64,000 nucleotides of DNA. Origin: Methylophilaceae bacterium (GTDB lineage: Bacteria > Pseudomonadota > Gammaproteobacteria > Burkholderiales > Methylophilaceae). The stretch is from contig JAFMCB010000004.1 of the NCBI GenBank assembly GCA_017858095.1, positions 1,688 to 65,687 on the forward strand, read 5' to 3'. How positions within the stretch are numbered: position 1 is the first letter of the stretch; the number at the start of each line of letters is the position of its first letter. The notes under the pieces are model-generated. The model had not been told where the DNA came from. It did no database searches and was given only the letters and a program-made list of their open reading frames with translations. Positions 1 to 64,000 of the stretch are shown here, in pieces. The position numbers and the translations under genes were made by a program.

Positions 1-1514
1 TTAAATTTAATGGTGGAATTCGTGCAGAAACTAAAAAAAATATTTCTACTGCGCAGCCAATAAGAAAAATTCCTCTGCCAAAGAAAATTGTTCTTCCATT
101 AAGACAACATATTGGTAAATTAGCAAAATTAAAAGTTGACATCGGCGACGAAGTTCTTAAGGGGCAGCTAATTGCTGAAGCTGATGGCAACGTCTCAGCA
201 GCAATTCACGCATCAACCTCAGGAAAAATTACTGCGATTGAAAAACGTCTGATACCGCATCCTTCAGGCTTACCTGATTTTTGTATTGAAATTAGTCCAG
301 ATGGTAAAGATCAGTGGATTGAAAAAAAAGCTATCCCATGGAAAAAAATTGGCTTAGATAAAGTTAACGAATTACTTCTCGAATCAGGCATTGTTGGATT
401 GGGTGGTGCTGCCTTCCCAACGCATTTAAAACTTAATAATAGTAAAAAAGCAGGAGCTCTGAATACTTTAATCGTTAATGCAGCTGAATGTGAGCCCTAT
501 ATTACCTGTGATGACATGTTAATGCGTGAAAAAACCCATGAGCTGATTCAAGGCATAAAACTTGTGCATGAAATTTTAAATGTCAAAGAAAGTGTAATAG
601 GAATTGAAGACAATAAAACTGATGCCATTAATTTTATTCAACATGCAATCAAAAAAGAAAAAAATATTTCGCTGCAAATTGTGCCTACAATTTATCCAAG
701 CGGAGATGCTAAACGACTTATCTACCTATTAAAGGGCATCAAGATCCCAAAAGGCCGCAGATCGAGCGACTACGGTATACAAATGTTTAATGTTGCCACA
801 ATTTTAGCAATCTATAGGTTTATTGAATTTGGTGAACCCTCAATATCAAGAATCGTCACCATCACTGGCAACTTAAAGTCGCCAAGGAATTATGAGCTCT
901 TATTTGGCACGCCGCTCAAAGAAATTATTGACGATGCAGGTGGGCAAATCATTAAAAACGATACCTTTATCATGGGTGGACCAATGATGGGTTTCAAGCT
1001 CCCCAGTATTGATGTCCCGGTAACTAAGGCAATGAATTGTATCATTAGCTCTGAACCTGCAATGATCGAGGAGAAAAAACCTGTATTACCTTGTATTCGT
1101 TGTGCTCGATGTGCGGAGGCTTGCCCCGTTGAGTTACAACCACAAGAGCTTTTTTGGTTTAGCAAATCTAAGCAATTAGAAAAAGCTGAAGAATATAATC
1201 TTTTTGATTGCATTGAATGTGGTTGTTGCTCATATGTTTGCCCAAGCAATATACCTCTTGTTCAATACTATCGATTTGCTAAAAGTGAAATTATTGAAGA
1301 AAGACATGAATATGAACAAGCCAATATCGCTCGTGAGAGAAATGAGTTTCGATTACAAAGACTGGAACGTGAAAAACTGGAGCGTGCCGAGAGAAATGCA
1401 TTACGCCGAGCACAATCTTCATCGGAGGAAAAAACAAAATTAATTGATGAAAAAAGAAAAGCTATTGCTGACGCCATGCAACGTATAGAAAAAGAAGACG
1501 ATAAAAATGATTAA
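1..1514 (+). CDS. rnfC: Rnf/Rsx electron transport complex subunit C (5' end outside window)
   Basis: Frame is open from base 3 (KFNGGIRAE...), upstream of the listed 399 start; GGAAFPT, NAAECEPY and two 4Fe-4S motifs CIRCARCAEACP / CIECGCCSYVCP. Confidence 0.95.
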   Translation, partial: KFNGGIRAETKKNISTAQPIRKIPLPKKIVLPLRQHIGKLAKLKVDIGDEVLKGQLIAEADGNVSAAIHASTSGKITAIEKRLIPHPSGLPDFCIEISPDGKDQWIEKKAIPWKKIGLDKVNELLLESGIVGLGGAAFPTHLKLNNSKKAGALNTLIVNAAECEPYITCDDMLMREKTHELIQGIKLVHEILNVKESVIGIEDNKTDAINFIQHAIKKEKNISLQIVPTIYPSGDAKRLIYLLKGIKIPKGRRSSDYGIQMFNVATILAIYRFIEFGEPSISRIVTITGNLKSPRNYELLFGTPLKEIIDDAGGQIIKNDTFIMGGPMMGFKLPSIDVPVTKAMNCIISSEPAMIEEKKPVLPCIRCARCAEACPVELQPQELFWFSKSKQLEKAEEYNLFDCIECGCCSYVCPSNIPLVQYYRFAKSEIIEERHEYEQANIARERNEFRLQRLEREKLERAERNALRRAQSSSEEKTKLIDEKRKAIADAMQRIEKEDDKND

Positions 1515-2496
1515 TCTTCAATCTCCCTTTGTGCAAGGATCCACAAGCGTTTCAAATATAATGTTTATAGTTATGTTAGCCTTAATACCTGGGCTGATCA
1601 TATACATGTACTTTTTTGGTATAGGTATCTTGCTTAATATCATCCTTGCTAGTATTACAGCCATTATTGCTGAATACTTCATCTTAAAAATTCGAAAGAT
1701 ACCGACTAAAGTTTTTCTCACCGATAACACAGCACTTGTTACCGCATGGCTACTTGCTCTTTCCATTCCATCGATAGCACCTTGGTGGATTACTGTCATT
1801 GGCACGCTGTTTGCTATTATTATTGCCAAACATTTTTATGGTGGCATTGGCTCCAATATTTTTAACCCCGCCATGATTGGTTATGCAATTTTATTAATCA
1901 GCTTTCCGGCCATTATGACAAAATGGCAAAATCCATCTTATCTTTATGATGCAAACATCGCCTTTTCTGTATTTATGCATGGCATTGATAATTATGATGG
2001 AATTGCATCGGCGACACCGCTTGACTATGTCAAGACTGAGTTATTACAAAACAAAAATATTTTACCCATATTGAATGAACCATTAGCAAGATTGACGCAA
2101 ATGCAGTGGGTAGGTTTTGGTTTTCTTCTAGGCGGTATTTTTTTACTTTTCACAAAAATTATTACGTGGCACTTACCTGTTATCTATTTACTTACTCTAT
2201 TTACCATCTCCTCTTTATTTCATCTCATTGATCCAAGTCAGTTTGCCCCATTTCAATTTCACCTATTGAATGGTGGAACCATGTTGGCAGCTTTTTTCAT
2301 TATCACGGACCCTGTAAGTGGTCCGACCACGCCGAAAGGAAAAATATTTTTTGCCTTCTTGATAGCATTACTTGTCTACCTAATCAGAGTTTTTGGTGGT
2401 TACCCTGAAGGCATTGCATTTGCTGTTATTTTTGCAAACATTTGTGTGCCGCTCATTGATAACCTCACACAGCCGAAAGTTTTTGGTCATGACTAA
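1507..2496 (+). CDS. rnfD: Rnf/Rsx complex membrane subunit D
   Basis: GGIGSNIFNPAM, SATPL FMN-attachment Thr, FFIITDPVSGP; follows rnfC. Confidence 0.95.
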   Translation: MINLQSPFVQGSTSVSNIMFIVMLALIPGLIIYMYFFGIGILLNIILASITAIIAEYFILKIRKIPTKVFLTDNTALVTAWLLALSIPSIAPWWITVIGTLFAIIIAKHFYGGIGSNIFNPAMIGYAILLISFPAIMTKWQNPSYLYDANIAFSVFMHGIDNYDGIASATPLDYVKTELLQNKNILPILNEPLARLTQMQWVGFGFLLGGIFLLFTKIITWHLPVIYLLTLFTISSLFHLIDPSQFAPFQFHLLNGGTMLAAFFIITDPVSGPTTPKGKIFFAFLIALLVYLIRVFGGYPEGIAFAVIFANICVPLIDNLTQPKVFGHD

Positions 2497-3124
2497 GTTT
2501 ACTTATAATCAAAAAATTATCTTCCAAACGGTTTCTATCATGGTTTTATTTGGTCTTATCTTCTCTGCTTTTTTAGGTTTTTTTTTCGAGACCACCAGCC
2601 CTATTATTGAAAAAAGTGAAGCAGAAGCGAAACGACGATTATTGCTCGAACTCATTTCAAACGAAATATATGACAACGATATTGAAAAAGATTTTCTTAT
2701 CATTGAGCCGAATAACTTATTAAAAAATAAGAAACCAACAGCGCTTTACCTTGTTAAATACAATGATAAAAATAAAGTTGCCATTATTGAGACGCGTGCA
2801 CCTGATGGTTATTCAGGTGATATTTTTCTCTTGGTCGCAATCAATGAAAAAGCGGAAATTTTAAATGCACGTGTTATTAAGCATCAAGAAACGCCAGGTT
2901 TAGGGGATTATATTGATAAAGAAAAAACAAATTGGATTGATATTTTTCAATTACAATCTTTCACCAAAACAAACGAAAAGAAATGGGCCGTAATTAAAGA
3001 CCAAGGTGAGTTTGATTATGTGTCAGGTGCTACAATTACACCGAGGGCTGTTATTAACGCAGTTAAAAATGCACTTAAGTATTTCGAAGAAAATAAAATA
3101 AAGTTAGGTTTTACGGATGTTTAA
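2489..3124 (+). CDS. rnfG: Rnf/Rsx complex subunit G
   Basis: ATG at 2489 overlapping the rnfD end; N-terminal TM, ETPGLGD and SGAT FMN-binding motif. Confidence 0.93.
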   Translation: MTKFTYNQKIIFQTVSIMVLFGLIFSAFLGFFFETTSPIIEKSEAEAKRRLLLELISNEIYDNDIEKDFLIIEPNNLLKNKKPTALYLVKYNDKNKVAIIETRAPDGYSGDIFLLVAINEKAEILNARVIKHQETPGLGDYIDKEKTNWIDIFQLQSFTKTNEKKWAVIKDQGEFDYVSGATITPRAVINAVKNALKYFEENKIKLGFTDV

Positions 3125-3752
3125 ACAAGCAATGTTGGATGGTTTATGGAAACAAAACCCAGGCGTAATTCAGCTCTTGGGTTTGTGTCCAACTTTGGCT
3201 GTCACAACTACGGTAGTGAACGGCGTCAGTCTTGGTCTAGCCACTGTCTTTGTGATGATTTTTTCTAATGCCTCAATCGCACCTATTAGGCAGTTCGTAC
3301 CAAGTGAAATTCGCGTGCCTATTTTTATTCTTGTCATTGCCGCTTTAGTTACCATCATTGATTTAACTATTCATGCTTATGCCGAACCACTTTATAAAAC
3401 ACTTGGTATTTTTATTCCATTAATAGTGACCAATTGTATTGTTCTGGCTCGGGTGGAATCGTTTGCTTCCAAAAATCCATTATTGCCGTCAATTTATGAT
3501 GGCTTATTTATGGGTCTTGGACTGTGTATAGTGCTAGCAATCCTTGGTGGGATGCGAGAATTTTTGGGCAAAGGAACTTTATTTTCAGGTTTACATTTAA
3601 TTTTTGGTGACGGGTATCGTGATTTTAATCTTCAGTTTTTCAGTGCAGATAACGGTTTTTTATTGGCCGTATTGCCTCCGGGTGCTTTCTTAGGTTTAGC
3701 ATTGTTAATTGCCATTACCAATTGGATTGACCAAAAAAAATCAGCATCATGA
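3117..3752 (+). CDS. rnfE: Rnf/Rsx complex subunit E
   Basis: LLGLCPTLAVT, FIPLIVTNC, LPPGAF motifs. Confidence 0.95.
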   Translation: MFKQAMLDGLWKQNPGVIQLLGLCPTLAVTTTVVNGVSLGLATVFVMIFSNASIAPIRQFVPSEIRVPIFILVIAALVTIIDLTIHAYAEPLYKTLGIFIPLIVTNCIVLARVESFASKNPLLPSIYDGLFMGLGLCIVLAILGGMREFLGKGTLFSGLHLIFGDGYRDFNLQFFSADNGFLLAVLPPGAFLGLALLIAITNWIDQKKSAS

Positions 3753-4378
3753 ATTATGCTAAAAGAGAAAAAATTTTTTCTCTGCTAAAAAAAAATATTC
3801 CAAATGCAAAAACCGAACTTATTTACCAGTCACCATTTCAGCTTTTAATTGCAGTTATATTGTCTGCACAAGCCACCGACATTTCGGTCAATAAAGCAAC
3901 AAAAAAATTATATCAACGGGCTGGTAATGCTGCTCAATTAAGTCGATTAGCATTAAATGAAATTGAAAACTTGATTAAAACGATTGGGCTTTATAAAACC
4001 AAAGCAAAAAATATTCTTAACACCAGTCAAATTATTCATATGGAATATGGTGGCGAGGTGCCCAATAATCGAAAAGTACTGGAAAGTCTTCCGGGTGTCG
4101 GCAGAAAAACGGCAAACGTGATATTAAATACTATTTTTCATGAACCTGTCATTGCCGTTGATACACACATATATCGACTTGCAAATAGGATTAATTTGGC
4201 GCCAGGTAAAACCCCACTGGAAGTCGAGAAGAAATTAACCAAACTCACACCAAAACAATTTTTAACCGATGCACATCATTTGCTCATTTTGCATGGGCGC
4301 TATGTGTGTAAGGCACAGAAGCCTTTGTGCAGTGACTGTATAATTAATGAATTGTGTGAATATAAAGGAAAACTCTAG
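3749..4378 (+). CDS. nth: Endonuclease III
   Basis: LSAQATD, HhH LPGVGRKTA, VDTH, C-terminal 4Fe-4S Cys cluster; usual position after rnfE. Confidence 0.96.
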   Translation: MNYAKREKIFSLLKKNIPNAKTELIYQSPFQLLIAVILSAQATDISVNKATKKLYQRAGNAAQLSRLALNEIENLIKTIGLYKTKAKNILNTSQIIHMEYGGEVPNNRKVLESLPGVGRKTANVILNTIFHEPVIAVDTHIYRLANRINLAPGKTPLEVEKKLTKLTPKQFLTDAHHLLILHGRYVCKAQKPLCSDCIINELCEYKGKL

Positions 4379-4563
4379 AACAATTCTTCCATTCTAGCGG
4401 GGAGTAAGGCAATAATTTTTTCTTTTTCAGCATTGCTCATATCAAACCAATCGGTAATTTCTTGTGAAGTTCTAAAGCAACCCTGGCAAACTTCTTCATC
4501 ATTGTACTGACACACGCCAACACAAGGCGATTCAACGGTGGATTGATTTTTCATATCATCCAT
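4375..4563 (-). CDS. DUF1289-family small Cys-rich (predicted Fe-S) protein
   Basis: SPCVGVC...CQGCFRT...EITDW signature; ATG at 4563 overlaps the secA stop (TAATG). Confidence 0.85.
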   Translation of the reverse strand: MDDMKNQSTVESPCVGVCQYNDEEVCQGCFRTSQEITDWFDMSNAEKEKIIALLPARMEELF

Positions 4564-7241
4564 TAACTTAACGCACCATGACAATGTTTATATTTTTTGC
4601 CGCTTCCACACGGGCAAGGCTCATTACGACCAACTTTGGCCTGATTAGCTGTATTAGCTTGTTCTGATTTTTCACGATTTGATTTTGCTGCATCAAGTTT
4701 CGATTGATTTTGTGCATCGATTCTTTTTGCCTCTTTCTCATCTTTTACTACCACCAACATGAGTACCCGAGTAATCTCAAATTTAATCGTCTCGAGCAAT
4801 TGTTCAAATAAAGCAAAAGCTTCCTTCTTAAATTCTTGTTTCGGATCTTTTTGACCATAAGCTCTGAGTCCAATACCCTGCCTTAAATGATCAAGCGAGG
4901 ATAGATGTGAGCGCCAATGATGGTCAAATATTTGCAACATGACGGACCGCTCAAAATGGTGAAGCGCCTCTTTTCCAGCGACTTTTTCTTTTTCACGGTA
5001 ATTTTTTAATGCATTCACTTGCACTTGCTTAACAATATCCTCAATGGGTAGATTTGGATCTTTTTTTAACCAAGCATTAATCTTTGCATCCAGACCATAA
5101 TCTGCAAGTAATCTTTTCTCTAACGCTGGAACATCCCACATTTCCTCAACACTTTCAGCTGGCATGTATTCATACACCGTTTGTTCCAAAACATCATTGA
5201 TAATTCTATCAACCGTCTCCACTAAATCTGGGCTATCTAAAATATCATTTCGTTGCTCATAAATAACGCTTCTTTGTTGATTAGGGACATCATCAAATTC
5301 TAAAAGCTGCTTACGAATATCAAAATTACGTCCCTCTACTTTGCGCTGCGCACCCTCAATGGAGCGATTTACCCAGGTATGCTCAATAGGTTCCCCTTTT
5401 GGCATATCTAATTTATCCATAATGGTTGCGACTCGATCAGAACCAAAAATTCTCAACAGAGGATCTTCTAAAGATAAATAAAATGAGCTAGAACCTGGGT
5501 CACCTTGACGACCTGAGCGACCTCGTAATTGATTGTCGATACGTCTTGATTCGTGACGCTCGGTGCCAATGATATGCAATCCACCCGCACTAATTACTTG
5601 TTGATGACGAGTCTGCCAAGCTTTCTTCAATTCATCAATTTGTTTTTTACGTTTTGCTGTATCAATTTTTTTAGCCTCTAAAGCCTCTATCTCAGGCTCT
5701 ATATTGCCACCCAACACAATATCAGTGCCACGACCGGCCATGTTCGTTGCGATCGTGATCATACCCGGCTGTCCTGCTTGCACAATAATATTTGCCTCTT
5801 TTTCATGTTGTTTGGCATTTAAGACTTGATGTTTGAGTTTGGCTTTAGTTAATCGCTTCGATATGAATTCTGAATTTTCAATCGATGTTGTTCCTACCAG
5901 CACGGGCTGCTGCCTTTTATGACAATCAAGAATATCAGTTAAAACTGCTTCGTACCGCTCTTCTGAGGTTCGATAGATTTTATCGATGTTATCTTTCCGT
6001 ATGGTTGTTTTGTGCGGTGGAATGATAATTGTCTCGAGGCCATAAATTTGATTAAATTCTTCGGCTTCGGTATCGGCGGTCCCTGTCATACCGGATAATT
6101 TGGCATACATACGGAAATAATTCTGAAACGTGATCCCTGCCATGGTTTGATTTTCTTTTTGAATTGTCACGCCCTCTTTCGCCTCAACCGCTTGATGCAA
6201 GCCATCAGACCATCTTCGGCCAGGCATCATGCGTCCGGTAAATTCATCAACAATAGTAATAGCACCATCTTTAACGACATAATCTTTATCTTTTATAAAG
6301 AGATAATGGGCTTTAAGCGAAGAATTAACGTAATGCAATAAACTAATGTTGGAGGGGTCATACAAATTTGAATCTTTTTCTAATAAACCAAACTCAGCGA
6401 GAATTTGTTCGGTTTTTTCATGCCCTTTTTCCGACAGGATAGCCTGATGTGCTTTTTCATCAATCCAAAAATCGCCTTCCCCATCTTGTTTTTCTTGTTT
6501 CGTTAATTTTGGGACGATTTTATTTACTTGTGTGTAAAGATCAATATTTTGTTCGGACGGTCCAGAGATAATAAGGGGTGTTCTTGCTTCATCAATTAAA
6601 ATTGAATCCACTTCATCCACAACTGCAAAATTTAAGGGTCTTTGCACACGATCCTCTGCTGCATAGACCATGTTGTCTCTTAAATAATCAAAACCAAATT
6701 CATTGTTGGTACCATAGGTAACATCTGCTTGATAGGCTTTTTGTTTTTGATCGCCAGGCATTCTAGATAAATTAATACCCACGGTAAGTCCTAAGTATTC
6801 ATATATTTTACCCATCCACTCAGCATCGCGTTTTGCCAAATAGTCATTGACCGTCACAACATGTGTGCCTTTACTGGCTAAGGCATTAAGATAAATCGCT
6901 AAGGTAGCAACCAAGGTCTTACCCTCACCGGTTCGCATCTCGGAAATTTTTCCTTCGTGCAGCGCCATGCCACCCATCAATTGCTCATCATAATGTCGCA
7001 AACCAATAGTGCGCACACTGGCTTCACGCACCAACGCAAAAGCTTCGATGAGAAAGTCATCTAAAGTGGCTCCCTCTTTAAAACGCTTTTTGAATTCTTC
7101 AGTTTTCTTTTTAAAATCAGTGTCTTTTAATTTTTGGATCGCTACTTCCATCGCATTAATCATGGCAACTTTTTTGCCATAATCTTTTAATAAACGCTCA
7201 TTGCGACTTCCAAATAAGCCAGTGATGATTTTTTTTAGCAT
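4563..7241 (-). CDS. secA: Preprotein translocase ATPase SecA
   Basis: [37 protein letters not shown]-terminal [17 protein letters not shown]. Confidence 0.99.
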
Positions 7242-7243
7242 AA

Positions 7244-8137
7244 TTATTTCTTCAAATATTGACGGGGGTCGAGTGAGCGACCTTTGTAGCGAATTTCATA
7301 ATGCAGGTGGGGGCCCGTCGAACGGCCTGTATTTCCAACCAACGCAATGACATCTTCACGTTCAACAATGTCACCTTCATTGACAAGTATTTTCGACGCA
7401 TGTGCGTATCGCGTTTCTAATTGATCGCCATGATTTACCACAACAAAGTTTCCATAGTCAGGTGCTTTACCCACCTTAGTAACAATGCCACTTGCCGTAA
7501 CTTTAATGGGTTCGCCCTGGGCAGCACTGAAATCCAAACCGTTGTGGAAGGCACGAATGCCTAAAATAGGATCATGTCGCCAACCGTAGCTGGAGGAACG
7601 ATAGGGAACATTCACTGGAAACAACGTCGGTAGTGTGACTTTAAGAACTGATTGCTTCATCATGATGGCCTCCATTTTATTGTATTGCAACTCACGGGCT
7701 TCAACTTTTGCTAATAAATTATCAATGCCTTGGCGGATATCTTTTTCTTGCAAATCATCATTGATAAATGGGCCGCCTGCCCCACCTAACTTGTCTTTCT
7801 TGTCCAGTTTAGGTAATTTTTCTTTTCCTACAATTTGTTTTTTCATCACTTGCTGAATACGCTCTGTTTGTTGGTCAATGTATTCTAGGCGTGTGTGCAG
7901 TTCACTAATCTGCTTAATAAACATATCCAGCTCTTTTGGTGAGGCTTGAATTTCTAAATCAACATGCAACTGTTCTGTAGTCGTATTATTTTCAACAACA
8001 AACGCAAGTTTATTTTGTATGTATTGATTGGCGGCATAAAATGTTGCAGCAACAAAAATCAATAGAAAAAAAACAATAAGCTCTAGACTGAAACTCTTTG
8101 TTTTTTTTGTATTTTTTCCTAGAAAGTAAATTCGCAT
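7244..8137 (-). CDS. M23-family metallopeptidase with N-terminal TM and coiled coil
   Basis: HNGLDF and TGPHLHYE zinc motifs; usual position upstream of secA. Confidence 0.92.
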
Positions 8138-8179
8138 TTATTTAAGGTTAGATTAAAAAAATTAAGGTAGCATTATAGT

Positions 8180-8587
8180 ATGGAACCCATTAAAAAGTTA
8201 TTCCAAAACGATTTTTTTTCTAAAATACAGAAAAAAAAAGATCTTATTGATCGTTACGAAAAAAAATTAAAAAAAATCATTCCAGCCGCACAACAATCAG
8301 CATTTAAGGTTATCAATGTCATTGACCAACGAGTTGTAGTCGAAGTTTCAAGTAATATGATGGCACATCAATTCAAGTTGTTAAAACCGACATTGACGAA
8401 ACAAAGTCATGACGATCAATACCCCATAGCAGATCTTAAAATTAAGGTTAACCCGAATAAAAATCAACAGTTAGGTCAACCATCAAAAAAATTTAATCTC
8501 GGACACCCTCAATTAAAAAAACTCAAGCAACAATTAGATTCATCACCGCTCAAACAGAAACTAACAAATATTCTAAAAAATGATTGA
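8180..8587 (+). CDS. dciA: DciA/DUF721-family helicase-loader-like protein
   Basis: Divergent from M23-secA as in other betaproteobacteria; VVVEVSSNMMAHQFKL...IADLKIKV pattern with a basic C-terminal tail; divergent sequence. Confidence 0.65.
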   Translation: MEPIKKLFQNDFFSKIQKKKDLIDRYEKKLKKIIPAAQQSAFKVINVIDQRVVVEVSSNMMAHQFKLLKPTLTKQSHDDQYPIADLKIKVNPNKNQQLGQPSKKFNLGHPQLKKLKQQLDSSPLKQKLTNILKND

Positions 8588-9371
8588 AATTATTCTGTAT
8601 CTAATTTCAGGGATTTTTATTGGTTCAATAGCCGGTCTTTTTGGCATTGGAGGTGGTCTATTGATTGTGCCAGTCGTTACATATTCGTTGGTTTATTTTC
8701 ATCATGTCAGTTTTGATATTGCTTTGTTATCCGGGGTATCCACTTCATTGGCATCAATTATTTTTAGCGGAATTGTTGCCTCAATTACTCATATCAAGAA
8801 TAAAAATTTTGATATGGGCATCTTTAGGCGCTTTATGTGGGGTGTTTTATTTGGCTCGCTTGTGATTGGGTTTTTTCTTAAACAAATTCCAACAGAAATT
8901 ATTAAAACCTGTTTTATTTTTTATACTTTTCTTGCTGCCTACAAAATTATCAAGCAGCAAACAGGAGTCAGGCAAAAAAAATTTCCCGCCGAACTAATTT
9001 GTCAAAGCATCGGTGCTATTTTTGCAACCCTTTCAGGGCTTATTGGTATTGGCGGCGGAACATTATTTGTGCCTTATTTGCTAAGCAAAAATATTATGCC
9101 AAAACTGGCAGTTGGTATTGCAAGTGTTTTAGGTTTATTCATTGGTATCGGTTCATCTTGCGCGATTTTCTTTGCCGCGGAGACAACCGAGATGAATCAC
9201 ATGGTGGGCTATATTTACCTTCCTGCTATTGTATTTTTAACATTGCCCAGTTTACTTTTTGTCAAGCTATCTGCCACTTGGTTGTTATCTATACCCGATA
9301 CTACAATCAAAAAAGCTTTCGCAGCTTTATTAGTAGTGATCGGTATTTTGATGTTAATCAACCCCTATTAA
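8580..9371 (+). CDS. TauE/SafE-family sulfite exporter-like membrane protein
   Basis: Two GLFGIGGG / GLIGIGGG repeats, about 8 TM segments, GYIYLPA. Confidence 0.88.
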   Translation: MIEIILYLISGIFIGSIAGLFGIGGGLLIVPVVTYSLVYFHHVSFDIALLSGVSTSLASIIFSGIVASITHIKNKNFDMGIFRRFMWGVLFGSLVIGFFLKQIPTEIIKTCFIFYTFLAAYKIIKQQTGVRQKKFPAELICQSIGAIFATLSGLIGIGGGTLFVPYLLSKNIMPKLAVGIASVLGLFIGIGSSCAIFFAAETTEMNHMVGYIYLPAIVFLTLPSLLFVKLSATWLLSIPDTTIKKAFAALLVVIGILMLINPY

Positions 9372-9397
9372 TTAATCATTTTTTTCACGATTTTGGA

Positions 9398-9425
9398 TTG
9401 AGACTTGTGTGAAAAAAGGTATAAT
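9398..9425 (+). promoter_or_regulatory. Putative sigma70 promoter of hppA
   Basis: TTGAGA-16 nt-TATAAT; GGAGG Shine-Dalgarno just before ATG 9491. Confidence 0.6.
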
Positions 9426-9442
9426 GTCGCATCTTTTTTTTA

Positions 9443-9460
9443 AAGTCTTATATAAGACTT
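9443..9460. promoter_or_regulatory. Perfect 18-bp palindrome AAGTCTTATATAAGACTT, candidate operator
   Basis: Exact inverted repeat between the -10 box and the RBS of hppA. Confidence 0.55.
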
Positions 9461-9490
9461 AGAAAATAATAATCATCTTACGGAGGAATT

Positions 9491-11521
9491 ATGTCAGTAA
9501 CCTATCTCGCACTGGCCGCGGCAGTTATTGCTGTTTTATACGGTGCACTCATGTCCAAATGGATTTTTAGTTTACCCGATGGAAACGCAAAAATGAAAGG
9601 TATTGCAGCAGCAATCCAAAATGGTGCATCTGCATACTTAGCCAGACAATACAAATCAATTAGTATTGTTGGTGTTATCTTAGCGATTCTAATTGGCTAC
9701 TTTATTGATATGAATACAGCCATTGGTTTTGTTATTGGTGCTGTGCTATCAGGTCTTTGTGGTTTTATCGGTATGAACGTATCTGTTCGCGCCAATGTAA
9801 GAACCGCACAAGCTGCAACAAAAGGTTTGCCGCAGGCATTTGATGTTGCTTTTAAAGGTGGTGCGATTACAGGTATGCTAGTTGTGGGTCTGGGTCTCTT
9901 AGGTGTTGCTGGCTTTTACTTATACCTTGGTGGAGAAACAATATCTTCAACTGCAGCACTAAATCCACTTATTGGTTTGGCTTTTGGTTCATCATTAATT
10001 TCTATTTTCGCTCGTTTGGGTGGTGGTATTTTTACTAAAGGCGCTGATGTTGGTGCTGACTTGGTTGGTAAAGTTGAGGCAGGTATTCCTGAAGATGATC
10101 CTAGAAATCCAGCCGTGATTGCAGATAACGTTGGTGATAACGTCGGTGACTGTGCAGGTATGGCAGCTGACTTGTTCGAAACTTATGCAGTAACCATCAT
10201 TGCCACAATGGTTTTAGGCGCTTTAATGGTATCCGATGGCAATGGCATAATTTATCCATTAGCGCTCGGTGCAGTGTCAATCATTGCATCAGTCATTGGT
10301 TGTTTCTTTGTTAAAGCAAATAATAAGATGACTAACGTTATGCCAGCTTTATATCGTGGTCTAGCGATTGCAGGATTACTGTCAGCTATTGCTTTCTATT
10401 ATGTAACACAACATTTATTCCCAAATGGTTTTGAGATTTATGGAAAAATGGTATCGGCGAATGCTCTTTTTGGTTCTGCCATCGTAGGTCTAGTTTTAAC
10501 TGCATTACTCGTTTGGATTACAGAGTATTACACTGGTACCGAATATGCCCCTGTGCAACAGGTGGCTAAAGCATCTGAAAGCGGTCACGCGACAAACATC
10601 ATTGCAGGTATTGGTATCTCAATGAAATCTACCGCGCTGCCTGTGCTTTCAGTATGTGCTGCTATTTACTTTTCTTATGACTTGGCAGGGCTTTATGGTG
10701 TTGCCATAGCCGCGACTTCAATGCTTAGTATGGCAGGGATTATCGTTGCGCTAGATGCATATGGTCCTATCACTGATAACGCTGGTGGTATTGCTGAAAT
10801 GGCAGGAATGCCTCAGAAAGTTCGTGATATTACCGATCCTCTTGATGCTGTTGGTAATACAACTAAAGCTGTGACTAAGGGTTATGCAATTGGTTCTGCT
10901 GGGTTAGCTGCGCTCGTTTTATTTGCTGACTATACCCATAAGCTTGAAGAACATTTAGGTGAAATTACACGTTTTGATCTTAGCGAGCCAATGGTGATTA
11001 TTGGTTTGTTTATTGGTGGCCTCATTCCCTTCTTATTTGCAGCAATGGCAATGGAGGCGGTTGGTCGTGCTGCTGCTTCCGTGGTTGAAGAGGTACGTCG
11101 CCAATTTAAAACGATTAAAGGTATTATGACCGGTAAAGCGCAACCAGATTACGCTAAGGCAGTCGATTTATTAACTGCTGCTGCAATTAAAGAAATGATT
11201 ATTCCATCAATGATCCCTGTCGTAGTGCCTATTTTAGTTGGTTTCTACTTAGGACCTCAGGCACTTGGAGGTTTACTCATGGGTACGATTATTACGGGTC
11301 TGTTTGTTGCGATCTCAATGTGTACCGGTGGTGGCGCATGGGATAATGCTAAGAAACACATCGAAGATGGTAATCACGGCGGTAAAGGTTCAGAGGCACA
11401 TAAAGCGTCTGTAACCGGTGATACAGTCGGTGACCCATACAAAGATACAGCGGGTCCTGCGATTAACCCACTCATTAAGATTATTAATATTGTTGCACTG
11501 CTCATTGTGCCGATTTTATAA
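9491..11521 (+). CDS. hppA: Membrane-bound H+-translocating pyrophosphatase, K+-independent type
   Basis: [30 protein letters not shown]; GNTTKA carries the Lys determinant of K+ independence. Confidence 0.96.
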
Positions 11522-11536
11522 TCTGATCCTTCATTT

Positions 11537-11568
11537 AAAAACCTGTCTTTTTTAAGGCAGGTTTTTTT
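11537..11568. terminator. Bidirectional intrinsic terminator between convergent hppA and tspO
   Basis: AAAAACCTGTCTT/AAGGCAGGTTTTT hairpin flanked by A and T tracts. Confidence 0.85.
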
Positions 11569-11615
11569 ATGTCAAAAATTGAGATTCAGAAACTTAATAT
11601 TACTCAAGAACAATA

Positions 11616-12071
11616 TTAATGAATAAAAAACATAAGGTAGGTTACAAACACGACCCAGGCAGGAATTAATAGAACGAGACTTGCAGGCCATTTAAATTTT
11701 TCAAAAAGAATGCCAGACAAAAAACTAGCCATGGCGATGGTGATTAAATTACCGGCAATCATAAGGCCTATGGATGAGAAACCTATGGTATAAATCGGAT
11801 AAGCCACACAAATCAAAAATAAAAAAAGCACACCCTTTTGGTAACAGCTATGGCCTGTCAGATTTTTAAAACAAAACGCTAAACTCAACATTAATAAAGT
11901 CCAAACCGTACCGATCACATAGGGCGCTGGAAAAAATTGATCACTTTGATGCATTTTTTGAGCGGTCACCCCTTCAATATTCATGGATGCAATCCAGCCA
12001 TTAATAGCACCTGTGACTAAAAGCACGAGGATACAAAGTTGAATGAAAGAGCGTTTATCAAGCCAATTCAT
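11616..12071 (-). CDS. tspO: TspO/MBR-family membrane protein (divergent)
   Basis: 151 aa, about 5 TM; FFPAPYVIGTVWTLL and LLIPAWVVF resemble TspO motifs. Confidence 0.6.
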   Translation of the reverse strand: MNWLDKRSFIQLCILVLLVTGAINGWIASMNIEGVTAQKMHQSDQFFPAPYVIGTVWTLLMLSLAFCFKNLTGHSCYQKGVLFLFLICVAYPIYTIGFSSIGLMIAGNLITIAMASFLSGILFEKFKWPASLVLLIPAWVVFVTYLMFFIH

Positions 12072-12955
12072 TATGAAAGAATTTGTCCTGTAATTTTAAA
12101 AAAAGCCTCTTGGTATTTTTGTGCGGTGTCATCAATGATATTTTGCGGTAAATGAGGAGCAGGAGGTTGTTTATTCCAATCCTGAGATTCCAACCAGTCT
12201 CTCACATACTGCTTATCAAAACTCGGTGGCGACATGCCAACTTCATAACTTTCTTTCGGCCAAAAGCGCGAGGAATCGGGGGTTAAGACTTCATCCATGA
12301 GGGTGACTTGATTGTCACTATCAAGACCGAATTCAAACTTAGTGTCAGCAATAATAATACCTTTCGATTCTGCTAAGGCTGCTGCTTTTGAATAAATATC
12401 AATACTTATATTACTGACTTTTTGCGTGAGCTCATCGCCGATCAGTTTCTTGCATTGATCAAGCGTGATGTTCTCATCATGCTGTCCTTGTTCAGCTTTG
12501 TTGGATGGTGTAAACAACACTTGAGGTAATCGATCAGATTGTTTTAAGCCTTCGGGTAGCTCAATACCACAGATGGTATGACTTACTTGGTATTCCTTCC
12601 AGCCACTGCCAATAATATAACCACGAACAATGGCTTCAATCGGAATCGGTCTAAGTTTTTTAACTACTACTGCGCGTCCTTGAACCTGATCAATTTCTTT
12701 AGGTAAGACATAATCCTCCGGGCTCTCATCGGTTAAATGATTAGGAATATCTTTAAAATAATCAAACCAATAATTTGCCATCTGAGTTAACACTTGACCT
12801 TTTTTTGGGATAGGCTCGTTCATAATGACATCGAATGCTGACAGACGATCAGTAGTGATAATAAGCATTTTATTTTGATCGATGTCATATATATCACGCA
12901 CCTTACCTTGATGAATTAATGGCAAACTTTTAATGCTTGAATTTAATAATGCCAT
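12071..12955 (-). CDS. purC: SAICAR synthase
   Basis: GKVRDIY, TDRLSAFD, ADTKFEFG, DEVLTPDSSRFW; start set at ATG 12955. Confidence 0.97.
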   Translation of the reverse strand: MALLNSSIKSLPLIHQGKVRDIYDIDQNKMLIITTDRLSAFDVIMNEPIPKKGQVLTQMANYWFDYFKDIPNHLTDESPEDYVLPKEIDQVQGRAVVVKKLRPIPIEAIVRGYIIGSGWKEYQVSHTICGIELPEGLKQSDRLPQVLFTPSNKAEQGQHDENITLDQCKKLIGDELTQKVSNISIDIYSKAAALAESKGIIIADTKFEFGLDSDNQVTLMDEVLTPDSSRFWPKESYEVGMSPPSFDKQYVRDWLESQDWNKQPPAPHLPQNIIDDTAQKYQEAFFKITGQILS

Positions 12956-12956
12956 A

Positions 12957-14135
12957 TCAACCCGCTCTTTTTTGCAAAATTTCGATAGCAGGTAATTTTT
13001 TACCCTCAACAAATTCCAAAAATGCACCGCCCGCCGTTGAAATATATGAAATATTATTTTCAACCCCAAACATCTGGATCGCTGATATTGTGTCGCCGCC
13101 ACCTGCTAACGAGAAAGCATTAGATTTGGCAATTGCATGGGCTAACACTCGTGTGCCTTGAGAGAATTGAGCAAACTCAAATACTCCTATTGGACCATTC
13201 CATAATATAGTTTGCGCTTCACTTAATCTTTTTTCGATTTCTGTCATCGATTCAGGGCCCAGATCAAAAATCATATCATCGGCCTCAATTTGGTCGATCT
13301 TTTTTAAGACTGCAGGCTCATTCGCATCGAATTGTTTGCCACAAATAACGTCTGTGATGTTTGGTAATGAGGCACCACGCGCTTCGAGTTTCTGCATAAT
13401 TCCTTTGGCTTGATTAATAAAATCAGGCTCATATAAAGACTGGCCGATTTCATAGCCCTGTGCCTTGAGGAAGGTATTGGCAATACCCCCACCCAAAATG
13501 AGTTGGTCCACCTTGTCGGATAATTGATCTAGAATCGTAAGTTTTGTGGATACCTTAGATCCGCCAACAATTGCTATCATAGGTTGTTTGGGGCTGGCCA
13601 TAACTTTTTCTAATGCATCCAGTTCTGCAGCAAATAAAAATCCAGCACAGGCAATTTTACAAAATTGAGCTACGCCATAAGTTGAAGCCTGTTTACGATG
13701 CGCAGTACCAAAAGCATCCATCACAAAAATATCAGCCAGTGCCGCATATTTTTTTGCTAACTCTTCATCGTTATTTTTTTCGCCAATATTAAATCGACAA
13801 TTATCAAGCACAACCACCTCGCGCACTCCAACTTCGACAGGCGCATGAATCCAATCACGTTGCAGCCTGACTGGGGCGCCCAAGTGACCCCGCAAATAAT
13901 CAGCAATCGGTTGCAATGAATTTTCCTCTGAAAATTTCCCCTCTTGTGGACGCCCCAAATGTGAAGTCACCATGACTCTTGCGCCTTGGTCAATGGCATA
14001 TTGGATAGTAGGAATTGAGGCTTGAATGCGCTTATCAGAAGAAATTTTTCCTGCCATTAACGGCACATTTAGATCAGCTCGAATGAGAACCCGTTGATCA
14101 CTCAAATCAAGGTCGCTGATCTTTAGCATGGGCAT
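12957..14135 (-). CDS. pgk: Phosphoglycerate kinase
   Basis: [39 protein letters not shown]; start set at ATG 14135. Confidence 0.98.
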
Positions 14136-14140
14136 GAACT

Positions 14141-15154
14141 TTAGACTTTCATCATCGCTAGGGCAGTATCGAGCATGCGGCAACTAAATCCCCATTCGTT
14201 GTCATACCAGCCAAAGACTTTGACAAGCTTACCGTCAGCACTAACCTTCGTTAATGTTGAATCAAAATAACTTGAACCCGATGTATGATTAAAATCAATG
14301 GATACCAATGGTTCTTCGTTATAAACTAACACGCCCTTAAGATTGTTCTCAGCAGCTTTTTTCATTATCGCATTCACTTCATCTATATTCGTCGCCCTTG
14401 TGGTGGTGATTGTTAAGTCAACTAACGACACATTCGAGGTTGGAACACGAATCGCAACACCATCCAGTTTTCCTTTTAACGCAGGAATCACCAGACCGAT
14501 CGCTGAGGCTGCGCCCGTCTTTGTTGGAATCATTGAGACCGCACCGGATCGTGCACGCCTAACATCATCATGCATGTTATCTAAAATGACCTGATCATTG
14601 GTATAAGAATGAATGGTATTCATTAGCCCAGCTTCGATACCAATACTATCTTGAATAACTTTTACAATAGGGGCCAAACCATTTGTTGTGCACGAAGCAT
14701 TCGAAATAACTGTATGTTCTGGTTTTATTTGATCATGATTCACACCATAAACAATAGTTGCATCCACATCTTTTTCTCCGGGAGCAGAGATTAATACTTT
14801 TTTCGCACCATTATCTAAATGGAATTGACATGAGGCTTTGCCACGAAAGGCACCGGTACATTCCAAGACTAAATCAACCCCCAGTTCACCCCAAACCAAT
14901 TCATCCGTATTGCGCGTATTAAAGTAGCGAATATGGTCGCCATTGACAATAAATGCATCATCAGTTGTTTGCACATCAACATTAAAACGCCCATGTTGGC
15001 TATCATATTTTAAAAGGTGTGCATGCTTCTCTATCGTACCTCGGCTGCAATTAACTGCAACCACCTTAATATCTTTATAATTATTTTCATAAATAGCACG
15101 AAGGACAAGACGACCAATTCTACCGAAGCCTGAAATTGCAACATTAATTGTCAT
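14141..15154 (-). CDS. gap: Type I glyceraldehyde-3-phosphate dehydrogenase
   Basis: [22 protein letters not shown]. Confidence 0.97.
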
Positions 15155-15181
15155 GAATACACCTTATAAGAATTTAAATAA

Positions 15182-15216
15182 TTAAGGCACCTTTTTGAGT
15201 AAAAAAGATGCCTTAA
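15182..15216. other. Intergenic stem-loop between tkt and gap
   Basis: TTAAGGCA-CCTTTTT / AAAAAG-ATGCCTTAA inverted repeat with no clean downstream U-tract on the transcribed (-) strand. Confidence 0.55.
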
Positions 15217-15238
15217 AAAAAACATTAAGAACCAAAAA

Positions 15239-17227
15239 TTACAGGATCGATTTTACTGTTTTAACAACATTATCTACTGTGAAGCCAAAATGTTCCATGA
15301 GAACGCCACCAGGGGCAGATTCACCATAAGTATTGATACCTACATGGCCGCCATCCAGCCCAACATATTTTGCCCAGTAGTCTGTCACCCCCACTTCAAT
15401 TGAGACACGCTTAATCCCAGGAATGAGCACGCTATCACGGTACGATTTATCTTGTCGATCAAACGCATGCGTACATGGCATAGAAACCACGCTCGCATTC
15501 ACACCTTGCTCTTTCAGCGTTGCTTGCGATTTAATTGCCAGGTCGACTTCAGAACCCGTTGCAATAAGAATTACATCCGGTTTTCCATCTGCAGCAGATA
15601 AAACATAACCGCCCTTTCTAATGTCTGCTAACTGTGAATCGGAACGTTTATTAAAGCCAGTACCTTGCCGCGTTAACACGAGACTGGTTGGATTCTCTGC
15701 GTTTTCAACCGCCGCAGTCCATGCTGCAGCCACTTCGGTTGCATCACAAGGACGCCATACTTCCATACGCGGGATATAGCGAATACCAGCCGTTGTTTCA
15801 ATAGGTTGATGGGTAGGGCCATCCTCTCCTTGTCCAATCGAGTCATGGGTTAATACATACACCACTCGTTGCTTCATTAACGCGGCCATGCGCATGCCAT
15901 TTCTCATGTAATCGGTAAACATATGGAAAGTGCCACCGAAAGGTAAGAAACCTCCATGCAATGCCATACCATTCATAATCGCTGCCATACCAAACTCACG
16001 TACACCATAAGAAATATAATTCCCTGGTTTATTGCCACTGACGTGCTCAAAGGCAGAACAACTTGTTAAGTTAGAGCCGGTTAAATCGGCAGAACCGCCA
16101 ACGAATTCCGGCAATACTGGAGCCAAAGCTGCAATCATATTTTGTGAAGCCTTACGCGTCGCCATCTTATCGCCAGCGTCATTGGCTGCTTGAATCATGG
16201 CATCCGTATGTTTTTTCCAGTCTTTGGGGAGCTCTCCTGCCATACGACGTTTAAATTCGGCTGCTAATTCCGGAAATTCTTTTGCATATGCATCAAATTT
16301 TGCATTCCATGCTTCTTCCTTGGCCTGGCCTTTATCTTTTTGATTCCAGCCGTCATAAACATCATGCGGAATTGTGAATGGAGGATGGTCCCAACCAATC
16401 TCTTTTCGAACCAAAGCAACTTCATCCTCACCAAGCGCCGCACCATGACAATCATGCGATCCAGCTTTATTAGGCGAGCCTTTACCAATAATCGTTTTAC
16501 AACAAATTATGGTTGGTTTGTCAGTTACTTTTTTGGCTTCTTGGATGGCTTTCTCAACAGCATCAAAATCATGGCCATCGACATTTCTGATTGCATGCCA
16601 GCCATAAGATTCAAACCGTGCCGCAGTGTCATCTGTATACCAACCCTCTATGTGGCCATCGATAGAAATACCATTATCATCCCAAAATGCAATTAATTTT
16701 CCAAGCCCCCAAGTTCCTGCAAGTGCACAAGTTTCATGAGACACGCCTTCCATTAAACAACCATCACCCATAAAGACATAAGTATGATGATCAACAATGT
16801 CATGACCTGGACGATTAAATTGATTGGCTAGCAGTTTTTCTGCCATAGCAAAACCTACCCCGTTACTGATACCTTGTCCTAATGGACCAGTGGTTGTCTC
16901 AACGCCAGGCGCATATCCATACTCAGGGTGTCCAGCACACTTTGAATGCAGTTGACGAAAATTTTCGATCTCTTTCATCGGAAGATCATAGCCAGTCAAA
17001 TGCAATAATGAATAAATAAGCATAGAGCCATGACCGTTCGAAAGAATAAATCTATCGCGATTTGCCCAATTCGGATTTGTCGGATTATGATTGAGATGGT
17101 GATTCCATAAAACCTCCCCTATTTCTGCCATACCCATCGGTGCACCAGGGTGTCCTGAATTTGCTTTTTGAACTGCGTCCATTGCTAATGCACGTATCGC
17201 GTTAGCTAAATCTTGTCTTGTTGCCAT
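15239..17227 (-). CDS. tkt: Transketolase
   Basis: [26 protein letters not shown]; ATG 17227 preceded by GGAGG. Confidence 0.99.
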
Positions 17228-17339
17228 GTTACCTCCCAAAATGATGACTTAATTAGCGTCATAAGTCATGCTTGAATAATAAATATCGTAATCTTTAATT
17301 ATCAACGAAACAGCCCATTCAATCAAGGCATTGTCGTCT

Positions 17340-17906
17340 TTAATTAACGGCTTCCTCTTTCCATTTAATTGAGCAGCCAATACTGGAAAATTGCTCTTTT
17401 GGTCCTTGTTGTGTTTGGGCTACCAATTGCATTGCTTCAAATAAATCTCGCCTATTGTCAGGAGGGGGTTCACCTCGCCCAGTGGAATCAAAACGACCGC
17501 GGTATTGAAGCTCTAGCTTTGCGTTAAACCCAAAAAAGTCTGGTGTGCAAATTGCACCGTAATCACTCGCCACCGATTGTGATTCATCAAACAAATAGGG
17601 AAAAGAGAAGCCATGCTCAGCAGCTATTTGCTGCATATTTTCAAATGAATCTTCCGGGTAATTAATTACATCATTGCTTGAAATGGCAATTGTATTAATG
17701 CCTAATGATTGTAATTGTCTGATATCTTCAACCAAACGAGGTAAAATAGCTTTGACATATGGGCAGTGATTACAAATGAACATAATTAATAAACCGCGCG
17801 CACCGCAAGCCTCATTAAGCGTCCAAAATTTATCGTCGACGCCTTTTAGTTTGAAATCTTTAGCTTTCCAGCCAAATTCGCACAAAGGCGGATGTAAACT
17901 AACCAA
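17340..17906 (-). CDS. Thioredoxin-fold AhpC/TSA-like protein
   Basis: ICNHCPYV, CTPDFF, SIGCSIKW; probable TTG start at 17906 after AGGAG. Confidence 0.88.
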   Translation of the reverse strand: MVSLHPPLCEFGWKAKDFKLKGVDDKFWTLNEACGARGLLIMFICNHCPYVKAILPRLVEDIRQLQSLGINTIAISSNDVINYPEDSFENMQQIAAEHGFSFPYLFDESQSVASDYGAICTPDFFGFNAKLELQYRGRFDSTGRGEPPPDNRRDLFEAMQLVAQTQQGPKEQFSSIGCSIKWKEEAVN

Positions 17907-17930
17907 TCTTTTGTCTCCTTTTCTTGCGTC

Positions 17931-18674
17931 ATGAGACGATTTTACCATTCAACAACGCTGACGTTAAATGAAATAATTAAATTAGATGTGTTTGCCGCAC
18001 GTCATTTGGTACAAGTATTACGCGCCAAGGTAGCGGAAAAAGCTATTTTATTTAACGGTGATGGTTACGATTATGAAGTCCAAATACAGTCAATTATTAA
18101 ACATGATGTCAGCGTTTTGGTATTAGCAAAAAATAAAAATATAAATGAATCGTCTCTTTGTATTCACCTTTACCAAGCCTTATCAACGAACGACAAAATG
18201 GATTGGGTAATACAAAAAGCCGTAGAGCTCGGCGTACAAAAAATCACTCCCGTACTGACACAGCGGAGCCAGGTTAAGTTGAAGCATGAAAAAAAAGATA
18301 AAAAAATTCACCATTGGCAACAAATTGCCATCGCCGCATGTGAGCAATCCGGGCGATCGGTAATTCCTCAAATTTATTCAATCACAACAATTGAGCATTG
18401 TTTACAAGAAATGTCGCCAATAGATAAACATGAGCGCAGGTTTGTACTTAATCCTTATGGTAAACAAGGATTAACATTCGAAGGTGTTAATCAAAACCCC
18501 GGCGAAGTAAAATTATTTATCGGTCCTGAAGGAGGATTTACCGAAGATGAAATAAGCTTCATTCAATCACAAGCATTTGAATCTTTAGTATTAGGTCCGC
18601 GCATTTTAAGAACAGAAACTGCACCGATTGCAGGTGTAGCCATTCTGCAGTATATTTTTGGAGATTTTGTGTAA
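17931..18674 (+). CDS. rsmE: 16S rRNA m3U1498 methyltransferase
   Basis: HLVQVLR, QKAVELG, ACEQSGR, IGPEGG, LGPRILRTETA. Confidence 0.96.
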   Translation: MRRFYHSTTLTLNEIIKLDVFAARHLVQVLRAKVAEKAILFNGDGYDYEVQIQSIIKHDVSVLVLAKNKNINESSLCIHLYQALSTNDKMDWVIQKAVELGVQKITPVLTQRSQVKLKHEKKDKKIHHWQQIAIAACEQSGRSVIPQIYSITTIEHCLQEMSPIDKHERRFVLNPYGKQGLTFEGVNQNPGEVKLFIGPEGGFTEDEISFIQSQAFESLVLGPRILRTETAPIAGVAILQYIFGDFV

Positions 18675-18688
18675 AGTGCAATAATATT

Positions 18689-18710
18689 TGCTATAATTTT
18701 TAAAATTATA
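18689..18710 (+). promoter_or_regulatory. Extended -10 promoter (TGcTATAAT) overlapped by palindrome TATAATTTT-T-AAAATTATA
   Basis: TG-n-TATAAT at 18689-18697; 9-bp inverted repeat at 18692-18710; very AT-rich, so chance is not excluded. Confidence 0.45.
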
Positions 18711-18725
18711 ATTTATTTTTATAAT

Positions 18726-20264
18726 ATGCAAAAAATTATTGCTAAAAATATAAGAAAACTTAGAAATTTGCATAATATGAGCTTAAGTGAACTGGCTCAG
18801 AAAATTGCCATGAGTCCTGGTAACCTGTCAAGGATCGAACGCGGTGAACTTAATATCACCATCAAAATTTTAGAAAAAATAGCGCAAATATTTCAATGCC
18901 AATTTCAAGATCTCTTTCTAAACTCTGAATTCGAGGCGCCCAACAGCTTCGTTGAGCAATTCAGGCGAGCCTCAAAGTACATCAACACTTTTTCTAATAA
19001 AATTTTTGTCATTGCCATTGGGGGAGATGTTTTAAAAGATCATCAATTTGAATCGATAGCCTACGATATTAATCTATTACGCTCGCTCGGCATTCGTATT
19101 ATTCTTGTGCATGGCATTCGCCCACAAATTGATGAACTATTGTTATCCAAAAAGCTTAAAACAGCATTGGTAAAAAATGTTCGTGTTACCGACAGCAATA
19201 CCATGAACCATGTTATTGATGTGACTGGCAGAATTCGAACAAAAATTGAATCGATCTTATCTTCTAGCCTCATTAATTCACCGCTATTTGGAAGTGATAT
19301 CAGACTATCGAGTGGTAATTTTATAACGGCCAGACCTTTGGGTGTTGTCGATGGTGTGGATATGCAATTTACCGGCCAAGTAAGAAAAGTAGACCACGAA
19401 GTGATTCAAGCCCGACTCAATAATGGAGAAGTAGTCCTTATTTCGCCTTTAGGGTTTTCACCCGTGGGTGATGTATTTAATTTATCTTATGAGCAACTGG
19501 CCTCATCGGTAGCAAATGCTGTGAAAGCACATAAATTAATTTTCTTTATAAATTCCGATGGTATTTTAAACTTAAGGGGGGAGCTCATCACTGAAATTAC
19601 CACAGAAAAAGCAGAAAAACTTATTCAAAATATTGAAACACACTCTACGCCAAATCAAGCACCTTTTATTTCTTATAATGATTTTAATATTCTTAAAAGT
19701 AGTCTCAATGCAATAAAAAATAAAATTGAAAAAATTCATCTCATCAACCGCCACACCAATGGCTCAATTATTGAGGAGTTATTTACTGACAAGGGATCTG
19801 GAACCGTTTTAACCGAATACCCCCTCGAGCAAATTAGAAAAGCACGAATGAGTGATATTAATAAAATCTATCAACTAATCGAGCCATTAGGACAAGATGG
19901 CATACTGGTGACTCGCCCGATTGATCAGATTGAAAAAGAGTTAGCTAACTTCTATGTCATGGAGCATGGGCTTGATTTAATTGGTTGTGTTGCGCTCTAC
20001 CACTACAAGGAAATGATTGAGGTAGCTTGTTTTGCCATCGATAGCAATTTTTACAACCAAGGCTATGGTTCAAAACTATTAAAATTTTGTGAGAAAGAAG
20101 CCAAAAAGCAAAATACTAACCACCTTTTTATTTTAACCACACAATCCGAGCATTGGTTTATGGAAAAAGGTTTTAAAGTTGAGAATAAAGACCTTATGCC
20201 AATCAATCGAAAAAAAATCTATCAGATAGAGAGAAACTCAAAATTCTTAACTAAAAACATATAA
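18726..20264 (+). CDS. argA: N-acetylglutamate synthase (AAK+GNAT) with N-terminal XRE-family HTH fusion
   Basis: aa 1-65 IRKLR...MSLSELAQKIAMSPGNLSRIERGELN is an XRE HTH; then FVEQFR..YI, LVHGIRPQID, GVDMQFTGQVRKVD, EELFTDKGSGT and GNAT features LFILTTQSEHWF...RNSK. Confidence 0.93.
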   Translation: MQKIIAKNIRKLRNLHNMSLSELAQKIAMSPGNLSRIERGELNITIKILEKIAQIFQCQFQDLFLNSEFEAPNSFVEQFRRASKYINTFSNKIFVIAIGGDVLKDHQFESIAYDINLLRSLGIRIILVHGIRPQIDELLLSKKLKTALVKNVRVTDSNTMNHVIDVTGRIRTKIESILSSSLINSPLFGSDIRLSSGNFITARPLGVVDGVDMQFTGQVRKVDHEVIQARLNNGEVVLISPLGFSPVGDVFNLSYEQLASSVANAVKAHKLIFFINSDGILNLRGELITEITTEKAEKLIQNIETHSTPNQAPFISYNDFNILKSSLNAIKNKIEKIHLINRHTNGSIIEELFTDKGSGTVLTEYPLEQIRKARMSDINKIYQLIEPLGQDGILVTRPIDQIEKELANFYVMEHGLDLIGCVALYHYKEMIEVACFAIDSNFYNQGYGSKLLKFCEKEAKKQNTNHLFILTTQSEHWFMEKGFKVENKDLMPINRKKIYQIERNSKFLTKNI

Positions 20265-20295
20265 AATAACGATAATTTTAATGAAAAAATTTTAA

Positions 20296-21168
20296 ATGAG
20301 TCCAAACGATAAAGCAAAAATTTTAAGTGAGGCACTGCCTTATATAAAAAAATTCTTCGATAAAACCATTGTCATCAAATATGGTGGTAATGCTATGGTC
20401 GATGAAAATCTAAAGCAATCCTTTGCCAAAGATGTGGTGCTGTTGAAACTCGTTGGTATGAATCCAGTAATTATTCATGGTGGTGGCCCGCAAATTAATG
20501 CCCATTTAGAAAAGCTTGGTAAAAAGGGTGAATTTATAAATGGTATGCGAATTACAGATGAAGAAACCATGGATATTGTGGAAATGATTCTCGGTGGCCA
20601 AATAAATAAAGAAATTGTTCAGTTGATAAATAAAAATGGTGGTAAGGCCGTTGGACTTACTGGGCAAGATAGTAATTTTATTCATGCCAAAAAATTAATT
20701 GTTAAAGATGAAAAAGATGAATTTAAAAATATTGATTTGGGACAAGTCGGAGATATTGAAAGTATTGATCCGGCGCTAATAAATTTTCTTGATAGTGGTG
20801 ACTTTATTCCTGTCATAGCACCGATCGGAATTGGTAGTGACGATAAAACATACAATATTAATGCAGATGTTGTGGCTGGCAAATTAGCCGAAATATTAAA
20901 TGCAGAAAAATTAATCTTGATGACAAATACACCCGGTGTGCTCGATAACAATCAAAAACTTATTACTGGGTTAACGCCAAAAGAGATTGAAAATTTAATT
21001 CACGCAGGAACATTATCGGGTGGCATGCTACCAAAAATAAATTCTGCCTTGGATGCAGCAAAAAGTGGCGTCAATGCGGTGCATATTATCGATGGCAGAG
21101 TGGAACATGCGCTATTGCTTGAAATTTTAACCGACCAAGGTGTAGGCACACTGATCAAGGCAAAATAA
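20296..21168 (+). CDS. argB: Acetylglutamate kinase, arginine-sensitive type
   Basis: EALPYI N-helix, [35 protein letters not shown]. Confidence 0.97.
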
Positions 21169-21798
21169 GTGAAGTATCGCTACTGGATCTTTGATCTAGA
21201 CAATACACTTCATTTTGCAGACATAAAAATCTTTCCCTTAGTTAATAAGAAAATGGATGCTTATATCCAAAATAAACTTAATATTAGTAAGAAAAAATCA
21301 GCCCTACTTAGGCAATATTATTGGGATGTGTATGGGGCCACTCTTCCTGGTCTTATCAAACACCATCAAATTAACCCTCAGGACTTCCTCAAAATAACAC
21401 ACGATTTAATGTTTAATAATGACACAATTCTATTTCCAAAAAATATTAAACATACGTTAAAAAATATTCCTGTACGTAAATTAGTATTTACTAATGCACC
21501 CAAAGCTTACTCAGAAAAAATTTTAAAGCACATGAAAATTTATCGTCTGTTCAATGGTGTGCACAGTATTGAAGATTCAAATTTTCTAGGGAAACCAAAT
21601 CAACATAGTTTTCATCAGTTATTTAAGGATAATAAATTTAAACGTGGGGTAATGATTGATGATGTAAAAGAAAATTTGATTATGGCGAAGAAAATGGGAC
21701 TGATTACTATTTGGTTTAGCAAAGAGCGCTATAAACCAAACTACGTTGATTATAAAATTTTTAATCTGCAGCAATTAAAACGATTAAGAATTAGCTAA
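21169..21798 (+). CDS. HAD-family pyrimidine 5'-nucleotidase-like hydrolase
   Basis: FDLDNTL, YGATLPGL, FTNAP, GKP, MIDD; GTG start directly after argB. Confidence 0.88.
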   Translation: MKYRYWIFDLDNTLHFADIKIFPLVNKKMDAYIQNKLNISKKKSALLRQYYWDVYGATLPGLIKHHQINPQDFLKITHDLMFNNDTILFPKNIKHTLKNIPVRKLVFTNAPKAYSEKILKHMKIYRLFNGVHSIEDSNFLGKPNQHSFHQLFKDNKFKRGVMIDDVKENLIMAKKMGLITIWFSKERYKPNYVDYKIFNLQQLKRLRIS

Positions 21799-22915
21799 GT
21801 TTTTGGAAAATCTCAAACCTTTTTTTCTGAATCTCCTGCCCTAGCTCTCGACCCTTAAACATTGGATCAATTTTGAATTTGGTCATAGATAGGTCATTTT
21901 CAAATACTTTTAATTTCTCCATAAATGCATCCAGATCATGACTTTTTTTCTTAATATTTAGCAAATACTTTGTCAATAAGAGGCTTGAAAATAAAAGTTC
22001 AGGGCGTCTAAAAAAATCTACCTTAAGTATAAAATCAAATTGAGTTTTTTTATCGGCTTTATCAATATCAATTAACTGCAAAAAATGTTGTGAAACCAAA
22101 TTGATCAGATGTTGACTTCGTGCTGGTAATTTTAATTTCTTCGCGTTGACAATCGCCCCTTTTTCTATTTCGTTATCCCCCAAATATAATATAAGAAGTA
22201 ACAAAATAATTTGATCATCAGTATTCAGCTCAGATGCTTGTGAACTTGTAAAAAATAAATTTGCAGCGCCTTGAATTTCGGAAAAATGGGAGTTGGGAAG
22301 TATGATTTCCAGAGCGCCACAATTATCTAGCACCTCAAGCATCATTATAATATTTTTATCAGAAAAGCTTTTTCTTATTTCATCGAGAACTCGTTCTGCT
22401 GACAATGCTTGTATTTCTTTATTTTTAACAATTTTTTTTAATAACTGGAATGTTTTTTCATGAATTGCAAAATCTGGAAATCGAGCTTTAAATCTTGCTA
22501 CTCGAATCACTCTTAATGGATCTTCAGCAAAGGCATCGCTGATATGGCGAATAATTTTATTATCGATATCCTCTATACCTTTAAAAGGATCAATGAATTG
22601 TCCTGAGTCATCCATGGCAATCGCATTCATTGTAATATCACGCCGCTTTAAATCTTCCTCGAGCGTTACGTCTGGCGAGGCATAAAATTCAAAGCCATGA
22701 TAGCCTTTTGATATTTTCTTTTCTGTCCGTGCTAATGCATATTCCTCATGACTATCCGGATGCAAAAAAACTGGGAAATCTCTGCCTATGGGTTTAAAGC
22801 CAAGTTTAATCATTTCATCTGGTGAGGATCCTACCACAACATAATCAAAGTCATTGGTTCTAATGCCCATGATTTGATCACGGACTGCTCCACCTACAAG
22901 ATATTTCTTAATCAT
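21791..22915 (-). CDS. cca: CCA tRNA nucleotidyltransferase (no HD domain)
   Basis: LVGGAVRD, DFDY, EYALARTE, EDLKRRDITMNA, EDPLRVIR. Confidence 0.93.
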   Translation of the reverse strand: MIKKYLVGGAVRDQIMGIRTNDFDYVVVGSSPDEMIKLGFKPIGRDFPVFLHPDSHEEYALARTEKKISKGYHGFEFYASPDVTLEEDLKRRDITMNAIAMDDSGQFIDPFKGIEDIDNKIIRHISDAFAEDPLRVIRVARFKARFPDFAIHEKTFQLLKKIVKNKEIQALSAERVLDEIRKSFSDKNIIMMLEVLDNCGALEIILPNSHFSEIQGAANLFFTSSQASELNTDDQIILLLLILYLGDNEIEKGAIVNAKKLKLPARSQHLINLVSQHFLQLIDIDKADKKTQFDFILKVDFFRRPELLFSSLLLTKYLLNIKKKSHDLDAFMEKLKVFENDLSMTKFKIDPMFKGRELGQEIQKKRFEIFQKLS

Positions 22916-23792
22916 GCAATTTATCTAAATACGTTTCAAGTTCAATAAGCGTTGATTCAAATTGATAAGCATCATTAATAGTGGTTACATTATCTAATTC
23001 CATAGATTTTAAATTATCACGTGTAATTAATTTAACAGGGCTAAACTCCAATAATCGCACCATCGCATATGATAAGTTCCTTGATAACGGAATAAACAAT
23101 CTTTGTTTATGCATAGAGTTGCTGATTAATTTTAGCAGTGACATAAATGTATATATTTTTGGCCCCCCCACATTATATATTTTTTTAAAAGTCTTTTTGT
23201 CATCGATACTTTTAACAATTATAGAAATTAAGTCATTAACGGCAATCGGTTGAAATTTGGCTTTTGAGGAGACAACAAAAATTATCGGTAAAAATTGAAT
23301 CATTTTGCTAAATAAATTAATAAAACTATCATTTTCACCAAATACAACGGAAGGTCTAAAGATCGTCCAATTAGAGGCTTTGCATATTTCCTGAATATAT
23401 TTTTCGCCTCTAAACTTTGATTTTAAGTATTTACTGGGTGCATTTTTTTCAGCTCTTAATGCACTTAAATGAATAAACCTTTTTATTTTAAGTTGCTTGA
23501 TCAATCCCGCTAATTTTTTTAACCAAATTGCATGTATTTCATCAAATTGATTAGTGTGGTTCTCATGCAGAATACCAATACAATTAATAACGGTATCAGT
23601 GCCCTTTAATAATTCCAATAAATTAGATTTTGAGTTGTATTGAACCAGTTTTAAGGAGGGGAAAACTTTGAGATGGTTGGCGCGAAATTTGTTTTGTGTA
23701 AAAAGTCGAATTTCAACTTTATGCTTGGCTAATGCATAGATTAATTCTGATCCAATAAAACCAGATCCCCCAAAAATTGCAATGACATTCAT
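22908..23792 (-). CDS. NDUFA9-like NAD(P)-binding atypical SDR
   Basis: FGGSGFIG, YLKSK, FRPSVVFG, FQPI. Confidence 0.88.
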   Translation of the reverse strand: MNVIAIFGGSGFIGSELIYALAKHKVEIRLFTQNKFRANHLKVFPSLKLVQYNSKSNLLELLKGTDTVINCIGILHENHTNQFDEIHAIWLKKLAGLIKQLKIKRFIHLSALRAEKNAPSKYLKSKFRGEKYIQEICKASNWTIFRPSVVFGENDSFINLFSKMIQFLPIIFVVSSKAKFQPIAVNDLISIIVKSIDDKKTFKKIYNVGGPKIYTFMSLLKLISNSMHKQRLFIPLSRNLSYAMVRLLEFSPVKLITRDNLKSMELDNVTTINDAYQFESTLIELETYLDKLHD

Positions 23793-23796
23793 ATTA

Positions 23797-23979
23797 TCAA
23801 ATCTGCAATGTACGCATTATGAGGTAAATTAATCCAACAATTACGCCTAGATAAAGAGAATAATTGAAAATGGTTTTAATTAAAAACAAATATTTTTTAT
23901 TTTTCGTAACAAAAAAGAACACTAGAAGAACAGCGCAGGTAATAACAAGAAAGAAAATGGTAAGTCTTAATAAAAGCAT
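23797..23979 (-). CDS. Small two-TM hypothetical protein
   Basis: 60 aa, two hydrophobic helices around TKNKKYL; ATG overlaps the lpxC stop and the ORF fills the gap exactly. Confidence 0.75.
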   Translation of the reverse strand: MLLLRLTIFFLVITCAVLLVFFFVTKNKKYLFLIKTIFNYSLYLGVIVGLIYLIMRTLQI

Positions 23980-24929
23980 TATTCTTCCAGTATCTCGGCA
24001 GTTTCATTTAGCTCTGTGTTCATCTTTGAATATTCCTCAGCTAAATTAGCGGTTGCCACATCATTTGTATCTAACGTTTTAATTTCCCATTTATTTTTTT
24101 CTTCCACAAGCTGTCGTAACAAACGATTATTGAGTTCATGTCCAGATTTATACGCTGTAAATTTTCCAATAATAGGCTTGCCTAACAAATACAGGTCGCC
24201 AATTGCATCTAGTACTTTATGCCGAACAAATTCACCCGAAAATCGTAATCCATCTTCATTTATTATTTTTCTCTCATCTAACACAATGGCATTGTCCAAT
24301 GAACCTCCTCTTGCTAATCCATTAGCTCTTAAAAATTCAACTTCATGCATGAAACCAAAAGTTCTTGCACGGCTAATCTCTTGAATATAGGAGTCTTTAA
24401 AAAAGTCTATTTGTACATGGCTGTCTTCATCCTTAATAGCAGGATGTGGAAAATCAATAGTAAAATCAATCATAAACCCTGGATATGGTTCAAATTTTGC
24501 AACCTTATCACCATCCGTTACCACTATAGCTTCTTTAATAAAAACAAACTGCTTCGGTGCAATTTGCTCCTCAATGCCTGCACTTTTAATAAGGTAAATA
24601 AATGAAATAGAACTGCCATCCATGATAGGTAATTCTGCGCCATTAACTTCAATTAAAATATTATCAATACCCAATGCAGATAGCGCTGACATAAGGTGTT
24701 CTACCGTCGCAATTTTAAATTCAGCTGTACCAATAGCTGAGCATAATTTTGTATCTTGCACAATATTTGGGCTGACTTGAATTTTCATTGGAGTCGAAAG
24801 ATCGGTCCGACAAAAAACAATGCCATGATTTTGTGGGGCTGGTTTTAGGGTTAACTTTACTTTTTGGCCTGTATGAAGACCTACTCCCACGGTAACGACA
24901 GAATTTTGAATGGTTTGTTGCTTAATCAT
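23979..24929 (-). CDS. lpxC: UDP-3-O-acyl-GlcNAc deacetylase
   Basis: GVGLHTG, TVEHLMSA, ARTFGF, HKVLDAIGD, KSGH. Confidence 0.98.
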   Translation of the reverse strand: MIKQQTIQNSVVTVGVGLHTGQKVKLTLKPAPQNHGIVFCRTDLSTPMKIQVSPNIVQDTKLCSAIGTAEFKIATVEHLMSALSALGIDNILIEVNGAELPIMDGSSISFIYLIKSAGIEEQIAPKQFVFIKEAIVVTDGDKVAKFEPYPGFMIDFTIDFPHPAIKDEDSHVQIDFFKDSYIQEISRARTFGFMHEVEFLRANGLARGGSLDNAIVLDERKIINEDGLRFSGEFVRHKVLDAIGDLYLLGKPIIGKFTAYKSGHELNNRLLRQLVEEKNKWEIKTLDTNDVATANLAEEYSKMNTELNETAEILEE

Positions 24930-26096
24930 TTACTTTTTTCTTAAAAAAGAAGGGATATCATATTCGTCATCCGCTTGAGCCTTCATAGCATCTATATCAT
25001 TCTCAGAATTATCAGCGAAGACATTCAGCAGATCCTCATTCGTATTTTCTGATACTGTTTCGTCATCGTGCTCTTCACTTTTATCCTCAGTCTCATACAC
25101 AAAACTTTTCATAACATCAGCTGGCTCATTCTCAAGACCAGATTGATTTGTTAATCCTGTTGCAACCATTGTTACTCGAATACTATTTGCCATAGCGTCA
25201 TCAATAACATTACCGACGATGATATTAGCATTCTCAGCAGCGTACTGTTTTATGATTTCCATTACTTCAAAATATTCTTTCATTTTGAAATCACGACTTG
25301 CAGAGATGTTGACCAAAATACCTTTTGCATTATTCAAATTAACATCTTCAAGTAAGGGGCAAGCTACAGCTGCCTTTGCGGCAATAATGGCGCGATCTGA
25401 ACCCTCAGCGAAACCTGAGCCGATCATTGCCATACCCATTTCGCTCATTACAGTTTTGACATCAGCAAAATCTACATTAATCATTCCTGGGCTATTGATG
25501 ATTTCAGCAATTCCAGCAACCGCACTATACAAAACATTATTTGCTGCCCCAAAAGCATCAACAAATGTAACATCCTCGCCTAACACCCCCATTAACTTTT
25601 CATTTGGAATAGTAATTAAAGAATCAACATGTTTGATAAGCTCACTAATACCCTCCTTTGCTACTTGAGTTCGTTTCCCTTCAAACTCAAAAGGTTTAGT
25701 AACTACAGCAACCGTTAAAATACCTTGTTCTTTTGCAATTTGTGCGATGACAGGTGTTGCGCCTGTCCCCGTTCCGCCTCCCATTCCAGCAGTAATAAAA
25801 AGCATATCAGCGCCCTGAATTGCTTCAATAATTTTATCTCTATCATCTAATGCTGCTTGTTTTCCAGTGTCAGGTCTCGAGCCTGCTCCTAATCCTTGGG
25901 TTAAAGACTCACCAATTTGTACAATATTATTTGCCTGACTTTTTTGTAAGGCCTGTAAATCTGTATTGGCACAAATAAAATCGACACCAACGACATTTTT
26001 GTCAATCATGTAATCCACTGCATTGCCGCCACAGCCACCCACACCCATGACTTTTATAATGGCTTTTTGTTTTTTATTTTCAACAACTTCAAACAT
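24930..26096 (-). CDS. ftsZ: Cell division protein FtsZ
   Basis: GMGGGTGTG, NVDFAD, C-terminal DIPSFLRKK. Confidence 0.99.
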   Translation of the reverse strand: MFEVVENKKQKAIIKVMGVGGCGGNAVDYMIDKNVVGVDFICANTDLQALQKSQANNIVQIGESLTQGLGAGSRPDTGKQAALDDRDKIIEAIQGADMLFITAGMGGGTGTGATPVIAQIAKEQGILTVAVVTKPFEFEGKRTQVAKEGISELIKHVDSLITIPNEKLMGVLGEDVTFVDAFGAANNVLYSAVAGIAEIINSPGMINVDFADVKTVMSEMGMAMIGSGFAEGSDRAIIAAKAAVACPLLEDVNLNNAKGILVNISASRDFKMKEYFEVMEIIKQYAAENANIIVGNVIDDAMANSIRVTMVATGLTNQSGLENEPADVMKSFVYETEDKSEEHDDETVSENTNEDLLNVFADNSENDIDAMKAQADDEYDIPSFLRKK

Positions 26097-26116
26097 AAGA
26101 CACCTTTATTTAATTC

Positions 26117-27355
26117 TTAAAAATTACCCTGGAACCACATTTTCATCTTTTTAAACAAATCAACTACTGAGTTTCCATCTGGCCAGTGATTCTGGCCACT
26201 ATCAATTTCATCTTTTGCCATTTTAAGCAAACCAATTCCAGTTGCATACCTAGGATTTTCCACTACTTGAAGCAATCCATCAACATCTCTTGGAATGCCA
26301 ATCCTAACGGGCATATTAAAAACTTTTTCTCCCAAGTTTACGATGCCCTTCATCATGGAGGAACCTCCGGTGATAACAACACCAGAAGCTATAACATTTC
26401 CCATTCTGCTGCGTTGCAATTCATTTCTTACTAATTCAAATAACTCTGTTACTCGTGGTTCAATTACTTGGGCTAAAGCTTGCGTTGTTATTTTTTTTGG
26501 CTCTCGTCCATCCACTAAAGGAATTTCAATAATTTCATTGGTTGAAGCCATTAATGTGGTGGCTGCACCATGATTAATTTTAATATCTTCTGCCGATTGC
26601 AGGGGTGTTCTAAAAGCCACGGCAATATCATTTGTAATTTGATCGCCTGCAATTGGAATAACCGTTGTGTGCTGAATAGAGCCATTTTTTATAATAGCGA
26701 TATCGGTAGTACCTCCACCGATATCAACTAAACATACTCCCAAATCTTTTTCATCTTTTGTCAATACCGCTTCACTCGATGCAAGTGGTTGCAATACCAG
26801 CTCTAGAACTTCTAGACCACACCTTTTTATACATTTAATAATGTTTTGCGCTGCCGCAATAGCCCCAGAAACAATATGAACTTTTACTTCTAAGCGCATA
26901 CCACTCATACCGAGTGGCTCTTTAATATCACGTTGGTCATCTAGCACATACTCTTGGGTTAAAACATGCAGTACTTGTTGGTCCGGAGGTAAGGTAATTG
27001 CCTGGGCAGTTTCAAGGACGCGATCAATATCCATCTGACTCACTTCTGAATCCCTTACTTTTACCATGCCATGTGAATTTAAACTCTTGATATGACTTCC
27101 GGCAATGCCTGTATAGACATCTTTAATTTTACAATCCGCCATGAGTTCAGCTTCCTCAACTGCACGTTGAATGGCTTGCATGGTTGAATCAATATTGATG
27201 ACAACACCCTTTTTTAAACCTTTCGATAAGTGCTGCCCCAGTCCAATAATTTTAAGTACGCCGTCTTCTTGAAGCTCTGCCACAATGACAACAATTTTTG
27301 ATGTTCCAACATCTAAAGCCACTACTAGTTTCTTATCTTCTTTTCCATTAATCAT
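26117..27355 (-). CDS. ftsA: Cell division protein FtsA
   Basis: LDVGTSK, DIGGGTTD, C-terminal amphipathic WFQGNF. Confidence 0.98.
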   Translation of the reverse strand: MINGKEDKKLVVALDVGTSKIVVIVAELQEDGVLKIIGLGQHLSKGLKKGVVINIDSTMQAIQRAVEEAELMADCKIKDVYTGIAGSHIKSLNSHGMVKVRDSEVSQMDIDRVLETAQAITLPPDQQVLHVLTQEYVLDDQRDIKEPLGMSGMRLEVKVHIVSGAIAAAQNIIKCIKRCGLEVLELVLQPLASSEAVLTKDEKDLGVCLVDIGGGTTDIAIIKNGSIQHTTVIPIAGDQITNDIAVAFRTPLQSAEDIKINHGAATTLMASTNEIIEIPLVDGREPKKITTQALAQVIEPRVTELFELVRNELQRSRMGNVIASGVVITGGSSMMKGIVNLGEKVFNMPVRIGIPRDVDGLLQVVENPRYATGIGLLKMAKDEIDSGQNHWPDGNSVVDLFKKMKMWFQGNF

Positions 27356-28077
27356 AAGGTGGCTTTTTCTTTTTTAATTGTTTTTTCATTTAGTTTTTTA
27401 ATGGCAAAGCCATCTTTGTACCTCAAATCAACATACTCAATACGATTATTGATTTCAGTTAACACTGTTTGGTAATGTTCAACAAAAATATTTAATTTTT
27501 TTAAAATATCTTTTCTGCCCAACACTATCTTTATATTATTATCGGTGTGTATTTCCCATGATAATCTATTGGACAGTGAGATTGTACCAATTTGCATTAA
27601 CTCTTTTGCAAGTATTTTGTTTATTTCAAAATATTTATTTGTAATCTCCTCAGTAAAATCTTTTGGGCCCCAAAAAAAAGGCAGGTCCTCTTGATAAGCA
27701 GCATTAAAAAGCTCGCCTTTATCGTTCACTAACCCAATATTTCCCCATCTTGCAATTACCTGATGCTCCTCAATTGTTATCTCAATTTTATCTGGCCATT
27801 GTCGCCTGACACTGACTTCACGAACCCAAGGTAATTTTTTAAAAACATTACGAGTTAAATTTAGATCAAGACCAAAAAAATTTCCTCTGAGATATTGCTT
27901 AATAATTAAATCAACCTGCAATGCGTCAACCTTCTCATATTGATTTTTAATCTGAATTTCATTGATAGGAAAATTACCACGAATTAAAAGTTGTTGTGTA
28001 AGAAAAATAAAAAGCGGGATCATTAAAAGATAAGCCAATAAAGTTAACCGCTTTAGAGCTTGTAGATCATTCAACAT
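27352..28077 (-). CDS. ftsQ: Cell division protein FtsQ
   Basis: TM plus POTRA LPWVREVSVRRQWP, YVDLRYKDGFA. Confidence 0.93.
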   Translation of the reverse strand: MLNDLQALKRLTLLAYLLMIPLFIFLTQQLLIRGNFPINEIQIKNQYEKVDALQVDLIIKQYLRGNFFGLDLNLTRNVFKKLPWVREVSVRRQWPDKIEITIEEHQVIARWGNIGLVNDKGELFNAAYQEDLPFFWGPKDFTEEITNKYFEINKILAKELMQIGTISLSNRLSWEIHTDNNIKIVLGRKDILKKLNIFVEHYQTVLTEINNRIEYVDLRYKDGFAIKKLNEKTIKKEKATL

Positions 28078-28990
28078 AAGCAGTTTGCAGTATTCTTAAA
28101 ACTAACTCGTTAAAACTAATACCATGTGTCTTTGCAGATAATGGTACTAAACTATGGCTGGTCATTCCTGGAATGGTATTAATTTCAATAACATATACAT
28201 TAAGCATAGAATCTACTAAAAAATCGACGCGGCCCCAACCACTGCAACCCAATGCTTTAAAAGATGCTAACGCAATTTTATTTATTTTTTCATGCAAGTC
28301 TTTTTGAATATCGGCAGGACATATAAACTGAGTATCATCTCGAATATATTTTGCTTCGTAGTTATAAAACTCACTATTTGGGATGATTTCAATCACAGGA
28401 AGTACTTCATTATCAATAATGGGTATCGTCAATTCGCGTCCAGAGATATTTTCTTCGGCAAAAACAATATCATCAATCTTTTTTGCCTCATGCAGAGCAT
28501 GTTGAAATTGCTCTTCAGTTGACACTTTATAAACACCAATACTTGATCCAGAATTTGATGCCTTTATAAAAAATGGATTGTCTAACTCTTTGCTTACATC
28601 CCTAAAATTTGATTTCTCATTTAATAAAAGAAATTTTGGCGTTGGAATGTTTGCTGCTAAAAATATCTCCTTAGATTTATATTTATCCATTCCATATGCT
28701 GAAGCTTGGGCGTTACTACCTGTGTATCTTATTCCCATCGCATCCAAAATACTTTGAATTTTGCCATCTTCACCATCTTTTCCATGTAAACATATAAAAG
28801 CAGAGTCATATTTTTTTAGGCCAGTTAAGGACTCATGCTTTGTATCAAAAGCAAAAGCATCAATTGATAATTCGAGTAACGCTCTCAGAACAGCATGTCC
28901 ACTTTGTAAAGATATCTCTCTCTCATTCGAGTTACCCCCCATTAAGACAGCTACCTGACCATAAGAGCTAGGAGTCAAGTTGCTCTCCAA
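28067..28990 (-). CDS. ddl: D-alanine--D-alanine ligase
   Basis: GGNSNEREISL, LHGKDGEDG, GSSIG, EINTIPGMT. Confidence 0.97.
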   Translation of the reverse strand: MESNLTPSSYGQVAVLMGGNSNEREISLQSGHAVLRALLELSIDAFAFDTKHESLTGLKKYDSAFICLHGKDGEDGKIQSILDAMGIRYTGSNAQASAYGMDKYKSKEIFLAANIPTPKFLLLNEKSNFRDVSKELDNPFFIKASNSGSSIGVYKVSTEEQFQHALHEAKKIDDIVFAEENISGRELTIPIIDNEVLPVIEIIPNSEFYNYEAKYIRDDTQFICPADIQKDLHEKINKIALASFKALGCSGWGRVDFLVDSMLNVYVIEINTIPGMTSHSLVPLSAKTHGISFNELVLRILQTAYVE

Positions 28991-29852
28991 TTATTCTAAT
29001 TTCAGTCACTAGCTTTATTTTCTTTTGTTTGAAAACTTCTTTTTGTATTTGCAAAATTAAATTTTCGATATCTGCTGCAGTTGCATTGCCTTTATTGATA
29101 ATAAAGTTTGCATGTTTTTCTGACACCTGTGCGCCACCAACTTGAAAACCTTTCAAGCCACATTCCTCTATTAATTTAGCTGCAAAATAGCCCTCCGGAT
29201 TTCTAAAAGTAGAGCCAGCTGTTGGCCAATTGAGCGGTTGCGCTTCCTTTCTCTTTTCTAATAATACTTTTATTGCTAGCTCTGCATCATCTTTGTTACC
29301 TTTATCAAACTTTAACCAAGCGGCAATAAAAAATTCTGTGTTATTTTTTTTATTTTCAACGTGCCGATAAGAAATGGCAAAATCTTGTCTTTTTCGTATA
29401 TGTTCAACACCGCTTTGGTCAATAGTTAAAACTTTCTCTACAAAATCCCAGGTTTCAAATCCATAGCATCCTGCATTCATAGAAAGCGCGCCACCTAAAG
29501 TGCCTGGTATTCCTGCCAAAAAAGCAGAGTTTTTATAACCCAATTTCGCCACATATTTTGCAAGTTTACTGCAACTCACTCCAGCCTCAGCATAAAAGGA
29601 ATTATCATCAGTAGAAATATCATTTAATCCTTTATGCATTGCAATGATAGTGCCTTTGAAGCCACCATCCCTAAATAAGGTATTGGAACCTAATCCAATA
29701 AATAATATTGGAAGTTTAAAATTTTTGTCTTTTAGGTTCTGTGACAACATTCTCTTATCTGAACAAATGTAGAAATTTTTTGCCTTCCCTCCGACACGCC
29801 AACTATTTAATTCTTTTAAGGAAATATCAAACAATATTCGATCTTTAAGCAC
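28968..29852 (-). CDS. murB: UDP-N-acetylmuramate dehydrogenase
   Basis: GLGSN, GIPGTLGGA..MNAG, AGSTFRNP, KHANF. Confidence 0.97.
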   Translation of the reverse strand: MLKDRILFDISLKELNSWRVGGKAKNFYICSDKRMLSQNLKDKNFKLPILFIGLGSNTLFRDGGFKGTIIAMHKGLNDISTDDNSFYAEAGVSCSKLAKYVAKLGYKNSAFLAGIPGTLGGALSMNAGCYGFETWDFVEKVLTIDQSGVEHIRKRQDFAISYRHVENKKNNTEFFIAAWLKFDKGNKDDAELAIKVLLEKRKEAQPLNWPTAGSTFRNPEGYFAAKLIEECGLKGFQVGGAQVSEKHANFIINKGNATAADIENLILQIQKEVFKQKKIKLVTEIRIIGEQLDS

Positions 29853-31231
29853 TATGAGTTTCCGGTAAATTGTTGTGCAAAATTTCCAATTGATCCCGCT
29901 CCCATTAGAATAACGATAGAATCATTTTTTATTTCACTTAAGATTATTTTTTTTGCACTTCTTAAATCTGGCAAGTAAAAAGTTTTTTTGTTAGCAATCG
30001 CTTTAATCATCGACTGTGTCGAAATATTTTTAATAGGTCGCTCACCGGCAGGATAAATATCGAGTAAAAATAATTTATCTGGCATTTTTAATGCTTTAAT
30101 AAAATCATTGAAACAATCACGAGTCCTTGTGAATCTGTGTGGCTGAAAAACTAAATTAATTGTTTTGTTCGGGTAACCTTTTCTTGTTGCCTCAAGGACA
30201 GCTTTTATTTCGGTTGGATGATGACCATAATCATCAACCAGTATAAATTTCTTTTGCTGTTGAAAACAGTTATTAAAAATTTCATACCTTCTACCAACAC
30301 CTGAAAAATTCTTGAGTCCTTTTTTTATATCAGTGATAGAAAGTCCATACTCCAAAGCAATGCCGATAGCAGCAAGTGCATTTCTAACATAATGCTCACC
30401 AGGTAAATTAATTGTTACCTTAAATGATTTAAATTTATAAGCTTTATCTTCAACCACAAAAGACATTTTATTTTCATGATGCTCTAATTTTTTTGCTTGA
30501 ATTAATGCATTTCGATCTAGTCCATAGGTAATCACCTGTCTTGAAATTTTAGGGATAATTGACTTTACGTGTTCATCATCAAGGCATAAAAAAACTCTGC
30601 CATAGAAGGGTGTTTGATGAATAAAATCTATAAAAGTATTTTTTAACCTTTCAAAGTCCCCCTGATATGTTTCCATGTGGTCATGATCAATATTAGTTAC
30701 CACTGTATTAATTGGATTAATATGTAAAAAGGAAGCATCCGACTCATCTGCCTCAACAACAAATAATTCACCCAAACCTAATTTTGCATTTGCCTTCATG
30801 GAATTTAAACGTCCGCCAATTACATAAGTGGGGTCTAATTTTCCAACTGATAAGACGCTAGCAACTAAACTAGTCGTAGACGTTTTACCATGCGTACCTG
30901 CAATGGCAATTCCCTTCTTAAATCGCATAAGCTCTGATAGCATTTCAGCTCTTGGAATAATTGGAATATTATTTTTTTGAGCTTCTTTAATTTCAATATT
31001 ATTTTTTGGTATTGCTCCAGAGACCACAAGAACTTCTTTACCTCTAACATTTGATGCCAGATGTTTCGAAAAAATTTTGATGCCCATCTTTTTTAAAGAT
31101 TTTACTGTTGGAGAAGTTTGCAAATCAGATCCCGATACAATAAATCCTAAATTATGCATAACCTCTGCAATGCCACTCATACCAGACCCACCAATACCAA
31201 GAAAATGTATTTTTTTTACTTTATCCCTCAT
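29852..31231 (-). CDS. murC: UDP-MurNAc--L-alanine ligase
   Basis: GIGGSGMSG, GTHGKTST, EADESD, DDYGHHPTE; start set at ATG 31231. Confidence 0.97.
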   Translation of the reverse strand: MRDKVKKIHFLGIGGSGMSGIAEVMHNLGFIVSGSDLQTSPTVKSLKKMGIKIFSKHLASNVRGKEVLVVSGAIPKNNIEIKEAQKNNIPIIPRAEMLSELMRFKKGIAIAGTHGKTSTTSLVASVLSVGKLDPTYVIGGRLNSMKANAKLGLGELFVVEADESDASFLHINPINTVVTNIDHDHMETYQGDFERLKNTFIDFIHQTPFYGRVFLCLDDEHVKSIIPKISRQVITYGLDRNALIQAKKLEHHENKMSFVVEDKAYKFKSFKVTINLPGEHYVRNALAAIGIALEYGLSITDIKKGLKNFSGVGRRYEIFNNCFQQQKKFILVDDYGHHPTEIKAVLEATRKGYPNKTINLVFQPHRFTRTRDCFNDFIKALKMPDKLFLLDIYPAGERPIKNISTQSMIKAIANKKTFYLPDLRSAKKIILSEIKNDSIVILMGAGSIGNFAQQFTGNS

Positions 31232-32285
31232 ATGCCTCCAAGCAATATTTATAAATTGCATCACACGGCTCAATAGTTTTATCTTGTTTGGCTTTCTCTG
31301 CCATTTGTTGACATCCTGATCTTGTTAATTCTTTAATAAGTGAAGGTAGCTCTGTCTCGATATTTTCTTGCAAAATAATATAGGCCCCCTGCCTCTGCTC
31401 TAAAATTCTGGCGTTATAATATTGATGATTATCAACTGCAAATGGATAGGGAATTAATATACTCGCAACTCCGATTTGACTCAGCTCAGACACTGTAATT
31501 GCCCCAGAACGTGCTATCAGTATATCCGCCCATGAATAATAATAATTCATGTCATATAAAAAATTTTTAACCTCAATATCAACATCTAGCTCATGATATA
31601 AATCTACTAGTTCTTGGTAATGTTTTTTACCCGACTGATGTATGACTTTTATTTTTTTATTCTTTGATAACGAATGAAGAATCTGAGGAATAGTTCGATT
31701 AAATTGCATAGCACCCAAGCTTCCTCCCATAACTAAAATTCTTAATGGTCCTGATCGATTTAAAAATCGTTTGCTGGGTTTTTCTATATTAAATAAATCG
31801 TGCCGAATGGGATTGCCAATTACCTCTCCTTTTAGCTTTTTTAATTCAAAACCTAAAAAAATTTTTTGGCTTATATAAGAAAGAAGCGAATTACTTAATC
31901 CTGGAATTGCATTTTGTTCATGAATAATAATATGAATTTTAAGTAACTTGGCTGCAACTGCAACAGGGAAGCATATATACCCCCCCATTAAAATCACAAA
32001 ATCTGGTTTTACTTTTTTAACTTCGAGAAAAGCAGAAAATATAGCTTTGACCAAAAAAAATGGAGTTTTCACCCAATGCAGTATTCCCTTACCACGCACC
32101 CCCTGCATTGGAATACTAAAAAAGTTATATTTTGTCTTGTCCACTAAATCATTTTCCATGCCATGCCTTGAGCCCGCCCAAAAAACCTCTGATTGGCGTT
32201 CTAAAAAAAATTGTGCGATCGCCAATCCAGGGTAAATATGTCCCCCTGTACCCGCTGCCGCAACTACTATACGAATCTTTTTAAT
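31221..32285 (-). CDS. murG: Lipid II GlcNAc transferase MurG; probable ATT start at 32285
   Basis: Frame extends 20 codons upstream of the listed 32225 (IKKIRIVVAAAGTGGHIYPG); HEQN, GNPIR, GGSLGA, RSGA, HQYYNA. Start position less certain than identity. Confidence 0.93.
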   Translation of the reverse strand: MKKIRIVVAAAGTGGHIYPGLAIAQFFLERQSEVFWAGSRHGMENDLVDKTKYNFFSIPMQGVRGKGILHWVKTPFFLVKAIFSAFLEVKKVKPDFVILMGGYICFPVAVAAKLLKIHIIIHEQNAIPGLSNSLLSYISQKIFLGFELKKLKGEVIGNPIRHDLFNIEKPSKRFLNRSGPLRILVMGGSLGAMQFNRTIPQILHSLSKNKKIKVIHQSGKKHYQELVDLYHELDVDIEVKNFLYDMNYYYSWADILIARSGAITVSELSQIGVASILIPYPFAVDNHQYYNARILEQRQGAYIILQENIETELPSLIKELTRSGCQQMAEKAKQDKTIEPCDAIYKYCLEAYEG

Positions 32286-33441
32286 AGAACTGGCCTCTTA
32301 TATTTTTTCTATTTTCATGATCAATTTTTAGTACGATTGAAAGCGCGATAATATTCATTAAAATACTACTTCCACCATAAGAAAGCAGAGGTAATGTTAA
32401 ACCTTTAGTTGGAAATAACCCAACATTCACTCCCATATTAATAATTCCCTGAAGACCAAACCATAGGCCAATACCTTGCGCCATTAATGCAGCAAAATGT
32501 TTTTTATTTTGGATGCTTTCTTTTGCGATTCCAAACATTCGTAAGACTAAATATGCAAATAAACAAATTACAATTGTGACACCAAGAAAACCAAATTCTT
32601 CACCAAGTACCGCTAAGATAAAATCAGTATGTGCTTCTGGTAAATATTGTAATTTCTCAACACTGCCTCCCAGCCCAACACCAAAAAACTCACCCCGTCC
32701 AAATGCAATTAATGAATGTGTTAATTGATAGCCTTTTCCAAAAGGGTCTGCCCATGGGTCAAGAAATCCGACAATACGTTCCATTCGATAAGGTGAGCTA
32801 GTAATTAAAAAATAAATACTGATTGGGGCAAAAATAATCAAACTAAAGAAAATCTTATAAGTTAAGCCACCTAAAAATAATATACCTAACGCAATTAAAG
32901 TGATGACTGCTAACGCACCAAAATCAGGTTCCAATAGCAATAAAAATCCTGTAAAAACTATTACACCAAGCATGGGCAGAAAACCTTTCATGATTGTTCG
33001 CATTTGCTTTGATTTTCTTAAGACATAATCTGATGCGTACATGATTGTAAAAAGCTTTACTACCTCTGAGGGTTGAAAATTAGTAAAACCGAGTGAGATC
33101 CATCGTTGACTGCCATTTACCTCACGCCCAATGCCTGGGACCAAAACAAGTATCAGCAAAACTAAACCCATAATAAATAAAAATGGTGCCATTTTTTGCC
33201 AAAAATAAATTGGTATCAAAAAACAAATATAACCAATAAAAAAGCCAAGGGTTATAAAAATAAACTGCCTCAATAAATAATAATAATTTTCATAATTGGA
33301 TAATTTACTTGCTGCAGCAATATCAACCGATGATGAATAAACCATAACCAGGCCAATGCCAAGGAGAATTAAACTGACCCAGATTAAATTGTAGTCATAG
33401 ATGGGTAAATTATAATTTTTTTGTGATGAAAATATTTTCAT
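32281..33441 (-). CDS. ftsW: SEDS peptidoglycan polymerase FtsW
   Basis: VNGSQRW, QPSE, EPDFG, LPEAHTDF, PTKGLTLPLLSYGGSS. Confidence 0.97.
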   Translation of the reverse strand: MKIFSSQKNYNLPIYDYNLIWVSLILLGIGLVMVYSSSVDIAAASKLSNYENYYYLLRQFIFITLGFFIGYICFLIPIYFWQKMAPFLFIMGLVLLILVLVPGIGREVNGSQRWISLGFTNFQPSEVVKLFTIMYASDYVLRKSKQMRTIMKGFLPMLGVIVFTGFLLLLEPDFGALAVITLIALGILFLGGLTYKIFFSLIIFAPISIYFLITSSPYRMERIVGFLDPWADPFGKGYQLTHSLIAFGRGEFFGVGLGGSVEKLQYLPEAHTDFILAVLGEEFGFLGVTIVICLFAYLVLRMFGIAKESIQNKKHFAALMAQGIGLWFGLQGIINMGVNVGLFPTKGLTLPLLSYGGSSILMNIIALSIVLKIDHENRKNIRGQFY

Positions 33442-34787
33442 GTTAATAAATGTACATTATTTGTAAAATCATCCCCTCTAGCCATATAGTTTTTATACAT
33501 ATCGGTACTTGCACATGCTGGAGCCAATAAGATAATCTGACCCTTTTTTGCTTGTGCATAAACAAACTTTACTGCTGTATCCATTGCGCCACAATTTTTA
33601 ATGCTAAGGTTTTTAATATTAGAAAATTTTTCTTGGAATAATTTTGCATCTTTTCCGATTAAAGCAAGGGTTAAAACATTGTTACCTACAATTTCTCTTA
33701 ATGGTTCTAAAGATTGATTTTTACTATCACCCCCAACAATTAAGTGAATTTTTTTATTAGGAAAACTTTTCACTGCTGCAATAGATGATGCAATATTCGT
33801 TGCTTTTGAATCATTATAAAAATCTATACCTTTAATGTTTCTGACCCATTCGAGTCGATGTGGAATTGCATTAAATTTCTCTAATGCTATTTTTGTAAAA
33901 TCAAACTTAGGAAAAATTAATCGGATAGCAGCAACTGCCGCCATAATATTAAATACATTATGATTACCTTTTAAAGTCATCGCAGAAACATCAAGCAAAA
34001 AATCTTTTTTATCTTGAATTAAAGTCTTATTACGAAGTTTGCTGACATAATAATCAGGGCAATCTTCTTTAAACAATAAACTTAATGATGTTGTATCTTT
34101 ATCGTACCAATCATGAAGGTTAGGATCATCATAATTAATGATTTTCTTAATTGATTGTCTGTGAAGATTTTTTTTCGCCTCCACATAATCCTTAAATTTT
34201 TCATAACGATCCAGATGATCCTCACTGATATTTAATGTAACTCCCACGTGAAATTTTAAATCATTATTTATTTCAAGTTGAAAACTAGATAATTCGACAA
34301 TTAAAACCTCTAAATTTTTATTGGGAAAAATATCTAAAACTGGCTTACCAATATTCCCAACTGCTTCTGTATTTATTCCATATTCCGTCAAGAAAAATTT
34401 TAATAGCGAGCACGTCGTTGTTTTGCCATTGGTTCCTGTTACCCCAATAAGTTTACAATTATTGTCATTTATTTCTTTGGCAAGAAAATACAGGTCATTA
34501 ATAATAGCTACCCGATTTTTTTTTAATTTAGCTTGAATGTTATTGTCTAATTTGATACCCGGACTCAGTGCAACACAATCAAAATTTTCAAATGGGATTT
34601 CATTGATATCATTCCAAAAATAATTTTCTATTTTATGGTTTCTACCTATTTCTTTGAGTTGATCTAAAGATTTATTTTTATCATAAATTGAAATTTTTCT
34701 ACAGCGACTTGATAGATAATTCAGTATGGATACTCCTGTTACTCCCATACCAATAATTAAAATTTGATCAGTATTTATATTTTGCAT
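33438..34787 (-). CDS. murD: UDP-MurNAc-L-Ala--D-Glu ligase
   Basis: GTNGKTT, ELSSFQL, DHLDRY, NDSKATN, LAPACAS. Confidence 0.96.
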   Translation of the reverse strand: MQNINTDQILIIGMGVTGVSILNYLSSRCRKISIYDKNKSLDQLKEIGRNHKIENYFWNDINEIPFENFDCVALSPGIKLDNNIQAKLKKNRVAIINDLYFLAKEINDNNCKLIGVTGTNGKTTTCSLLKFFLTEYGINTEAVGNIGKPVLDIFPNKNLEVLIVELSSFQLEINNDLKFHVGVTLNISEDHLDRYEKFKDYVEAKKNLHRQSIKKIINYDDPNLHDWYDKDTTSLSLLFKEDCPDYYVSKLRNKTLIQDKKDFLLDVSAMTLKGNHNVFNIMAAVAAIRLIFPKFDFTKIALEKFNAIPHRLEWVRNIKGIDFYNDSKATNIASSIAAVKSFPNKKIHLIVGGDSKNQSLEPLREIVGNNVLTLALIGKDAKLFQEKFSNIKNLSIKNCGAMDTAVKFVYAQAKKGQIILLAPACASTDMYKNYMARGDDFTNNVHLLT

Positions 34788-35890
34788 TACCTAATTTTAA
34801 GGCTAGCCAGTCCAATAAGAACCAAAATCATAGATATAATCCAAAATCTCACTACCACCTGCGTCTCTTTCCAGCCCTTTTTCTCATAATGATGATGCAA
34901 TGGAGCCATTAAAAAGATTCGCCTTCCTTGTCCATACTTATTTTTTGTATAACGAAAATAACTGACTTGTAATGCAACTGAAATAGTCTCAACCACAAAC
35001 ACTCCTGCCATGATAAATAATACGATTTCTTGTCGAACAATCACGGCGAGCGTGCCCATTGCTGCACCTAACGACAATGACCCGAGGTCACCCATAAAAA
35101 CTTCTGCTGGGTAGGCATTAAACCAAAGAAAGCCTAATCCAGCACCAGCAATTGCTGCACAAAAAATTGTCAGCTCACCAATGCCTACAATATAAGGAAT
35201 ACCTAAATAAGATGAAAAAATAGTATTTCCGCTAAGGTAGGCAAAAACCCCCAAGGCGCTAATAACCATTACAAGAGGCATGATCGCTAATCCATCAAGG
35301 CCATCAGTTAAATTCACGGCGTTACTGCTACCAACAATAACCAGGTAAGTTAGAAACAAAAATCCAAATGTACCCAAGGGAAGACTTAAATTTTTAAAAA
35401 AAGGAATAAGTAACTCTGTTTGTTGTGGCGATGATGCCGTCATTAATAGGTATATTGCAACACCCAAACCAATCATTGATTGTAAAAAATATTTTTGTAT
35501 TGCTGTTAAGCCATCAGATTGTTTCTTCCTTATTTTACTGTAATCGTCAACAAGGCCTATTAAACCAAAACCTATTACTACAATAATTAACAACCAAACA
35601 AAACGGTTAGATAGATCGGCCCATAGTAAAGTAGAAATTAAGATCGATATAATTATTAAAGCCCCACCCATTGTTGGGGTGCCTGTCTTTGCTATATGAC
35701 CCTCAGGTCCATCAGCCCTGATATATTGACCAAAGCTGTAATCACCTAATTTTTTAATAAACCATGGGCCAATAGTAAATGAAACAAACAGCGAGGTAAT
35801 GACAGCAAGAACCGCTCTTAATGAAATATAATTAAAAACACTAAAGCTACTAAAACTATCTGATAGCCATCGAAAAAATTCCAGTAGCAT
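34787..35890 (-). CDS. mraY: Phospho-MurNAc-pentapeptide transferase
   Basis: [36 protein letters not shown]. Confidence 0.98.
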
Positions 35891-35910
35891 AAATTAACAT
35901 CCAAAAATAA

Positions 35911-37245
35911 TTAAAAGTTTTGTATGGCTTCAATGATATCTTCCATCTTCATTGAACGCGACCCTTTTACCAAAATAATACTATTTGATTTTAAATTTTT
36001 TTTCAAAGACTCAATTAATAATTCTTTGGAGGAATACCAAAAATTTTTTTTAATATCACTTTCGGTATTTTTAAAAAATATGCCAAATCTAAAAATTAAA
36101 TCAATATTTTTATTTTCAGCATAACTTATTATCTCTTGATGGTATTGCTTAGCACTCTTTCCCAGCTCTGCCATATCGCCAATTACTGCAATTTTGTAAC
36201 CTACCATATCACTGAGGATATCAAGGGCTTTTTTCATAGAAGTGGGATTGGCATTATAGCAATCATCAATGATCGTCATACCGTTTTTCATTCGCTTAAA
36301 CTCTAATCGGTGTGGAATATTAAAATTTATATTTTTAATTTGATTAAATTCTTCCTCTACGAAATCCAGTTCTGTTGCAACTCCAATGGCACACATGAAA
36401 TTAATAGCATTATGTTCAGCAATAAATTTTATTTTTTCAATAATCTTCTTACCTTGATAATAAAAATTATACAAATTATGAGTTTTTTCATAATAAATGT
36501 CTGCTTTATTTGATTTACCAAATGTTATTTTCTTTTGCTGCAAACCATCAGATAACAATTCATAATAATCATCATCAAAAGGTAAAATTAAAGTTCCAGT
36601 GGGACTTGTATTCAAAAGTAATTCTTTTTTTGCTAAAGCAATATTTTTTCTTGTACTAAAATTTTCGATATGCGCCTCCCCGATGTTGGTAATGACCGCT
36701 ATATCTGGAGGAGCTATTTTAGAAAGATAATCTATTTCCCCGCTATGATTCATTCCCATCTCAAGAATTGCTATTTTATGTTCTACCTTTAGTTTGAATA
36801 ATGTCAGTGGTAAACCAATATGATTATTTAAATTGCCTTCGGTCGCTAATATTGTATGTTCGCTAAATTTATACTTTAGAATATTTAAGATAGCTTCTTT
36901 GGTAGTTGTCTTTCCATTACTGCCTGTAATAGCAATTACTTTAGGTTTTTGTTGTTGAACAAAGTATGCAGCAATTTGCGCTAGCGCGAGATCAGTATTT
37001 TCAACAATAATGCAGTTAGGCTTACTGGGTATTTGTTCTGCAATAATACAAACACTTGCCCCTTTTTCAAAAGCATCTTCAATGAAATGGTGGCCATTAA
37101 AATTCTTTCCCTTGATAGCAATAAATATTTCGTTTTCTTTGATGCTTCTTGTATCAATTGAAATTCCGGAAAAAACCTTATTTTCTAATCCGTTATTACT
37201 AACATTAAGAATCTTTAATAATGTATTTGTATCAAGTTGTACCAT
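35911..37245 (-). CDS. murF: UDP-MurNAc-tripeptide--D-Ala-D-Ala ligase
   Basis: IDTR, TGSNGKTTTK, NNHIGLP, EMGMNH, DCYNANP, KGSR. Confidence 0.96.
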   Translation of the reverse strand: MVQLDTNTLLKILNVSNNGLENKVFSGISIDTRSIKENEIFIAIKGKNFNGHHFIEDAFEKGASVCIIAEQIPSKPNCIIVENTDLALAQIAAYFVQQQKPKVIAITGSNGKTTTKEAILNILKYKFSEHTILATEGNLNNHIGLPLTLFKLKVEHKIAILEMGMNHSGEIDYLSKIAPPDIAVITNIGEAHIENFSTRKNIALAKKELLLNTSPTGTLILPFDDDYYELLSDGLQQKKITFGKSNKADIYYEKTHNLYNFYYQGKKIIEKIKFIAEHNAINFMCAIGVATELDFVEEEFNQIKNINFNIPHRLEFKRMKNGMTIIDDCYNANPTSMKKALDILSDMVGYKIAVIGDMAELGKSAKQYHQEIISYAENKNIDLIFRFGIFFKNTESDIKKNFWYSSKELLIESLKKNLKSNSIILVKGSRSMKMEDIIEAIQNF

Positions 37246-38659
37246 TTTTTTTCAATATCTTCAGCACTGTCTCACGGTCAGAATAAGGAATTTTTTTTCC
37301 TTCTATTTCTTGATATTCCTCATGTCCTTTTCCTGCAATCAAAAGTATGTTGTCATGATTAATCAGCTGCATTGCTCTTTTTATTGCTTCAGATCTGTTT
37401 TCTATCATGACATAAGGTGTTGTTATTGCAGAAACAATATGAAGCATAATTTGTGCTGGATTTTCACTCCTTGGATTATCCGATGTCACAATAATGTGAT
37501 CAGCTAATTTGCTTGCAATGATTCCCATTTCTTTCCTTTTGCCTGGATCACGGTCACCTCCACACCCAAAAACTAAGATAATTTTTTTGGCAAAAGTTTC
37601 TTTTAGTGCCAACAGAACCTTCTCGAGAGCATCGGGTGTGTGTGCATAGTCTAAAAAAATATTTGTATTTTCAGCCTGCTTTAAAAAAACTCTCTCCAAT
37701 CGACCACAAATTGGTTTTAACTTACCTACGCAATGAATAATTTCGTCTATATTAAATTGGTAGCCAATCAAAGTAGTAATGACTGATAATAGATTTGAAA
37801 TATTATGTGCTCCAAAAAAATTGCAGCTAACATGATATTTTTTATTTCTAAAAATTAAATCAAACGTAGTACTTTTATCGTAGACGATATTTCTAGCCAC
37901 AAGGTCAGCATTATTTCTTAACCCATAAGATATAATTTTTACGTTTTTTTCTTTTATTATTTGTTTGCCAATTTCATCATCCGCATTTATTACATAAAAT
38001 TTTGATGCATTCGATGCAAAAAAGCTTTTTTTAATTTTTTGATACTCTTGTAAGGAGGAATGATAATCTAAATGATCTCTAGAAACATTGGTTAATATTT
38101 TTGCGCCAAAGTTAACAGCTTCAATTCTTTTCTGTTGAATTGCGTGTGAAGATACTTCCATAGCCATAAAGGAATATTTTTTACTGACGTACTGATTAAT
38201 AATCTCTTGAATTACTATCGCATCGGGTGTGGTATTCAAAGTATTATTTATTTTTTTACTATCTCCATAACCCAAAGTACCAATCCATGCTGATTTTTTA
38301 TTAAGGAGGGTGAGGGCCTGTTGAAGCCAGCCAACCACGGTAGTTTTTCCATTTGTGCCTGTCACCCCTATCACTTCAATTTTTTTTGAAGGATAGTTAT
38401 AAAACTCTGAAGCAATTATTGAAACTTGATTTTTAAGATTGGTTATAGGAATGAAGTTAAGTTGATGTAAATCTGTTTCAAAATTTTGTGGTTCGTAAAA
38501 AATGTAAGAAGCACCTTTTTTTAGTGCATCTTGAATATAGTTTCTACCATCTTGATAATGACCAGGGTAGGCTAAAAAAATATAGCCAGCTTTTACCTTG
38601 CGACTATCACTTGTAATGCCGATACAGTTTGAAAAAATCTTGAGCAAATCTTCACTCAT
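37232..38659 (-). CDS. murE: UDP-MurNAc-dipeptide--meso-DAP ligase
   Basis: TGTNGKTT, MEVSSH, DYAHTPDA, DNPR (DAP specificity), GKGHE. Confidence 0.97.
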   Translation of the reverse strand: MSEDLLKIFSNCIGITSDSRKVKAGYIFLAYPGHYQDGRNYIQDALKKGASYIFYEPQNFETDLHQLNFIPITNLKNQVSIIASEFYNYPSKKIEVIGVTGTNGKTTVVGWLQQALTLLNKKSAWIGTLGYGDSKKINNTLNTTPDAIVIQEIINQYVSKKYSFMAMEVSSHAIQQKRIEAVNFGAKILTNVSRDHLDYHSSLQEYQKIKKSFFASNASKFYVINADDEIGKQIIKEKNVKIISYGLRNNADLVARNIVYDKSTTFDLIFRNKKYHVSCNFFGAHNISNLLSVITTLIGYQFNIDEIIHCVGKLKPICGRLERVFLKQAENTNIFLDYAHTPDALEKVLLALKETFAKKIILVFGCGGDRDPGKRKEMGIIASKLADHIIVTSDNPRSENPAQIMLHIVSAITTPYVMIENRSEAIKRAMQLINHDNILLIAGKGHEEYQEIEGKKIPYSDRETVLKILKKNGTT

Positions 38660-40389
38660 ATGACCTTGTCATTTTTTGAGTCCGCCACAATGGTATTGTC
38701 TTTTTTCTCGATAGCGTCTTGCGGCACTGAATAAATTTTTAGTGCATCACTCATAATCGAACTGAAAACAGGTCCTGCAACCACTCCTCCATAGTAACCA
38801 TCAATTGTTGGCTCATCAATCATTACCGCTAAAACAAAACGTGGATTTGACACTGGCGCAATACCTACGAAAGATCCAATATATTTGTTTTCATAGGCCC
38901 CATTAATAATTTTGTGGGCAGTTCCTGTCTTACCAGCCACGCGATAGCCCGAAACTTTTGCTTGCGGCGCTGTGCCGTCAGTCGAAACAACAGACTCGAG
39001 TATTTCTAACATTTGCCTACTGGTTTGATTTGACAAAACCTTTCTACCAATTACAGGTTCAGAATTTTTAAGCAATTTAGCAGCCTTTAATTCGCCCTCA
39101 TTCGCAAAAACAGTATAAGCCTGTGCCAATTGCAATAAGTTTGTACTTAATCCATAGCCATAACTTATGGTCGCATGTTCCGTTTTTCTCCAATGCTTAA
39201 AATGGTGCACTTTACCGGAAGTTTCACCCGGAAATCCAACTCCTGTTTTTACTCCTAAACCAAATAAATTGATTGTTGACCACAGATATTTTGAATCAAG
39301 TTTTTCACAAATTAATGTTGTACCAACATTAGAGGATTTTTGTATTACTTCGCTTACAGATATTATTCCATGATCTTTTGTGTCTTTTACCGTAAAACGT
39401 GAGCCTCCTAAACGATACATCCCATGCTCTGTATCGATAATACTCTGAGGTTTAATTTGTTTAGATTCTAATGCTGCACTTATTGTTATCGGCTTAATTG
39501 TAGATCCTGGCTCAAAGATATCTGTGACGACTCTATTTCGAATGCGTGATGTGGGTTTACTTTTATTATTCGGATTATAAGAGGGATAATTTGTCATACT
39601 TAAGACTTCACCAGTTTTTGCATCTAATAAAACAGCTGATCCAGATGTCGCTCCATGTTTTTCAACTGCTTTTTTTAAAGCCTGATATGAGGTGTACTGA
39701 AGTCGCTTGTCAATTGAGAGTTGAACGTCTTGCCCATCAATAGGTATTTGTATATCTTGGAGGTCATCAACAATTCTTCCTAAATTATCTTTTAAAACCT
39801 TTTTATAGCCGGGCACTCCGGACAATAAATTATTAGCATAAAGTTCAACCCCTTCTTGACCAATACCATCAATATTTGTGAACCCAACCAAATGTGCCGT
39901 CGTTTCTCTTTCAGGGTAAAAACGATCGTAGTTTTTTTCTGTTCGAATACCAGGAATTTTTAATTGCAAAACACGCGTTGCCAATTCAGGAGAAGCTCTT
40001 CTTTTTAAATATACGTATTGTTTGTCTTTTTTGTTTAATCTTTGTTCTAAATGCTCAACCCTTAATTCCAGTAACTTGGCTAATTTTTTCTTTTGAAGCT
40101 CATTCATTTCAACCTCAGGAGGATTAACCCAAATGGTTTGCACCGGTGAGCTAATCGCTAATATTTCGCCATGCCGATCAATGACCTTCCCTCGGTAGGC
40201 ATGCAGCTCTTCAATACGATTACTGGTTGCTCGACCTTTTTTTTGTAAAAAATCTGTTTGCATACCTTGAAGGTAAAAAGACCTGCTAATAAGTGTTGCA
40301 AATAAAGAGAGTAAGACAAGAAGCACTAATCGTCTTCTAAAAGTTGATAATTCAAAAAAATTTGAAGGATTTTTTGTTTTTCTAACCAT
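38656..40389 (-). CDS. ftsI: Class B penicillin-binding protein PBP3
   Basis: EPGSTIK (SxxK), KSSN, GKTGT. Confidence 0.96.
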   Translation of the reverse strand: MVRKTKNPSNFFELSTFRRRLVLLVLLSLFATLISRSFYLQGMQTDFLQKKGRATSNRIEELHAYRGKVIDRHGEILAISSPVQTIWVNPPEVEMNELQKKKLAKLLELRVEHLEQRLNKKDKQYVYLKRRASPELATRVLQLKIPGIRTEKNYDRFYPERETTAHLVGFTNIDGIGQEGVELYANNLLSGVPGYKKVLKDNLGRIVDDLQDIQIPIDGQDVQLSIDKRLQYTSYQALKKAVEKHGATSGSAVLLDAKTGEVLSMTNYPSYNPNNKSKPTSRIRNRVVTDIFEPGSTIKPITISAALESKQIKPQSIIDTEHGMYRLGGSRFTVKDTKDHGIISVSEVIQKSSNVGTTLICEKLDSKYLWSTINLFGLGVKTGVGFPGETSGKVHHFKHWRKTEHATISYGYGLSTNLLQLAQAYTVFANEGELKAAKLLKNSEPVIGRKVLSNQTSRQMLEILESVVSTDGTAPQAKVSGYRVAGKTGTAHKIINGAYENKYIGSFVGIAPVSNPRFVLAVMIDEPTIDGYYGGVVAGPVFSSIMSDALKIYSVPQDAIEKKDNTIVADSKNDKVI

Positions 40390-40643
40390 TATTTCAAAAT
40401 CCTTTTATCTAATTTTTTTGGGGCATACATCCCTAGTTTTTTGGTTGCAATCTCATTTATCCTGTCATTACCTGATTTTTCAGATTCTTCAATTTGTAAC
40501 TTTGTTTGCTCATCCCTTAATTCAAATGTCAGTTTATTTTCTCGATCCAGTTGTGAGTAATTATTTCGATATTGATGTTCAGCATTGACTAAAGTTAATG
40601 CAAAAATTATTAACATACTAAACAGGATTAAATTTAGCCTCAT
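40389..40643 (-). CDS. ftsL: Cell division protein FtsL
   Basis: TM plus coiled coil, IATKKLGM; lies between rsmH and ftsI. Confidence 0.85.
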   Translation of the reverse strand: MRLNLILFSMLIIFALTLVNAEHQYRNNYSQLDRENKLTFELRDEQTKLQIEESEKSGNDRINEIATKKLGMYAPKKLDKRILK

Positions 40644-41580
40644 TGTTCACTCACTTTCTCAATAACCCTTAATGTTGCACTTCTCGATCTAGGGTTTTGT
40701 GCAAGCTCATTTGGACTGGGCTTTATAAATTTTCCGACCTTCTTAATTTTTGCAGGCTTTATATCCTTTGCTTTAATAGGAATATTTTTGGGAAGAAAAT
40801 CCGTTTTAGTTTGCAGGGTAATAAAATTTTTAACAATACGGTCTTCAAGGGAATGAAAACTAATTATTACTAAACGACCGCCGATTTTTAGTAACTCTAA
40901 TGCCTTCGGTAAGGCTGTCTCTAGCTCTTGCAACTCCTCATTTGTCTGTATTCGCAGTGCCTGGAAAATTCTAGTAGCAGGATTTTTACCCAAATCTTTT
41001 TTTGGTTGCGCCTTCGCAGCAATATTGGCAAGTTCTAATGTATTTTTTATTGGGCCTTTTTCATTCCTATGTTCAATAATTTGGTTTGCAATTCGCCAAG
41101 CAAATTTTTCTTCTCCATAACTCTTAAATATTTTTGATAACTCAATCGCATCCCAAGAATTGACAATATCAAAGGCCGAAACTTTTTGATTTTGATCCAT
41201 TCGCATGTCCAAGTCAGCTTGATGCATAAAGCTAAATCCGCGTGTTGGGTTATCAATTTGTGGTGAGGAGATACCTAAATCCATTAAAATTCCATCTAAT
41301 TTATGTATACTTTTTTTTTTAAAATCTCTTGCATGAAAGAAAAATTGCCACGTTCGATTTCAAATCTTTTATCGTGAATTTTTTTGCCTTCATTAATTGC
41401 CTCCTCATCCCTATCAATTGCAATTAATTTGCCCTTTGCTTGAAGAGTTGACAGAATTTTTCTCGAATGGCCACCTCGACCAAAAGTACAATCTAAATAA
41501 CTTCCATCAGGTTTAATATTTAATGCTGTGATAGCTTCTTCTAAAAGAACAGGAATATGACCATATGCATCGTTACTCAT
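40640..41580 (-). CDS. rsmH: 16S rRNA m4C1402 methyltransferase, split by a frameshift at an A10 run (41311-41320)
   Basis: N part HIPVLLEE, DCTFGRGGHS (41296-41580); C part DLGISSPQ, SFHSLEDR, NPRSRSA (40640-41284); one extra A joins them via SIHKLDGILMD. Confidence 0.92.
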
Positions 41581-42023
41581 AAAGAAAATCCATCCAATTC
41601 TGCTGGCAATTCATCTTGATTATCAATACTGATATTTTGAATTTGATGCGACCATGCTTCCTCACTCCACAGCTCAAAATGACTTCCTTGGCCGACGAGC
41701 ATGGTAGTTTTTTCAATCTTGGAAAAATTTCTTAATTCTGCAGATATTAATATTCGTCCTGAACCATCAATTGAGACATCTTCAGCGTAGCCCACCAATA
41801 ACCGTTGTAATTTGCTTGATTTTTTATCAAAACTAGATAACTGCATGATTTTATTTTGAATTGGCTCCCAGGCAACTTGTGGATACAAAAGCAAACAACC
41901 ATGTGGATGTGCTGTTAGTACAACAGAGCCTTTGGATTCCGTAAGCAAAGCCTCACGGTACTTTGTAGGTACTGCCACTCGACTCTTACCATCAAGATTT
42001 AAAAGAGTTACGCCCCTATACAT
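41577..42023 (-). CDS. mraZ: Transcriptional regulator MraZ
   Basis: LDGKSRVAVP and IDGSGRILI repeats; first gene of the dcw cluster. Confidence 0.96.
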   Translation of the reverse strand: MYRGVTLLNLDGKSRVAVPTKYREALLTESKGSVVLTAHPHGCLLLYPQVAWEPIQNKIMQLSSFDKKSSKLQRLLVGYAEDVSIDGSGRILISAELRNFSKIEKTTMLVGQGSHFELWSEEAWSHQIQNISIDNQDELPAELDGFSL

Positions 42024-42084
42024 AGCCTTTACCTAATAAAAAGATGGGAAATTACTAAACGCCCTTAGTTTCGTTAAATAATTT

Positions 42085-42109
42085 CCCACAAATTACCACT
42101 TTTTCCCTA
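42085..42109 (-). promoter_or_regulatory. Three MraZ-binding direct repeats
   Basis: Minus strand TAGGG-AAAAA-GTGGT-AATTT-GTGGG, 10-bp period. Confidence 0.75.
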
Positions 42110-42117
42110 ACAGCTAC

Positions 42118-42146
42118 ACTATAGGCAAAAAAAAAGTGCTTTGCAA
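42118..42146 (-). promoter_or_regulatory. Sigma70 promoter of the dcw operon
   Basis: TTGCAA-17 nt-TATAGT immediately upstream of the MraZ boxes. Confidence 0.75.
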
Positions 42147-42155
42147 GCACTTTTT
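42127..42155 (-). terminator. Intrinsic terminator downstream of rnpB
   Basis: AAAAAGTGCT/AGCACTTTTT hairpin followed by a T run on the minus strand. Confidence 0.7.
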
Positions 42156-42195
42156 AAATTTTTTCTTTACGTTTCAAGGATTTAGATAAAAGAAA

Positions 42196-42475
42196 AAGTT
42201 GACCGATAAGCCGGGTTCTGTCGTGGACAGTCATTCATCTAGCTAAATAATTACTTATTTAGTCAAGCAGCCTACCCGATAACGACACGAGCCATGTCAT
42301 TGTTATCCTATTTGGCCTTGCTCCAAGTGGAGGTTACCGCGTTTCACCGTAACTAAATACGCTCGTCTCTGTGGCCCTATTCCTCACCTCACGGCGTATG
42401 GCTGTTAGCCATCACTTCGCTCTGTGGAGCCCGGACTTTCCTCTATGCATAGCATAGCGACTGTCTGGTCAACTT
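42196..42475 (-). ncRNA. rnpB: RNase P RNA, bacterial type A, reduced (about 280 nt)
   Basis: Minus strand GAGGAAAGTCCGGGCTCC ... ACAGAACCCGGCTTA; P1 pairs AAGTTGACC with GGTCAACTT; ends approximate. Confidence 0.97.
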
Positions 42476-42492
42476 AACAAGATTTTATCATT

Positions 42493-43521
42493 TTATAGCG
42501 CCAATGACTGCCATTGAATTTGATTACCCGCCATAAACGGAATTATTTCGCCCCCATCAAATTTAATCGACTTTGCTATGGTATTTTCGTTTTTTATTAG
42601 TTTTAGTTTTGTCTTATTTCTCGGTAATTGATAAAAATCTGCACCAAAAGTACTCGAAAAGTCCTCTAATTTATCAAGGGCATTATTTTTTTCAAAAATT
42701 TCTGCATAAAGCTCAATTGCCGTAGCGGCAGAATATACTCCGGCACATCCACACGCACTCTCTTTTTCCTGTCGCAAGTGTGGTGCGCTATCTGTGCCAA
42801 GAAAAAATTTTGGGTTCCCAGACACGGCTGCATTTAAAACTGCCTGCTGATGGGTGCTTCTTTTTAAAACCGGTAAACAATAATTATGTGGCTTAATGCC
42901 TCCTGATAAAAGGTCATTTCTATTCATCAGTATATGTTGCGGGGTAATAGTTGCGGCAACTTTGTGACTTGATTCGTTGACAAAACTTACGGCATCTTGC
43001 GTTGATATATGCTCAAAAACCACTCTTAAATTAGGAAAGTTTTTTGTAATACCGATCAAGTAATTATCAATAAAACTTTTTTCCCGATCAAAGACATCTA
43101 CATTTCTATCACTCACCTCGCCATGGATTAAAAGGGGCAAGTCTGTCTTCTCCATTGCTTCAAAAAGGTGATAACTGTCCTCGATTGATTTTAATCCCTT
43201 TGCTGAATTTGTAGTTACGCCGGCGGGATAAAGCTTAATTCCAATGATTATTGAAGAGTCACTTGCTTTTTTTATTTCATTTAACGTTAATTCATCCGTG
43301 AAATAAAGTGTCATCAAAGGTTCAAAAATTGTAGAAAACTTTTTGATTTCTTTGTAATAAACAGTGGCTTTTTCTACATCAACAACTGGATTTTTTAAAT
43401 TAGGCATTACAATCGCGCGTGCAAATTGTTTTTCTGTATCTTTTATAACGGCCTCTAATAATTTACCCTCCCTGAGGTGAAGGTGCATATCATCTGGTTT
43501 TGTAATAATTATTTCAGTCAT
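42493..43521 (-). CDS. pyrC: Dihydroorotase (homodimeric type)
   Basis: DMHLHLR, MPNL, KLYPAG, FLGTDSAPH. Confidence 0.97.
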   Translation of the reverse strand: MTEIIITKPDDMHLHLREGKLLEAVIKDTEKQFARAIVMPNLKNPVVDVEKATVYYKEIKKFSTIFEPLMTLYFTDELTLNEIKKASDSSIIIGIKLYPAGVTTNSAKGLKSIEDSYHLFEAMEKTDLPLLIHGEVSDRNVDVFDREKSFIDNYLIGITKNFPNLRVVFEHISTQDAVSFVNESSHKVAATITPQHILMNRNDLLSGGIKPHNYCLPVLKRSTHQQAVLNAAVSGNPKFFLGTDSAPHLRQEKESACGCAGVYSAATAIELYAEIFEKNNALDKLEDFSSTFGADFYQLPRNKTKLKLIKNENTIAKSIKFDGGEIIPFMAGNQIQWQSLAL

Positions 43522-44350
43522 TTTTTAATCTCAGGGCTAAATTATAAACTTCTTTTTTATTTTTATTGAATATTGCAGCCACAAGCCGAACGGATTGACT
43601 CAAAGGTAGCTCTTGCAAGATAATTTTTAGCGCATTTAAAATTTTTTCCTCACCCTCTTCAAGTTGTAAATTTGACGGGGTAATAATCAAAACAAACTCC
43701 CCTTTTACTTGTTCGCTATTTTTTTCATAGAATTGTATTAGTGTGTTTACAGAGTCTTTTTTAACACTTTCATACATTTTGGTTAATTCCCGTGCAATAA
43801 CAATTGTATGCTGCTCACCAAAAATATTTAAAATTTCATGCATGGTGCTTATGACTCTATTTGGTGACTCATAAATGATGGTTGTTTTATTACTTTTATA
43901 AACTTCCAATAGTTGCTCTTTTGCTTTTTTTTGCGAATTAGGTAAAAAACCATAAAATTGGAAATGATGATCAATTATGCCTGCAATTGAAAATGCAGAT
44001 ACCATTGCCGAGGCGCCAGGAATAGAAATTACTTTTTGTTTTGCCTCTAAAAATGAATTAACGAGAAATGCTCCAGGATCACTGATAGCGGGAGTACCTG
44101 CATCAGAAATATAAGCTATCGAGTGCCCTTTTTCACACAAATGAAGAATTTCATTCGCTTTATTTTTTTCATTATGTTGATGAATAGCAATTAATTTTTT
44201 ATTGATGCCATAAAAATTAAGTAATTTTTTTGAATGCCTTGTATCTTCGCAAACAATATAATCAACTGTTTTCAATGTCTCAATGGCGCGCATAGAAATA
44301 TCATTTAAATTTCCAATGGGAGTTGCTACAATATAAAGTGAAGATTCCAA
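43514..44350 (-). CDS. rsmI: 16S rRNA Cm1402 methyltransferase
   Basis: VATPIGNL, EDTR, SDAGTPAISDPG, RELTK, KGEF. Confidence 0.97.
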   Translation of the reverse strand: MESSLYIVATPIGNLNDISMRAIETLKTVDYIVCEDTRHSKKLLNFYGINKKLIAIHQHNEKNKANEILHLCEKGHSIAYISDAGTPAISDPGAFLVNSFLEAKQKVISIPGASAMVSAFSIAGIIDHHFQFYGFLPNSQKKAKEQLLEVYKSNKTTIIYESPNRVISTMHEILNIFGEQHTIVIARELTKMYESVKKDSVNTLIQFYEKNSEQVKGEFVLIITPSNLQLEEGEEKILNALKIILQELPLSQSVRLVAAIFNKNKKEVYNLALRLKND

Positions 44351-44394
44351 ATATATTTACTTTTAAAAATTTAAATAAAAGTTATAATTCAATA

Positions 44395-44979
44395 ATGCAT
44401 AAATCATACAGTTTTTTAATTCTCGTTGCTTTATTTATCACTCAATTAACAAGTTGCGCCGCTCCTGTTGTTGGAGGCCCGGTTGCCTATGCTGATCGCC
44501 GCAGTGCCGAGGTAATTTATATTGACCAAAAATTAGAATTCAAAACTATTTTAGAGACACAAGGTATCAATGAAAATGATAATTTAAGTTTTGTTAGTTT
44601 TAATCAAACTGTATTAATTACGGGAGAAGTTCCAACCGAAGAAGTTAAAAAAGAAGTTGAAAATGCAGTTAGGAATATTGAGGGGGTTAAAGAAATTAAA
44701 AATTACCTCTTGATTGGGATATCAAGTTCTCTAAAATCAAAGGCGTCCGACGCCATCACAACCTCAAATGTAGTCTCCAGATTATTTGTAAATGAATCTA
44801 AGTCAAAATTATCTCCATTACATGTAAAAGTCGTTACTGAAAGGCAAGAAGTATACTTAATGGGGTTGCTTAATTCTAAAGAAGTTGAAGATGCAATTAA
44901 AATAGCTAAATCATCTAAAGGGGTAAAAAAAGTAATCCCACTATTTGAAATCGACGATAAATATATAAATTCTTATTGA
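44395..44979 (+). CDS. dolP: Dual-BON-domain lipoprotein (DolP/YraP-like)
   Basis: Signal peptide ending LTSC, DRRS motif, two BON domains (VLITGEV, VYLMG); start set at ATG 44395. Confidence 0.8.
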   Translation: MHKSYSFLILVALFITQLTSCAAPVVGGPVAYADRRSAEVIYIDQKLEFKTILETQGINENDNLSFVSFNQTVLITGEVPTEEVKKEVENAVRNIEGVKEIKNYLLIGISSSLKSKASDAITTSNVVSRLFVNESKSKLSPLHVKVVTERQEVYLMGLLNSKEVEDAIKIAKSSKGVKKVIPLFEIDDKYINSY

Positions 44980-45004
44980 TATTCTTTTTTTAATGTTTTA
45001 GAAT
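44976..45004 (+). promoter_or_regulatory. Putative sigma70 promoter of trxA-rho
   Basis: TTGATA-17 nt-TAGAAT. Confidence 0.6.
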
Positions 45005-45046
45005 ACGCTTTATTACCCCCCTTAAATAAAATCAAAATAAAGTTTT

Positions 45047-45373
45047 ATGAGTAATTCCATCGTTCACCTTAGTGGTGAAACCTTTCAAAAAGAAGTTATC
45101 GAGTCAACTATCCCAGTTTTGGTAGATTATTGGGCCGAGTGGTGTGGGCCTTGTAAAATGATTGCACCCATTCTTGATGAATTGGTTGCTGAGTATGATG
45201 GAAAATTAAAGATTGCTAAACTTAATATTGACGAAAATCAAGAAATTCCCAGTAAATATGGAGTGCGAGGCATTCCTACTCTGATGATATTCAAAGACGG
45301 GAACCCTGAAGCAACCAAAGTTGGTGCTTTATCCAAATCTCAATTAACTGCTTTTATTGATAGCACGATCTAA
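45047..45373 (+). CDS. trxA: Thioredoxin
   Basis: WCGPC; upstream of rho. Confidence 0.98.
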   Translation: MSNSIVHLSGETFQKEVIESTIPVLVDYWAEWCGPCKMIAPILDELVAEYDGKLKIAKLNIDENQEIPSKYGVRGIPTLMIFKDGNPEATKVGALSKSQLTAFIDSTI

Positions 45374-45376
45374 ACT

Positions 45377-46636
45377 ATGCATCTATCTGATCTAAAACAC
45401 CTCCCTATTGCCGAATTAGTCGATATGGCCATCGCAGAAAAGATTGAAAATACAGGAAGGATGCGAAAGCAAGATCTTATTTTTGCGTTATTAAAAAATA
45501 AAGCAAAAAATGGGGATACACTGCAAGGTGAAGGCACCCTCGAAGTACTTTCTGATGGATTTGGTTTCCTAAGGTCTTCAGAAGCTTCCTACTTAGCAGG
45601 TCCAGACGATATTTATGTGTCGCCTTCACAAATTAGACGATTCAATCTTCACACTGGTGATACTATCTCTGGGGAAATAAGAACTCCCAAGGACAGTGAA
45701 AGATATTTTGCTTTAGTTAAAGTTGATAAAGTCAATAATGATGTTCCAGAAAACACCAAAAATAAAATACTCTTTGAAAATTTAACCCCTTTATTTCCAA
45801 ATGAATCGCTTATTCTGGAAAGAGACAAGGGTGGTGAAGAAAATTATACAAGTCGAATCATCGACATGATTTCACCAATTGGTAAAGGTCAGCGTGGCTT
45901 GATAGTCGCAAGTCCTAAAAGTGGTAAAACGGTAATGATGCAGAATATTGCCCATGCTATTACTGCAAATCATCCAGATGTTGAGCTTATAGTTTTATTA
46001 ATTGATGAGCGGCCAGAGGAAGTTACTGACATGGCACGTTCAGTTAAGGGAGAAGTTTTAGCCTCAACCTTTGATGAGCCGGCAACTCGACATGTTCAAG
46101 TTGCAGAAATGGTTCTAGAAAAAGCAAAAAGATTGGTTGAACATAAAAAAGACGTGGTTATCTTGCTCGATTCAATAACAAGACTTGCCAGAGCCTATAA
46201 TACCGTCATTCCATCCTCAGGAAAAGTTCTTACCGGTGGCGTAGATGCAAATGCGCTACAAAAACCAAAAAGATTTTTTGGAGCTGCTCGAAATGTTGAA
46301 GAAGGAGGCTCATTAACTATTTTAGCTACAGCTTTAGTTGAAACAGGCTCTCGTATGGACGATGTTATTTATGAAGAATTCAAAGGTACCGGTAATATGG
46401 AAATACACCTTGATCGACGAATGGCTGAAAAACGAATCTATCCGGCAATTAATGTAAATAAATCCGGTACCCGAAGAGAAGAATTGCTTATACTTCCTGA
46501 AGTATTACAAAAGATTTGGGTGCTTCGAAAACTACTCTACCCAATGGACGATTTGGAAGCAATGGAGTTTTTACTGGATAAAGTTAAATCCACGAAAAAT
46601 AATGATAATTTCTTTGACAGCATGCGGGGTGGATAA
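45377..46636 (+). CDS. rho: Transcription termination factor Rho
   Basis: [22 protein letters not shown]. Confidence 0.99.
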
Positions 46637-46648
46637 AACCCATAGTTA

Positions 46649-46677
46649 TTGATTTTTTCCAATTTTTCCAACATAAT
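46649..46677 (+). promoter_or_regulatory. Putative sigma70 promoter of rpmE
   Basis: TTGATT-17 nt-CATAAT. Confidence 0.6.
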
Positions 46678-46707
46678 TACACCTCAATTTTTTAAGAAAC
46701 GATTAAA

Positions 46708-46908
46708 ATGAAAAAAGATTTACACCCTAATTACCCAGAAGTAAATGTCACCTGCAGTTGTGGCAATACTTTTAAAACACAATCTACAATTGGCAAAGAT
46801 CTTACTATTGAAGTTTGTTCTAAATGCCACCCTTTTTATACTGGAAAACAAAAAATTCTAGACACGGCTGGACGTGTTGAGAAATTCAAACAAAAGTATG
46901 GTATGTAA
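46708..46908 (+). CDS. rpmE: 50S ribosomal protein L31, zinc-binding (C+) form
   Basis: [21 protein letters not shown]. Confidence 0.97.
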
Positions 46909-46923
46909 TTATTTTTAAAATAC

Positions 46924-46951
46924 AAAAAAGGCAGCTTAGCTGCCTTTTTTT
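46924..46951 (+). terminator. Intrinsic terminator after rpmE
   Basis: GGCAGC-TTA-GCTGCC followed by T7. Confidence 0.88.
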
Positions 46952-46968
46952 ATATATGATTACAATAT

Positions 46969-48603
46969 ATGAAATATGATCTTGAGCATGATTGGCAAGG
47001 CAATATGTCCACTCCAAGAAAAAACCTTGGAGATAAAACAAAATTCAATCTGTTTATCGCTCTTGCTATAATTTGGGCAGCTTTTGGACTTATTGGCCAT
47101 GATCCATGGGCCCCGCAAGAATCTAAAACAATTAGCCAAATTGTAACCATTATTTACAATGGTGAATTTATCGCACCCACAGAAGCAAGCAGCAATAGCT
47201 TAACAACCCCGCCATTGTATGCTTTAACAGCCTCACTTTTTGTTAAAATTTTTACCCCATTTCTAGACTTTCATGATGCGGCACGATTATCAAATATCTT
47301 ATGGCTCGCTTTGACTCTTTTAGCAATAGGGATGAGTGCGCGTGAACTTTTAGGAAGAGGGTTTGGTAGGCAAGCGGGTTTAATTTTTATTGCATCCATT
47401 GGCCTTATATTAAATGTTCACACGCTAACACCCGAAGTGGCTACATTGTCAGGTTTTGCATTAAGCTTTTATAGTTGCACTTTATATTATAGACGGCCTT
47501 TTCGATCTAGTATTCTATTGGGCATGGGGCTAAGTATTGTTTTTCTAACAGGTGGATTCTTACCATTACTTTCTATTATTTTTTGTTTAGGCTGCTTATA
47601 CCTTTTGACTGATTGGCAAAACAAACGATATTTAACTTATTTAATGCTATCGAGCATGATTGCATTAACCTTTATTTTTCCTTGGTTAATAACTTTTAAA
47701 AAAATAAGTCCTGAATTATTTTCATTGTGGTTACAACAACCGATTTTTAATAATTCTTCATCATTCAAATACATTTTTGAGGGTATTTCATGGTTTACCT
47801 GGCCAGCTTTACCGCTAGTTATATGGGTAATATGTAAAAATTATAAAACGTGTTTCTTGGATAAAAAATTTTCTTTACCAATAGTTTTTAGCCTGATATA
47901 TCTAATTTTAATTGCTTTTAGTTATAGGCAAGATCAAATTAATTTAATGCCATTTCTTATCCCATTTTCAATATTAGGAGTGGGTGCCATTGACAATCTT
48001 AAGAGAGGGGCTGCCAGTGCACTGAATTGGTTTGGCATACTGATTTTTGGTTTTATTGGAATAATTATCTGGGTGGGGTGGTTTGCTTCCATTACTACAT
48101 TTCCAAATGATCTCTATCAAAGAATTTATGAGGCATCGGCAAATTATAGTAACCAATTCTATTTCTTAAATTTTATAGTCGCATTAACAATGTCGAGTTT
48201 ATGGATTTTTTATATCATTAAATCAAAAATCACTAATCGCTCTATGATTAGTAATTGGGCAATTGGTGTAACGATGATTTGGGTTATCTTTATAATGTTA
48301 TGGGGTGATGCAGTGAACAATCGCAAAAGTATGAAAAATTTATTTAGTGAAATGAAGCCGCATTTAGTCCAATCTTCGAGTTGTTTGTATTCGCAATATT
48401 TAACTCACAGCCAAATAGATCTCTTCCATTACTACACGAAAATAAAACCCATTAATTATTCAAAAGATATTGATGTGTGTAAGTTAGCATTAATAGCGCT
48501 TAAGGGAGATAATGAAACGCCGGCAGAATTTAAAGATTGGCGTGAATTATGGACAGGAAAGCGACCTAAAGATAAATTTTATTTCGTTCTGCTGGGAAAA
48601 TAA
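46969..48603 (+). CDS. ArnT/PMT-like (GT-C fold) membrane glycosyltransferase
   Basis: GHDPW..QE, PPLY, WFTWPALP, many TM segments; commonly follows rpmE in betaproteobacteria. Confidence 0.75.
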   Translation: MKYDLEHDWQGNMSTPRKNLGDKTKFNLFIALAIIWAAFGLIGHDPWAPQESKTISQIVTIIYNGEFIAPTEASSNSLTTPPLYALTASLFVKIFTPFLDFHDAARLSNILWLALTLLAIGMSARELLGRGFGRQAGLIFIASIGLILNVHTLTPEVATLSGFALSFYSCTLYYRRPFRSSILLGMGLSIVFLTGGFLPLLSIIFCLGCLYLLTDWQNKRYLTYLMLSSMIALTFIFPWLITFKKISPELFSLWLQQPIFNNSSSFKYIFEGISWFTWPALPLVIWVICKNYKTCFLDKKFSLPIVFSLIYLILIAFSYRQDQINLMPFLIPFSILGVGAIDNLKRGAASALNWFGILIFGFIGIIIWVGWFASITTFPNDLYQRIYEASANYSNQFYFLNFIVALTMSSLWIFYIIKSKITNRSMISNWAIGVTMIWVIFIMLWGDAVNNRKSMKNLFSEMKPHLVQSSSCLYSQYLTHSQIDLFHYYTKIKPINYSKDIDVCKLALIALKGDNETPAEFKDWRELWTGKRPKDKFYFVLLGK

Positions 48604-48604
48604 C

Positions 48605-48817
48605 CTACAAATATTTTCTAATTGCTTCTGCAACATCGCTATGAAGATCATTTGATTTTTTTGATTCAACCAAATCTTTTATCAATTCCCGCATATCTGG
48701 TGCCCAAAACTTTCTTAAATGCGTAGCAATTTCTTTTTGTGCATAATCTTGGTCAGGATAGCTTTTAAAAAAGTCTCCAATTTGATTCGCCATTACGATT
48801 AAATGATCAATTTTCAT
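48605..48817 (-). CDS. fdsD: Formate dehydrogenase delta subunit
   Basis: MANQIGDFF, HLRKFWAPDMR. Confidence 0.93.
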   Translation of the reverse strand: MKIDHLIVMANQIGDFFKSYPDQDYAQKEIATHLRKFWAPDMRELIKDLVESKKSNDLHSDVAEAIRKYL

Positions 48818-48828
48818 AGGTCGAAATG

Positions 48829-49653
48829 TTACCTTGTTATTCGATGTTCATGTGAATAAATATTAAATTTTTTACTTCTAGCAAAACCAAGAAGAGTGAT
48901 CTCTAAGTTTTCAGCTAATCTTACAGCTAAAGCGGTTGGTGCTGATATCGCCACTAAAAGGGGTAAATCTAAATAAGCAAATTTTTGAATCATTTCATAA
49001 CTTGCGCGACTTGAGATAAGGATAAAATCGTCAGCTGATAATTTTTTTCCTAGTAAAATTGCACCAATTAATTTATCTAACGCGTTGTGCCTTCCAACAT
49101 CCTCCCGAATTAATTTAATTTCTCCCTCGGCTGAACAAAGCGCGCATGCATGTGTAGCCCCTGTTGTTGACTGAATTTCTTGTTTGGATGCAAATATTTC
49201 CATTGCCTTTGAAATTTTTTCTGCAGAGAAAGTATGTGAATTATTAATTTTATTTTCAGGTAAATTAATGACTTGATTGAGACTTTCCGCGCCACATAAA
49301 CCACAACCGGTTCGACCAGTAAGATTGCGTCTTACCTCTTTGAGTTTTTCAAAGCACTCCGTGCTTATATTTATTTCTAGCTCTACGCCATTATTACTTT
49401 TAACAACATTAACTGAATATATGTCATCTATTGAAGAGACAATTTTTTCTGTTATTGCAAAACCATGAGCAAAATCATTAAAATCGGCGGGGCTTGCCAT
49501 CATAACAACATGTGATATTCCATTGAAAACCATTGCCACTGGTGTTTCTTCTGCTAAATATTCTTGAACGGGCTGTTTCGGTAAACTACTCTTAGAAATT
49601 TTTACTTCAAAGATTGATTTATCAGATTGAATAAGTGTCTGTGATTTCACCAA
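48829..49653 (-). CDS. fdhD: Formate dehydrogenase sulfurtransferase FdhD/FdsC
   Basis: CGLCG, TGATHA, REDVGRHNALDK. Confidence 0.95.
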   Translation of the reverse strand: MVKSQTLIQSDKSIFEVKISKSSLPKQPVQEYLAEETPVAMVFNGISHVVMMASPADFNDFAHGFAITEKIVSSIDDIYSVNVVKSNNGVELEINISTECFEKLKEVRRNLTGRTGCGLCGAESLNQVINLPENKINNSHTFSAEKISKAMEIFASKQEIQSTTGATHACALCSAEGEIKLIREDVGRHNALDKLIGAILLGKKLSADDFILISSRASYEMIQKFAYLDLPLLVAISAPTALAVRLAENLEITLLGFARSKKFNIYSHEHRITR

Positions 49654-49658
49654 AAAAC

Positions 49659-52502
49659 CTAATCAACTTTTTCAGTGCCTTCGTCCACAAACTTTATTTG
49701 TTTTTCACTAAAATCTTTATAATGTTTTTGCCATTCTGAAAGTTGTGACACTTTGGATACTTGCACAGCAGTGACTTTAAACTCTGGGCAGTTCGTAGCC
49801 CAATCAGAATTCTCTGTTGTAATCACATTAGCACCTGATTCTGGATGATGGAAGGTGGTGTAGACAACCCCCGGTTGCACTCTTTCAGTAATTTTTGCTC
49901 TTAACACCGTGTCTCCAGCGCGACTCGTAATGCCAATCCAATCATTTTCTTGAATTCCCCGTTCCTCAGCATCATGTGGATGAATTTCTACCACATCTTC
50001 ACTATGCCAACTACTGTTTTTAGTTCTTCTAGTTTGCGCACCAACGTTATATTGCGACAATATTCTGCCGGTTGTCATAATTAGCGGAAATTTTGCATTT
50101 ACTTTTTCTGTTGTTGGTATGTATTCTGTAATAAAGAATTTACCTTGACCACGGACGAATTCATCGATGTGCATGGTGGGCGTTCCCTCTGGTGACTCAT
50201 CATTACATGGCCACTGGATACTACCTAAGCGATCAAGTTTCTCAAAACTGACTCCTTTAAATGTTGGCATCATTGCAGCGACCTCATCCATAATCTCGCT
50301 GGCATGCTTATAATTCATTGGGTAGCCTAGGGCGTTTGATAACATTTGCGTTATTTCCCAGTCTTCATAACCATTTTTTGGCTGCATAACTTTTCTGACA
50401 GGTGATATTCGTCTTTCAGCATTGGTAAATGTTCCATTTTTTTCAAGGAATGATGAACCTGGCAAGAAAACATGAGCATACATTGCTGTTTCATTAAGGA
50501 ACAAGTCTTGCACAATGACACATTCCATCGATTCTAATGCATGTGTCACATGCTGGGTATTAGGGTCTGATTGAGCAATATCCTCACCCTCACAATAAAG
50601 CGCTTTAAATTTTCCAGCTATGGCTTCATCAAGCATATTAGGTATTCTTAAACCAGGCTCCCCTTGTAATTTAACATTCCATGCCTTCTCAAAACTCGTT
50701 CTGGTTTCATCATCGGAAACATGTCGATAACCGGGAAATTCATGTGGGAAAGAACCCATATCGCATGAGCCTTGAACATTATTTTGACCTCTTAAAGGAT
50801 TCACGCCAACTCCCTCTCGACCGATATTTCCAGTAGCCATCGCTAAGTTTGCGATCGCCATCACCATTGTTGAACCTTGGCTATGCTCTGTAACACCGAG
50901 CCCATAATATATGGCACCATTTTTTTCTTGTGCAAATAGGCGGGCTGCTTGACGAATAGTACTTGCTGGGATGCCTGTCTCACTTTCTAAAGTTTCGGGT
51001 GAATTTTTTTCATCAATAATAAAGTCGTGCCAGAATTTAAATGCATCGGGCTCACATCGCTCTTGAATAAACGTTTCATCCATCAAACCTTCCTGCGCTA
51101 TTACATGGGATATAGCGTTGATCGTCGCCACATTGGTACCTGGCTTAAGTTTCAGATGATAATCAGCTTTTATGTGCACGGAATTGTTAACCAAATCAAT
51201 TTCTCTTGGATCCACAATAATAAGTTTAGCGCCCTCTCTGAGTCTGCGCTTCATTTGCGAAGCAAAAACAGGGTGGCCATCGGTTGGATTTGCGCCAATA
51301 ATCATAATCACATCTGATTTCATAACCGAGTCAAAGTTTTGCGTGCCGGCAGACTCGCCCAGTGTCTGTTTTAATCCGTAACCTGTAGGTGAATGGCAAA
51401 CACGAGCGCAGGTATCAATATTATTATTACCAAATCCGGCACGTGCTAATTTTTGTACAACCCAAACTTCCTCGTTGGTACATCTTGATGAAGAAATGGC
51501 TCCGGCAGAGTTAATGCCGTATTTTTTTTGAATGCGCTTAATTTCAGATGCTGCATATGAAATGGCTTCTTCCCAGCTCACTTTTTGCCAAGGATCTTTG
51601 ATGCTTTTTCTGATCATGGGCGTTGTAATGCGGTCTTGATGAGTGGTGTAGCCCCAAGCAAAGCGTCCTTTAACACAAGAATGGCCATGATTGGCACCAC
51701 CATTTTTATTCGGCGTCATTCGGACAACTTGATCACCTTGAATTTCAGCGTTAAATGAGCAACCCACACCACAATACGCACAAGTTGTAGTTACATGCCT
51801 ATCTGGAATTCCTTGTTCAATGATTGAGTTCTCAATTAATGTCGCTGTTGGGCAAGCTTGCACACATGCTCCACATGACACGCATTCCGAATCCATGAAA
51901 TCTTTATTTCCTGCAGATACTTTGGATTCAAAACCACGGCCATCAATGGTTAGCGCAAAAGTACCTTGCACTTCTTCACAAGCGCGAACACATCGTGAAC
52001 AGACAATGCATTTCGATGGATCAAAGGTAAAATACGGGTTGGATTCATCTTTAATAGCATCTAAATGATTTTCACCCTCATAACCGTAACGCACATCCCT
52101 TAAACCAACTCGTCCAGCCATATCTTGCAACTCACAATCACCATTGGTTGCGCAAGTTAAGCAATCTAATGGGTGATCTGAGATATAGAGCTCCATCACT
52201 CCTCTTCGAAGATCCTCAAGTTTTGGTGTTTCTGTTTTAACCTCTATTCCTTCAGCTACCGGCGTAGTGCATGAGGCTGGATAGCCACGTCGCCCTTCAA
52301 TTTCAACCAAACATAAGCGACATGAGCCAAATGGGTCAAGGTTGTCAGTGGCACATAATTTTGGCACATTTATGCCTGCTTCGGCAGCAGCCCGCATGAT
52401 TGAGGTGCCTTCAGGCACGCTCACAGACAAACCGTTAATTTTTAAATTAACCAGTTTCTCTTTTAAACTTTTTGGCGTGCCAAAATCTTTAGTGTCATCC
52501 AT
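49659..52502 (-). CDS. fdsA: NAD-dependent Mo-formate dehydrogenase alpha subunit
   Basis: N-terminal Fe-S domains, CAYCGVGC, catalytic CARVCH (Cys), PLRGQNNVQG. Confidence 0.96.
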   Translation of the reverse strand: MDDTKDFGTPKSLKEKLVNLKINGLSVSVPEGTSIMRAAAEAGINVPKLCATDNLDPFGSCRLCLVEIEGRRGYPASCTTPVAEGIEVKTETPKLEDLRRGVMELYISDHPLDCLTCATNGDCELQDMAGRVGLRDVRYGYEGENHLDAIKDESNPYFTFDPSKCIVCSRCVRACEEVQGTFALTIDGRGFESKVSAGNKDFMDSECVSCGACVQACPTATLIENSIIEQGIPDRHVTTTCAYCGVGCSFNAEIQGDQVVRMTPNKNGGANHGHSCVKGRFAWGYTTHQDRITTPMIRKSIKDPWQKVSWEEAISYAASEIKRIQKKYGINSAGAISSSRCTNEEVWVVQKLARAGFGNNNIDTCARVCHSPTGYGLKQTLGESAGTQNFDSVMKSDVIMIIGANPTDGHPVFASQMKRRLREGAKLIIVDPREIDLVNNSVHIKADYHLKLKPGTNVATINAISHVIAQEGLMDETFIQERCEPDAFKFWHDFIIDEKNSPETLESETGIPASTIRQAARLFAQEKNGAIYYGLGVTEHSQGSTMVMAIANLAMATGNIGREGVGVNPLRGQNNVQGSCDMGSFPHEFPGYRHVSDDETRTSFEKAWNVKLQGEPGLRIPNMLDEAIAGKFKALYCEGEDIAQSDPNTQHVTHALESMECVIVQDLFLNETAMYAHVFLPGSSFLEKNGTFTNAERRISPVRKVMQPKNGYEDWEITQMLSNALGYPMNYKHASEIMDEVAAMMPTFKGVSFEKLDRLGSIQWPCNDESPEGTPTMHIDEFVRGQGKFFITEYIPTTEKVNAKFPLIMTTGRILSQYNVGAQTRRTKNSSWHSEDVVEIHPHDAEERGIQENDWIGITSRAGDTVLRAKITERVQPGVVYTTFHHPESGANVITTENSDWATNCPEFKVTAVQVSKVSQLSEWQKHYKDFSEKQIKFVDEGTEKVD

Positions 52503-52544
52503 TTGTCGCTATAACCCATTAATTTTATTAATTATTTCCACAGT

Positions 52545-54098
52545 TTAAGCCTTCGCATCAGTCTTTTCAAGACCAAAATCCTTTGGAAAGAAATTTAATG
52601 CACTGATTACCGGAAATGGTGTCATGCCTCCCATCGCACATAGCGAACCATGCACCATGGTTTCCGCTAAATCACGTAACAATTTTTCATTTTTTTCCAC
52701 CTCAACACCTGACTTTATCTTGTCTATAACTTCCATGCCTCGAGTCGATCCAATTCGACAAGGGGTGCATTTTCCACAAGACTCAATCGCACAAAATTCA
52801 AAGGAATAACGTGCCATCTTTGCCATATCCACGCTATCATCGAAGGCAACAATCCCGCCATGGCCTACAACAGCATTAACTTTAGCGAACGTCTCATAAT
52901 CAAGGGGCATATCAAATTGCGACTCAGGAATAAAAGCTCCTAACGGGCCACCGACTTGAACTGCCTTAATGGGTTTGCCTGTCGCCGAACCTTCACCATA
53001 ATCATAAAGAAGTTCACGTAACGTAATACCAAATGCTTTTTCTATTAAGCCGGTTTTTTTTAAATTGCCCGCAAGTTGAATCGGTAGGGTGCCTTTTGAA
53101 CGCCCCATGCCATAATCTGCGTAGTATTTTGCCCCTTTATCTAAAATAATAGGTATCGTAGCCAACGAGATTACATTGTTCACTACTGTGGGTTTGCCAT
53201 AAAGCCCTTCAATTGCGGGAAGTGGTGGTTTGTATCGAACCATGCCTCGCTTGCCTTCTAAACTTTCAAGTAATGATGTTTCTTCACCACAAATATAGGC
53301 CCCTGCAGCACGGGTAACCTCTAATTCAAAATTAAAATCTGTACCCAATACTTTTTTACCAAGGTAGCCCTTTTCTTTTGCAATATTGATGGCTTGATTT
53401 AACACCTTTAATGCATCTGGGTATTCTGAGCGTAAATAAATATATCCTTGATCGGCACCCACCGCGATTCCAGCGATAATCATGCCCTCAATCAAAACGA
53501 AAGGATCATTCTCCATGATCATGCGATCAGAATAAGTACCTGAATCACCCTCATCCGCATTACAAACAATGTATTTTTTTTCACCTGGGGTATCAAGAAC
53601 GGTTTGCCATTTAATGCCGGTTGGGAATGCAGCACCCCCTCTTCCTCTTAAACCCGATTCCGTGACAATTTTAACAATTTCGTTTGGCTTTAAATTAATT
53701 GCATTTTTAAGGCCTTGAAATCCATCTAGCTTTTCGTATTCCTCAATATTAATTGGATCTGTAATACCTGCCCGAGCAAAAGTTAAACGTTCTTGATTCT
53801 TTAACCAGGTAATTTCTTCGGTAAGTCCATGACTAAGAGAATGAACTTTGCCAAGATAAAACTCAGCATCAAAAAGTGACGGCACATCATCAATGGTCAC
53901 AGGCCCATATGCTATGCGACCCTGACTCGTTTCAACTTCAATCATAGGTTCTAACCAGAATAAACCTCGGGAACCATTACGAACAATCTGTAAATTAATT
54001 TTTCTTTGGCTGGCTTCATCTTGAATCGCTTTATAAACATCATCAGCCCCTAATGAAAGAGCGGTTGAATCAATAGGAATGTATATTTTATAGCTCAT
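52545..54098 (-). CDS. fdsB: Formate dehydrogenase beta subunit (NuoF-like, FMN/NAD)
   Basis: [38 protein letters not shown]. Confidence 0.95.
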
Positions 54099-54571
54099 GC
54101 TTTAACCTTTGATTCAGTGATTATTTGATCAATTTTGGATTGCGTAACACGCCCAATCACTTTCTCATTAATCATTACGGCGGGAGAGCAAGCGCAATTA
54201 CCAAGACAATAGATAGGCTCTAAAGTTAATGTGTTATCCGCTGTTGTTTCATGATAATCAATACCTAATTTATCTTTGCAATATTGTTCAATACTTTCAG
54301 ATCCCATCGATTGACAGGATTCTGCTCGACAAATATGTAAGATATTCTTCCCAGATGGCTTTCTTCTAAAATGATGGTAGAAGGTAACGAAACCGTGGAT
54401 TTCAGCGATAGAGAGTTGGTAAGCCTTAGCAACTAAGGGGTAAGCCTCTTCAGGTACAAAACCTAAATCATCCTGAATGGCATGCATTAGAGGTAGAAGG
54501 GCTCCGGGTTTATTCTGAAACTTATCTATTAACTGTTTAATTTTTTCTTCGGATTCTGTTGTAAGTGCCAT
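54095..54571 (-). CDS. fdsG: Formate dehydrogenase gamma subunit (NuoE-like 2Fe-2S)
   Basis: [21 protein letters not shown]. Confidence 0.94.
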
Positions 54572-54612
54572 TGCTTAAATGTTAGTAATCATTAAATGGT
54601 TTATTATACTGT

Positions 54613-55629
54613 ATGTTTATAAAAAATAATGGCAGTATGACCCCTCAATTGATTGATCAGTTCAATAGAAAAATAGATTACATCAGGCTCTCAGTGACTG
54701 ATCGCTGTGATTTTCGCTGTATTTACTGTATGTCTGAAAAAATGGAATTTATGCCAAGGAAGGATTTGCTTACTTTGGAGGAATTACAACGCTTAGCTGA
54801 GGTTTTTATTCGCTTGGGGGTAAAAAAAATTCGTATCACCGGTGGTGAACCATTAGTGAGAAAAGACATCGATCAGCTTTTTTTGAATTTAGGTAAAAAT
54901 CCGCAGCTGAAAGAGTTGACCCTGACTACAAACGCAAGTCAATTGAAAAAAAAGGCACCCATGTTAATTGCTGCAGGTGTCAAAAGAATAAATATTAGTC
55001 TCGATAGCCTCAATGCAATCAATTTCAAAAAAATGACACGTATTGGAGAGCTAAATGCGGTGTTAGAAGGTATTCATTTTGCTCGCCAATTAGGTTTTCA
55101 GAAAATTAAATTAAATTGCGTGCTCATGCGTGGCATTAATGATCATGAAATTTATGATTTAGTAAATTACGCACTTGATCATTATTTTGATATAAGCTTT
55201 ATTGAGGAAATGCCTCTTGGCAATGTAGCTCATGAGCGTACACACACTTTCGTGAGTAATGATGAAGTGCTCGAAAAATTAAAGTCACATTACACTCTTA
55301 ATTCGACAACACTTTCAACCGGTGGGCCAGCTAAATATTGGCATGTGGAAGATAGTCAAACTAATATAGGCCTTATTTCTCCGCATAGCCATAATTTTTG
55401 TGAATCATGCAATCGGGTCAGAATTAGCTGCAAGGGAGAACTTTACCTTTGTTTAGGACAAGAAGATAAAATTGAATTACTGCCATTATTACGAAATCAT
55501 CCTTATGATGATGAGCCCCTCATAAAAGGTATTTTGGATGCTTTAAAGAACAAACCCAAATCACACGAATTTGAAATTCATAAAAAATCTCCAGCTGTCA
55601 TCCGCTTCATGTCACACACAGGTGGTTAA
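54613..55629 (+). CDS. moaA: GTP 3',8-cyclase (start may be ATG 54637)
   Basis: CDFRCIYC radical-SAM motif, GGEP, FCESCNRVR, C-terminal GG. Confidence 0.97.
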   Translation: MFIKNNGSMTPQLIDQFNRKIDYIRLSVTDRCDFRCIYCMSEKMEFMPRKDLLTLEELQRLAEVFIRLGVKKIRITGGEPLVRKDIDQLFLNLGKNPQLKELTLTTNASQLKKKAPMLIAAGVKRINISLDSLNAINFKKMTRIGELNAVLEGIHFARQLGFQKIKLNCVLMRGINDHEIYDLVNYALDHYFDISFIEEMPLGNVAHERTHTFVSNDEVLEKLKSHYTLNSTTLSTGGPAKYWHVEDSQTNIGLISPHSHNFCESCNRVRISCKGELYLCLGQEDKIELLPLLRNHPYDDEPLIKGILDALKNKPKSHEFEIHKKSPAVIRFMSHTGG

Positions 55630-56192
55630 TGCAAGTTGATGGTGTAATTTTAGCTGGTGGCAAATCGACCCGAATGGGTAGTAACAAATCACAAATTCTC
55701 TTAAACAATAAGCCCCTGATTAATCATGTGTTTGATCGCTTGCATCCGCAAGTAGGCAAGATCTGGATTAGCACTAACGTTAATTTAGAGCAGTTTCCTG
55801 AAAATATTCAATTTAAAGATCAATTAGAAGAAAGTTTTGGGCCGTTAACGGGGGTGTATTCCGGTTTAAAGCAAGCACAAACGGATTGGGTGCAATTTTG
55901 TCCAAACGATTGTCCTTTATTGCCCGCAAATCTCGTCTCAGAACTGAAAAAATTTATAACGCAAGCCAATGCAGAAATTATTATTCCTCGAGTGGATGGC
56001 TTTTTAGAACCTACATTCATACTCTGCTCAAAATCACTGGTGGATGACATTCCTCTTTATGTCAAAAAACAGGGGGGAAAGCTTCAAAAATGGGTGATGG
56101 CCCATAATTATATTTGTGTTGATTTTAATGATAAAAAGCCATTTACCAATATTAATAACAAAGATGATTTGGCATTGATCGAAAATGCTTAA
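55629..56192 (+). CDS. mobA: Molybdenum cofactor guanylyltransferase
   Basis: LAGGKSTRMG, GPLTG, DCP, FTNIN. Confidence 0.94.
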   Translation: MQVDGVILAGGKSTRMGSNKSQILLNNKPLINHVFDRLHPQVGKIWISTNVNLEQFPENIQFKDQLEESFGPLTGVYSGLKQAQTDWVQFCPNDCPLLPANLVSELKKFITQANAEIIIPRVDGFLEPTFILCSKSLVDDIPLYVKKQGGKLQKWVMAHNYICVDFNDKKPFTNINNKDDLALIENA

Positions 56193-56691
56193 AACACCTT
56201 ATACATTAGCGATCATTGCTGCAAATAGCGGGGTGGGAAAAACCACTTTTATTGAAAAAATCATACCGGGCTTGCTTCAAAAAGGGCTCAAGCTTTCTGT
56301 CGTTAAACATGCGCACCATAACTTTGATGTCGATCAACCGGGTAAAGATAGTTATCGATTAAGAAAAGCGGGTGCCTATCAAACATTAATCATGAATCAA
56401 AAAAGATCCGCATTATTAACTGAGTTTGCAAATGATCCCGATACGTTCGAAAAAGCTATTAAAAAAATGGATCAAAATGTTGATCTCATTATTATTGAGG
56501 GCCTAAAGTCATTAAACTTTCCAAAAATAGAAGTGTATCGATCTACAACCTCATTAAATAAATTAGTTGATGATGACCCCTCAATCATTGCAGTCGTCAG
56601 TGATATGATGTTTCCATGCAAGAAACCATTATTTGATATTAACAACACCGATGCGATTGAACAATTTATATGCAATTTAATCAAGAGATGA
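56185..56691 (+). CDS. mobB: Molybdopterin-guanine dinucleotide biosynthesis protein B
   Basis: SGVGKTT, VKHAHH, GKDSYR, IEG. Confidence 0.94.
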   Translation: MLKTPYTLAIIAANSGVGKTTFIEKIIPGLLQKGLKLSVVKHAHHNFDVDQPGKDSYRLRKAGAYQTLIMNQKRSALLTEFANDPDTFEKAIKKMDQNVDLIIIEGLKSLNFPKIEVYRSTTSLNKLVDDDPSIIAVVSDMMFPCKKPLFDINNTDAIEQFICNLIKR

Positions 56692-57956
56692 AAAAATCAA
56701 TAAACCTAAAAAAATTATCAAAAGATCCTAGTTGTTTAAGTGATTATGATCCCAATGCTATGGATTTTGAAAAAGCACAGCTTTACCTAGAGCAATTTTT
56801 AACGCCGGTAACAGCAGTAGAAAAATTACCTATTCAAGATGCATTAGGGCGCGTAATCGCGAAAGATATAAAGTCATCGATTAACGTACCGAATTATGAT
56901 AACTCAGCCATGGATGGTTATGCCATTGGGTTAAATCAAAATCAATTAACTTTTAAAGTTATAGGATCAATCTTTGCTGGCTCGACAACACTGCAAAAGA
57001 TTAAACCAGGTCAAGCTATGCAAATTATGACTGGTGGAAGAATTCCCAAAGGATGTGATGCTGTCATTCCTATTGAGCTTCTAAATGAGCATGATGGCTT
57101 AATCACCATTGATGAGTTACCAAAAAAATATGCCAATATTCGAAATATTGGTGAGGATGTAAAAAAGGGTGAAGTCATTCTAAAGCAAGGACATTTTATT
57201 CGTCCTGCTGAAGTTGGCCTGCTGGCATCATTAGGATTGGCCCATATCAATGTTTTTAAAAAACTAACGGTGGTTTTCTTTTCTTCCGGGGACGAAGTCA
57301 TTTCTGTTGGAATGCCAATTAAGATTGGCCAAGTATATGACAGCAATCGCTACTCGATTCGGGCGATGTTGAGTCGTCTCAATGTAGACTTTATTGATTT
57401 CAAAAATGTCATTGATGATAAGACTGTCATTAAAAAAACATTATTAAAAGCGGCTAGCAAAGCAGATCTTATCATTACCTCTGGTGGAGTCTCTGTTGGA
57501 AAAGCAGATTATATGAAAGAGGTATTAGCGGAAATTGGTGAAGTATTATTTTGGAAGTTATCTATAAAACCAGGACGACCGCTTGCTTATGGAAAAATTA
57601 AACAGGCACATTATTTTGGCCTACCTGGAAACCCCGTTTCTGCCATGGTAACGTTTTATCAAATTGTACAGCCCGCAATAAAAAAAATTATGGGGCAAAC
57701 CAACTATCATTTACCTCCCTGCTTTCAAGCAAAATGTAGTACCTCTATAAAAAAAAGGCCCGGTCGTATGGAATTTCAACGTGGCGTTTTAATTAAAAAA
57801 AATGATGAATGGATTGTCAATCCTACCCCACATCAAGGCTCAGGTATATTAAGTTCGATGACTCAAGCAAATTGCTTTATTGTGTTAAATAAAAATGATT
57901 CTTTTGTCGAAAAAGGCAGCACAGTTAATGTGCAAATAATGGATGGTATCATCTAA
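56688..57956 (+). CDS. moeA: Molybdopterin molybdotransferase
   Basis: SAMDGYA, SGGVSVG, KPGRP, GLPGNPVS; ATG 56688 overlaps the mobB stop (ATGA). Confidence 0.96.
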   Translation: MKKSINLKKLSKDPSCLSDYDPNAMDFEKAQLYLEQFLTPVTAVEKLPIQDALGRVIAKDIKSSINVPNYDNSAMDGYAIGLNQNQLTFKVIGSIFAGSTTLQKIKPGQAMQIMTGGRIPKGCDAVIPIELLNEHDGLITIDELPKKYANIRNIGEDVKKGEVILKQGHFIRPAEVGLLASLGLAHINVFKKLTVVFFSSGDEVISVGMPIKIGQVYDSNRYSIRAMLSRLNVDFIDFKNVIDDKTVIKKTLLKAASKADLIITSGGVSVGKADYMKEVLAEIGEVLFWKLSIKPGRPLAYGKIKQAHYFGLPGNPVSAMVTFYQIVQPAIKKIMGQTNYHLPPCFQAKCSTSIKKRPGRMEFQRGVLIKKNDEWIVNPTPHQGSGILSSMTQANCFIVLNKNDSFVEKGSTVNVQIMDGII

Positions 57957-58034
57957 TTCGATTGCCATTTGAATGAATTTTATCAGCTATAATAGGTCAA
58001 TCTAAACTAATAATTCAGTAAAGGAAAAACAGTT

Positions 58035-58505
58035 ATGGCGGATGTTAGCCTCGGCAAAAAAGTGCCAAATTTCACACTTGCCGGTTCATCAGGTCTGCAA
58101 TTTGATCTTAGTAATTTTACAGGTAAGAACGTAGTTTTATATTTTTATCCAAAAGACTCTACCCCAGGCTGCACTAACGAAGGTATTGATTTCAAAGATC
58201 ACTATGAGGAATTACAAAAACTCAATACTGAAATTTTTGGTATATCGAGAGACTCGGTAAAATCTCATGAAAATTTTAAAACAAAATATAATTTTCCATT
58301 TGATTTATTGAGCGATCCTGATGAAATAGCTTGTCAGCTTTTTGATGTAATAAAAACAAAAAATATGTATGGAAAACAAGTACTTGGAATCGAAAGAAGT
58401 ACTTTCATAATTGATAAAGATGGTAAGTTAATGCATGAATGGAGAAAAGTGAAAGTAGACGGGCATGTTATTGAGGTGCTTAACCATCTTAAAAATCAAT
58501 CATAA
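58035..58505 (+). CDS. bcp: Peroxiredoxin Bcp/PrxQ
   Basis: YFYPKDSTPGCT, ERSTF. Confidence 0.94.
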   Translation: MADVSLGKKVPNFTLAGSSGLQFDLSNFTGKNVVLYFYPKDSTPGCTNEGIDFKDHYEELQKLNTEIFGISRDSVKSHENFKTKYNFPFDLLSDPDEIACQLFDVIKTKNMYGKQVLGIERSTFIIDKDGKLMHEWRKVKVDGHVIEVLNHLKNQS

Positions 58506-58507
58506 AA

Positions 58508-59896
58508 ATGGCAAAAAATAACCCCACAAAATTTTTTGTGCTAGACACAAATGTGCTACTGCATGATCCCTCAAGTCTATTTCGATTTGAAGAACATGAT
58601 ATTTACTTGCCCATGGTAACTCTCGAAGAGCTCGATAACATAAAAAAAGGCTTATCCGAGGTCGCACGAAATGCAAGACAAACAAGTCGCTACTTAGAAG
58701 AAATCATGACACCTTGTCTGAATCAATTGGAGACTGGCTGCCCACTCAATACCAATGGTAATAAAATTGCAGGGAAACTGTTTTTACAAACGCATCCGAT
58801 TGAGTTTGATCTACCGATGTTAGCTGGCAATATTGCTGATAACCAAATACTCAGTGTTGTTGCTTATCTAAAAAAAGAACACAAAAATCGTGATGTAATC
58901 CTGGTCTCCAAAGACATTAATATTCGTATTAAAGCCAGAACATTAGGTATTAGTGCAGAAGATTACTTTAACGATAAAGTAATGGAAGATACCGAACTGC
59001 TTTATCCAGGCGTGAGAGAATTGCCTGAAGATTTTTGGGAAAAACATAGTAAGGCAATGGAATCATGGCAAGAAGAAGGAAAAATGTTTTATCGTCTTTC
59101 AGGTCCTTTGTGTGAAACCTTTCTAAACAATGAGTTTCTTTATTATGAATTTGACAAACCTTTTCATGCCATTGTTAAAACCATTGATAGAAAAACAGCT
59201 ACCCTTCAAGTAGTCAATGATTTTGTGAATCCTAAGTTTAATGTGTGGGGCATTAATGCCAGAAATCGTGAACAAAATTTTGCGCTTAATTTATTAATGG
59301 ATCCAGATATTGATTTTGTCACTTTGCTGGGCCAAGCCGGAACAGGTAAAACCTTGCTTACTTTGGCAGCAGGGCTAGCCCAAGTGTTAGATAAAAAAAT
59401 CTACAGTGAAATTATCATGACGCGGGTGACGGTTTCAGTAGGTGAGGACATTGGTTTTTTACCTGGCACAGAAGAGGAAAAAATGACCCCTTGGATGGGT
59501 GCGCTTGAAGATAATCTCGATGTGCTAAATAAATCGGATGATGATGCCGGTGATTGGGGTAGAGCAGCGACTCAAGATCTCATTCGTTCAAGAATTAAAA
59601 TTAAATCACTCAATTTTATGCGTGGTCGAACCTTCTTAAATAAATTCTTAATCATTGATGAAGCACAAAATTTAACCTCTAAACAAATGAAAACTTTAAT
59701 CACTCGCGCTGGACCAGGAACAAAAGTGGTGTGCTTAGGTAATATTGCTCAAATTGACACGCCTTACCTAACCGAGGGTAGCTCCGGGCTAACTTATGTC
59801 GTAGAGCGATTTAAAGGATGGGATCATAATGGTCATGTCACATTAATGCGAGGTGAACGATCCAGATTGGCAGATTATGCAGCAGACATCCTCTAA
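58508..59896 (+). CDS. PIN-PhoH family ATPase
   Basis: PIN VLDTNVLLHDP; Walker A GQAGTGKT; RGRTF, DEAQN. Confidence 0.92.
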   Translation: MAKNNPTKFFVLDTNVLLHDPSSLFRFEEHDIYLPMVTLEELDNIKKGLSEVARNARQTSRYLEEIMTPCLNQLETGCPLNTNGNKIAGKLFLQTHPIEFDLPMLAGNIADNQILSVVAYLKKEHKNRDVILVSKDINIRIKARTLGISAEDYFNDKVMEDTELLYPGVRELPEDFWEKHSKAMESWQEEGKMFYRLSGPLCETFLNNEFLYYEFDKPFHAIVKTIDRKTATLQVVNDFVNPKFNVWGINARNREQNFALNLLMDPDIDFVTLLGQAGTGKTLLTLAAGLAQVLDKKIYSEIIMTRVTVSVGEDIGFLPGTEEEKMTPWMGALEDNLDVLNKSDDDAGDWGRAATQDLIRSRIKIKSLNFMRGRTFLNKFLIIDEAQNLTSKQMKTLITRAGPGTKVVCLGNIAQIDTPYLTEGSSGLTYVVERFKGWDHNGHVTLMRGERSRLADYAADIL

Positions 59897-61067
59897 TACA
59901 ATTCAATCCAAAGGTTTTTACGCTTACCTAACTGCGCAATTTTTATCTGCCTTAGCGGACAATGCATTGCTGTTTGCTGCGATTGCGTTGTTGGCGCAAA
60001 TGGAAGCACCAAAATGGCATCAACCACTTTTGCTGCAATTTTTTGTCTTGGCTTATATTGTTTTGGCGCCAATTGTTGGAGCATTTGCTGACTCAAAACC
60101 TAAGGGTCAAGTCATGTTCATTTCAAATGGAATTAAATTAGTAGGGTGTTTGGCTATGTTTTTTGGCATGCAGCCTTTGTATGCTTATGGTATTGTTGGG
60201 ATTGGGGCTGCCACCTACTCCCCGGCAAAATATGGCATATTAACGGAATTACTTCCCGAAAAATCACTGGTACCCGCCAATGGATGGGTAGAAGGACTGA
60301 CTGTCGCTGCCATTATTCTGGGTGCAATTGTCGGTGGAATTTTAGCGAGCTACAATGTGCACCACGCAATATTGATTATCGCTTTTTTATATTTATTAGC
60401 TGCCATATTTAATCGATACATTCCTGTTTTACCTATTGAACACAAAGTTGAAAAGAAAAATCCTCTTTTTCTTTTTAAAGACTTTCTAAAATCAGCAACC
60501 AAATTAGCAAAAGATCGTTATGGTGGGCAGCTGTCGCTTGCCATTACCACTCTCTTTTGGGGTGCCGGTGCAACCCTTAGGTTAGTGATCATTGCTTGGG
60601 CAGCTTATGCGCTCAATTATGGTATTGATAAAGCAACACAACTTACCGCCGTTGTTGCATTAGGTGTTGCAATTGGGGCGGTCATCGCTGCCCGTTATGT
60701 GGAAATGCGAGATTCTGTAAAAATTCTTTCGGTGGGAATTTTAATGGGTGCATTTGTTTGCGCCATGATATTTATCTCAACTTGGTATACCGCTGCCATT
60801 GTTTTGCTTTTTATCGGAGTTTTTAGTGGTTTTTTAATTGTGCCAATGAATGCATTACTGCAATACCGTGGTCATAAACTGGTAGGGTCTGGTCACTCCA
60901 TTGCCGTGCAAAACTTTAGTGAAAATTTAGGTATTCTTATTTTGAGTGGCACTTATACCATCATGGTGAAATACGAACTACCTATTAATGCCATTGTTTT
61001 TATTTTTGGCTTATTTGTATTGTTTGCCATGACGATTGCACGCATTCATTACGCAGAAAAAAATTAA
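59877..61067 (+). CDS. lplT: Lysophospholipid transporter (MFS)
   Basis: AQFLSALADNALL, YSPAKYGILTE, NALLQ.RG, IAVQNF.EN; start set at ATG 59877. Confidence 0.9.
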   Translation: MQQTSSNTIQSKGFYAYLTAQFLSALADNALLFAAIALLAQMEAPKWHQPLLLQFFVLAYIVLAPIVGAFADSKPKGQVMFISNGIKLVGCLAMFFGMQPLYAYGIVGIGAATYSPAKYGILTELLPEKSLVPANGWVEGLTVAAIILGAIVGGILASYNVHHAILIIAFLYLLAAIFNRYIPVLPIEHKVEKKNPLFLFKDFLKSATKLAKDRYGGQLSLAITTLFWGAGATLRLVIIAWAAYALNYGIDKATQLTAVVALGVAIGAVIAARYVEMRDSVKILSVGILMGAFVCAMIFISTWYTAAIVLLFIGVFSGFLIVPMNALLQYRGHKLVGSGHSIAVQNFSENLGILILSGTYTIMVKYELPINAIVFIFGLFVLFAMTIARIHYAEKN

Positions 61068-61069
61068 GC

Positions 61070-62395
61070 TTAATGCAGCTTTACTTGCGCTTCGGTTCGC
61101 CGAGTAATAAATTTTGCAACCAAACGAAAGAATACAACCGTAGGCCCATGCAATGCTAAAAGATGTAATTGATAAAGCATCAAATACATAAATCGTGCAA
61201 TTAATCCCTCAACAAACATACTGCCACCGGTAATGGAGCCCATTAAATTTCCTACCGTAGAGTAGCTCCCTAAATTGACCAATGAACCATAATCTTGATA
61301 GCGGTATTGTGGCAACACATCAGCTTTACCCATAACAACTTTCTTAATTGATTTTACTAGCATAGATGCTTGTTGGTGCGCTGATTGTGCTCTTGGAGGA
61401 ACTGTTTCAATTGCACCTGGTTTAATTGGGCATGATGCACAATCACCAAAAGCAAAAATATTCGGGTCATCGACTGTTTGTAATGATGATAGAACATTAA
61501 TTTGATTAATGTTATTTACCTTCAGCCCTAAACGAGTTAAAAAACTTGGTGCTTTAATTCCTGCAGCCCAAACAACCAATGACGACTTGATAAACCTGCC
61601 ATTACTTGTTTTGATACCTGTTGGATTAACTTCAATAACGCTTTCACCCATAAACAACTTCACATTTAACTTTTCTAATTCTTTTCTGACCGACAAACTC
61701 ATTCTTTCAGGCAATGCAGGCAATAAACGTTCGCTTGCTTCAATAATAGAAATTTGTATATCACGGTCGGGATTAATTTTATCTAGTCCGTAGGCAGTCA
61801 TTTCTCTAGTTGCTTTATGAAGTTCTGCTGCCAATTCCACCCCAGTCGCGCCTGCGCCAACAATAACCACCTCAAGTTGCCCGGGCAATATCATATCTTT
61901 TTGAGTTTGTGCTTTTAAAATAGCATTGTGCAATTTTTGATGGAAACGTTCAGCCTGTTGCTGTGTATCTAAAGCAATGGCATTTTCAGCAACGCCTGCA
62001 ATACCAAAATCATTAATGGTACTACCAACCGCAATGATTAACGTGTCGTAAGAAAAATAGCGCCGTGGAATGATTTCACTGCCATCACTATCATGAAAGG
62101 GGGCTAAGACTATGGTTTTATTTTCACGATCAATGCCATCCATTCTGCCTAAACGAAATTGAAAATGATGCCAATGTGCTTGCGCTAAATAATCCAGCTC
62201 ATCTTTATCTGGATTTAGGCTGCCTGCAGCAATTTCATGTAACAAAGGTTTCCATAGGTGTGTTTTTTTTGCATCCACCAGTGTGATATGCGCTTTCTTT
62301 TTCTTGCCAAGTGAATCGCCCAGTTTGGTTGCTAACTCTAATCCACCGGCGCCTCCACCAACAATAACGACTTTGTGTATATCCTGATTGCTCAT
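61070..62395 (-). CDS. ndh: Type II NADH dehydrogenase
   Basis: GGGAGG, HLWKPLLHE, GAGATGVELAAE, WAAG, PPRAQSAHQQ, DYGSLV. Confidence 0.93.
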   Translation of the reverse strand: MSNQDIHKVVIVGGGAGGLELATKLGDSLGKKKKAHITLVDAKKTHLWKPLLHEIAAGSLNPDKDELDYLAQAHWHHFQFRLGRMDGIDRENKTIVLAPFHDSDGSEIIPRRYFSYDTLIIAVGSTINDFGIAGVAENAIALDTQQQAERFHQKLHNAILKAQTQKDMILPGQLEVVIVGAGATGVELAAELHKATREMTAYGLDKINPDRDIQISIIEASERLLPALPERMSLSVRKELEKLNVKLFMGESVIEVNPTGIKTSNGRFIKSSLVVWAAGIKAPSFLTRLGLKVNNINQINVLSSLQTVDDPNIFAFGDCASCPIKPGAIETVPPRAQSAHQQASMLVKSIKKVVMGKADVLPQYRYQDYGSLVNLGSYSTVGNLMGSITGGSMFVEGLIARFMYLMLYQLHLLALHGPTVVFFRLVAKFITRRTEAQVKLH

Positions 62396-62398
62396 GAA

Positions 62399-62974
62399 TT
62401 ATTGATTTCCTGTAATTGTTCCATTGCTTCGAATGAATGCAATAATTTTTAATAGTTCGTCGGGGGTGATACCATCATCAGGTACCATCAACCCAAAGCC
62501 TTTAGCTCCCATACCACCATTCGTGCCGGCCCAAATTGTTTCAAACATGCCTTTGTTTGTTGCATCTTTTGGGTACCTAAAATCTGGGCCCGTTAAACCG
62601 GGCCCAACTTGACCTTTGGCTGTTGGACCATGGCACTGCGTGCACGACCATAAGTTATAGCGCTTTTTTCCATAGTTGATTGCTTCAGCATCACCAATGT
62701 AACTATTCTCACCTGTTATTAAAAAATGTTTTGCTGCTGCACTATCAAATAAATTTGGGTCAATGGTAAAAGGTGAGCCATCTGTGGTTTTCACAAATGT
62801 GATGGGCTCTGAATTTATTTCAGCAGAAATAATTTTATTTGGCTCTGTGGTTGTTTCTGATTTGATAGCAGCAGCATCGTCAACTTTTTCTGATACGTTG
62901 TTGGTTTGCGTATTATCCGAACACGAGGAGGTACCAAGACAAAAAATTAAAGCAACAAGGATTTTATTGAACAT
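62399..62974 (-). CDS. Cytochrome cL/XoxG-like monoheme protein, paralog 2, putative lipoprotein
   Basis: CTQCH heme motif, GPGL...YPKD..N.GMFETIW; signal ending GTSSC followed by a polar linker; start set at ATG 62974. Confidence 0.82.
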   Translation of the reverse strand: MFNKILVALIFCLGTSSCSDNTQTNNVSEKVDDAAAIKSETTTEPNKIISAEINSEPITFVKTTDGSPFTIDPNLFDSAAAKHFLITGENSYIGDAEAINYGKKRYNLWSCTQCHGPTAKGQVGPGLTGPDFRYPKDATNKGMFETIWAGTNGGMGAKGFGLMVPDDGITPDELLKIIAFIRSNGTITGNQ

Positions 62975-62984
62975 GCCAAAACTT

Positions 62985-63020
62985 AAAAAAAAAGACTGAA
63001 GCAATTATACTTCAGTCTTT
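62985..63020 (-). terminator. Intrinsic terminator between the two cytochrome genes
   Basis: GACTGAAG/CTTCAGTC stem followed by T9 on the minus strand. Confidence 0.85.
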
Positions 63021-63051
63021 AATTTATTTTATTGCGAAGTTGTAACGAAAA

Positions 63052-63570
63052 TTAATTTTTCAAAAACTTCTTCATTTGATCATCTTCATTACCTGTCACG
63101 CCCTGACTGCCTTGTGTACGAACCCAAGCAATGATTTTAAGTAATTCATCTGCAGTTAAACCGTCATCTGGTGCCATAACACCAAAACCTTTACCACCCA
63201 TACCACCATTAGTACCATACCAAATTGTCTCGAACATACCTTGATTGGTAATATCTTTTGGATATTTGAATGTTGGGCCAACGAGACCAGGGCCTACTTG
63301 GCCTTTGGCTGTCGGACCATGACACTGCGTACATGACCAGAAACCAAAACGTTTGCCGCCACGTTTCTCAGCCTCTGCATCGCCAACATAAATATTTTTA
63401 CCTGTTTTTAAAAACTCTGCTTCGGCTGGTGTTCCTTTAAGACCTGAGCTTGGAATGGTAAATTCAGTTCCATCAGTCGTTTTGATTAATTTGATACCAG
63501 CATTCGCGATGCCTGCCATACTAAACAATGCAATAAGCAGCGATGACATGATTACTTTTTTGTTTAACAT
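63052..63570 (-). CDS. xoxG: Cytochrome cL/XoxG-like monoheme protein, paralog 1, periplasmic
   Basis: Sec signal ending ANA, CTQCH, GGAG RBS; follows a xoxJ-like gene. Confidence 0.8.
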   Translation of the reverse strand: MLNKKVIMSSLLIALFSMAGIANAGIKLIKTTDGTEFTIPSSGLKGTPAEAEFLKTGKNIYVGDAEAEKRGGKRFGFWSCTQCHGPTAKGQVGPGLVGPTFKYPKDITNQGMFETIWYGTNGGMGGKGFGVMAPDDGLTADELLKIIAWVRTQGSQGVTGNEDDQMKKFLKN

Positions 63571-63734
63571 AAATATCTCCGTTATTCTTTTTAAGTCTTC
63601 CTACAAATTTGGACACTTAAAAAGTTATAAGTTCCTTGCAATAAGGGATTAAATTAATAAGGATGTTCAAGATTTCCTAACCCATAATATTACTTATTTT
63701 TACGGTTTGTGTCACCCTTTTTGACCAAAAAAAC

Positions 63735-64000
63735 TTAATTTTTATGGCGTTTATAACCGTCCAACCGATCTTCGAAAACTGGTTCAGCATAAGGGATACC
63801 GTAGTCATCCATAATCTTTTTAATCTTATCTAAATTTCTAAATATTGCCGCTTCAATTTCATCACGACGGTCATCTTCTTTTTTTCTAACCCCAGCTGAA
63901 ATATTCCAATTTGTTTTACCGGTTAAGAGTGATTGATCGGTTGCATATTCAGGTATTTGCACTACCACCATTTCCACTTTTGATTGTTTTGCATAATAAC
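63735..64000 (-). CDS. xoxJ: C-terminus of a XoxJ/MxaJ-like periplasmic binding protein (5' end outside window)
   Basis: Frame open to the window edge (YYAKQSKV...); ISAGVRK...IKKIMDDYGIP resembles XoxJ/MxaJ C-termini; adjacent to cytochrome cL. Confidence 0.7.
   Translation of the reverse strand, partial: YYAKQSKVEMVVVQIPEYATDQSLLTGKTNWNISAGVRKKEDDRRDEIEAAIFRNLDKIKKIMDDYGIPYAEPVFEDRLDGYKRHKN

What the first reader, a model, noticed from the sequence alone, without database searches (positions are those of the whole stretch)
18726..20264. XRE helix-turn-helix fused to N-acetylglutamate synthase: candidate arginine-sensing enzyme-repressor
Seen: a single 512-aa ORF in which about 65 aa of intact XRE/HTH_3 (LRNLHNMSLSELAQKIAMSPGNLSRIERGELN) joins a full ArgA through a ~10-aa linker (NSEFEAPNS) that contains no Met. 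Known: classical proteobacterial ArgA is AAK+GNAT only, is hexameric, and binds its inhibitor arginine in the AAK domain. The corresponding elements appear kept here (N-helix Tyr in ASKYI, AHKL Lys, EELFTDKGSGT). Enzyme-regulator fusions such as NadR, BirA and PutA are precedents, and betaproteobacteria generally lack E. coli-type ArgR. Inference: arginine-driven movement of the AAK N-helix could switch DNA binding, so a streamlined genome would get an arginine regulator from the enzyme itself. I do not know of a description of this architecture but cannot search for one.
Basis: partly seen in the sequence, partly recalled or inferred. Interest (0 to 1): 0.8.

Follow-up and report, generated by a model that had tools for sequence, protein, structure and literature searches.

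The report
Arginine enzyme doubling as self-repressor
Across a family of methanol-eating bacteria, the first enzyme of arginine synthesis carries a conserved DNA-binding domain and its gene sits behind a conserved pair of palindromes, so the enzyme likely switches off its own gene, possibly when arginine is plentiful, and in larger genomes it may also control a methionine gene.

Summary
The fusion is real: one 512-aa frame, XRE helix-turn-helix + classical ArgA, with catalytic and arginine-site residues intact. It is not a streamlining invention. It was fused in all 104 family loci translated, including 2.5-3.7 Mb genomes, was not seen in 294 listed ArgA matches outside the family, and forms one clade. 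The HTH is under purifying selection (dN/dS 0.08; recognition helix 0.02). The gene's promoter carries a conserved palindrome (WTGYA-W5-TRCAW) in 95 of 100 loci, usually paired at 29-31, 41-42 or 50-53 bp (whole helical turns), and in 0 of 25 unfused argA promoters. Boxes are missing from argC, argD-F-G, argH (1/29), argJ and carA, so this is no ArgR replacement. It most likely represses argA-argB (80%); arginine as co-repressor is inferred only (45%). New here: the same box recurs, often paired in phase, at the start of metW in larger genomes (20 of 49 loci vs 0 of 145 control gene starts), a candidate second target. This scan noted the fusion and promoter palindromes before in another genome. 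Ten paper searches found no description.

The parts
17931..18674 (+). rsmE (16S rRNA m3U1498 methyltransferase), upstream neighbour; its last codons overlap operator box 1
   Evidence: NCBIfam NF008692 over cut-off; overlap
18667..18681 (.). Operator box 1, 15-bp palindrome core (consensus WTGYA-W5-TRCAW), over the predicted -35 region
   Evidence: PWM score 15.5; one of only two sites >=12 in the 64-kb window; conserved across the family
18689..18697 (+). Candidate extended -10 promoter element between the two boxes (inferred from consensus only)
   Evidence: Seen in the sequence and at the same place in relatives; the promoter scan did not list it
18717..18731 (.). Operator box 2, 50 bp from box 1, overlapping the start codon and codon 2 of the fusion gene
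   Evidence: PWM score 15.0; the same overlap with Met-Gln starts in most of the genus
18726..20264 (+). HTH-argA fusion gene, 512 aa
18750..18914 (+). XRE/HTH_3 domain, residues 9-63; recognition helix at residues 30-40
   Evidence: Pfam PF01381; five helices in the model, pLDDT 81-91; dN/dS 0.076, recognition helix 0.019
18918..18947 (+). Flexible linker, residues 65-74 (6-46 aa across the family)
   Evidence: pLDDT <50 at residues 68-72; lengths; dN/dS 0.26
18948..19817 (+). N-helix + amino-acid-kinase-like domain, residues 75-364, with the arginine site (Tyr85, Lys270, Glu351-Thr360)
   Evidence: Alignment to PDB 2r8v; K270, E351, T354, G357, G359 invariant in 39 of 39 representatives
19827..20255 (+). 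GNAT catalytic domain, residues 368-510 (Arg397, Glu432, G446-x-G448, Thr472, Arg503, Ser505)
   Evidence: residue roles from PMC4490483
20296..21168 (+). argB (acetylglutamate kinase), 31 bp downstream, predicted to be co-transcribed and so co-repressed
   Evidence: TIGR00761 over cut-off; adjacent in 60 of 67 loci where argB was found downstream
21169..21798 (+). HAD-family pyrimidine 5'-nucleotidase-like gene abutting argB, probable third gene of the operon
   Evidence: TIGR01993 143 bits, cut-off 142.9

Best explanation
This is a classical N-acetylglutamate synthase fused to a conserved XRE helix-turn-helix; it likely binds the paired palindromes over its own promoter and represses the argA-argB operon, and arginine bound in the kinase-like domain would likely act as co-repressor. 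Shown: the fusion, its conservation, the paired in-phase boxes, and their absence from other arg genes. Inferred, step by step: (1) the enzyme still acetylates glutamate (about 90%); (2) the kinase-like domains form the usual hexamer, whose interlaced N-helices would bring the HTHs together in pairs, one pair per palindrome; (3) one oligomer would bind both boxes on one face of the DNA, covering the -35 region and the transcription or translation start (steps 2-3, autorepression, about 80%); (4) arginine would stabilise or reshape the ring and so raise two-box binding, through avidity rather than a rigid lever (about 55% if step 3 holds). Every genome checked also has ArgJ, so ArgA would be the top-up entry point and the natural gene to throttle. 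In larger-genome relatives the same protein probably also binds the start of metW (about 55%); this genome lacks a strong site there.
For: Fusion intact in 104 of 104 family loci translated and one clade on an enzyme-only tree (20 of 20 fused tips, support 1.0). HTH dN/dS 0.076, recognition helix 0.019, GNAT 0.074, linker 0.26 (20 disjoint pairs). Box >=12 bits in 95 of 100 promoters; two boxes >=9 in 74, spaced 29-31 (45), 41-42 (7) or 50-53 bp (22) and never in between. A matrix trained on one half of the genera found pairs in the other half that at most 5 of 100 dinucleotide shuffles matched, in 20 of 20 and 29 of 29 loci. Unfused argA upstream regions: 0 of 25 above 3 bits. In a 2.8-Mb genome the only 2 exact matches to the strict pattern are the two argA boxes. 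In the own genome this is the only HTH_3 match, and the two LysR matches are OxyR-like and CysB. Catalytic and arginine residues are kept. For known NAGS, arginine contracts the hexamer by about 20 A and widens it by about 10 A, and stabilises the E. coli hexamer (PMC4490483). argJ in 30 of 30 genomes.
Against: No binding, enzyme or expression experiment. The box-HTH link is co-occurrence within one clade, so it rests on a single evolutionary event. The unfused controls are richer in G+C (41-72%), which lowers scores by itself. The linker varies from 6 to 46 aa, which would damp a 10-A ring change. In this genome's subclade the N-helix Pro is Lys/Arg (23 of 100 loci) and the Tyr is Phe in 11 of 100; arginine sensitivity may differ there (role of the Pro kink recalled, not tested). 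26 of 100 promoters lack a second strong box. The box has T-N11-A symmetry, which LysR regulators also use (recalled).
Confidence: 0.45

Rival explanations
1. Plain dosage autoregulation: the HTH binds the two boxes and represses argA-argB according to protein level only; arginine inhibits the enzyme but does not change DNA binding.
For: The long, variable linker (6-46 aa, dN/dS 0.26) would decouple the HTH from ring movements. The P. aeruginosa enzyme stays hexameric with or without arginine (PMC4490483). The regulon is nearly one operon.
Against: Strict helical phasing of the two boxes suggests binding that depends on oligomer geometry. A free repressor would do dosage control without a fusion kept family-wide.
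Confidence: 0.24
2. The signal is not arginine but a ligand of the catalytic domain (acetyl-CoA, CoA, glutamate or N-acetylglutamate), so the protein would ration acyl-CoA between the first steps of arginine and methionine synthesis.
For: The box recurs at the start of metW. MetW is reported to be needed for MetX activity (cited in PMC13683966). CoA and N-acetylglutamate also inhibit E. coli NAGS, and N-acetylglutamate stabilises its hexamer.
Against: The GNAT domains lie at the far end of the chain from the HTH, which is attached next to the arginine site. The one MetX tested is succinyl-type, not acetyl-type. The metW site is absent in the small-genome genera.
Confidence: 0.12
3. The boxes belong to another regulator (for example a LysR-type protein), and the fused HTH has a different target or a structural or non-specific DNA-tethering role.
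For: The core fits T-N11-A and in-phase double sites are typical of LysR tetramers (recalled). No direct link between HTH and box was measured.
Against: The own genome shows only OxyR-like and CysB LysR proteins (89% complete). Box and recognition helix are both conserved family-wide. The box is missing from unfused argA promoters.
Confidence: 0.16
4. One reading: a streamlined genome recruited the enzyme as a pathway-wide arginine regulator in place of ArgR.
For: ArgR not found in 6 of 6 family genomes searched, in line with PMC5343134.
Against: Fusion present in 2.5-3.7 Mb genomes and ancestral to the small ones. Sites >=12 bits within 400 bp upstream: argJ 0/30, argC 0/29, argH 1/29, carA 0/30; none in 20 argD-operon upstream regions or 29 argF-argG loci.
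Confidence: 0.03

Closest known systems
Classical bacterial N-acetylglutamate synthase ArgA (N. gonorrhoeae NAGS, PDB 2r8v/3d2p; TIGR01890, PRK05279)
   Same: AAK + GNAT over residues 67-510 (E 3e-76); top two fold matches, TM-score up to 0.84 by target length; arginine loop, K201/E270 equivalents and catalytic E353/R316/R425/S427 equivalents kept.
   Different: An extra N-terminal XRE domain and linker. The 2015 family review lists AAK+NAT, short, ArgH-fused, ArgO and C-type NAGS and contains neither 'DNA-binding' nor 'transcription'. Ser392 is Thr here.
Trigger enzymes with a fused DNA-binding domain: BirA, NadR, PutA, archaeal RbkR
   Same: Intact enzyme plus DNA-binding domain; palindromic, often tandem operators; autoregulation seen for RbkR in 36 genomes (PMC5397151 passages).
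   Different: Different enzyme and pathway; none listed for arginine. Here the predicted regulon is tiny, and neither activity has been measured.
BzdR (XRE HTH + shikimate-kinase-like sensor, betaproteobacteria)
   Same: N-terminal HTH-XRE, linker, enzyme-derived C-terminal part; several operators on one promoter (PMC3602430 passages); best XRE-type NCBIfam hit of the HTH (NF006015).
   Different: 34 bits against a cut-off of 204, so not a member. BzdR's kinase domain is proposed to have lost catalysis, whereas here the catalytic residues are kept; this resembles the bifunctional intermediate that the paper built artificially.
ArgR/AhrC arginine repressor
   Same: Predicted hexamer, arginine as predicted co-repressor, tandem AT-rich palindromes (ArgR features recalled).
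   Different: No PF01316 domain. The ArgR core regulon covers argABCEFGH and carAB (PMC5343134); here only argA-argB carries boxes.

Membership tests
Classical ArgA/NAGS | AAK + GNAT architecture scoring over curated cut-offs | tested here: met
Classical ArgA/NAGS | Glutamate/acetyl-CoA site and catalytic base conserved | tested here: met
   E432, G446, G448, R503 in 39/39; R397 38/39; S505 36/39; general-acid position Thr in 39/39
Classical ArgA/NAGS | Arginine-site motif E-(L/I)-(F/M)-(T/S)-x-x-G-x-G-T plus key Lys | tested here: met
   K270, E351, T354, G357, G359 in 39/39; motif
Classical ArgA/NAGS | Hexamer, NAGS activity and arginine inhibition | not testable with these tools
   A 6 x 512 assembly exceeds the complex tool's size; needs biochemistry
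XRE/HTH_3 DNA-binding domain | Profile match and five-helix fold with a conserved recognition helix | tested here: met
Trigger enzyme (enzyme + DNA-binding domain) | Conserved operator at a pathway gene | tested here: met
   assignment of the operator to this HTH is inferred
Trigger enzyme (enzyme + DNA-binding domain) | Measured sequence-specific binding switched by the enzyme's ligand | not testable with these tools
   Needs EMSA or a reporter with and without ligand
ArgR/AhrC regulon | ArgR domain | tested here: not met
ArgR/AhrC regulon | Operators at most arg genes and carAB | tested here: not met
BzdR subfamily | NF006015 over cut-off; shikimate-kinase-like domain | tested here: not met
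   34 vs 204 bits

The most novel reading that the evidence does not exclude
An active hexameric biosynthetic enzyme uses its ring as a DNA-wrapping scaffold: HTH pairs read operators set 3, 4 or 5 helical turns apart, and the feedback inhibitor that shuts the active sites also clamps the ring on DNA. It represses its own operon and, through sites written inside the metW coding sequence, the activator of the first step of methionine synthesis. That would be a one-protein link between the entry steps of two amino-acid pathways in a whole bacterial family.
Probability: 0.25. Interest if true: 0.85.

Novelty: new variant of a known kind. Interest (0 to 1): 0.62.

Why it matters
How bacteria without ArgR control arginine genes is poorly known, and the known enzyme-regulator fusions in the papers read cover biotin, NAD, proline and riboflavin, not arginine. 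This is a natural XRE-enzyme fusion that appears to keep catalysis, the intermediate that the BzdR study had to build. It comes with a predicted operator, so the test is cheap: one protein, one 70-bp probe, plus or minus arginine. [quoted passage not shown] The databases seen here name it simply amino-acid N-acetyltransferase, or name a fragment HTH protein.

Tried and rejected
Complex prediction of two HTH copies gave no answer (0.24 against a mark of 0.42). A second box pair in the own genome, 30 bp apart inside an MFS transporter gene, is not kept in 5 of 5 relatives and was rejected as chance. Other single high-scoring sites in the own genome lie mostly inside genes and were not followed. 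Six extra strict matches in one relative hit unrelated genes. Of 60 relaxed matches in five genomes, most of those examined fell in unrelated genes, except the metW hits (part of the output was cut). The matches were not examined one by one. The origin of the HTH is unresolved: a short Cro-like protein shares the recognition helix and a CI-like S24 protein scores weakly, while the profile search returned mainly multi-HTH proteins and fragments of the fusion. Read laying: two DNA runs gave no useful cover, and no raw reads were available, so expression and start site were not measured. The promoter scan found no more sites than shuffles. The conserved Asp-Phe-Ala site in metW is not significant per genome under an AT-rich synonymous null (p 0.04-0.29), so the metW claim rests on the control genes, the second box in the variable extension and the spacing. 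Dropped rows: L005, L238 and L255 from conservation counts (contig edge, odd long frame, masked bases); L367 from the metW counts; L226 and L229 from the tree; L295 and L333 from the gene-start control.

Full report
Observation. Window 18726-20264 (+) is one 512-codon frame. It carries HTH_3 at residues 9-63, AA_kinase and GNAT and passes both ArgA equivalog cut-offs. The 10-residue linker has no in-frame start. The model shows a five-helix HTH, a disordered linker and the two enzyme domains, and its best fold matches are N. gonorrhoeae NAGS. The protein's 90% cluster has 139 members. One contig from an independent run crosses the linker without gap or stop. The genome is 1.15 Mb and 36% G+C, is found mostly in marine and estuarine runs, and the named close homologues are labelled Methylophilaceae. 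An OM43-type organism is my inference.

Distribution. 292 of 301 family genomes matched. The 150 best matches listed all run from query residue 20 or earlier to near the end without a stop. I re-searched 80 of about 140 unlisted genomes. About three dozen of these aligned only from residue 33-74; I translated 23 of them and all had the HTH in frame behind a longer linker. In all, 104 of 104 loci translated are fused. Two genomes show a break inside the kinase-like domain, none between HTH and enzyme. Outside the family, none of 145 listed order-level matches (43 not listed) and none of 149 listed class-level matches (338 not listed) covered the HTH. On a tree of the enzyme part alone, 20 fused sequences form one clade against 23 unfused ones (support 1.0), with the small-genome lineages nested on long branches. 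Streamlining in this family came after a large-genome ancestor (PMC6794327, passages). The fusion is therefore one old event that streamlining kept, not one that it made.

Selection and residues. In 20 disjoint pairs dN/dS is 0.076 for the HTH, 0.019 for its recognition helix, 0.043 for AAK, 0.074 for GNAT and 0.26 for the linker. The linker is 6-46 residues long. The residues that the NAGS review names for catalysis and arginine binding (PMC4490483, parts 1-4 of 6 read) are kept. E432, R503, K270, E351, T354, G357 and G359 occur in 39 of 39 representatives, and R397 in 38. Against a simple picture: the N-helix Pro is Lys/Arg in 23 of 100 loci, including this one, and the Tyr is Phe in 11. In E. 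coli a Y19C change makes ArgA feedback-resistant (PMC4358701, passages); its correspondence to Tyr85 is recalled.

Operator. The promoters show a palindrome WTGYA-W5-TRCAW. It scores 12 bits or more in 95 of 100 promoters. In 74 there are two boxes of 9 bits or more, spaced 29-31 bp (45), 41-42 bp (7) or 50-53 bp (22), about 3, 4 or 5 helical turns. These are a handful of lineage-level changes, not 74 independent events. A matrix trained on the small-genome genera found pairs in the other genera that at most 5 of 100 shuffles matched in 20 of 20 loci, and the reverse held in 29 of 29 (the seed matrix came from both sets). Upstream of 25 unfused argA genes nothing exceeded 3 bits, though these are richer in G+C. 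In the window the only two sites of 12 bits or more are 18667-18681 and 18717-18731. The first overlaps the end of rsmE and the predicted -35 region, and the second overlaps the start codon. A consensus-like extended -10 lies between them. This is repressor geometry. In the own genome it is the only promoter-located pair, the fused HTH is the only HTH_3 match, and the two LysR proteins are OxyR-like and CysB.

Regulon. argB follows within 250 bp in 60 of 67 loci where it was found downstream (many loci had short flanks). Sites of 12 bits or more within 400 bp upstream: argJ 0 of 30, argC 0 of 29, argH 1 of 29, carA 0 of 30. There were none in 20 stretches covering the argD-argF-argG promoter or in 29 argF-argG loci. 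argC and argJ often sit behind other genes, so their true promoters may lie beyond the 1.5 kb seen. ArgR was not found in 6 of 6 genomes, as expected for this class (PMC5343134, passages). ArgJ is present in 30 of 30, so ArgA would only top up the acetyl cycle (established pathway logic).

A second target. Relaxed scans kept hitting the start of metW. A site of 12 bits or more lies within 70 bp before to 45 bp after the start of the MetW domain in 11 of 25 family genomes, against 0 of 145 starts of five control genes in largely the same genomes. In a fresh set it was 9 of 24, and in 3 outgroup genomes 0. One site falls on the conserved Asp-Phe-Ala codons and can be explained partly by coding and AT bias. 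The other lies in the variable N-terminal extension, 30, 39, 42 or 51 bp upstream, which echoes the argA spacings. There the encoded residues vary as Val/Ala and Thr/Ala, as the Y and R of the DNA motif predict. The small-genome genera, including this genome (best 8.1 bits), lack it. MetW is reported to be needed for MetX activity (cited in PMC13683966, passages; the original was not read). The one MetX tested is succinyl-type. I put this target at about 55%; it would act as a roadblock or repress an internal promoter.

Mechanism. Classical NAGS is a hexamer built through interlaced N-helices. Arginine moves these helices, contracts the ring by about 20 A and widens it by about 10 A, and stabilises the E. 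coli hexamer. HTHs attached to the N-helices would sit in pairs at the two-fold axes, each pair suited to one palindrome, and in-phase boxes suggest that one ring holds both. I infer autorepression of argA-argB (80%) with arginine as co-repressor acting through avidity (45% overall). Dosage-only control (24%), another ligand (12%), another regulator (16%) and a pathway-wide ArgR substitute (3%) are the rivals. None of the binding steps was measured.

Known and new. It is a member of classical ArgA by every sequence test run, it works like a trigger enzyme (BirA, NadR, PutA, RbkR; PMC5397151, passages), and it resembles the XRE-enzyme intermediate built for BzdR (PMC3602430, passages). It is not ArgR or BzdR. 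Ten full-text searches (listings and abstract starts seen) showed no description of the fusion. The library lacks most subscription papers, and no supplements were read, so a mention in a genome paper or regulon database cannot be excluded. An earlier unchecked note of this scan reported the same fusion and promoter palindromes in another genome. I had found the boxes before reading it, and it is not counted as support. Verdict: real, conserved, probably an undescribed enzyme-autorepressor; new variant of a known kind; interest 0.62.

Noticed in passing
L343-L371 and L399-L422, start of metW (own genome G000:C30:83771-84334, outside the window): The argA-type palindrome recurs, often as an in-phase pair, inside the first codons of metW in larger-genome relatives; candidate second target.
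   Followed up: yes
L313-L342, about 50-110 bp upstream of carA: In most loci a G+C hairpin followed by a T run sits just after a -10-like element in the carA leader; it looks like an attenuator and is unrelated to the argA box.
   Followed up: no
window 18717-18731: Box 2 is written across the start codon and codon 2, which would explain why most proteins of this genus begin Met-Gln. No Shine-Dalgarno sequence is apparent before the gene.
   Followed up: partly
family-wide, linker at window 18918-18947: Short linkers (6-16 aa) go with the wider box spacings (41-53 bp) and long linkers (18-46 aa) with 29-31 bp, bar one locus at 53 bp; confounded with lineage.
   Followed up: partly
P0127: A 114-aa Cro-like protein shares the recognition helix of the fused HTH, hinting at a prophage-repressor origin.
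   Followed up: partly
L135-L163: In almost all of the 29 loci argC lies directly behind a pair of genes that look like rplM-rpsI (names recalled from their N-termini), so it may be expressed with ribosomal protein genes.
   Followed up: no
L165-L184 (own genome C32:46652-47167): A conserved membrane-protein gene of about 165 aa sits just upstream of argD in many family genomes, on the same strand.
   Followed up: no
L056:1501-1517: One perfect box in one relative lies between a dps-like gene and trxB; not seen elsewhere.
   Followed up: no
window 21791-22915 and 21169-21798: The HAD gene overlaps the 3' end of a convergent gene that looks like a tRNA nucleotidyltransferase by 8 bp. A gene that looks like slmA follows the HAD gene in larger relatives and is missing here (names recalled).
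   Followed up: no
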